Part shown: piece by piece, positions 1-37,509 of the stretch
How positions within the stretch are numbered: position 1 is the first letter of the stretch
Layout of the letters: every line of letters begins with the position of its first letter
Virus record (IMG/VR): IMGVR_UViG_3300048598_000519
Span: 1-37,509 of that record
DNA from: a virus
Taxonomy: Duplodnaviria > Caudoviricetes
Reading direction: 5' to 3' (one strand)
DNA length: 37,509 nucleotides
Position numbers and translations under genes: made by a program
The notes under the pieces: generated by a model
What the model was told of the DNA's origin: nothing
The model's input: only the letters and a program-made list of their open reading frames with translations
Database searches by the model: none

Positions 1-1575
1 TTATTCTTTATTATTTGCCTCTATCACGATTCCAGATTTGAATTCAACAACCATCCGGTCATTAAAAATTACGACTCTCTCAAAAAGTTTTCTCACCAAT
101 GTTTCATCAAATTCAAGAACTGCCCCGCTCTGTTCATCAAGAAAATCGGACATCTCGGCAATACGCTGATGCTTACTTTGATGGTCAGTATTATACGAAA
201 TGATTCTTTGTTTTAAATCCCTTAAGCGGTAAATTTCACTGACTATGCTATCATATGAGGACTTGGAATTAGCTACCCGCAGCAATTCGTTTTGTAACTC
301 TTCAAGCTTTGAATCTATATCATTGTAATTTTGACCACATTCTTCTCCCAGCACAGTTTCAATGTTTTTCTTTAATGTTTCCAAAAAATCATATTTGTCA
401 TCGATAATCAGGTTTATAGTTTTAACTACACTCTGCTTTAATACTTCTTCATTGATCGTTTTAGATGAACAATCAGACCCTTTTTCCTCCAGGCGGCTCA
501 CGCACCGCCACACGATTGACCTACATCCCCGGTTATTCCAATGAACCCGCCGGTAAATCTCCCCACACTCCCCGCAGAACACGATACCGGAAAGCGCGTA
601 TTTAGAGCTATAGATTCGCTTACTGCCGCTTTTACCTGCTTGAAGATTGACTCTGCGGGCCGTTTCTTCCCGCACCTGCATAAACAGTTCATGCGGGATA
701 ATCGCTTCATGGCTGTTTTCCACATAATACTGCGGTACGATGCCGTTATTAACCACCCGCTTTTTTGAAAGAAAATCCACTGTGTAAGTTTTTTGTAGCA
801 ATGCATCACCTATATATTTCTCATTTTTAAGAATTTTACGCAAGGTTTCCGGCCTCCACCTGTGTTTTTCAGCCGCGGTCAGAATATCGTCCGCCTCTAA
901 ACCACGACCGATCTGCAACAGGCTTGCTCCCTCCAAGTATTCACGGAATATGCGTTTAACTACTTCAGCCTCTTCGGGAACAATCACCAGCCGCTTGTTT
1001 TCATCTTTGGTATAGCCCAAAAACCGGTTGTGGTTGACCTGAATCTCACCCTGTTGGTAGCGGTATTGTATCCCAAGCTTGACATTCTGACTTAGCGACT
1101 GGCTCTCCTGCTGGGCAAGTGAGGCCATGATGGTCAGCATAATCTCGCCTTTGGAATCCATCGAATTGATGTTTTCTTTTTCAAAGAATACCGGTATATT
1201 TTTATCCTTTAACTGCCGGATATATTTCAAGCAATCCAACGTGTTGCGTGCAAACCGGCTGATGGATTTAGTAATGACCATATCAATCCTTCCAGCCATG
1301 CATTCCCCGATCATCCGGTTAAATTCCGTTCTTTTCTTCGTGTTGGTACCGGTTATTCCATCATCCGCAAATATGCCCGCCAATTTCCATTCCGGATTGT
1401 TATTAATATAAGAAGTGTAATGCTCGATTTGTACTTCATAACTGGAGGCCTGTTCCTCATTATCGGTGGAAACCCTGCAGTATGCCGCCACACGCAGTTT
1501 TTGCTTTTGATCCTGTTTTATAGTATTGCCTATCATGGGCTTTGCGGGTATTACCCTCACACTTCTGCTATTCAT
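1..1575 (-). CDS. Large serine recombinase (resolvase + recombinase + zinc-ribbon + coiled coil)
   Basis: Catalytic motif [18 protein letters not shown], and zinc ribbon CGECG...WRC...C. Start placed at ATG 1575 ([11 protein letters not shown]), overlapping the upstream stop, rather than at 1638. Confidence 0.92.
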
Positions 1576-1990
1576 CTGTTGCCTCCTCACATTCAATAAA
1601 ACTATAGGCATATTCCGCCTGTTCAAAAGGGTCATCATAAAGCTTCTGAGGTGTCGGCGCGCGGAAACTCAAAACTTGGAAAACCTTCTTTTCATTTGGT
1701 TCCCGAATTTTTCCTGATTGTTCTGCTCGTCGGCGCCTTCCCGCCTGCACCTCTTCAAACAGGCCTTCATCAATAACGGATGGATAAAAAGTATCTTTTG
1801 CATACCGAATATCCGACAGCATCTTGGCAATTGATGCATGGCACCGGCATATGCCCGCTTTTTTAGCGGCATCAGTCAGTGAAAGCCCTGATAAATATGC
1901 GTTAAATAATGCAATTAACTTTCCGACCTTTGCATTATCGATTATCGCCTTCCCGTTTTTAATCAAATAACCATATGGTATATGCCCCAC
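1568..1990 (-). CDS. Small recombinase-associated protein (recombinase DNA-binding-like domain, no catalytic domain)
   Basis: 140 aa starting GHIPYGY, like the PYGY motif of LSR recombinase domains. Translationally coupled between the two LSR genes. Confidence 0.75.
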
Positions 1991-3559
1991 TCACCGCTCC
2001 AGCCTTTCCCTTAGCGTCAAACCGCATTTCATTTTAAGGCCTATTTCTGCAGGCGAAAAAACAATTATCTTATCTACAAACCGGTCAAAAAGCTCTTCAT
2101 CAAAATCCTGCATTTGTTTTCCTGCCTTTACAGCGAATTTTAATAGCTTTTCGACTTCCTCAGCCGTTGTAAGCCTGCTAGATATTGTCCGGGAAAGAAC
2201 TTCTTTTTGCTCCTTGAGTTTGGCTGCTTCCATACGAAGCGCGTTGTTTTGAGCATTAAAAAGAGCGGGCCCGATGTATCCTTTCGTCATGAACTCAGAA
2301 AGCATCCAGCTCCGCTCAGCATTTTCTTCGATCTGTTTTTCCAATTCCTTTATCTGTATAAGGTTCTCTGTATACTCTACTTCTTTCAGGCTCTGTTTCA
2401 GAGGTTTTAGAACAAATGAATGCCCGAAAATAAGCTTATTGATCATGGTGACAAACGCCTGTTGGATCGCATCCTCCCGAATAAATCGCATAGAGCATCC
2501 AGAAATATCCCTAATATGCTTTGAACAACACCAGGCAATATATTTATTATCTCCGCCGCCATGTGTCCGCCGTTTAAATGAACTTCCGCACTCAGAACAC
2601 TTGATCTTTCCGGAAAAAACATAACGGTTTTGATATTTTCCTATTTCCTGCGATACACCTTTTTCCTTTCCTCGTTGCCTTATAATTTCCGCAACTCTCT
2701 CAAAATCCTCCCGGCTGACAATAGGCTCATGATGGTCCTCAATAAAATACTGCTCCTTCTCGCCACGGTTGGCATGCCGGTTGAATTGCTCATCTGTATA
2801 GGTTTTTTGTAATAATACATCCCCTGTCAGTTTTTCATTACCAAGAAGCCCCCGCACAGCAGATGCGCTCCAGTGCCTGCCGCGTTTAGCCAAAATCCCT
2901 TCCTTATTCAGCGCGTTGGCAATCTTCTGGGTACCCATACCGGATAACGCGTCTTTGAATATCCGGCGCACCACTGCAGCCTGCTCTTCATTGACCGTTA
3001 CACTCTCGTCCGCGTAATCAAGCCCATAAGGCGGGTAGGTTAGCTTATATGTCCCGTTTCTGAACCGCCGCTGCAAGCCCCACTTGTTGTTTTGTGAAAT
3101 CGAGATGGATTCATTTTCCGCAAGGCTGCTTAAGATCGTCAGCATCAATTCCCCATCCATTGACCGTGTATTGATATTCTCTTTCTCGAAATAAACATGT
3201 ATGCCCAAACCGTTCAGCTTTCGTATGATCTCCAAACAGTCCAGCGTATTGCGGACAAATCGACTGATGGACTTTGTAACAATAAAATCAATCTTTCTAT
3301 TTTCACAATCGCTCAAAAGCCGCTGCAATTCCGCCCTCTTCGCTTTCTTGGTGCCGGTGATGCCTTCGTCGTAATAAATCCCGGCAAAAACCCATTCCGG
3401 GTTTGCTTTGATGTAGGCTTCATAATGGCTTTTCTGCGTTTCCAGGCTGGCAAGCTGCTCTTCACTGTCTGTCGATACCCGGCAGTAGGCTGCCACCCGC
3501 AGCCTGGGTTTGGTTGTCAGGTTTGCTTCATTTGGGTTGATTTTTGTTACTCTGCGCAT
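1991..3559 (-). CDS. Large serine recombinase
   Basis: [22 protein letters not shown], zinc ribbon CSECG...WCC...C, C-terminal coiled coil; 522 aa. Confidence 0.92.
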   Translation of the reverse strand: MRRVTKINPNEANLTTKPRLRVAAYCRVSTDSEEQLASLETQKSHYEAYIKANPEWVFAGIYYDEGITGTKKAKRAELQRLLSDCENRKIDFIVTKSISRFVRNTLDCLEIIRKLNGLGIHVYFEKENINTRSMDGELMLTILSSLAENESISISQNNKWGLQRRFRNGTYKLTYPPYGLDYADESVTVNEEQAAVVRRIFKDALSGMGTQKIANALNKEGILAKRGRHWSASAVRGLLGNEKLTGDVLLQKTYTDEQFNRHANRGEKEQYFIEDHHEPIVSREDFERVAEIIRQRGKEKGVSQEIGKYQNRYVFSGKIKCSECGSSFKRRTHGGGDNKYIAWCCSKHIRDISGCSMRFIREDAIQQAFVTMINKLIFGHSFVLKPLKQSLKEVEYTENLIQIKELEKQIEENAERSWMLSEFMTKGYIGPALFNAQNNALRMEAAKLKEQKEVLSRTISSRLTTAEEVEKLLKFAVKAGKQMQDFDEELFDRFVDKIIVFSPAEIGLKMKCGLTLRERLER

Positions 3560-3573
3560 TATTATTACCCCTT

Positions 3574-3615
3574 GTTAGTGTGACATAATACCTCTAAGTG
3601 TGAGAATTAGCAAGT
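3574..3615 (-). promoter_or_regulatory. Phage-conserved promoter/operator motif upstream of the recombinase operon
   Basis: ACTTGCT-N11-TTAGAG-N12-ACTAAC; near-identical architecture at 25602-25642. Confidence 0.55.
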
Positions 3616-3618
3616 GAA

Positions 3619-3843
3619 TTAAGGCATGATCTTCGCCAGCATCGGCGAGAAAGAATTTCGGTTCAACATGTCGATTTTGGTATATTCCTCTTTTGTTATT
3701 AGGCCTTTTTGCAGCATATCATTAAGAATTCTACATGAGCGCCAATAATTTAATTCCTTTTGAAGCACTTCGTGCGGTACAGTTTTTGGCTTGTAAACCA
3801 AACGGCTGTCCGGCTGGCTGATTGTTCGTATAACCTGTCCCAT
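3619..3843 (-). CDS. SHOCT-like small protein preceding the recombinases
   Basis: MLQKGLITKEEYTKI is a SHOCT-like motif. Start ATG 3843 follows a GGGAG SD. Confidence 0.65.
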   Translation of the reverse strand: MGQVIRTISQPDSRLVYKPKTVPHEVLQKELNYWRSCRILNDMLQKGLITKEEYTKIDMLNRNSFSPMLAKIMP

Positions 3844-3869
3844 AATCTCCCTCAAACGTAGTAATATAT

Positions 3870-3903
3870 AAAAAGAAAACGGCGCCGCATGAAGCAGCGC
3901 CGC
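3870..3903 (-). terminator. Intrinsic terminator ending the lysis module
   Basis: GCGGCGCTGC-TTCAT-GCGGCGCCGT followed by TTTCTTTTT. Confidence 0.8.
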
Positions 3904-3919
3904 ATAAACGTTTTATTTT

Positions 3920-4102
3920 CTAGAACCCTGTTTTATCAGTTGGGTTATTAAAGATACCAACCGCCACCCCGGCGGCAATAGCCAGTGTGACGAATTCGTC
4001 CCAGCCGGGGATCTCAAACCCCAGCCATGTTTTCACTATAAAAAAAAGAAGCGCCGCTAGAGCGCTCCAGGCTACCGGGCTTTTCCATCTTGATTGTTCC
4101 AT
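3920..4102 (-). CDS. Holin
   Basis: 60 aa with two hydrophobic segments, an SRWKS start and a GIFNNPT end typical of small Firmicutes phage holins; next to the endolysin. Confidence 0.75.
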   Translation of the reverse strand: MEQSRWKSPVAWSALAALLFFIVKTWLGFEIPGWDEFVTLAIAAGVAVGIFNNPTDKTGF

Positions 4103-4103
4103 A

Positions 4104-4820
4104 TTATTTTTCCTCCTGTATTTTTATCTGCTGCCCAGCGTGAATGAGCGATGGGTTTTTCAGGTCGTTTAATTTGGCAAGCGCAGAAACCGATGTTTTG
4201 TATCTTTTCGCGATCTCCCACAGCGTATCGCCTTTTTTTACGGTATAAACCATATAAGTTACGGGTTTTACTTCTTTCCGAAATAAAACGTAAGAATTAT
4301 CATATTCAACGCCCTTGAGCTTCCCATAATGCGTCCACTTCTGCGTTTTAAGATCGGATATCACCACGCCATGCGCGACACCACGGCTCTCGCATACCTT
4401 GCCGTTGCCGAGATAGATGCCTATATGCCCATCCTTCCAAACAGCAAGGCCCGCCGTTTCAGGGATTTCATCGACCGGTCCGGATTTTACAAACTGTGCC
4501 TTAAACGTATCGGCGCTGCGGTCGTAGTAATCCGGGGTCTGTGTCCTGAATGCCTGTACGATTAGGCCTGAACAATCAGCGATACGCCTGGGTGGTGTAT
4601 ACCACTGTTTCGCGCTTGTTATAAAATATGCCGCAGTTTTCCCAGAACGTTTGACGCCTGCCCATTTCTTTGCGAGCTCCTCAGTATACAATTCTCCCTG
4701 ACCGCCCAAGACATACCCCCAGCGGTCCTTATGATATTCGATGCCGTTTGCCTGTTTTTCGACCAGGCTGTCGTAGCCTGCCATTTTTAGAGCTTCTGCT
4801 ACTAATTCCCTGTTGTTCAT
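4104..4820 (-). CDS. Endolysin, NlpC/P60 peptidase + LysM
   Basis: YVLGG...DCSGL...GHIGIY catalytic motifs; C-terminal LysM ([13 protein letters not shown]...[18 protein letters not shown]). Confidence 0.88.
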
Positions 4821-4821
4821 A

Positions 4822-5151
4822 TTATTTTTCCTCCCTTTTTACCGTAGGCAATTCGTTCAGTTCTTCTACGATGTGGTCGATGGCGCCGTTGCCTCCCAGC
4901 GCCTTATATGCCGCATACATTTCTTCTACGCTCTCCCGTACTGATAGCGGGCAATGCTCCAGCCGGATATATTTCTCGTAATTGTGTATGATCCGGTCCC
5001 GCAGCATGCATTTGATTCCCGTCTGAACAGCGCTCGTCGCACATCGCGCGGTCTTCGCCTCTTTGAACAGCTTTTTTACCAAAAAAGAAAGCCCCGTCAG
5101 AACAATTCCGAACAGGGCTTCCAGCCAGTATTTTGTTATGAATTCATGCAA
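4822..5151 (-). CDS. Lysis-module membrane protein (holin-like)
   Basis: Single N-terminal TM segment, LRDRI and YKALGGNG motifs, immediately upstream of the endolysin. Confidence 0.6.
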
Positions 5152-5164
5152 TCAACATTCCCCC

Positions 5165-6469
5165 TTAAACCGTAAGATTTTTTAACACGCCATCAACCAA
5201 TACCTTGATTTCGCTTACCTGCTTTAAGCTGCCGTTTACCAGTACCTGCTGCTCCGCCACGCTCTTTAAGGAGCCCGAAACCAATACTTTTAGCGGCGTT
5301 CCCATCATAATGAGCGCCGTTGCCGCCGACCATGCGCCCCTGACGCTGTATGCATCGTATCCCCGGACCAAAAACTTCCACTGCATTCCGGGCGTCCAGC
5401 CTGTCGTTGCTACAGATACTGAAACCGCTAAGCCCGAAGCATTCGTGCCTACGATCTGTCCGCCGCCATAGTCCGTCCCGTCCGGGTATTGCATTTTGGC
5501 TTCGTACCCCGCAATATCACCAGCCATGCCAGAATCCGGATCCCTCGGATTGGGCGGTGTAAACGATACAACAATCGTCTCCCCGGGCGAGTATACACTT
5601 TTATTGGTGGTTGGCGTCCCTGTCGGGGTATTGGGTACTTTATTCTTTATGACGGCATAAGAATATCCGGAATAAACGCCTCCGGCATAATTCGAAAGTG
5701 ATCCGACTCTGAAGCAAACAAACTTTCCTCGGCCCCAACCTGCAAGTACGCCGCCTGGAATATCATAATACGTTGCATTGGCATCCAGAATAACAGAAGT
5801 CTCCGCGCTCCAGTTCACGCCGTCATCGGAAGTCAGGTATCGCACATCATGCGCTGTAATCGGGTTATAGGTTCCGTCTCCGCCCTTATACCAGGACAAT
5901 CGCAATGCAGACTCAAAAGCATTCGGGCTTTGCGAAAGGTTCCAGGGTGCGGATGGAGCTGTCGGCGGCGTATAGGAAATCAGCAAATCGTGATTCGCAG
6001 CTGTCGTTGAAAACCGTTTGGCATCGTTACTGCCGCTTGTGGAATTGGGTACACGTTCCAGCTTGAAGATATGCGCCGGGCTGTTGTTGTTTACAATCCA
6101 CTGAATAAGCCCCGTCACATTGAAGCTTCGGTCTCCGGCTCCTGTTCCTGAAAGCGCCACTGTAAGACCTGTCGCAGCCAGTGCGGGCTGTGAATTCCAT
6201 GTAAAAGCACCCCAGTTGCCGGATCGAAGCGTGATCAGTATGTTTTCCGATAGCGAATATCCGCCCGATACCTGCGCTAACCGCAGCGTAGCCGAATTGA
6301 TGACCGATCCGGCCGGGATTTCATCGTTAACACTGTCAAAATTAAAAAAACAGTTGTTTACCTTTGAACTGGAATACCTTCCGACGTCGCACGAACCCGT
6401 ATTGGCCTGTGACGGATATTGGCTGTCGATCTCACAGATATTTAACCCTGTCTTATTGCATTCAGCCAA
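5165..6469 (-). CDS. Tail fibre / receptor-binding protein (DNRLRE-like domain + FN3-like domains)
   Basis: FNFDS...IPAGSVINSATLRL...TWNSQP (DNRLRE-like) and two FN3-like segments; last gene of the tail module. Confidence 0.6.
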   Translation of the reverse strand: MAECNKTGLNICEIDSQYPSQANTGSCDVGRYSSSKVNNCFFNFDSVNDEIPAGSVINSATLRLAQVSGGYSLSENILITLRSGNWGAFTWNSQPALAATGLTVALSGTGAGDRSFNVTGLIQWIVNNNSPAHIFKLERVPNSTSGSNDAKRFSTTAANHDLLISYTPPTAPSAPWNLSQSPNAFESALRLSWYKGGDGTYNPITAHDVRYLTSDDGVNWSAETSVILDANATYYDIPGGVLAGWGRGKFVCFRVGSLSNYAGGVYSGYSYAVIKNKVPNTPTGTPTTNKSVYSPGETIVVSFTPPNPRDPDSGMAGDIAGYEAKMQYPDGTDYGGGQIVGTNASGLAVSVSVATTGWTPGMQWKFLVRGYDAYSVRGAWSAATALIMMGTPLKVLVSGSLKSVAEQQVLVNGSLKQVSEIKVLVDGVLKNLTV

Positions 6470-6482
6470 ATCTCATCCCCCC

Positions 6483-7142
6483 TTATGGAACATATTTAAC
6501 GAAGAGGGTTCCGTTCGGTTTGCCCGCCGTAGCGGGCGTTGTACCGGAATAGATATATACATTGACTACCTGCAGGTCGTCCGCACCCACGTTTCCCGTG
6601 ATCTCCAGCGCGGCTAAAGATGTATGTACATGGTTGGCTGCCGCTTTGCCGTCGATATCCTGTTTCAGGCTGGCGACAGAGTAGACAAGCGTTCGCTCAT
6701 CGGCGAAACTTCCTGATATGATGCCAGTGGAATCTGCCCGGAGCTTGATGAACGGCATCTGGTGCAGGGTGCCGCCCGCGTTGATATCGTCCTGCGTCAG
6801 CGCCGGATAGGCTGAAGAGTCTGTCAACACCTTGAAGCTGCCCTGCATGAACTCGGTCTCCGTGTTGGTCTGGTTCAAATTCACTTCAAACACCACACGC
6901 ATATACTGCGTCTGTCCTGCGGGTACGGACGGTATGCCTATGCTTTCCGGCGAGGTGATATATACGAGCCTTCCGCAGGCAAAGAACACCCCGGTGGCTA
7001 TGCTTATAGCCGATGCCCCGTTCTGGCTCACTCCACAGCCGGATATGATGCAGGATTGATTGACCATGGCCAGCGTATGGCATAACCCGTCGTCCTGCGA
7101 CTTGACCTTTTGTTTGTCAAATGTAACTGCTCTAATAGCCAA
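6483..7142 (-). CDS. Baseplate/tail tip protein
   Basis: Position in the tail module; LTQDDINAGG motif seen in siphophage baseplate proteins; coupled to its neighbours. Confidence 0.6.
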   Translation of the reverse strand: MAIRAVTFDKQKVKSQDDGLCHTLAMVNQSCIISGCGVSQNGASAISIATGVFFACGRLVYITSPESIGIPSVPAGQTQYMRVVFEVNLNQTNTETEFMQGSFKVLTDSSAYPALTQDDINAGGTLHQMPFIKLRADSTGIISGSFADERTLVYSVASLKQDIDGKAAANHVHTSLAALEITGNVGADDLQVVNVYIYSGTTPATAGKPNGTLFVKYVP

Positions 7143-8138
7143 TCAAATAACCCCTTTCAATTTATCCGTAAGCGTCAGCCTCGCGTCCCCAAACTTAAAA
7201 AGCGCCGTTTTCGCGGCGCTCCTTTGGACTTTAAAGCTGATATATGAATCATAAACTCCGGTTTTTGTCTTGAGTTTTACCCTGTCATAAAGGTGCATGT
7301 TTGCAGTATCATACAGCTTTGAACTTGATAGTATCTCCGCCTCGATCAGATGGCTGTATTTGTTTTTAGCAAATAAATCCCCTGCTGTAATTTCAGCATC
7401 TGCGGCATTTTCGCAGTATACCGTATCAACCCTGCCATGCACCCGAATGCCTGCCATGGGATTTGTTCCAAATATGCCATCATCAAACAGGTAATAGGTC
7501 AAAACGCTTGTCAATGTTTTTACTGTTAATTTTGAAACACAATCGGATACAACCGTTTCGTTCAGATTTAAAACATCCGCCACGGTCGCGTCAATGATAT
7601 GGACTGGCGGCATACGGTTTTCAATGCCCACATTCAGCGCCTCCGGCGTTATCACAAAATCGGCAAAGATATGATGGCGCATGGCGCAGTACCTTAAAAA
7701 CGTATCGAGGCTGTAGATCCCGTTCTCATTATGCGGTGTTATATCAAGCGATGTTTGGGTTTTCGATAATGCTGCGATATATGGTATATCAAATAAAGTA
7801 TCTCCGGAATTTACGAAATTATCATTAATGGCTGATAAAATATAGTTCTCTGTCACTGCCTGCGGAGTACCAAGCAGGATGTTCCTTGTAAAGATGCTGT
7901 TCACCGGTAAAGACCGCAGCGTAACCACGCTCGTGTTTTTATCTGCTTCTATGCCGGATATAATGCCAAGATAAACACCGCGCAGCAAAATATAGTCGTC
8001 ATTGCTTGCATTCGGAGCAGACGCAAAACTGAAACTGCTTTGCACCGGGGACGCCGTATCTTCGTTGATTTCATAACTGATAATGGATGCTGTATCTTTT
8101 ACCTTTAAATCTGTTTTTGATATGATATATCCCTGCAT
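7143..8138 (-). CDS. Tail hub (Tal-like) protein
   Basis: Follows the Dit-like gene; C-terminal LYDRV...FG..RLTLTDKLK pattern. Confidence 0.6.
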   Translation of the reverse strand: MQGYIISKTDLKVKDTASIISYEINEDTASPVQSSFSFASAPNASNDDYILLRGVYLGIISGIEADKNTSVVTLRSLPVNSIFTRNILLGTPQAVTENYILSAINDNFVNSGDTLFDIPYIAALSKTQTSLDITPHNENGIYSLDTFLRYCAMRHHIFADFVITPEALNVGIENRMPPVHIIDATVADVLNLNETVVSDCVSKLTVKTLTSVLTYYLFDDGIFGTNPMAGIRVHGRVDTVYCENAADAEITAGDLFAKNKYSHLIEAEILSSSKLYDTANMHLYDRVKLKTKTGVYDSYISFKVQRSAAKTALFKFGDARLTLTDKLKGVI

Positions 8139-8140
8139 CG

Positions 8141-8995
8141 CTACACCGCCTTGTATGAAGTAAAAACCGTAATAATAGATTTAGATGCAATCGAATTATC
8201 AGCACTCAAGCTCAGTGTCGACAAACCTCTGGGTAATTTAAAGAAATTATTATTTTCTACAGAAATACTTCCAATCAAATTTTCCTCTATTCCATCACCT
8301 AACCGCTTTTTTAACATAAGTTCATCATCTTTGGTACAATAAATTAAAGACTCTCCTGTTTCAATAACAGCCGTAATAGATAATTCTGATTGCAAAACTC
8401 CATCTATATATAAGGATAGCTTTGGATTAACCAGCTCGCCTTCCGCTTCCAAAAGAATAGGTGCATCAAAATGCCCGTCGTTGAAAATTTCTATTGCATC
8501 CGTCGAAACGTCACTGTAAATATATTCATACATGCGTTCATATCGAAGCTCTGTACCTGTTTTTTCAGCAACAACCCTCAAACTTTCCCGTTTATACCAG
8601 GCGCTTTTTAAGGTGATTGCGATATCGCATTCCATTCGCCCGCCTTTAACATCGGTTTTTGAAAGGCTCTCTATTTCGATATCCGCAAGGAACTCCTGGT
8701 TTGATGTTTCAAATCTTGGCGCATAGACAAGCTTAATATCACGGGTAGTCGCGATAAAATTTACAAGTGTCCGGTATCTATCATATGCTGCTGGCGCGTT
8801 GAATACGATCACACCAGTCAAAGAACGAAGCGGAAACTTTTCATCCACACAACGCCCGGCGTCACCGGTAATCTCATAACTTCTTGTCATCGTCAATCCA
8901 AGACCTGCAGGAGAAATCAAAAAAGCACCGTTTTTCAAATCCTGCAGATTAAAGCGCTGATTTTGAGAATTTTCAAGATAGAATCGTCTGTGCAT
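8141..8995 (-). CDS. Distal tail (Dit-like) baseplate protein
   Basis: 284 aa, first tail gene after TMP once the moron is skipped; NDGHFDAP, LVNP and FFKLPRG motifs. Confidence 0.7.
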   Translation of the reverse strand: MHRRFYLENSQNQRFNLQDLKNGAFLISPAGLGLTMTRSYEITGDAGRCVDEKFPLRSLTGVIVFNAPAAYDRYRTLVNFIATTRDIKLVYAPRFETSNQEFLADIEIESLSKTDVKGGRMECDIAITLKSAWYKRESLRVVAEKTGTELRYERMYEYIYSDVSTDAIEIFNDGHFDAPILLEAEGELVNPKLSLYIDGVLQSELSITAVIETGESLIYCTKDDELMLKKRLGDGIEENLIGSISVENNNFFKLPRGLSTLSLSADNSIASKSIITVFTSYKAV

Positions 8996-9022
8996 ATGTT
9001 TTCCGCCTTCTTTATAAGCAAT

Positions 9023-9046
9023 AAAAAAGAGGGTTTAAAAACCCTC
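9023..9046 (-). terminator. Intrinsic terminator of the lipoprotein/subtilase moron
   Basis: GAGGGTTT-TT-AAACCCTC-TTTTTT. Confidence 0.75.
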
Positions 9047-9109
9047 AAAACAACCTTTCGTTGTTTATTTTTCGGTATGTATTAGTCCGCAATCTTTTCC
9101 GCTGTTATG

Positions 9110-11320
9110 TTACTGCTGCGGTCTGACCAAGGTAACGTTGCCTGGATACCTGTTTTCTCCGAGTTCGTCGTCGTGCATCACTTGGGTCATCAGTCCTGCA
9201 CCTGTTATGGTACCGCCTGCTTTTGTAAATGTTATAGCCCATAAAAACTCATAGTAGGTTGCGTCAGTACCATTTTTCCCTTCTGACCAGCTGATTGTAT
9301 TTCCGGACAGGGTATAGGTATATATCTTTCCCTTGCCCTCGTCTTTAACAGTTCCGCCTGAATCACCGGAAGGCGTCAGCGTAAACTCATTACCTATATC
9401 TGCAACAGCATCATTAAGCCGTATGACGCCTTTACACCACCATGTGCCCGCAAGGTCTGCATTGGTCAATACAGTGTCGATCGTCATATACGCGCATGTG
9501 CCGGTGTCACCGCGTACCACCCGAACAAATACCGGTTCATTTTGAACGGTGATCTGCCAAACGGCGCTGCCTCCGGCTGCAACGTTCTGCGTTGTTTCTC
9601 CAGTCATGCTGTGGGAACCCGTTACTTCGATCTTTACGCTTGTACTTCCGCTCTTGGCATTCGGAATGATTGCTGTGAGGGTAAAATCTTTGGGGCCGCC
9701 GGCGGCAGTTAGATTGACTGCGCTCATATCCAGCAGTTGCTGCAAGGAGTAAGGCTCCAATGCTGGTTTCTGATTCGCGCGCATATCGTTGATGGCCTGC
9801 AGCACCGCTTTGTCCACCTTCAGCAGTTTTCCCCCAATCTCAGGCGGTATCGGCACAGTTTTGCCATCCATCGTTACTTCCTGGTCGGCGCTACCTGTCA
9901 GTAGTGCTTTGATACCCTCGGCGTTCAGTTTGGGATTGATTGCCTGCAGCAGTGCGACGGTGGCCGTGACCTGCGGAGTCGCATAACTGGTTCCGCTGGA
10001 TTTGATAGGATTGCCATCCTTGCCCACGCCTAAAACCAAATCCGTACCCGGCGCTGAAAGCGTTATTTCAGCATCAGCAGTAGCTGCAAAGTTGGAAAAC
10101 TCAGCCCGGCTTCCGTCATTGTTTACAGCACCAACGGTGATTACATTAGGTAGTTTAATTCCCCCAGGATAAAAGTTGTTACCGTCCAGGCCGCCCCTGC
10201 TTTTATCTGCCAACCCTCCATTGCCTGCAGCAGTTACAAATACGACTTTTGGATTTTTCGAGTAAATATATTTGAAGAATTTCTCATAAGCTTTGTTGAT
10301 CCATTGGTTAGTCCTGGGCAAATCCGAACCAAAGGAGCAATTGATAACCGTAGCACCGTTGTCCACCTGCTGCTTCAAATAAACCAGAGATTTTATCGTG
10401 AATGCATATCCTGATGTTGAATACTCGCCTTTCGTGATATCATCTGAACTTGAGAGTGCAGGTTTTATTTCTCTCTCGTTGTCATACAGATTTTTTACGG
10501 AAATGTTCAAATCCTCTCCCAATATGCTTGCAATACCTGTCACGCCGCCGTTTTCAGGATCGGCACCGATGATATGTGTCACAAGCGTACCATGCGACAT
10601 TCCAGCGTGTATTTCTTGCCCATTACTATCAGTTAAAGGAACATTGGTTTTATCTCCATTGAGCTTTATTTTACCGTTCAATTCGTTTGATCCGGTATAG
10701 ATTGAATCGTCCAACATACCAACATTGACCTTGTTTAAGTCAATGCCGCTGGCCTTGATGATTCGCCACGCGTTTTCCATTCCGATCATTTGGTATGATT
10801 TTGAGTTATTAGGATTTTCAAATATTTGATCATTCAGCGGTGAGCAAGGTTTTCCCTCAATATCCATCAGATAGACTTCTGCATTTGGGAACACCAACTC
10901 CACACCGTCCATTACGCGTGCTGCGTCCATCGCGGCAGTCAGTTCCGCTTCTGTAGTAAATGCGGTTTCCAGTTGGTACAGGTTTATGATATCCAGTTCG
11001 CCTACAACAATGCCGCCTATTTGTTTAAGCACACCTGCGGCTGTGTCCCTGTCAACGCCATCTTCAAAGACCACGGCCATCTGATTTACGGCGATATTGC
11101 CCCACTTTTCCGTGGCAACAACGGATTTAGGTTCAGGATCTTTAAATGTCGCAGTTGACGTCGGTACAGGCGTTTTATCAGGCTTCGTGTCAAATCCCCA
11201 AAGATTACCCGCTTTTGATGCATCCGCTTTTGATCCGTCCGCATTAGTAATATCAGCCGAACATGCCAGCAGCGTAAAGATTAAGCATAAAACCAGAACG
11301 AGTGATACTATTTTTTTCAT
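9110..11320 (-). CDS. S8 family (subtilisin-like) serine protease, predicted lipoprotein
   Basis: Lipobox LLAC. Catalytic Asp (VGMLDD), His (HGTLV), oxyanion Asn (AAGNG) and Ser (SGTSYATPQV). Confidence 0.9.
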   Translation of the reverse strand: MKKIVSLVLVLCLIFTLLACSADITNADGSKADASKAGNLWGFDTKPDKTPVPTSTATFKDPEPKSVVATEKWGNIAVNQMAVVFEDGVDRDTAAGVLKQIGGIVVGELDIINLYQLETAFTTEAELTAAMDAARVMDGVELVFPNAEVYLMDIEGKPCSPLNDQIFENPNNSKSYQMIGMENAWRIIKASGIDLNKVNVGMLDDSIYTGSNELNGKIKLNGDKTNVPLTDSNGQEIHAGMSHGTLVTHIIGADPENGGVTGIASILGEDLNISVKNLYDNEREIKPALSSSDDITKGEYSTSGYAFTIKSLVYLKQQVDNGATVINCSFGSDLPRTNQWINKAYEKFFKYIYSKNPKVVFVTAAGNGGLADKSRGGLDGNNFYPGGIKLPNVITVGAVNNDGSRAEFSNFAATADAEITLSAPGTDLVLGVGKDGNPIKSSGTSYATPQVTATVALLQAINPKLNAEGIKALLTGSADQEVTMDGKTVPIPPEIGGKLLKVDKAVLQAINDMRANQKPALEPYSLQQLLDMSAVNLTAAGGPKDFTLTAIIPNAKSGSTSVKIEVTGSHSMTGETTQNVAAGGSAVWQITVQNEPVFVRVVRGDTGTCAYMTIDTVLTNADLAGTWWCKGVIRLNDAVADIGNEFTLTPSGDSGGTVKDEGKGKIYTYTLSGNTISWSEGKNGTDATYYEFLWAITFTKAGGTITGAGLMTQVMHDDELGENRYPGNVTLVRPQQ

Positions 11321-11404
11321 GATTAACCTCCATAATCTTTAGTCAATCTCAAGAGTCCCAATTACGATAAACCGACTATTGATCAAAACCCAATATGTGC
11401 TGTG

Positions 11405-12259
11405 TCAATATGTTTTATCCCCGCTCTTATCATGCACAAGCATTTTCCCATCTTTTATAAATATAAATGTATCCCCTTTTTTTGCGAATTCTTCTGTAAT
11501 TGCGTTATTTTTAAATATAGATTCAGGTTTCACATCTGCTTTCTGTACACTATAGCTTGTAATATTGGTATCGTCAAAAAATCCGCTGATTAAGTCATTA
11601 CCTTTTTGTGCAACTTCATAATATTGAAAAGCATAGCCGGTGCCGGATTTAACATACTCAAAAAACACAATCTCATTGCCCGCTTCATCCAACACCGAAG
11701 TTTGAATTGAATCTGCAGAAACATCATACTCAGCAATAAATTTAAAAGCCTTACCTTCTTTATCGGAATATGTTAAAACATTTTTATTGCCTTCCTTGCC
11801 CAGCTTTACATTCTTCTTACCTAATATGCCAAGGGCTACGGCCGCTCCAGCTTCATCCGTATCAATAATAGTCAAGGGAAGCAATTCCAGATCAATCGTT
11901 GCAACAGATAGAAACGTTAAGGCAAGCAAGCCTAATTCCGGGTTGCTTTGAAATTTTTCTTCGAAGCGTTTATACGCGTTTGCTTTCATTTTAGTATACT
12001 TTTCATAAGAAGCAGCAATTGCTCCCTTAGCGTTTTCTTTATTTGATATTTCCGGGGATACGCTCGAGGCCGTTTGATTGTTTGACTCTAAAGGGCTTTC
12101 AGAGGGGCTCTCGGGTTTGTTCGAATCAAAAAACCCTTTGGAATCGGAAAGTTTTTCAGTTGTTTGTGGTTTTGTGTCCGGCGCTTTCGGCGTGGTGCAA
12201 GCTGTGAGAAAAGCGAATAAAAACAATAATATTAGTCCAATACAAATTGTTTTTTTCAT
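11405..12259 (-). CDS. Lipoprotein of unknown function
   Basis: Signal peptide II with lipobox LTAC, S/P/T-rich linker, AT-rich coding. Confidence 0.8.
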   Translation of the reverse strand: MKKTICIGLILLFLFAFLTACTTPKAPDTKPQTTEKLSDSKGFFDSNKPESPSESPLESNNQTASSVSPEISNKENAKGAIAASYEKYTKMKANAYKRFEEKFQSNPELGLLALTFLSVATIDLELLPLTIIDTDEAGAAVALGILGKKNVKLGKEGNKNVLTYSDKEGKAFKFIAEYDVSADSIQTSVLDEAGNEIVFFEYVKSGTGYAFQYYEVAQKGNDLISGFFDDTNITSYSVQKADVKPESIFKNNAITEEFAKKGDTFIFIKDGKMLVHDKSGDKTY

Positions 12260-12435
12260 TATTAATCATTCCTTTCATCTTCTGATTTATGGTTTAAACC
12301 CTATACATGATACAGGGACCGTGCTGGGTGCCTGGAGGGTATTCGCTGCTGGTAAACGCGCAGGACTCTGCGCTGTGCCTGTTTTAGAGTAATTTTTGCA
12401 TCGAAATATTGAATAAATAATTGTTTCATATTTTA

Positions 12436-12464
12436 ACTATACGCTTATCCCATATATTTTTCAA
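12436..12464 (-). promoter_or_regulatory. SigA-type promoter of the lipoprotein/subtilase moron
   Basis: TTGAAA-17 nt-TATAGT just downstream of the TMP stop. Confidence 0.7.
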
Positions 12465-12478
12465 TATATCCATTGTCT

Positions 12479-15097
12479 TTAATATGCCAAGCCAAGTTTA
12501 CGGTTGACTACATTCACCAGCATATTGATCTGGCCTTCATCCAGTGTATTGGTTTGGATGTTCAGCGTTATAGTGTTTCCGGCCAGGGGCTGACTTCGTT
12601 CATATTGTCCGCTCATAGAAATATCCGCTTTGGCACCTTCCACAGCGGCATTCAGCCTCTCCATCGCACGGTCTACCAGCGATACACTGTCGGTGATGCC
12701 TTCAGCGAGGCCTATCCCCATGTTCTTTCCGATCCCGGCAAACACAAGTGACGGCGAATGGATCCCCAGCAGCTTTTTGATACCTTCTACGATACCCGTA
12801 AAGAATCCGGATATCTTTTTCCATAGCCAGTCCGCACCGGATTTGATCCCTTCCCAGATGCCTTTTAAGAAATCCCATGCCAGTTCTCCGGCTCTTTTTA
12901 TCAGGTTCCATGCCGCTTCGCCGATACCTTTGATCAGCGCCCAGATGATCTCAATGCCTGCCTGAACGATGAGCGGGAGGTTGTCAATAATGGCCTGCAC
13001 GATCTGAGGTATCATATCGATCACGCCTTGGATCAGCTGCGGCAATGCGTCGATGATACCCCGGATGACAGCCAGCGTGATTTCAATGCCCGCCTGTATG
13101 ATCTTCGGAAGATTATCTATGATGGCTCTAACTATTTGAGGTATCATGCCGATGATACAGTCGATCAGCTGCGGCAAAGCGTTAATGATGCCCAGTATCA
13201 ATGCCAGCAATATTTGTATGCCCGCCTCGATGATCTGCGGAAGATTCTCAACGATAGCCCTTACCACCATCGGTATCATATCGATGATGGCCTGTATCAA
13301 AACCGGCAAAGAAGCTACAATTCCGTTAATAATGGCCAATAATATTTGCATACCCGCTTCAATGATCAGCGGCAGGCTGTCCAAAATAGCCTGAACCAGC
13401 ATAGGGATCATATTGATAATCGCTATAATGAGAACCGGGATGTTGTCCATAATGCCCTGCACCAAAGCCAACAAAAGCTGAAGCCCGGCATTGATGATCA
13501 GCGGAAGGTTCTGTATAACTGTCTCCAGAATCTGCATAATGGCTGTTACAATAGCCGGTATCAGTTGCGGAATGCTCTGGGTGATACCCTGAATCAGGGC
13601 AATCAATATTTGTATTCCTGCCGCTATCATGACAGGAAGGCTTTTTAATATTGTCCCGGCGACCTGCGACAGCATCTCTACGGCCATCTTCGCCAATGCC
13701 GGAGCGCTCTTAGCGATGGCACTGACGATGCTTTCAAATACGCCGAGCGCAGCTGACAGCAAAGCGGGCAATACTTGCGGCAGGCTCTCGATAACGGCTC
13801 CTGCCAGGCTTCCGATTATCTTCGCTCCCTGGTGTGCAAGCTGCGGCAAGGCATTGGTGATCCGTCCGCCGATATCCATCAGCATCGCAGATATGCCGTC
13901 TCCCACCTTGTCCCAATTCCCGGTTTGTATTGCCTTCGTTACTGACGTGGCCACATTGCGGAGGTTGTCCGCAAGGGCTCCCAGGGCAGGCGCCATCGCC
14001 GTTCCGAGTGTCTGTGAAAGCGCCGTGCCCGTTGCTTTGAGCCGCTGCATTTTATCATCGAAATCCCCGAGCCTTGTAACGGTTTCATCACCCAGCACTA
14101 CACCGAAATTGTTGGCTTCATCGGCAAGTTTTGAAAGCTCATCCGCTCCTGCCGCGATCAGGGGGTTGAGTTCCTTGGCGTTTTTCCCGAACAACTGCAT
14201 CGCCAGCGCGTCGCGTTCGGTTTCATTGGTTACCTTTCCCAGCGCCCCGATGGTATCGAGCCATACCTGTTTGCTGTTTTTCAGGCTTCCGTCCGCATTG
14301 GTTGCACTGATTCCCAGCGTTTTAAACGCATCCGCCTGTTTGCCGGTACCTTCCCTTGCTGCGTCCATGCTTTTTGTCAGCTTGAACATGGAGTCTGTCA
14401 TGGTTTCAAGAGGGACGTCAACAAACCGGGCGGCGTATTCCATTTCCTGCAGCGTTTTGGTGCTGATTCCCGTTTTATTGGAAAGTGTGATGAGTTCATC
14501 CGCAGCATCACCGGCACCGATAGTGATCTTTAAGATACCGGCACCGGTTGCTGCTGCCGCAGCACCCACTGCAGCAATACCAACTGCAGCAGCCTTTCCG
14601 ATGCCTCCCGCGATGCCGGAAAGCGCGCCCGAAAACTTATGTGTCTTCTCGCCAGCGGCTTCCATGTCCCGGCCTGCGGCCTGCGCTTTATCCCCGATAT
14701 CCGCAATCTTACCGTCAGTGCCTTCAGCAGCCGCTTTTAAATCTGAAAGCCCCTGTTCAAACTTCTTGATTTCGCCTTCAGCTTTGGCGACCTCGCGGGT
14801 AAAGGCGCGGTACTGCTCGTCCGTGATTTTTCCTTCGGCGAACTGCAGCTCGACCTGTGCCTGCGCCCCGCGTAAGCTGTCCAGTTTTTCTCTCGCGTTG
14901 GTGACCGCTTTGGCGAGCAGTTCCTGTTTCTGTGCGATGACATCCATATTCCCGGGGTTTAATTTCAGGAGGTTTTCAACCTGGCGAAGTTCATTTTGGA
15001 GGCTTCTGGACCGCCTATTTACATCTTCGAGGGCTTTGGATAAAGCCGTAGTGTTCGCACCGATTTCGATGGTGATGCCTTTAATTGTTGCAGCCAA
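12479..15097 (-). CDS. Tail tape measure protein
   Basis: IKGITIEIG start, Ala-rich helical body, LP-periodic amphipathic repeats, GIHSPS end. TTG start after GAGGAGG. Confidence 0.93.
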   Translation of the reverse strand: MAATIKGITIEIGANTTALSKALEDVNRRSRSLQNELRQVENLLKLNPGNMDVIAQKQELLAKAVTNAREKLDSLRGAQAQVELQFAEGKITDEQYRAFTREVAKAEGEIKKFEQGLSDLKAAAEGTDGKIADIGDKAQAAGRDMEAAGEKTHKFSGALSGIAGGIGKAAAVGIAAVGAAAAATGAGILKITIGAGDAADELITLSNKTGISTKTLQEMEYAARFVDVPLETMTDSMFKLTKSMDAAREGTGKQADAFKTLGISATNADGSLKNSKQVWLDTIGALGKVTNETERDALAMQLFGKNAKELNPLIAAGADELSKLADEANNFGVVLGDETVTRLGDFDDKMQRLKATGTALSQTLGTAMAPALGALADNLRNVATSVTKAIQTGNWDKVGDGISAMLMDIGGRITNALPQLAHQGAKIIGSLAGAVIESLPQVLPALLSAALGVFESIVSAIAKSAPALAKMAVEMLSQVAGTILKSLPVMIAAGIQILIALIQGITQSIPQLIPAIVTAIMQILETVIQNLPLIINAGLQLLLALVQGIMDNIPVLIIAIINMIPMLVQAILDSLPLIIEAGMQILLAIINGIVASLPVLIQAIIDMIPMVVRAIVENLPQIIEAGIQILLALILGIINALPQLIDCIIGMIPQIVRAIIDNLPKIIQAGIEITLAVIRGIIDALPQLIQGVIDMIPQIVQAIIDNLPLIVQAGIEIIWALIKGIGEAAWNLIKRAGELAWDFLKGIWEGIKSGADWLWKKISGFFTGIVEGIKKLLGIHSPSLVFAGIGKNMGIGLAEGITDSVSLVDRAMERLNAAVEGAKADISMSGQYERSQPLAGNTITLNIQTNTLDEGQINMLVNVVNRKLGLAY

Positions 15098-15113
15098 ATG
15101 AAATACCTCCTCT

Positions 15114-15329
15114 CTATAGCGCCAACATGTCGATATCCCGCTGCGCAGCTTCTTTGGTTGTGCCTTTTGCTTCTGTCAAAAAACCGATATACGAAAGCAA
15201 GTCGGAAAACGTCATCTCATCCAACTCAAGGATTGAAAGCCCTGCCGACTTGCCTAAATACAGAGCATCGCGCCAGTCTATATGTTTTGAATCTCCCTGG
15301 GCTTCGCTACGCCCAGCATAAGAAAAAAA
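15114..15329 (-). CDS. Tail assembly chaperone gpGT extension (reached by -1 frameshift)
   Basis: The -1 frame is open from slippery T TTT TTT (15329-15323) to TAG at 15114: ...GLSILELDEMTFSDLLSYI...AAQRDIDMLAL. Confidence 0.8.
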   Translation of the reverse strand, partial: FFSYAGRSEAQGDSKHIDWRDALYLGKSAGLSILELDEMTFSDLLSYIGFLTEAKGTTKEAAQRDIDMLAL

Positions 15330-15694
15330 TTATCGTTCACCAGTTCCATGACTGTTTTGGATGCCTCAACCGCATCATACTCTTCCAGCTCGTCCCACCA
15401 TTCCTCAAACGGCAGTATGCTTTTGTTGGCGGCGTACGCAAACGTCCACAGCATCCTGCGGATGATGGCGCTGAACTCGAATATGTTCGTCTTCTGTAAA
15501 ACATCGAGCGCGTTCGTGCTGTCAATCCCGCTAAACTCGCCCTGCAGCTTTTCCATATCCGCCAGCCGTTTTAAATCCGTCTGAAAATCCGGTATGTCTT
15601 CACCTTTCAGGCGGGCATTCCGGTAATAGAACAGGAAGTTGGCCGAAGGCTTTAACAAAATATCCTGTCCGTTGATTTTAATCACTCTTTGCAT
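15278..15694 (-). CDS. Tail assembly chaperone gpG
   Basis: Between MTP and TMP; PFEEWWDEL motif; slippery heptamer near its 3' end. Confidence 0.82.
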   Translation of the reverse strand: MQRVIKINGQDILLKPSANFLFYYRNARLKGEDIPDFQTDLKRLADMEKLQGEFSGIDSTNALDVLQKTNIFEFSAIIRRMLWTFAYAANKSILPFEEWWDELEEYDAVEASKTVMELVNDNFFLMLGVAKPREIQNI

Positions 15695-15706
15695 TTAAGC
15701 TCCTCC

Positions 15707-16267
15707 TTACGGCGTAGGCGCCGCGAATTCATATACCGAAGTATAGAAACCGGTATAGGCGGTTTCATTGAGCGCGGATTTAACCAGCACCGCCTTCACC
15801 ATCCCGTCGTCAGGCCTTGGCGCGGCCACAAACGAAAAGGTGTCCGTCGTAGGTTCAATCGTCCCCTTAACGCTTGAAGCGTCCACATTGGGGCGCGAGG
15901 CGAGGCATTCGTAAAACACAAACCGCCTTGGCTGAAGGTCTCCCTGGACTTCAAACATCAGTGCAAATGGTGTTTGGGAAGCGTCCATATGCTCAAAAAG
16001 GGCGCCGTTGTTATCCTCTGTAAATCCCAGGCAGTCTTTTAAAAAGGATGCGGGAATATCCGCAATGGTCATCTCCCCTTCATACCCCTGGTTGGCGTCT
16101 TTGGTGAAATAGGGCACGTCGTCGGCGAAGAACTCCGCGCGTTCCCCCTTTGGTTTTAAAGTTAAGGATACCTGCCCGGGAAATGCCACGGGCGCGGCAT
16201 AGCCTGTCGTAATTTTCTTGGCGTAATGGGCATTGCGAAGCCCGAACTTTACTTTATTGTCCGGCAT
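15707..16267 (-). CDS. Major tail protein (phi13-like family)
   Basis: NKVKFGLRNAHYA, FFADD, GYEGEM and FALMFEVQGD motifs. Confidence 0.9.
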   Translation of the reverse strand: MPDNKVKFGLRNAHYAKKITTGYAAPVAFPGQVSLTLKPKGERAEFFADDVPYFTKDANQGYEGEMTIADIPASFLKDCLGFTEDNNGALFEHMDASQTPFALMFEVQGDLQPRRFVFYECLASRPNVDASSVKGTIEPTTDTFSFVAAPRPDDGMVKAVLVKSALNETAYTGFYTSVYEFAAPTP

Positions 16268-16270
16268 GTT

Positions 16271-16588
16271 TTAACCTCCGATCAGTTGAATTTCATAGAT
16301 GATTTGTATAAGCTTTTCGCTTTCTATATAGCTCTCCGTCTTGTCGTAAATAAGGCCGTATTGATCAAAAATGCCCTCGAGCTTTGACTCAAGGGCAGTG
16401 TCTTTTTTATCCGTGTACAGCTCCGCCTGGTAGTTGTTTCGTTTTATGTATACTTTTGAGTCGGCGGTGAAGTTGCTGGAATGGGAGAAAACATAGACGA
16501 TATATGGCGGGGACTGCGCTTTTTTGAAGCTGCCCCGGGCAATCGGAACACCGGCTTCATCAAGCATCTGAGCCAGAAACGCGCTCAT
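16271..16588 (-). CDS. Tail terminator / completion protein
   Basis: PPYIVY...ELYTDKKD...ESYIESEKL; located just before the MTP. Confidence 0.75.
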   Translation of the reverse strand: MSAFLAQMLDEAGVPIARGSFKKAQSPPYIVYVFSHSSNFTADSKVYIKRNNYQAELYTDKKDTALESKLEGIFDQYGLIYDKTESYIESEKLIQIIYEIQLIGG

Positions 16589-16965
16589 CGTTTCAGCATC
16601 CTTTCGATCCTGCCTTCCATCTCCGAAAGCAGTTTATCGCAGGCCGGGCGGATATGCGGTTTGCCTGCCGTCCGGCCCCCGCCTTTTTTTGCGTGCCCGT
16701 ATTCAAGCAAATGGGTAAGGTAATACCGTTTCGGGTTGCAGACCACCTTTGCGTATCCTTCCTTTGAACGGGTATCGTCTCCCAGTTTCCGTACCGTCCA
16801 GCCTTTTGCGTATTCTCCGGTGTTTTTGGGCGCTGTGGCTTTTATTTCCTGCACCATTTCCTTTGCGGTGTTATCCACGAGCTGGGGAATATTTTCTTCC
16901 ACTTCTTTGGTATATTGCTGCATAGCATCCAGGATAGCATCGACAATGTGGTTGACATCCGTCAT
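16585..16965 (-). CDS. HK97 gp10-like protein
   Basis: APKNTG, HLLEYGH and PHIRPA motifs; ATG 16965 overlaps the upstream TGA. Confidence 0.85.
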   Translation of the reverse strand: MTDVNHIVDAILDAMQQYTKEVEENIPQLVDNTAKEMVQEIKATAPKNTGEYAKGWTVRKLGDDTRSKEGYAKVVCNPKRYYLTHLLEYGHAKKGGGRTAGKPHIRPACDKLLSEMEGRIERMLKR

Positions 16966-17282
16966 ATGACCGCCTCCCTGCACATTAAAATGAGCGAAAT
17001 ATTACGCTCCTCCGGATTGATTACGGACAGAATTTCATACACCACTTCATTAAAAACCACCCGCATATCTGGCGTAATGTCTTTCCGGCACCGCATCGTA
17101 ATTTTCACCGAAATATCCGCATTGACCTGTTTCGATGCAAAATACTCCCTGCCGGAAAGCGGTTCCACGCTCGCCCAGACTGTTGCGATATCCGTCCACG
17201 TCTCTGATTGCTGTTTTAATTCATCATCCGCAACAATTTTTTCTTGTATCGTTACCCTATGCCGCAAAATCCCGATTTTCAT
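16962..17282 (-). CDS. Head closure protein (SPP1 gp16-like)
   Basis: MKIGILRHRVTIQ, WASVEPLSGREYF. Confidence 0.88.
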   Translation of the reverse strand: MKIGILRHRVTIQEKIVADDELKQQSETWTDIATVWASVEPLSGREYFASKQVNADISVKITMRCRKDITPDMRVVFNEVVYEILSVINPEERNISLILMCREAVI

Positions 17283-17314
17283 TTTTTTCCCTCAGTTTCA
17301 GTACATTTAAACTG

Positions 17315-17590
17315 TTAAAATGCCTCGTTCCGGTATGAGAACAGCATACCCCGAAGTGTTTCCATAATGGAAACGATATTGAGGCTTTCCCGTTCTTCAT
17401 AAAACCGGGATACGGAATAAAAGACTGCGTGTTTCACCGGTTCTGGTATTTCCTCAAAATCAGAGAGCGGATATCGAAGGATACCCGTCACGATATCCTC
17501 CGCCACCCGTATAAAACTTTCGATAAGCGTGTCTTCTTCATTTGTATCCACCCGTATCCACTTTTTTGCTTCTTCCAATGTCATGATCAT
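17315..17590 (-). CDS. Head-tail connector (HK97 gp6-like)
   Basis: TLEEAKKWIRVD...EDTLI...FYEERE. Confidence 0.88.
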   Translation of the reverse strand: MIMTLEEAKKWIRVDTNEEDTLIESFIRVAEDIVTGILRYPLSDFEEIPEPVKHAVFYSVSRFYEERESLNIVSIMETLRGMLFSYRNEAF

Positions 17591-17611
17591 ACGCGCTCAC
17601 CTCTGTTTTCT

Positions 17612-17866
17612 CTATTCTGATGCCAGTATTCCGGCAGTACGTAGCGCGGCATACAAACCGTTGATTGCTGTCCGCAATGCCGCCGCATCTGCGCCTTCTG
17701 CTACATCGGCCTGCGCAGCGGCTGGCGCCGCGGTCAGTTTAGCGTCCAATATAGCCTTCAGCGTCTGGGCACCCAGTTTGATATGGGTGCCGTCGCTCAT
17801 TTCGATGGTACCGCCGATGATCCAGCGTTCACCGCCCTGTTCCATGTAGTTTTTTACATTACTCAT
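17612..17866 (-). CDS. Putative head fibre/decoration protein
   Basis: NYMEQGGERWIIGG and a C-terminal INGLYAALRTAG; directly after the MCP. Confidence 0.6.
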   Translation of the reverse strand: MSNVKNYMEQGGERWIIGGTIEMSDGTHIKLGAQTLKAILDAKLTAAPAAAQADVAEGADAAALRTAINGLYAALRTAGILASE

Positions 17867-17876
17867 ACCGGCCACC

Positions 17877-19052
17877 TTATGCCTTCATCTGTAGGATTTT
17901 CACAGATTCGGCCAACGTCAATTTACCGTCCACTCGCTGCGTCGCCCTGAAGCCTACCTGTCCGTTGGCGGCATAAAGTTCATTTAAACGTTGGAAGCTT
18001 CTGCCCTGCCTGTCCGCAATCCAGTAATACTTGAAATCGCCAAACGCAATGACCTTAGCTGTGGATGCAATAGCAGGTACAAAACTCGATGTCCTGACCG
18101 GTTTGTTAAGGATCGTATCCGGCTGTCCCGCCTGCACCGAAGGCTGCCATAAATACTGCCCGGCACCATCCTTGAGCTTGCGCAGCGCCTTGATAGTCGT
18201 GTCATTGGTAATGAATAAGGCGTTCCTGCGGTACGGCTCCCTTAAGGAATGATACAGGTCGATCACCTCGTCCATGGCAATGGCTGCACCGGCAGTCGTC
18301 ACGCCGACTTCGCCGCTGCCGATCACACCGGTGGGTTTGCCGGTTCCGTTACCCACGATAAAGGCTTCTTCCTCGGCGCGGCTGATACGGCGCGCGAATT
18401 CCTTGGCAATATAGTTTTCAAGATTGAAAACCGAGTCGTTCAAAAGTTCCTCAGAGACCTTGATCATGGTGGACAGCTTATGGGCGCCCAGCGTAACCAC
18501 GCCGAATGCGTCGTCGCTTTCGTGCATCGCCGCTTCCTCATCCGTCCAGTCGGCAGTGCCCTTGGATGCGACCACCGGTATTTTCTTATCTCCGAAAGAA
18601 GTCGATATTACATTGGCGATCTGCCTTATCAGGTTCTCTTCTTCCAGGCTTGAAATGAGGGTGCGTTCGAATTCATCCGGCACCAGATACCCGCCCTCAC
18701 TATCGGTCCCTATCTGTAATGCGTTCTGTATGTCGAACTTATTGCGCATGGCTTTCCAGAACGCCTGCTTGTATTCGGCGGATGCCCTGCCGGTTTTGGC
18801 TTCTTCCTGCGCAGCCGGTTTGCCTGTGATAGGCGCATTGACCGCTTTTAAAAGTTGCAGATCGATAGCCGCCTGCCGTTCGAGACGCTCTATTTCTTTT
18901 CCGAGGTTGACTACATCGGCCTCCATTTTTTCATAAGTAACTGTATCCTCCGCGGATATCAGCCCGTCTTCTCCGCGTTTGACGTCGAGGAACGCCTTGG
19001 CTGCTTCCCATGCTTTGCCGCGCTTTTCACGCAGTTCCAGTATCTTGCTCAT
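17877..19052 (-). CDS. Major capsid protein (HK97 fold)
   Basis: Coiled-coil delta domain, GGYLVP, VSEELLNDS, KLKDGAGQYLWQP, RVDGK. Confidence 0.95.
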   Translation of the reverse strand: MSKILELREKRGKAWEAAKAFLDVKRGEDGLISAEDTVTYEKMEADVVNLGKEIERLERQAAIDLQLLKAVNAPITGKPAAQEEAKTGRASAEYKQAFWKAMRNKFDIQNALQIGTDSEGGYLVPDEFERTLISSLEEENLIRQIANVISTSFGDKKIPVVASKGTADWTDEEAAMHESDDAFGVVTLGAHKLSTMIKVSEELLNDSVFNLENYIAKEFARRISRAEEEAFIVGNGTGKPTGVIGSGEVGVTTAGAAIAMDEVIDLYHSLREPYRRNALFITNDTTIKALRKLKDGAGQYLWQPSVQAGQPDTILNKPVRTSSFVPAIASTAKVIAFGDFKYYWIADRQGRSFQRLNELYAANGQVGFRATQRVDGKLTLAESVKILQMKA

Positions 19053-19065
19053 ATTTTCTTCCTCC

Positions 19066-19761
19066 TTATTTCTTCAATAAAAAAAGCCGCTTTTCCAGCG
19101 ACTCAACGGGTATCGTATTGGGTTTCTTCTTTCGTTCCAGTTTGCTTAAAATCGAATTCATGACTGCCTGCCGGCTGAAGATCATGGCCTCCGAGACTAC
19201 GTTTTCCGTGGGAACCCCTTCAGTGAACAGGATATCGTCGGCAAAACCGAGTTCCACGGCCTTTTTTGCGTTCAGCCATGTCTCCGCATCCATAAGATGG
19301 GATATCCGTGCCCGTGACAATCCGGTCTTTATTTCGTAGGCATTCATAATGCTTTCCTTGACTTCTTCCAGTATGGCGATGGCTTTTGCCATTTCCTCCG
19401 CATCGCCGATCGCGATTGTCATGGGGTTATGGATCATAAGCATGGATACCGGCGACATGAAAACTTCACCGCCCGCCATAGCAATCACCGAAGCAGCGCT
19501 TGCCGCGATGCCGTCGATCTTGACAGTCACTTTTCCTTTATAGTCCATCAGCATGTTATATATCTGCGCCGCAGCGAATACATCTCCGCCCGGACTGTTG
19601 ATCCAGATCGTGATATCCCCTTCTCCCGATACCAGTTCCGATTTAAACTGTTTGGGCGTGATCTCATCGCCAATCCAACTCTCTTCCGCAATGGCTCCGT
19701 CCAAGTACAGAGTCCGTACCCCGTCCTCGTTTTTAATCCAGTTCCAAAACTTTTTGTGCAT
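19066..19761 (-). CDS. Prohead maturation protease, ClpP-type
   Basis: INSPGGDV, AASAASVIAMAG, MIHNP, ETWL. Confidence 0.92.
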   Translation of the reverse strand: MHKKFWNWIKNEDGVRTLYLDGAIAEESWIGDEITPKQFKSELVSGEGDITIWINSPGGDVFAAAQIYNMLMDYKGKVTVKIDGIAASAASVIAMAGGEVFMSPVSMLMIHNPMTIAIGDAEEMAKAIAILEEVKESIMNAYEIKTGLSRARISHLMDAETWLNAKKAVELGFADDILFTEGVPTENVVSEAMIFSRQAVMNSILSKLERKKKPNTIPVESLEKRLFLLKK

Positions 19762-21000
19762 CTATTTTTCCTCCGTCTTTTGAATGTTCCTGTTTGCGAA
19801 TACGCCCGCGTCTTGCAGCTTGGTCATATTGCCGTTAATGAGGTACAGGTCGCCGCCCAGTTCCGCCGGTATCCGGTTCATGTTTTCGAGTTCGCGTATA
19901 TCATTGGATGACATCCAGCCATTCTGCCGTGCGACTGAATATCCGTTCATCCGGCTTTGATAGTCGCCGCGCAGCAAGCCGTCCACATTGAACTTGGCGA
20001 AGTAACTCCGTTTTTCCGAGGGCAGCAATAATGATTTTTGTATGGCCTGTTCCCAGCGCACCACCCATGGATCGAGCGTATATTTTACAAATTCCAGGCT
20101 CTGCTGCTCTATATTGCTGAAGCTGGACTTTTCAAGGTCGCCGATCATGTGCGGCGGTATCCGGAATATCCTTGCGATCTCGTTGATTTGGAATTTCCGT
20201 GTTTCTAAAAACTGCGCCTGTTCGGGCGGAATACCGATCGCCTGAAATTTCATGCCTTCTTCCAGCACCGCGATGCGGTGTGCGTTGGCGCTGCCCTGAT
20301 ATACGGCGTTCCAGCTTTCACGAACGCGTTTTGGGTCTTTTACGACTCCCGGATGCTCCAGGACTCCGCCGGGGCTGGCTCCGTTCGCAAAAAATGAAGC
20401 ACCGAATTCCTCGCAGGCGATCGCCATGCCGATCGCGTTTTTGGCCATCGCTATGGGTGAATACCCTACTAGGCCGTCAAACCCAAGGCCCGGAATATGC
20501 AGCACTTCGTAGGCTTTCAAGACCACCGGCCCGGTATCGGTTAAATACTGATAATAGAGCTGTCCGGATGACGTCCTGTCCACGGTCGTCTTATTGGGCA
20601 GCAAGGGATATAGCGCCAATACGCGTCCCATACCGTCACGTATGATCTGCGCATAGGCGTTCCCCCAAAGCAAAAGATGACTCATCAGTGTTTCCCTGAA
20701 CACAAATGAAGTCATCTCGGGGTTCGGCTCCGAATGGAGCAGATAGTATATGGGATGGTCGAGTGCTTTTTCTTTTCCTCCGTCCGGTTTGTACCGGTAA
20801 GTATGCAACGGCAAACCAGCGATCGCCTCGGCCAGTATCCTTACACACGCGTAAACTGCCGTTGTCTGCATGGCCGTTCTTTCGTTGACAGCCTTACCGC
20901 TCGGCGTGCTGCCGAAAAAGAAACTGTAATCGCTGCCTGAAAGCCTGTTTCTTGGTTTATCCCGTGCTTTAAACAGAGCTGAAAATATATTCATAGGCAT
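19762..21000 (-). CDS. Portal protein (HK97 family)
   Basis: AVYACVRILAE, LLLWGNAYA, GYSPI, IARIFRIPPHMIG. Confidence 0.95.
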   Translation of the reverse strand: MPMNIFSALFKARDKPRNRLSGSDYSFFFGSTPSGKAVNERTAMQTTAVYACVRILAEAIAGLPLHTYRYKPDGGKEKALDHPIYYLLHSEPNPEMTSFVFRETLMSHLLLWGNAYAQIIRDGMGRVLALYPLLPNKTTVDRTSSGQLYYQYLTDTGPVVLKAYEVLHIPGLGFDGLVGYSPIAMAKNAIGMAIACEEFGASFFANGASPGGVLEHPGVVKDPKRVRESWNAVYQGSANAHRIAVLEEGMKFQAIGIPPEQAQFLETRKFQINEIARIFRIPPHMIGDLEKSSFSNIEQQSLEFVKYTLDPWVVRWEQAIQKSLLLPSEKRSYFAKFNVDGLLRGDYQSRMNGYSVARQNGWMSSNDIRELENMNRIPAELGGDLYLINGNMTKLQDAGVFANRNIQKTEEK

Positions 21001-21021
21001 TTTTCTCCCAAAAATTCGTAC

Positions 21022-21046
21022 AAAAAAAGCACCCTTTCGGATGCTT
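21022..21046 (-). terminator. Intrinsic terminator after the TA pair
   Basis: AAGCATCC-GAAA-GGGTGCTT-TTTTT. Confidence 0.82.
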
Positions 21047-21075
21047 AAGCAATAGCTATCAAATTTTATTTCAAT

Positions 21076-21384
21076 TTATATCAGTTTTATATAGTCCCGA
21101 GCGCCATAGAAAAAGCGCATGATAAAAACAGTTTTTGTTTCTTCATCGGCTTTATAGACCGCTACATAGCTTTTGATTAGTGCTTTGCGGTAACCCTCTG
21201 TCTTAAGACGTTTGTCCCGGCATTTCTCATACATCATCGGATTATTCTTAAGGTTGCGGTAACAGGTGTCGACCGCTTCGAGAAAATCTCCAGCGGCAGC
21301 GGGATTAGCCAGTTCCACGGCGATGTATGAAACAATGCTGTCCAGATCCTGATGGGCAAGTTCTGAAACAACCAGTTTATACAT
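21076..21384 (-). CDS. RelE/ParE family toxin
   Basis: SELAHQDLDSIVSYIA...YRK...IMRFFYGARDY; overlaps the antitoxin stop. Confidence 0.85.
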   Translation of the reverse strand: MYKLVVSELAHQDLDSIVSYIAVELANPAAAGDFLEAVDTCYRNLKNNPMMYEKCRDKRLKTEGYRKALIKSYVAVYKADEETKTVFIMRFFYGARDYIKLI

Positions 21385-21637
21385 TGTATTTTTCTCTTAT
21401 GCTTTTTAATGAAGCATCCGCATCCAGCGTTTTGCCTTCCTTCACCTGTTGTTCGGCAGCGTCCAGTTTGCTGTATATGTCTTGCATAAACATTTTTTCT
21501 TCATATGCTTTCATGCTCATGATGACCATATCGCCATATCCGTTTTTTGTAATGAAAATCGGCTCGTTAGATGTATGGCACATCTGAGAAACCTCGCTTG
21601 TTTTCTTTAAGTCACGTATTGGAATAATCTGGGGCAT
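21377..21637 (-). CDS. Phd/YefM family antitoxin
   Basis: PIRDLK...EPIFITKNGYGDMVIMS; ATG 21637 after an AGGAG SD. Confidence 0.88.
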   Translation of the reverse strand: MPQIIPIRDLKKTSEVSQMCHTSNEPIFITKNGYGDMVIMSMKAYEEKMFMQDIYSKLDAAEQQVKEGKTLDADASLKSIREKYNV

Positions 21638-21662
21638 ATTATTCAACTCCTTTTATGGGATA

Positions 21663-21691
21663 ATTGTACCATAATTATGTCCCAGTTTCAA
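21663..21691 (-). promoter_or_regulatory. SigA promoter of the TA operon with overlapping imperfect palindrome (likely operator)
   Basis: TTGAAA-17 nt-TACAAT with extended TG; TGGGA...TCCCA dyad spans the -10. Confidence 0.75.
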
Positions 21692-21710
21692 TCATTCTAT
21701 TCGTTTTTTA

Positions 21711-21976
21711 TTATAAAACCATCAAACCCCTTGCGTCATAAACAGAATTACCGTTATCACTATTATGCCTAAGCGCTCGGTCCAATGCCATGATCGTTGC
21801 GACTGCGCCGTCGATCCTTTCTGTTGATTTTTCCTTGTCCGGCTTGATATTGCCAGCCGGGTCGGTCCTATATAAATATTATACATCATCCACCGTAATG
21901 CTGGATACCCGCCGTGCGCGATTTTCCCTTCCAGCGTCAGCTTCATCAATTCCTTGGTGGGCGGCGACATATCCTT
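21711..21976 (-). pseudogene. Orphan, frameshifted 3' fragment of a second terminase large subunit allele
   Basis: About 83% nt identity (hand count) to the last part of terL, mostly third-position changes, with a 1-nt deletion near 21869. Confidence 0.85.
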
Positions 21977-22007
21977 ATTTCATTTTTGCAAGTTATAATG
22001 AAATAAG
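21974..22007. repeat. 13-8-13 inverted repeat (recombination-site-like)
   Basis: CTTATTTCATTTT-TGCAAGTT-ATAATGAAATAAG (12/13 match); a related half-site recurs at 22024-22049. Confidence 0.6.
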
Positions 22008-22132
22008 TGTCGTGTTTTTATTTCCTTATTTCAGTTTCGCCCGAAATGATTTAAATATACTGGTAGTTTTAAATATGCTTTTTGCCTGATTATTGTTCGT
22101 TCTGCACAATTTTCATTTTTAATTATGCAGAA

Positions 22133-23707
22133 TCAAATGCTGAGAAGTCCCCTGCTGTCATACACGCTTCCCCCACTGCCGTTCTGATGCCGCAATGCCC
22201 TATCCAAAGCCATGATCGTCGCTACCGCTCCGTCGATCTTCTCAGTGGATTTCTCTTTGTCCGGCTTTATATTCCCTGCCGGGTCGGTCTTTATATAAAT
22301 ATTATCCATCATCCACCGTAATACGGGATGGCCGCTGTGAGCCAGTTTCCCTTCCAGTGTCAGCTTCATCAGCTCCTTTGTGGGCGGCGACATATCCTTG
22401 AATCCCTGGCCAAACGGAACGACAGTAAAACCCAGACCCTCGAGATTCTGCACCATCTGAACAGCACCCCACCGGTCAAACGCGATTTCCCTTATGTTAA
22501 ATTTCGTTCCGAGTTCATCTATAAAGTTTTCGATATAGCCGTAATGTACGACATTACCTTCCGTGGTTTTTAAGAAGCCCTGTTTTTTCCAAACATCATA
22601 CGGTACATGGTCCCGCCGCAACCGAAGGTCAATGTTATCCTCCGGCATCCAGAAGAATGGCAGAATCATATATTTATCATCTTCGTCTACCGGCGGAAAT
22701 ACCAGCACAAAGGCGGTAATGTCTGTCGTTGATGATAGATCCAAACCCCCGTAACAAATACGTCCTCTTATTTCCTCCGGGTTTATAGCAAACGCGCATG
22801 CATCCCACTTCTCCATGGGCATCCAGCGTATGCTTTGCTTCACCCACTGGTTTAATCGGAGCTGACGGAACAGGTTTTCTTCTGCCGGGTTCTGTCGTGC
22901 ACTCTCGCATGCTACCTTTAATTTTTCTATATCGACCGTTACCCCAAGGCTGGGATTAGTCGCACACCATACATCCGGGCTTGTCCAGTCCGCGTCGTCC
23001 GGAGCGCTGTAGATCACCGGATAAAACGTAGGATCGATTTTTCTTCCTTTTAATATATCCTCCGCCTTTTGGTGTACTTCCCAACAGATGGAATTTCTGT
23101 CCGTACCCGCTGTTGTGATGATAAAAGTCAGCGGCTGTTTTCTGGCGTCCCCGGCGCCATGCGTCATAACATCATAAAGCTGGCGGTTGGGCTGTGCGTG
23201 CAGCTCATCCATCACCACGCCGTGCACATTCAGCCCGTGTTTAGTATACGCTTCAGCCGATAGCACCTGATAGAAACTCCCTAGCGGTTTGTATACCAAC
23301 CGTTTTTGGGAGAGTATCGGCTTGATGCGGCTTTTTAGTGCCGGGCATTGCTCCACCATCTGCACCGCAACGTCGAACACAATGGACGCCTGCTGCCGGT
23401 CCGAAGCACAACCGTATATCTCTCCGCCGTACTCCATATCCCCGCAGGTAAGAAAAAGCGCTACCGCTGCGGCGAGTTCGGATTTACCCTGTTTCTTTGG
23501 AATTTCTATATACGCCGTGTTGTATTGCCGGTATCCGTTAGGCTTCATCCAGCCGAACAGATCGCGTATGATATTTTCCTGCCAGCCGATCAGTTGGAAT
23601 GGCTTTCCGTACCATTCGCCTTTGGTGTGTTTGAGTTCATTGATAAAGGCGACCGCATAGGCCGCCTTATATTCATCCAGGTATGTTGTTGTTCTTTTCC
23701 TGCCAAT
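22133..23707 (-). CDS. terL: Terminase large subunit
   Basis: Walker A IPKKQGKS, Walker B VVMDELH, nuclease GLDLS and KIDG. The frame stays open and terminase-like (HTKGEW..KPFQLIGWQ) for 53 codons upstream of ATG 23548, back to an ATT after SD GAGGGG. Start uncertain. Confidence 0.92.
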   Translation of the reverse strand: MGRKRTTTYLDEYKAAYAVAFINELKHTKGEWYGKPFQLIGWQENIIRDLFGWMKPNGYRQYNTAYIEIPKKQGKSELAAAVALFLTCGDMEYGGEIYGCASDRQQASIVFDVAVQMVEQCPALKSRIKPILSQKRLVYKPLGSFYQVLSAEAYTKHGLNVHGVVMDELHAQPNRQLYDVMTHGAGDARKQPLTFIITTAGTDRNSICWEVHQKAEDILKGRKIDPTFYPVIYSAPDDADWTSPDVWCATNPSLGVTVDIEKLKVACESARQNPAEENLFRQLRLNQWVKQSIRWMPMEKWDACAFAINPEEIRGRICYGGLDLSSTTDITAFVLVFPPVDEDDKYMILPFFWMPEDNIDLRLRRDHVPYDVWKKQGFLKTTEGNVVHYGYIENFIDELGTKFNIREIAFDRWGAVQMVQNLEGLGFTVVPFGQGFKDMSPPTKELMKLTLEGKLAHSGHPVLRWMMDNIYIKTDPAGNIKPDKEKSTEKIDGAVATIMALDRALRHQNGSGGSVYDSRGLLSI

Positions 23708-23728
23708 AACGATCCCCTCTTTTGCATG

Positions 23729-23754
23729 AAAAAAGGACTCATTACGAGTCCCTT
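23729..23754 (-). terminator. Intrinsic terminator after the zinc-ribbon gene
   Basis: GGACTC-GTAAT-GAGTCC-TTTTTT. Confidence 0.78.
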
Positions 23755-23796
23755 AAGTTAAATATATTTAAAATTATCGTGTATTCTGATTATATT

Positions 23797-24006
23797 TTAC
23801 CAGCTTCTTCCCCCGCCGTTTTCACCGCGGTTGCCACCGTAACCGCCGCCTCCGCCGCCGCGTCTTTGCTGTTTCTTGGCTCTTCTGCATTCCGGGCAGC
23901 GCTGCGGTTCGTTCTCAAATCCTTTTTCCTTGTAGAAAGCCTGTTCACCTTCGGTGAATATGAATTCCTTGTTGCAGTCCTTACATACTAATGGTTTGTC
24001 GGGCAT
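23797..24006 (-). CDS. Zinc-ribbon protein (zf-trcl-like) with Gly/Arg-rich tail
   Basis: CKDC..EFIFTEGEQAFYKEKGFENEPQRCPECR plus RRGGGGGGYGG; AAGGAG SD. Confidence 0.85.
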   Translation of the reverse strand: MPDKPLVCKDCNKEFIFTEGEQAFYKEKGFENEPQRCPECRRAKKQQRRGGGGGGYGGNRGENGGGRSW

Positions 24007-24057
24007 TGAATGGTCTCCTTAAAAATTACAAAATACTGGGTTTAGCAGTTCGATTCC

Positions 24058-24086
24058 GTTATATCATGTATAGTTAAAAATATCAA
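24058..24086 (-). promoter_or_regulatory. SigA promoter of the zinc-ribbon moron
   Basis: TTGATA-17 nt-TATAAC with extended TG. Confidence 0.7.
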
Positions 24087-24093
24087 GCAACGC

Positions 24094-24258
24094 TTAATTT
24101 CCCGTTAATATATAGTTTAAATACTCTTTTTTATGTTCCTCTATAAATAATATCAATTCAAAAAAACCAAGTTCATATGCTTCCCTTTGGATATCGAACA
24201 TATTAAAATGCCCTAACTTCCGAATATGCATGATTTGCGTAACCACCTTATAGCTCAT
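24094..24258 (-). CDS. DUF5049-like small phage protein
   Basis: QIMHIRKLGHFNMFD...GFFELILFIEEHKKEY..YILTG; start reassigned to ATG 24258. Confidence 0.65.
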   Translation of the reverse strand: MSYKVVTQIMHIRKLGHFNMFDIQREAYELGFFELILFIEEHKKEYLNYILTGN

Positions 24259-24472
24259 GGACTTTATTCCATCCGATCCCTTTGAAATTATATTCCCCGC
24301 GCTTAATAGCCTCGTGTTCCGCCTGCCGTGCTTTCGGGTAATCCGGATGCAGTTTTTCTTTTTCCGAACATTCAAGGCATATACAATCCTCGTTGAACAT
24401 GGATAGTATACGTCCGTCGCTTAAATCGTTGCCGCAACGGCTGCAATGTTTCTGTGTAAAAAACCTGTCCAT
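24248..24472 (-). CDS. Small zinc-binding phage protein
   Basis: CSRC...CICLEC; GGAG SD at the end of the upstream gene. Confidence 0.65.
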   Translation of the reverse strand: MDRFFTQKHCSRCGNDLSDGRILSMFNEDCICLECSEKEKLHPDYPKARQAEHEAIKRGEYNFKGIGWNKVHEL

Positions 24473-24476
24473 ATCG

Positions 24477-24683
24477 TTATTCTCCTTTTACTTTGATCCC
24501 GGTTTTATGCAGCTTTTTGAAATATCTTTCGCCGAGTAGTTCCTCAATTTCTGAAGCGCCGTAGATCAGTACATGGTCTGAATCTTCGTTCGTATCGGCG
24601 AGCACCATATCTCCGCACCAGCGCCCCACAATTTCAAATACAGTCTTGCCGTCTTTTGTTATGAATAAGTCGCCCTTTTTCAT
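24477..24683 (-). CDS. Hypothetical protein
   Basis: 68 aa with a strong GGGAGG SD. Confidence 0.6.
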   Translation of the reverse strand: MKKGDLFITKDGKTVFEIVGRWCGDMVLADTNEDSDHVLIYGASEIEELLGERYFKKLHKTGIKVKGE

Positions 24684-24776
24684 TTTGCAAACCCTCCCGA
24701 TTTCCTTATGGTAGGGTACATATAGCCATAATGCGTACGGTATATCAAGGTAATTCTGTACTTTTCCAGAGCTCTT

Positions 24777-25577
24777 TTATGGGTTCTCTTTAGGTTTTGA
24801 ATACGCTGAACTACCGGACAAATTCCTCAACAGAACTTTCCTCGCGCTCTTAAACTCATCGCTTACGAATCCCAATTTAATAAGAAAAACGCGGAACGAA
24901 AACTTTTCTGAGTCGACCGGTTTCTCTTTTGCGGTGACCCTCTTCTGTTCTTTTGCCGCAGCGCAGAGGGCACTTATAAAACGGGTATATGCGGCAACTT
25001 CCTCGCCCGATATGCCGGAGGAGAACCAGGGAAAACGTAGCGTCGTCTCCGTCCGCTCAATTGGAAGCATTTTTGCGCCGATGGCCTTTTTGATAAGATT
25101 CGCTTTGCTGGCGATGAGTCTCTCAAGGTTGGCGATGCTTTCTTCGGTAAAACCTTCAACCGGCATCGCGATGGTCAGAGCGTCAGATTCAGCAAACACG
25201 GGAATGTCGCTTGCCCGCATACCGTCCTCACCCCAGTTGTCCCGGCGCTGTTTGCCAAGCCCCAATTCTTCCTCTTCAGTCATCTTCAAATCCTCGAAAA
25301 CTTCCAGCGCCCCAAGCCCGCCGAGGGACTCTTCATAGGTCATCGGCGTGTCGTATTCCGCGCTGACGGCTTTTAAGCTGTATAATCCTTCGAGGTCGGC
25401 GATAAGGTCTAAGTTGTCTTCACCCGCAAGGGTTCCGTCCTTGTCGATACAGTATTCACCCACCTGATAGGAAAAAGTCGGCGCCCCCTGGTACAAAATC
25501 TTCTCCCCGGTTCTATCGGCTACTGCATTGACCAATTCCTTACGTCTGGCGCCAGTCACACTAAACCTGATTTTCAT
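24777..25577 (-). CDS. Conserved Clostridia phage protein (so-called virulence-related family)
   Basis: TGARRKELV..YQGAPTFSY, FPWF, EKFSFRVFLIKLGF, LLRNLSGSSA; start reassigned to ATG 25577. Confidence 0.7.
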   Translation of the reverse strand: MKIRFSVTGARRKELVNAVADRTGEKILYQGAPTFSYQVGEYCIDKDGTLAGEDNLDLIADLEGLYSLKAVSAEYDTPMTYEESLGGLGALEVFEDLKMTEEEELGLGKQRRDNWGEDGMRASDIPVFAESDALTIAMPVEGFTEESIANLERLIASKANLIKKAIGAKMLPIERTETTLRFPWFSSGISGEEVAAYTRFISALCAAAKEQKRVTAKEKPVDSEKFSFRVFLIKLGFVSDEFKSARKVLLRNLSGSSAYSKPKENP

Positions 25578-25601
25578 AAATATAACCTGCCTTTCTTTTT
25601 G

Positions 25602-25642
25602 GTTAGTACAGATTAACGCTCTAATCTCATAGAAAAGCAAGT
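25602..25642 (-). promoter_or_regulatory. Second copy of the phage-conserved promoter/operator motif
   Basis: ACTTGCT-N11-TTAGAG-N11-ACTAAC. Confidence 0.55.
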
Positions 25643-25660
25643 AAAATATTGTATATTCGT

Positions 25661-26935
25661 TCATTGATTCTGAATTTGTTTATATGCCATCTTCTCACCG
25701 TTCCTGAGTAAGTAAACATTTATATCGGTCCCTTTATACTCTATATATCGTCTGACCCCGACATCTACAAATTTCTCGTCTAATTCCTGCAAATACGCCA
25801 CTCGTCCCAGTTGATCTGAGGCAATGAGGGTGGAAGCGGACCCACTGAATAAATCCAGTACAATATCCTTATCACGTGAACAAAGGCTAATCGCTTTTCC
25901 TATCACCTCAAGGGGTTTTTGGGTTGGATGTAACGGGCTTTTTTTAGGCCGGTCAAATTCCCAAACATCCGTCTGTGTCCGGTCTTCCTTCAACGGATAT
26001 AGCCGTGATGTTCCTTCGGGCCAGCCATACCAGATGCTTTCATAGCGCGGTTGAAAGTCCTTACGTCCTAAAACCAGGCTATCCTTTACCCATATAATGC
26101 TGGAACTCCAATGCCATCCGATTTCACGCAATACGCTATCGATCGTCGGCCATTCCTGTGCGGACATGAATGCGAAAATAGCTGCGCCCGGAACCACCGC
26201 CTGAAAAGCACAGGTAAATGCTTTTTTGAGAAACTCCCTGAACGCATCGGTTGACATATTGTCGTTCAAGATGCCCTCGCGTTTTTTCCACGACGGATGA
26301 TTGGTATTTCCGGCATTGTTAAAATTTACATTGTACGGTGCATCGGTCACAATCAGCTTTGCCTTTTGCCCGTTCATCAATAAGGCCACTTCTTCGATAT
26401 TGGTGCTGTCGCCGCAGCGCAGACGATGGTCACCGAGCAACCATATGTCACCTCTCCTGCTGATTGGTGCCTTTATTTTCGAAACTACTTTCTCCACATC
26501 GAATTGATCGTCCTCGACGATTGTTTCTTTACCTTCGTGATTAAATAACGCATCCAACTCAGAAGCGTCAAAGCCGGTGAGGGATACATCAAAGCCGTCC
26601 TCGTTCAAATCACGTAGCAGATCGGTTAAAAGCGGAATATCGAACTCTCCGGAGATTTTATTCAGCGCCACATTCAGCACTTTTTCTTTTTGTTCATCAA
26701 TATCCAATACCACACAATCAATTTCCTGATACCCTAAAACTGATAGTATCTTGTATCGCTGGTGTCCACCGACGATATTCCCCGTGCGGCTGTTCCAAAT
26801 AACTGGCTCCACATATCCGAACTCCTCAATGGAACGACGCAGCTTTTCGTATTCCGGATCACCGGGTTTTAAATCTTTGCGCGGATTGTATTTTGCCGCC
26901 TTTATTTTTCTTATTTCAATTTTTCTAATTTCCAT
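25661..26935 (-). CDS. ParB-like domain + beta-class N6A/N4C DNA methyltransferase (variant motifs)
   Basis: N-terminal YNPRK...GGHQR (ParB-like); motif IV DAPY, HPTQKP, motif I LDLFSGSAST. Start ATG 26935 after GGAG. Confidence 0.85.
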   Translation of the reverse strand: MEIRKIEIRKIKAAKYNPRKDLKPGDPEYEKLRRSIEEFGYVEPVIWNSRTGNIVGGHQRYKILSVLGYQEIDCVVLDIDEQKEKVLNVALNKISGEFDIPLLTDLLRDLNEDGFDVSLTGFDASELDALFNHEGKETIVEDDQFDVEKVVSKIKAPISRRGDIWLLGDHRLRCGDSTNIEEVALLMNGQKAKLIVTDAPYNVNFNNAGNTNHPSWKKREGILNDNMSTDAFREFLKKAFTCAFQAVVPGAAIFAFMSAQEWPTIDSVLREIGWHWSSSIIWVKDSLVLGRKDFQPRYESIWYGWPEGTSRLYPLKEDRTQTDVWEFDRPKKSPLHPTQKPLEVIGKAISLCSRDKDIVLDLFSGSASTLIASDQLGRVAYLQELDEKFVDVGVRRYIEYKGTDINVYLLRNGEKMAYKQIQNQ

Positions 26936-26952
26936 CGTAAATATCTCCATAC

Positions 26953-26980
26953 AAAAACACCACCCAGATGAGTGGCGTTT
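26953..26980 (-). terminator. Intrinsic terminator after the 205-aa moron
   Basis: AAACGCCACTC-ATCT-GGGTGGTGTTT-TT. Confidence 0.72.
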
Positions 26981-27000
26981 TAAATATTTATTTCTTAAGC

Positions 27001-27618
27001 CTATATTTTTTTTAGCAATTTGCCGGTAGACCAAACAATGAAATCCAACTTCTTATTCGAACTCAGCCGGTTGTTTTTAAACTTATCATCAAACATATCT
27101 ATAGAACTCTTTAGCAGATTATCCTGAATAATCTCCCTATAAGTTTCTATGATAGTGGCATGCTGCCCTATATACCTGCCAATCCTCTTGTCTAAATCTC
27201 CAATACAATCTGTTGGAAAATTAAACACAGTAGCAACCTCGGAATCATAGATTGGGTAATCCGGTTGAATGGTATTCATGAGTTTTGTCGCAAAAGAAAA
27301 CTGTACGCTATTATCTCCTTTTAAACGCTTTATTTGATATAACCGCATTATGATTTCCGTTAGATCATCAACAGTTTGATTTCTGCACTCTTCCATTATT
27401 CTAAAGTACGTGTCTTTAAATTCCTTGCTTAATCCTGCATTGTCGAGTCTATAAAATGAGCGGTATACAAATTGGAATAAGTAATTTTGATCTACCGCCT
27501 GTTTTTTAAATTCGGTTTGTAAAAAGTTATATACATCGATTGATTCATGTTCCAGATTATCAATCACGTTTTTTTCTTTTGTTTTTATGATATCGACGAT
27601 TTCAGCTTTGCTTCGCAT
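27001..27618 (-). CDS. AT-rich moron, putative HhH/OGG-fold DNA glycosylase-like protein
   Basis: SFATKLMNTIQPDYPIYDS and LDFIVWSTGK resemble the HhH-GPD catalytic K...D and terminal LD..W motifs. Confidence 0.5.
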   Translation of the reverse strand: MRSKAEIVDIIKTKEKNVIDNLEHESIDVYNFLQTEFKKQAVDQNYLFQFVYRSFYRLDNAGLSKEFKDTYFRIMEECRNQTVDDLTEIIMRLYQIKRLKGDNSVQFSFATKLMNTIQPDYPIYDSEVATVFNFPTDCIGDLDKRIGRYIGQHATIIETYREIIQDNLLKSSIDMFDDKFKNNRLSSNKKLDFIVWSTGKLLKKI

Positions 27619-27670
27619 TTAGCACCCCGAAATTATTACATAGCTTTAAATAATATATTATCATTTTTAA

Positions 27671-28978
27671 TTAAATAATGGAAAGCTCAACTTTATGCGT
27701 TTTCTCACCGGTGAAATCTTCCCACCGCTTGACAGCCAGATCACAATATATGGGAGAAAGCTCCATCGCAAAACAACAGCGTTCCGTTTGCTCAGCCGCA
27801 ATGATCGTCGTGCCGCTGCCGCTGAAGGGTTCCAGTACAATGTCGCCTTTGTCACTATGCATCTTGATGCAGCGCCAGGGCAGTTCAACCGGAAACATGG
27901 CCGGGTGATCCTTATTGGCGTGCACGGTCGTCATCTCCCAAATTCCTGCATAGCCCCATTTCTTCCGCTCGTCCTTTGTCAGCCTTTTAACAAACCGATA
28001 ACTATGACTGGCAAACGCCGACAACCATATATATTCCTGATCGTTGTATTCTTCTGTCTCGCCATTTTTGGAAAATGCCGATATGTACTCGTATTGCTGA
28101 ACCGGTTTGTTGGAAACCAGATGATACGGCCCTACGCCAAAGTTCATCCCCTGCTTCTTCCAAATGCGTATCCAGATCGGGCGAAAACCGTTGTCCGCAA
28201 ACATATTTACACTGTAAACGCTGGTCGGCTCTATGAACTGACCGCCCGTTGCGTAAAGATCACCAAGGTTCCAGCATATGATGTCTGCGTATTTGCAAAT
28301 ATTTTTAATCACTGGTTTTATGGTATTAAACCATGGTTCGATACCCGCTTTTTCATAATCTTTACCTACTCCATAAGGCGGCGAAGTAACCGCTACTTGT
28401 GCGCGCTTGCCATCCATAAGTTTTTCTAAGTCTTCTGCGTTGGTGCTGTCGCCGCACATCAGGCGGTGAAGCCCTAGTTGCCATATATCCCCACGCTTTG
28501 TTATTGCACCTTCACCTTCGATGCGCTCTTTTTCTTTATCCACATCAAAGTTATCCTGTACAGCTTCTTTGGAATAAAACCGGTTGAGTAATTCATCGAT
28601 CTCCGAAGGTTCAAAACCTGTAAGAGAAACATCAAATGCGCCCGCATCGAGGTCAGCCATAAGCTCTGCCAACTTGGTTTCGTCCCACTCGCCCTGAATT
28701 TTATTTAAGGCAATGTTGAGTGCTTTCTCTTTTTGCTGATCCAGATTGACGACCACACAGTCGATTTCCGTTTGACCTAAGTCAACTAAAACCTTAAGCC
28801 GCTGGTGTCCGCCAACTACATTGCCAGTCTTCCCGTTCCATATAACCGGTTCCACATACCCAAACTCTGTAATGGAGCGTTTAAGCTTTTCATATTCTTT
28901 ATCCCCGGGTTTTAAATCTTTTCTTGGGTTATATGCCGCGGGGTTTAACTGTTCTGCCTTTATTTTCTGTATTTCCAT
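27671..28978 (-). CDS. ParB-like domain + beta-class DNA methyltransferase (SPPY, likely N4C)
   Basis: YNPRK...GGHQR, TSPPY, HPAMFP, LEPFSGSGTT. Confidence 0.9.
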   Translation of the reverse strand: MEIQKIKAEQLNPAAYNPRKDLKPGDKEYEKLKRSITEFGYVEPVIWNGKTGNVVGGHQRLKVLVDLGQTEIDCVVVNLDQQKEKALNIALNKIQGEWDETKLAELMADLDAGAFDVSLTGFEPSEIDELLNRFYSKEAVQDNFDVDKEKERIEGEGAITKRGDIWQLGLHRLMCGDSTNAEDLEKLMDGKRAQVAVTSPPYGVGKDYEKAGIEPWFNTIKPVIKNICKYADIICWNLGDLYATGGQFIEPTSVYSVNMFADNGFRPIWIRIWKKQGMNFGVGPYHLVSNKPVQQYEYISAFSKNGETEEYNDQEYIWLSAFASHSYRFVKRLTKDERKKWGYAGIWEMTTVHANKDHPAMFPVELPWRCIKMHSDKGDIVLEPFSGSGTTIIAAEQTERCCFAMELSPIYCDLAVKRWEDFTGEKTHKVELSII

Positions 28979-28982
28979 ACGT

Positions 28983-29522
28983 TCAACGCTTATCCCTTCG
29001 CTGTGTCAGTAATCTCTCCATAACGTCTGTGTGTGGGGATTGCCCGCCCTGGTAGTCCGAAGAGCAATTTTCTTTCACCACTTGGTAGATCATGAACCAG
29101 ATAGTGTTTGCCTGTTTCAAATAACTCTGTGCCATCGCTACATAAGGGCTTTGCATCGGGTTGCCAGAGGTCGGATGTTTTGATAAAAAGCCATATGTTG
29201 ATATGACCTCTTCACACTGTATGACGCGTGCTACAGCTATGGAGTATTGTTCTAACAATTCCGGATTGATAAGCGCGGCGCATCCGCGTGCAATTAGCCA
29301 CTGCCATATTTTTTCATATACATCCTTTGCTAATAGTTCCTTGCCATCGCGCTGCTGGGCTAACAAATATTCGCGCGGTTTGGGCATCGTCACTCCCTCC
29401 ATGACTGCCGGCTCAGGCAGTTTTAGTATGGTTACCTTACGGTCCCCTTCCAAGATTTTATCTGACAGGGCTTTCTTTTTCTTCCCTGAACCAACCCTGG
29501 CCCCTCCATGCCCGTTTGCCAT
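28983..29522 (-). CDS. terS: Terminase small subunit (P27 family)
   Basis: HGGARVGSGKK, YGFLSKHPTSGNPMQSPYV; follows HNH/cos. Confidence 0.82.
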   Translation of the reverse strand: MANGHGGARVGSGKKKKALSDKILEGDRKVTILKLPEPAVMEGVTMPKPREYLLAQQRDGKELLAKDVYEKIWQWLIARGCAALINPELLEQYSIAVARVIQCEEVISTYGFLSKHPTSGNPMQSPYVAMAQSYLKQANTIWFMIYQVVKENCSSDYQGGQSPHTDVMERLLTQRRDKR

Positions 29523-29539
29523 TTTTTATCTCCTCTATC

Positions 29540-29680
29540 CTTGAAATACACTTTTTTACCATAAAAACTTGAAATCAACTTGAAATAAAGGCTGTTTCGT
29601 GCAAAATATATTTTACAAAAACACCGCTATTTCAATGCATATTGGCATCTTGAAATTAGGCCTATATACCCTCTTGAAAT
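29540..29680 (+). repeat. Five direct copies of CTTGAAAT
   Basis: Copies at 29540, 29568, 29579, 29649 and 29673, plus an inverted ATTTCAA at 29629. Confidence 0.75.
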
Positions 29681-29752
29681 CTGCTTATTTCGCGCGTGAC
29701 CTGCGCACCGTTAAATTTTGGTAAAGTTGTAGATCTTAATGATGCCCTACCC
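29660..29752 (-). other. Putative cos (packaging initiation) region
   Basis: Non-coding GC-richer block (GGGTAGGGC...AACGGTGCGCAGGTCACGCGCG...GGGTATATAG) between HNH and terS, where cos lies in HK97-like phages. Confidence 0.45.
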
Positions 29753-29774
29753 ATCCGTTTTATTACTAAATGCT

Positions 29775-30893
29775 TTAAGAAATTATTTGTTTTTTGTAAT
29801 TATCAAGATAATCAGTCCATCGCCCTTCATCTTGCTGGTTTTTAGTTTCCCAATCAATAATGAAACCCTCTGTTGAATCCTGTTTCAATGAATTACATAT
29901 TCTATGCGCAAGCTGGCAATTAGTCGCTTCATGCGTTCCGCCTTGTGATAGAGGGATAATATGATCGATCGTTGCTGCCCAAATATTAAAAGGATCTTTA
30001 TCATATGGAACAGGCATACCGCAGATACCGCATATTCCTTTATCGCGTCTAAAAATCTTTTTAAAATAAACCGGTTCCTTATATGCCAAACGCATTTGCT
30101 CTTTTCGTCGCTGCTTATACCCACGGTTAACATATTTTTCCTGACATTCAATTGAACAGAAAGAACTAAACGGCTTACCACATTCAGTTACTACACTGGT
30201 TCCGCATTCTTTACATTTAAAGTTTATGGGAACAAATTCTTCTGCCCATTTGTTGCGTTTATCTCTTAGACTTCCACAATATGAACATTGCTTTGAACAA
30301 TATTTTTTATATGAGTAGGTAGTAATAAATGATTTTCCGCACCATAAGCACAGTTTTTGAAGCTTTTTTTTAGCTGCCCTTTCTTCAAGTATTGCAGCCG
30401 GTATACGATTCGCAGCATATGCACATGCTGTAGAACAATATTTCATCCGGTAGGCATTTTCTTTTGAGAAAATTTTTCCGCAATACCGGCAGGTGTAGTA
30501 TTTTTTCTGTGTTTCGTGTCCTTGTTTGCGTCCACATTCTTGCGAGCAAGTTTTTTGATTCTTTTTCTTTGTAGTAAAAACAATACCGCACTGTACGCAT
30601 TTTTTCTCGTATACAGGGCGACTTTCATCATTCGCCAGTTTTTTGCATTGATCTGAGCAATACTTCGTTTTCCTGCTGTAGCTTTCAAATAATTTATTAC
30701 AATGCTTGCATCTTAAACTTTTTAGCTCTTTTGGATGTTCTAATTGATACTTTTTTCGCTCGTATATATATTTGCATTCTTTAGAGCAAAACTTAGCCGG
30801 ACGGCCGGTTCCCTTCCTAAGAAAGCTTTTACCACATTTTTGGCAAATAAGCATTTCTACCTTTAACGAAACTCTTTTCCCGCCTCGACCCAT
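29775..30893 (-). CDS. HNH endonuclease with six tandem C4 zinc-finger repeats
   Basis: Six CxxC...CSxxC units, then RDKGICGICG...IDHIIPLSQGGTH...AHRICN. ATG 30893 after GGAGG. Confidence 0.85.
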   Translation of the reverse strand: MGRGGKRVSLKVEMLICQKCGKSFLRKGTGRPAKFCSKECKYIYERKKYQLEHPKELKSLRCKHCNKLFESYSRKTKYCSDQCKKLANDESRPVYEKKCVQCGIVFTTKKKNQKTCSQECGRKQGHETQKKYYTCRYCGKIFSKENAYRMKYCSTACAYAANRIPAAILEERAAKKKLQKLCLWCGKSFITTYSYKKYCSKQCSYCGSLRDKRNKWAEEFVPINFKCKECGTSVVTECGKPFSSFCSIECQEKYVNRGYKQRRKEQMRLAYKEPVYFKKIFRRDKGICGICGMPVPYDKDPFNIWAATIDHIIPLSQGGTHEATNCQLAHRICNSLKQDSTEGFIIDWETKNQQDEGRWTDYLDNYKKQIIS

Positions 30894-30907
30894 GCTATCC
30901 TCCAAAT

Positions 30908-30935
30908 AAAAAAAGCAAAGACTTTCATCCTCGCT
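30908..30935 (-). terminator. Terminator directly upstream of the zinc-finger HNH SD
   Basis: AGCGAGGAT-GAAA-GTCTTTGCT-TTTTTT. Confidence 0.65.
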
Positions 30936-31029
30936 CCAACAATGTTTTGTTTTTTCATACCATCCGCTTTTGTTGGCGGTTTCTGGATATCAGAAAATAC
31001 TCAAAAGAGGTTCGCCCTACAATTTGGGT

Positions 31030-31398
31030 CTAACCTCTTTTTCTATCGTGCCAGCGGTCTCCCGTCTCAACTGAGATACGTGAATGGCAGCTTTTACATA
31101 AACTCATGAGGTTCCTCATATCGTGTGTACCACCTTTTGAAAGCGGAATTTTATGATGAACCTCTTCCGTTTTCGTAAACTTGCCACCCTTCAGGCACTG
31201 TTCGCAAAACGGATGTTCGTTAATATACACGGTGCGGACCAGCTCCCAACTGCGTCCGTAATACTTTTTGGTCGTCTTGTCCCGCTGGTACAGGTTGTAT
31301 GCCTGATCTATGGACCGCCTGTGCTTCGGGCAGTACCGCTCATAGGTCAGTTCCGGACAGCCCGGATAACTGCACGGGTGTCTTGGTTTAATAGGCAT
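31030..31398 (-). CDS. Packaging-associated HNH endonuclease (HK97 gp74-like)
   Basis: CSYPGC...YCPKH, PFCEQC, VHHKIPLSKGGTH..NLMSLCKSCH. Confidence 0.9.
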   Translation of the reverse strand: MPIKPRHPCSYPGCPELTYERYCPKHRRSIDQAYNLYQRDKTTKKYYGRSWELVRTVYINEHPFCEQCLKGGKFTKTEEVHHKIPLSKGGTHDMRNLMSLCKSCHSRISVETGDRWHDRKRG

Positions 31399-31426
31399 TT
31401 ATCTTCACCTCAGATACTTTCCAAAC

Positions 31427-31465
31427 AAAAAAGCCCACGCAGGTTTTCGCCCTGCGAAGGCTTTT
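31427..31465 (-). terminator. Terminator-like hairpin at the start of the late region
   Basis: AAAAGCC-TT-CGCAGG-GCGAAAA-CCTGCG-TG-GGCTTTTTT. Confidence 0.7.
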
Positions 31466-31521
31466 AAAAAGTTTTCGTTATTCTAATACTATCATCTTTT
31501 GAGAATGTCATGCAATGCTTT

Positions 31522-31941
31522 TTAATGCCCTAAATCATAAATGATCTGCACTTCTTCCAATGCCCTGCGGTGCAGCTTATGGATATACCGTAAATCATAA
31601 TCCATTTCCGCCGCGATCTGCTCCCACGTCTTATAGCAAAAGTAACGCAGTTCCAGTAAAATCTGATACTCTGGCCTTCTGACGATTTTTATGATCATGA
31701 CGATATCGCGTTTCAAATCCACCAGTGCATCGATATCATTATTGATTTGTGTCTCAAGGTCGATCAGCTTTGCGATCAAACCATCCATTGAGTGAACATT
31801 ACGGCTCGCGTTTTTTGGCATGTCTGTTAAGGTAGAAGTCGCCTTGGCAGCCAGTTCGCGCAGGGACGCTGCCTGTTCCAGTTTGCTGTTTATGCGCTGG
31901 TCGATCCTGTAGGCTTGTCCAAGATATTCTTTAGCGTCCAC
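31522..31941 (-). CDS. Late transcriptional activator (ArpU/RinA/DUF1492-like)
   Basis: AKEYLGQAYRIDQRI...LELRY...WEQIAAEM...LHRRAL (sigma4-like HTH); GTG 31941 after GGAGG. Confidence 0.8.
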   Translation of the reverse strand: MDAKEYLGQAYRIDQRINSKLEQAASLRELAAKATSTLTDMPKNASRNVHSMDGLIAKLIDLETQINNDIDALVDLKRDIVMIIKIVRRPEYQILLELRYFCYKTWEQIAAEMDYDLRYIHKLHRRALEEVQIIYDLGH

Positions 31942-32167
31942 CCGTGATACCTCCTTTGAGCCAGGGCATCTTCCCCCGATAGTATGTTTGGGCAATATAG
32001 CGCTGCAAAGTTGTATCCAGTTTAGCCAGGCGGCCGAATGCTTTCCGGTGTAACTTTTTAAAATCTTTATTGGACTTGTAAAAAGGGCATTGTGGCCCGA
32101 GGCATTCTTCCGTCTGCAGAATCTTGCATACCTTTTCCTTGTGATGTGCAAAACAGATATTATTCAT
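31931..32167 (-). CDS. Cys-rich hypothetical phage protein
   Basis: CFA...CKIL...C..CPFYK; GGAGG SD. Confidence 0.65.
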   Translation of the reverse strand: MNNICFAHHKEKVCKILQTEECLGPQCPFYKSNKDFKKLHRKAFGRLAKLDTTLQRYIAQTYYRGKMPWLKGGITGGR

Positions 32168-32183
32168 TTTTAACCTCCATTGG

Positions 32184-32459
32184 CTAATTTCTTAAAATCG
32201 ATTTAACTTCCTGAACACTCGTAACCTTGAAGGCTTTTCCTTTTGCGTCTTTAATTCTTTGCATCGTTGCTTCCTGTAACTTTGTAAGTTTTCCATTCTC
32301 TGCTTTTACTTCAAGAGCCACAAACCGGCCCCGAATGCAGCAGATGATATCCGGCAAACCCGCAGTACCGTACATGCCGCCGTGCTCTTTCCAGAAGAAA
32401 CATTCCGGTACAGTCTTTAAATACTTTAAAATGGCAGTTGTAATTGTTTTTTCATTCAT
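32184..32459 (-). CDS. VRR-NUC domain nuclease
   Basis: GLPDI...FVALEVK...KLQ PD-(D/E)XK motif. Confidence 0.9.
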   Translation of the reverse strand: MNEKTITTAILKYLKTVPECFFWKEHGGMYGTAGLPDIICCIRGRFVALEVKAENGKLTKLQEATMQRIKDAKGKAFKVTSVQEVKSILRN

Positions 32460-32472
32460 CTTTTTACCTCTT

Positions 32473-32761
32473 CATACTCAGTCATCCTATAGGGACGCGC
32501 TGTTGGCTAAGTATGAAGAAAACCCCGATATCTCGGCTTTTTTCTCATACACCCCCATAGATTCACTGACTAACTATGGACTATACAAAAGTAAAAAATA
32601 TATATTAAAAATATTATATATATATTTTATATAAATTTTGGTTTTAAGGTGTATCTCATAGTTAGTCAACGTTTTTATGGGTGAGTATGAGAGAACCCTT
32701 GCAAACAGGCGCTTTTACCATAGTTAGTCAACGCCAACGCCCTATAGGATGACTGAGTATG
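32473..32761. repeat. About 290-bp imperfect palindrome with AT-rich core: putative replication origin
   Basis: Perfect 22-bp IR at 32473-32494/32740-32761, repeated TGACTRASTATG-like units, AT-rich centre at about 32587-32639. Confidence 0.7.
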
Positions 32762-32770
32762 TGCTTATCG

Positions 32771-34570
32771 TTATTGTTCAATATTTTCATCCAGCAACGT
32801 TGCCTGTGGCAGGAACCATACGGTTTTCCCGCAGCGTCCAAAGCCGATACGCTGTGTTTTCACGTTCAGTTCAAACTTTGCCCTTTCAAGCGTTTTCTGC
32901 GAAATACCAGACTCTTCCGCTTTCTTTTTGATCTCCTGCATCGATACCTGTTTTCCGTTACCGAGCATTGACTCTAAAAGCTCAGCAGCCTTGTCGACTT
33001 TCTTCTCACTTTTTTCTACGGACTTCGCGCCCAGCATCGCTTCCGGCAGCAAAGCCGTTGTTCCTTTCCAGCAGAAACCATACTCCGGATGGATTTCGAA
33101 TGCGATGCCTTCACCCTTTTTGGAGAGACTGTTTTTAATCTGCAGGATCGCCCTGTCTTCCGGATTGTTGGGGTTGCTCCCAACAAGCAACACACTCCTG
33201 GCAGCAGCGGGAATATCGATGGAACCCAGCCCCCGATACAAGGCGTTGTTCTGGTTTGATTTTGTAAGATGCATGACCAGTATGATCGCGCAGCCGTGTC
33301 TTGAAGCCATGTGCCCGATCTGTTTTAATACCGGACGTACTTCATTGGCGCGGTGCATATCGACCTCGGCACCAAGATACGCCTGCAACGGATCAATGAT
33401 CAAAAGCGCAGGTTTATGCTTGACGACTGCCGCTTCTATACGCTCATCCAACAGCGTCAGACTCTGTTTGCTTTCATCGATCACGAAAATATGACTGCAG
33501 TCAGCCTGCGCTTTCAATAACCTGGGCTTGATCGTATCGGCAAGCCCATCTTCCGCTGTCTGGTAGATCACGTTCTGTGTCGTCAGGCAGTCAAACCCTT
33601 TATTGTTCGGAAAACTGCCTCCAGCCGTTACGATCGCTGCGACTGCCAGCACGAACGATGTCTTTCCCTCACCTGGATTGCCCTGTACAAGTGTCACCTT
33701 TCCGGACGGTATATACGGCTCCCAAAGCCACTGGACGCTTTCAACTTCTATATCGCTCAGGCAAAGCGTATCCACCTCAACAGCAGGTGCAGCCTCCCAC
33801 TCAGGAGTTTCGCTCACCAACTGCAGAATATTTTCTTTTGCTTCAGATCCCACAGCAGAAATGTAATCGGAAACATCGCCTTTATTAGTCAGTGTGGGCA
33901 TCAACTTTCTTAAGTTTAATATCCGGACACTTTTCGCCTTGCCTTTCAGGCTCGCAGCAACCACTTTGGCGTGATTGGTGCCGGCTTCGTCGCAGTCCGG
34001 GATAATCACCACGTCGGCACCTTTTAAGCATTCGCTGTAGGATTCCTTCCACTTTGCGGCCCCCATGGGGTTGGTCGTCGATACGAAGCCGAGCTTATGC
34101 AGGTTATCCGTGTCTTTTTCCCCTTCCACAATAAATATGGTTTTCTGTTCCTTTACCGCCAGCAGCACTTCCGGCAGCTGGTACAGCACCGTCTGGATAT
34201 CTTTTAAGTTATATACCCATCCGCCCTGTCCGTCCGGCCGTGCCTGGCTGAAACCCTTTGGCTCGTAGCGTATGGTTTTATGCACGACTTTACCGCTGGC
34301 ATCTGTGTATAGATATTCCGCCGCTATCTTTTTCTGCGGTTCTTTTTTCTCCGGGTACAGATCCGCCTGCGTCAGGTTTACCCTGGCAAGTATATTCTCC
34401 AGAATGCACCCGGCGTGGCAATGGATCAATGCTTTCCCATCCATGGCTTCCATAATGACCAGAGAATTCTTTTTATCGTCGTGGGCCGGACACCGCGCGG
34501 AATACTGGTGTTTTGTATAATCAACTACCTTTATGTTTTCAAAACGCGCAAGCACTTCTTTGAATTTCAA
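32771..34570 (-). CDS. Primase-helicase (zinc finger + Toprim + AAA_25/RepA-like ATPase)
   Basis: CPAHDD...CHAGC, VEGEKD, PDCD, GNPGEGKT, LLIIDP, GSID; TTG start after AGGAGG. Confidence 0.85.
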   Translation of the reverse strand: MKFKEVLARFENIKVVDYTKHQYSARCPAHDDKKNSLVIMEAMDGKALIHCHAGCILENILARVNLTQADLYPEKKEPQKKIAAEYLYTDASGKVVHKTIRYEPKGFSQARPDGQGGWVYNLKDIQTVLYQLPEVLLAVKEQKTIFIVEGEKDTDNLHKLGFVSTTNPMGAAKWKESYSECLKGADVVIIPDCDEAGTNHAKVVAASLKGKAKSVRILNLRKLMPTLTNKGDVSDYISAVGSEAKENILQLVSETPEWEAAPAVEVDTLCLSDIEVESVQWLWEPYIPSGKVTLVQGNPGEGKTSFVLAVAAIVTAGGSFPNNKGFDCLTTQNVIYQTAEDGLADTIKPRLLKAQADCSHIFVIDESKQSLTLLDERIEAAVVKHKPALLIIDPLQAYLGAEVDMHRANEVRPVLKQIGHMASRHGCAIILVMHLTKSNQNNALYRGLGSIDIPAAARSVLLVGSNPNNPEDRAILQIKNSLSKKGEGIAFEIHPEYGFCWKGTTALLPEAMLGAKSVEKSEKKVDKAAELLESMLGNGKQVSMQEIKKKAEESGISQKTLERAKFELNVKTQRIGFGRCGKTVWFLPQATLLDENIEQ

Positions 34571-34606
34571 AAGTCCGCCTCCTTTGTCTAAAAATTGAGT
34601 AAATTT

Positions 34607-34646
34607 AAGAAACCGCCGCTTTGCGCTTATTCAAAGCGGCAGTTCT
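34607..34646 (-). terminator. Hairpin/terminator between replication genes
   Basis: AACTGCCGCTTTG-AATAAGCG-CAAAGCGGCGGTT followed by a weak U tract. Confidence 0.55.
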
Positions 34647-34662
34647 CTATGAACTTTTTTAA

Positions 34663-35415
34663 TTAAAAGATGGACTCGATGATTTCTCCGGTTTCCGGAT
34701 CGACTGCCTGCAGGTCTTCATGCACGGCGGTATCATACGCGATACCGATCTGTTTGCTGCGTTTCTTCACCTCTTCACTTAAAGATGAAATGAGTGCGTA
34801 TTCCTCCGGGTCAAGCGCTCGCTCCGCCGCAAATATGGCTTGCGAAAATGCGATGCCGCCGGCATTAATTGCCTTTTTTAGTCCGAAACGCGTCACAACC
34901 GCGTTGGACGTAATCCCTTTGGAAAGGAGCCTTTTAATATACCGGGTGAATTCCTTCAAGGAACCTGTTGGCAGGGCTAACACCAATGGGAATATCTCTC
35001 CTTCGCGAAGCACATAGATTCTCCGACGGTTTTTACACGCCTTGCTGCTGTTCTCGCCGCTGCCGAACTGGTTGTAAGGGCAATCCAAACAATTGCCGCC
35101 TGGGTTGCCTTCACCTTTAATTCCATCGTAGCTCCCGCAATCTGGCGGATTGCTGCCGCCTGTATACCGATCCCTGTAAAACGCGTGCACCGGATGATGG
35201 TAGAGTATGACGGCGCTGAACTCTTTAACCGCGTCGGGTTCGTTCGGATCGTCGCCCGGCATTTCAAATACCGTGCTGCCGCCCGAGGGGATTTTGATCC
35301 TCTCAAACCCTCCGCCGAGTCCCGCCAGTTCTTCATGGATCGAATCGCTGTCCTGAAAATCCTTTAATTCCATAAATCCGCTTTTTGTAATAGTAAGTCC
35401 TGTTTCGTTTTTCAT
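34663..35415 (-). CDS. Conserved phage replication protein, possibly ssDNA-binding/annealing
   Basis: RIKIPSGG, PPDCGSYDG, CLDCPYNQFGS, ACKNRRR, acidic DPETGEI tail; ATG 35415 after GGAGG. Confidence 0.55.
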   Translation of the reverse strand: MKNETGLTITKSGFMELKDFQDSDSIHEELAGLGGGFERIKIPSGGSTVFEMPGDDPNEPDAVKEFSAVILYHHPVHAFYRDRYTGGSNPPDCGSYDGIKGEGNPGGNCLDCPYNQFGSGENSSKACKNRRRIYVLREGEIFPLVLALPTGSLKEFTRYIKRLLSKGITSNAVVTRFGLKKAINAGGIAFSQAIFAAERALDPEEYALISSLSEEVKKRSKQIGIAYDTAVHEDLQAVDPETGEIIESIF

Positions 35416-35440
35416 ATTGAATACCTCCAAAAATATATTT

Positions 35441-35857
35441 TTATCTTGCTGCTTTTCTTACACCGACTGTCGTTTTTTCATAAACCGATATGAGCCCATT
35501 TAGCCAGGATGGCAGGCTGTTGTCATGCTCTTCCATCTGCTCTTTTACAAACGCTGACAGCGAATTCGCGTTGACCGTTTCATATACCAACTCACCGTAC
35601 CCGTTTTCTTTAAGGGTATTGAACAGCTCGTCTTTGCACCCTTCCGCCGCTGACGCGCGGGTCGTGGTGGTCAGGCAGAACATAGTGCCTGAGCGTGTAA
35701 AATTCTGCGTTTCCGTTTCCACCATGAGCTCCGACAGTGCGTAATCCACTTCGTCGATCTGTGCGTTCAGTGTCTTTACCTCTGCTTCCGCCGTCCTTTT
35801 AGCGTCTTTTAGCTCTTTGAGCCTGTCCGCCAGTTCAAACATTCTTTGTGTTTCCAT
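35441..35857 (-). CDS. Coiled-coil phage protein
   Basis: 138 aa with an N-terminal coiled coil; AGGAGG SD. Confidence 0.6.
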   Translation of the reverse strand: METQRMFELADRLKELKDAKRTAEAEVKTLNAQIDEVDYALSELMVETETQNFTRSGTMFCLTTTTRASAAEGCKDELFNTLKENGYGELVYETVNANSLSAFVKEQMEEHDNSLPSWLNGLISVYEKTTVGVRKAAR

Positions 35858-35859
35858 TC

Positions 35860-37322
35860 TTATCTCCTCCTTTCAAACGGATTGAGACCTTTTCTGTAAT
35901 CATCCACCAGCGCCCATGCCAGATCGGCTTTGTCCCGCAATGCGCCAAGTACCTTCTCATCCACGGTTCCTCTGGCAGTCAGGTAGATATATGTACAGTT
36001 GTGTTTTTGCCCGACCCGGTGGATGCGGGCCTTCGTCTGCTCGAAATTGGACATCGAGTAATCAAGGCTGTAGAACACCATGGTACTGGCCGCGGTCAGT
36101 GTGATTCCCAGACCCGCCGTTGCGATCTGCCCTACAAATACCTGCACACCGGGATCGTTCTGAAACTTTTCCACCTCATTGGCCCGGTCTTTTACGTCGC
36201 CGGTTATGAGCGAGTACCGTATATCTCTCTTTTCAAGCATCCCGCAGATGACGTTGATCTCCGGAATAAACCGGGCGATGACCACCAGTTTTTTGCCTTC
36301 CTGCAAAACCTCCTCGACGATATCCTCAAGCGCATCCTGTTTGGCTGTGCTCACCCGCTGGGGGTTATCACAGCCGTCATTTCCGATAAACCCACCTGTC
36401 AGCTGCGACAATCGCAGCAGTTTGGTCAGTATGTTCGTCACCGTCACCTCGCCTTTGCCGAGCTCGGCATAGCTTTCCTTCACCAGATTGTTGTAGATCC
36501 TCGATGCTGCGGGTTCCAGCTCAACATACCGGATGATATCCATGGTTTCCGGCAGATCCAGGCATTCAGCCTTTGTAGCCCGGTACGCAATGCTGTGCAA
36601 CTTGCGCATGAGCTCCTGCTCCGTCGTTGTTTTAAGCACCGGCGTATAGTTCCCGTATCCCGTCATATCAAAATACCGGTTGCGGAATACATAAAAACTT
36701 TGTCCGAAGATAGCTGGGTTTACGAACTTGTACTGGCTGAATACATCGATAGCTTTGTTTGTGATGACCGTTCCGGTTAACAGCAGCTTGTACCGCGCCT
36801 TCGCGCCCAGCCGGTACATCGCCTTGGATGCCGCGATGTTATGAGTTTTGATTTTATGGCCTTCATCACAGATAATCAGATCCGGATTCCATGAAACCAG
36901 TTCTTTCTCCATCCGCCACGCGCTTTCATAGTTTACGACCGCAACCTGTAACGACGATCCCTGAAGATGCCTTAGGGTATCCGCCTTCTTCGCCATGCTG
37001 CCGGAAAGCACTGCCAGCGTATAATCGTAATCCGCGAACTTCGCAAACTCCTCCTGCCAGACGCCGAGGATGGACAGCGGTGCAACCACCAGTATCTTTT
37101 TGATCTTGCCGCTTCGATAAAGTGCTCCGGCAACTGCAATGCTGGTAATGGTTTTTCCTGTACCTATGGCTACATTTCCATAAGTAAAGCCACACCCGGG
37201 CTGCTTATGGAAAGTTCGTCATCACCCCCCTGCCGCAGGCCGAAGAGCCTGCAGACAAAATTGAATGCTTCTGTCTGATGCCTGTATGGCGTTCCCCGGA
37301 CGGGCATCCTTTTTTCATTCAT
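35860..37322 (-). CDS. SNF2-type DEXH helicase, split at Walker A by an 8-nt insert (37165-37172)
   Basis: ORF1 37322-37170 (50 aa, PYRHQ...LLMEM-stop). A second frame runs from 37164 (GTGKT...DEGH...LTGT...AGLGITL...RIHRVGQ) for 434 aa with no other lesion. Confidence 0.85.
37165..37254 (-). other. Candidate recoding (translational bypass) element
   Basis: ATG-TAG-CC-ATA-GGT with a 10-bp perfect stem (37175-37184/37204-37213), a 7-bp alternative pairing to the insert, and an upstream 9-bp hairpin (37233-37254). Confidence 0.5.
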
Positions 37323-37509
37323 TGGCTCCCTCCGGTATTTCCTGTATTGCCAGAGTCTTTACGCTGTTTCCGGGTACGATGACCATGACCTGGCTGTTTT
37401 CATTGAACAAGCGCCGCAAAAGGCGGTCTTTGAGGCTTGCCTTTTTGCATCTCACAATACCCGGGCCTTGCGTATCTTTGCAGATACTGATTTTCAGACT
37501 ATGCTGCAT
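37315..37509 (-). CDS. Hypothetical phage protein
   Basis: 64 aa whose end overlaps the helicase ATG; sits at the window edge. Confidence 0.65.
   Translation of the reverse strand: MQHSLKISICKDTQGPGIVRCKKASLKDRLLRRLFNENSQVMVIVPGNSVKTLAIQEIPEGANE

Follow-up and report, generated by a model that had tools for sequence, protein, structure and literature searches.

Interrupted helicase gene

Can a prophage gene that is broken by a stop codon inside the Walker A motif of its product still yield one complete protein, and where did such a break come from? The stretch of viral DNA analyzed here (37,509 nucleotides, hereafter the window) raises this question in its single SNF2 helicase gene. On the minus strand, Walker A of this gene reads CTT ATG GAA ATG TAG CC ATA GGT ACA GGA AAA ACC, with eight extra nucleotides within the coding sequence of the motif. 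The first-pass annotation of this DNA had described a stop-bearing 8-nt insert that splits Walker A, and the minus-strand sequence confirms it. The frame beyond the insert begins with GTGKT, stays open through to its end and, by domain profiles, matches SNF2-rel_dom (from profile position 27) and Helicase_C. When the two disjoint frames are joined they give one conserved protein (Table 1).

An assembly error was ruled out as the source of the insert because the same 8-nt string recurs in seven loci, the window included, and in a public contig from sludge run X1. The latter is a single low-depth contig (289 nt, depth 2.7) and not raw reads; it carries the identical insert and differs by one substitution in 231 nt, with no alignment gap.

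Table 1. Features of the interrupted helicase gene in the window.
Feature	Coordinates	Strand	Basis
Helicase 5' piece, 50 aa: PYxHQ motif, linker, ...VALLMEM, then TAG	37170..37322	-	ORF
Helicase 3' piece, 434 aa; resume codon GGT at 37162-37164	35860..37164	-	ORF, domains
Putative take-off codon ATG, the second M of MEM	37173..37175	-	sequence; M-type class
8-nt coding gap TAG-CC-ATA: A-site stop 37170-37172, putative landing triplet ATA 37165-37167	37165..37172	-	sequence
Conserved stem, 5' arm UUUCCAUAAG	37204..37213	-	
Conserved stem, 3' arm CUUAUGGAAA, ending at the take-off codon	37175..37184	-	
SD-like tract GGGGGGTGATG, G-rich; putative scar of a deleted HNH gene, read through as GGD	37220..37230	-	
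9-bp hairpin; present in the window, no conserved part of the element	37233..37254	-	

The window is a prophage, in which domain profiles identify terminase, portal, capsid and tail genes and two serine recombinase genes. The open frame of the terminase large subunit (22133-23707, minus strand) reaches far beyond its first ATG (23548) in the 5' direction, and the sole start-like codon behind an SD sequence (GAGGGG) is an ATT at about 23707; a TTG lies one base off, in another frame. This gene has either a non-canonical start or a 1-nt shift. Among the short genes just upstream of it, one at 23797-24006 (minus strand) encodes a small protein with two CxxC motifs and a Gly-rich tail and is probably a moron. 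A subtilase (Peptidase_S8, 736 aa) and a lipoprotein-like gene occupy 9110-12259 (minus strand), between an 872-aa tail-region gene and a distal tail gene.

Gaps in related helicases

Protein-similarity searches returned 160 related loci, ten of which were too short upstream. The 150 usable relatives, picked by protein similarity alone and counted without deduplication, comprise 97 intact and 53 gapped genes; 52 of the latter have the gap after MEM or MEMG and one (L029) has it after ME. The insert is thus neither unique nor surrounded by uninterrupted homologues, the situation that the first-pass annotation had named as speaking against its reading. Pattern scans for gaps, in which the metagenome scan covered 34 of 64 parts, added at least 176 further loci; 37 of the 176 pattern matches were excluded for want of a helicase match, although three of these resemble true short-contig cases.

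Combining both sources, we count at least 107 different junction contexts that contain a gap; the gap lengths are 4, 5, 6, 7, 8, 9, 10, 11, and 16 nt. Among the 107 contexts listed, 41, 22, and 44 gaps fall in frames 0, 1, and 2, respectively, and therefore neither readthrough nor a fixed frameshift fits all of them. The site at which the gap opens also varies, being after E, M, G or T. The T-type gap is a single case among the matches listed (L336, from the metagenome scan), and scans of viral contigs for T-type gaps and for gaps following the second G both gave no match. Three loci with an M-type site (L280, L322, and L328) read CCA GCC GGA TAG GA/GC after MEM; there, take-off could be from the later GGA, which would add Pro-Ala to Walker A, instead of from ATG. 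Nearly all named relatives are from Bacillota; cultured carriers include L159 and L101, from genomes of Acetanaerobacterium elongatum and Anaerotaenia torta. The annotated collection holds no cultured phage with more than 50% identity.

Putative take-off and landing codons

Among the matches listed, take-off codon plus gap make up 57 distinct strings: 14 with the gap after the second Met, 42 after Gly, and one after Thr. The last triplet before the resume codon (the landing triplet) pairs like the take-off codon at two or more of three positions in all 57, and the match is full in 26 (C/U wobble counted). Triplets shifted by 1, 2, and 3 nt further 5' pair in this way in only 1/57, 0/56, and 0/50 strings, and the chance of such pairing is 0.16-0.25 per triplet. 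The A site holds a stop in 50 of the 57 strings, with TAG, TGA, and TAA all represented, and CCA, CAA or CGA in the other seven; some of the CCA-type strings are readable with a later take-off. In the window, UAG occupies the A site and the landing codon ATA agrees with ATG at two of three positions, with one mismatch. These strings are kin (clustering the upstream 36 nt at 80% identity gives 31 groups), and p-values derived from them therefore overstate independence.

A Gly-like landing triplet could be an old Gly codon, and we therefore examined its variation. In the Gly class, the second position of the landing triplet is G in 42/42 strings and the first position differs in 14/42. At the third position, the landing triplet follows the take-off codon in wobble class (Y/Y 34, R/R 5, Y/R 3; Fisher p = 7e-5, with non-independent strings). 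In L241, the in-frame landing triplet behind a GGA take-off codon is TGA, giving two in-frame stops, so the landing triplet is not decoded there. We infer that the Gly-class pattern and L241 reflect neither a decoded codon nor free drift; both fit re-pairing of a retained tRNA. The M-type strings never land on an exact ATG (0/14), and all 14 of their triplets are drawn from ATA, ATC, ATT, CTG, TTG, and ACG, which are near-cognate start codons. The bypass reading does not account for this pattern.

A scan for gaps opening one codon earlier served as a test on unseen data. It gave six matches, one of them an intact gene matched by chance and five of them Glu-type gaps: GAA-AGAA, GAG-TGAG (twice), GAA-TAGAG, and GAA-TAGAC, with landing triplets GAA, GAG, GAG, GAG, and GAC. 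All five are re-pairable at two or more positions, and the landing triplets thus follow the take-off codon in all four registers. One relative, about 89% identical overall and represented by loose contig ends from runs X2, X3, and X4, breaks the rule: it has a 5-nt gap whose last triplet, GCG, matches ATG at one of three positions. In this relative, 48 nt spanning the stop and both stem arms are unchanged.

RNA structure upstream of the gap

The 10-bp stem that the first-pass annotation had placed directly before the take-off codon is real in the window, and it covaries in relatives. The 141-nt region of the window taken alone folds no better than expected by chance (z = -1.18; equally good folds in 20 of 200 shuffles), and the significance of the stem comes from relatives and not from the window sequence alone. 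In 100/105 gapped vs. 20/85 intact contexts, the ATGG of MEM can form a helix of at least 6 bp with a segment 35-45 nt upstream. The 3' end of this helix coincides with the start of the take-off codon in 16/31 M-type and 44/68 G-type contexts, and in four of five E-type loci the predicted stem has moved upstream along with the gap.

RNAalifold recovers the stem from 17 M-type sequences of the same register. Two synonymous positions in these sequences carry compensatory pairs (CG 11/UA 6 at one; AU 7/CG 3/GC 3/UA 1 at the other), no shuffle out of 500 reaches the observed covariation, and slid controls are about 40-47% paired vs. 83% for the stem; the subset was picked by register, and the covariation test is therefore partly circular. 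Run over all 29 M-type sequences, RNAalifold finds no consensus structure because two registers are mixed, but the stem, when given, still beats shuffles and slid controls on all 29. Conserved mRNA structure is therefore present at the take-off site.

The other elements proposed earlier fared unevenly. The SD-like tract just 5' of the stem is present, as is the 9-bp hairpin; neither this hairpin nor a 3' barrier stem is enriched among gapped alleles, and in carriers of the HNH gene described below the hairpin site lies about 450 nt away from the gap. The suggested alternative pairing UGUGGCU/AGCCAUA is absent from the minimum-energy folds that we ran. We also considered a competing fold, a hairpin spanning the gap (UACUUAUGG/CCAUAGGUA; -9.8 kcal/mol for the window sequence), and rejected it as a family feature, since it is strong only in the window and in L190.

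Association with an HNH endonuclease gene

Many gapped relatives contain an HNH_3 gene between the PYxHQ motif and MEM (41/102 gapped vs. 3/84 intact contexts). The gene is inserted 13-17 codons upstream of the gap site and splits the helicase: the N-terminal helicase piece continues out of frame into the HNH gene, and in 42 of the 44 carriers a frame of 13-17 codons that ends in MEM begins at a new start codon with a new SD before it. The SD-like tract is the ribosome-binding site of this restarted helicase piece in the same 42 carriers. It occurs in 96/102 gapped vs. 8/84 intact contexts, and gapped alleles without the HNH gene keep it. The linker from PYxHQ to MEM is at least 108 nt in 49/49 rejoined gapped alleles and at most 105 nt in 79/80 intact ones; the window, with a linker of 117 nt, is a rejoined gapped allele.

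Gapped and intact alleles are interleaved on the helicase tree, a FastTree estimate with many weak nodes, and identical gap strings occur on distant branches, as expected of a mobile cassette. The five closest viral relatives of the cassette HNH (at least 56% identity over most of the length) are on contigs already found via the helicase. In three loci (L001, L055, and L080) the helicase is split by the HNH gene with neither gap nor conserved stem, and the gap is therefore not obligatory for carrying the gene. L118 has a deletion scar and a 6-bp remnant stem with no gap. In ten further loci (L069, L073, L126, L127, L137, L174, L222, L224, L295, and L336) the HNH gene is lost or reduced and the N-terminal piece is not rejoined in frame; most of them keep the separate SD and ATG start, so the break in the helicase before Walker A persists.

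No relative of the cassette HNH is encoded in the window. A 376-aa HNH protein with many CxxC repeats is encoded at 29775-30905 (minus strand), between a terminase-linked HNH gene and the small terminase gene, and is unrelated to the cassette HNH.

The gap thus likely belongs to an HNH homing-endonuclease cassette of which this phage appears to have lost the gene and kept the scar. From the association with the HNH gene, the scatter on the tree, and the T4 precedent, we infer that the HNH enzyme cuts the intact allele and that the gap blocks cutting; a gap that protects its carrier from its own endonuclease has been reported for MobA (10.1101/2022.08.31.505936). On this scheme, the HNH_3 gene would insert 13-17 codons upstream and split the helicase, bringing with it a new SD and ATG as well as a gap that spoils the site, within conserved Walker A DNA, at which its enzyme cuts. 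The cassette would then spread between phages. In the lineage of the window, the HNH gene may have been deleted between two SD-like repeats, which would have rejoined the N-terminus and left the gap behind as the surviving self-protection part of the cassette.

Selection on gapped helicases

Substitution patterns indicate that gapped helicases stay under purifying selection. The median dN/dS of the 3' piece is 0.089 in gapped alleles (25 usable of 46 pairs) vs. 0.077 in intact ones (39 of 56), and that of the 5' piece in joined gapped alleles is 0.15 (20 of 50). For closely related pairs with the same gap class (L045/L048, L126/L127, L059/L067, and L165/L209) dN/dS is 0.04-0.06. For the 3' piece of the window against its nearest intact relative, L004, dN is 0.136 and dS 1.44. 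A downstream frame of at least 415 codons is retained by 87/96 gapped loci vs. 90/91 intact loci, the intact set being selected by best score. The frame is shortened in 9/96 vs. 1/91; several of the nine shortened gapped loci look like contig joins, assembly indels or indel-rich contigs, and one has a clear nonsense codon.

Proposed mechanism and alternative explanations

Judged from these sequence comparisons, the gap in the window is likely a site of programmed ribosomal bypass tied to a homing-endonuclease cassette, like that of T4 mobA/gene 60 but far shorter. A ribosome that reaches the ATG would have UAG in its A site and pause, and the peptidyl-tRNA-Met would unpair from ATG. The stem UUUCCAUAAG/CUUAUGGAAA, with its 3' arm inside the ribosome by then, would zip up behind and drive the ribosome forward. 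The tRNA would re-pair with AUA at two of three positions, and GGU would be decoded next, yielding ...LLMEMGTGKT and one full-length helicase. A motor role for the 5' stem is the T4 model (PMC5009743; 10.1101/2024.12.09.627546).

The first-pass annotation had likewise favored programmed bypass over a random pseudogenizing insertion, and the traits by which it proposed to recognize one are all found in the relatives: a stop recurring after the take-off codon, a near-matching landing codon, a covarying stem, and dN/dS below 1 on both sides of the gap. Its further idea of a recoding switch that controls helicase output is not supported: all three stop codons occur, and neither the competing fold nor the 5' hairpin is conserved in the family.

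The main rival for the window allele is a split enzyme, in which translation would stop at UAG and re-initiate at the near-cognate AUA to give M-GTGKT..., and the two pieces would assemble. This would account for the near-cognate character of every M-type landing triplet (14/14). In E-type gaps, the resume codon is an ATG directly after the stop, which plain re-initiation could use, and enzymes that are split by endonucleases and reassemble do exist (MobA, MobE; 10.1101/2022.08.31.505936). We nevertheless regard it as unlikely. None of 71 landing triplets in the largest class, the G-type, is start-like, so this class cannot restart, yet the site, stem, and HNH gene are common to it. Moreover, the pre-gap piece in HNH carriers would be a peptide of 13-17 residues holding the strand that leads into the P-loop, and the landing triplets follow the take-off codon in all four registers. 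Removal of the gap before translation, either from RNA as a micro-intron or from DNA by excision on induction, would restore the exact motif, and the conserved stem flanks the gap. It is, however, a highly improbable reading: the gap ends are not conserved, the site shifts by whole codons, the matching obeys tRNA wobble rules and not exact repeats, no Rfam family matches in the window, and the DNA contigs examined, few and therefore weak evidence, contain no joint at the site.

Repeated repair scars at an endonuclease cut site could instead have inactivated a dispensable helicase. The site is a likely homing target, a further break is present in nine of the 96 gapped loci, and the window is a prophage with serine recombinases. 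Against a pseudogene stand the compensatory changes in the stem, the codon match in every one of the 57 strings, the 87 intact downstream frames, and the low dN/dS in close pairs of one gap class; decay of this kind is strongly disfavored, and we hold it to be very improbable. Least credible of all is an allele-specific frameshift or stop readthrough that adds residues to Walker A. It would suit the 41 of 107 contexts that are in frame and gaps of 4-5 nt, which are readable as +1 or -1 shifts. The window gap, however, is out of frame and opens with a stop, L241 has two in-frame stops, and a conserved slippery run is lacking. In the 97 intact relatives MEM is never separated from GTGK by an additional residue, though nearly all 6- and 9-nt gaps hold a stop.

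Implications and comparison with known bypass systems

For T4 gene 60 with its homologues and for the mitochondria of Magnusiomyces, natural programmed bypassing is described as established, and for the terminase of Streptomyces phage Hau3 as supported. Bonocora et al. 2011 is said to be the original paper on MobA homing. Within the open full-text literature we found no paper on bypass in a phage SNF2 helicase. The gaps reported here rather probably represent a second family of bypass cassettes with a homing endonuclease, which evolved independently and is common among prophages of Clostridia. In such a cassette, a stop and one short stem that ends at the take-off codon would suffice for hops of 4-16 nt from any of four codons, even where re-pairing is limited to two of three positions and a long nascent-peptide signal is lacking; it would be a natural, minimal, and mobile hopping module. 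If so, the combination of endonuclease and bypass evolved again in another gene and phylum, and many seemingly pseudogenized prophage helicases are probably working genes. Differing naturally in the length of the gap, the take-off tRNA, and the mismatch at landing, the roughly 60 variants could be used to test whether bypass is driven by an mRNA stem that forms behind the ribosome, and how much re-pairing is required for landing.

The helicase element appears to work like the T4 mobA/gene 60 element. In both, the gene of a conserved enzyme is split by an HNH gene, which brings a new start and a short N-terminal extension; this is seen in relatives of the window, whereas the window itself has only the scar. 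In both, a coding gap with a take-off codon, a stop or slow codon, and a landing codon lies just downstream in a conserved motif (10.1101/2022.08.31.505936; PMC5009743). As described for T4, the take-off codon can move by one codon, there is a 5' RNA stem, the gap often outlasts the endonuclease, and carriers are scattered among non-carriers. The available text of Manning and Atkins terms the T4 cassette unique (10.1101/2022.08.31.505936). The helicase element would be no member of it because of its host gene, its gap length, the lack of a take-off stem-loop within the gap, its four take-off residues, and its short nascent chain. The host gene here is an SNF2 helicase (Walker A, relatives in Bacillota genomes) and not the topoisomerase large subunit of T4-like phages, and the gap is 4-16 nt vs. 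about 50 nt in T4 gene 60. The take-off stem-loop and the SD inside the gap are T4 features that are not conserved in helicase gaps. Helicase gaps, unlike T4, have E, M, G or T as take-off residue, a landing that often matches at only two of three positions, and a stem that ends right at the take-off codon. With 13-17 codons before take-off, HNH carriers leave no room for a nascent-peptide signal of the T4 kind, which lies 25-30 residues back. Compared by Pfam family and length only, the cassette HNH_3 (about 145-180 aa) is also smaller than MobA (269-279 aa).

Other systems share single traits. Synthetic stop-hops in E. coli and the byps of Magnusiomyces mitochondria likewise hop over a stop or unused codon, and byps tolerate two-of-three re-pairing (PMC5009743). 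Stop-hops are artificial, however, with no natural in-frame case known to that 2016 review in its available text, and byps are 27-55 nt long, mitochondrial, and context-independent (PMC5009743). The Hau3 terminase, for which the junction peptide was shown in E. coli, has a short gap of 7-10 nt in a conserved phage motif and a slow A-site codon, and a 5' stem and SD are proposed there as well (PMC10732093). It differs in that its trigger is a rare UUA codon, whereas the A site here mostly holds a stop of any kind, and in that its bypass is proposed to be regulatory, with no homing endonuclease described in the available text of the paper (PMC10732093). In size, the helicase gap is closer to the Hau3 terminase case than to T4.
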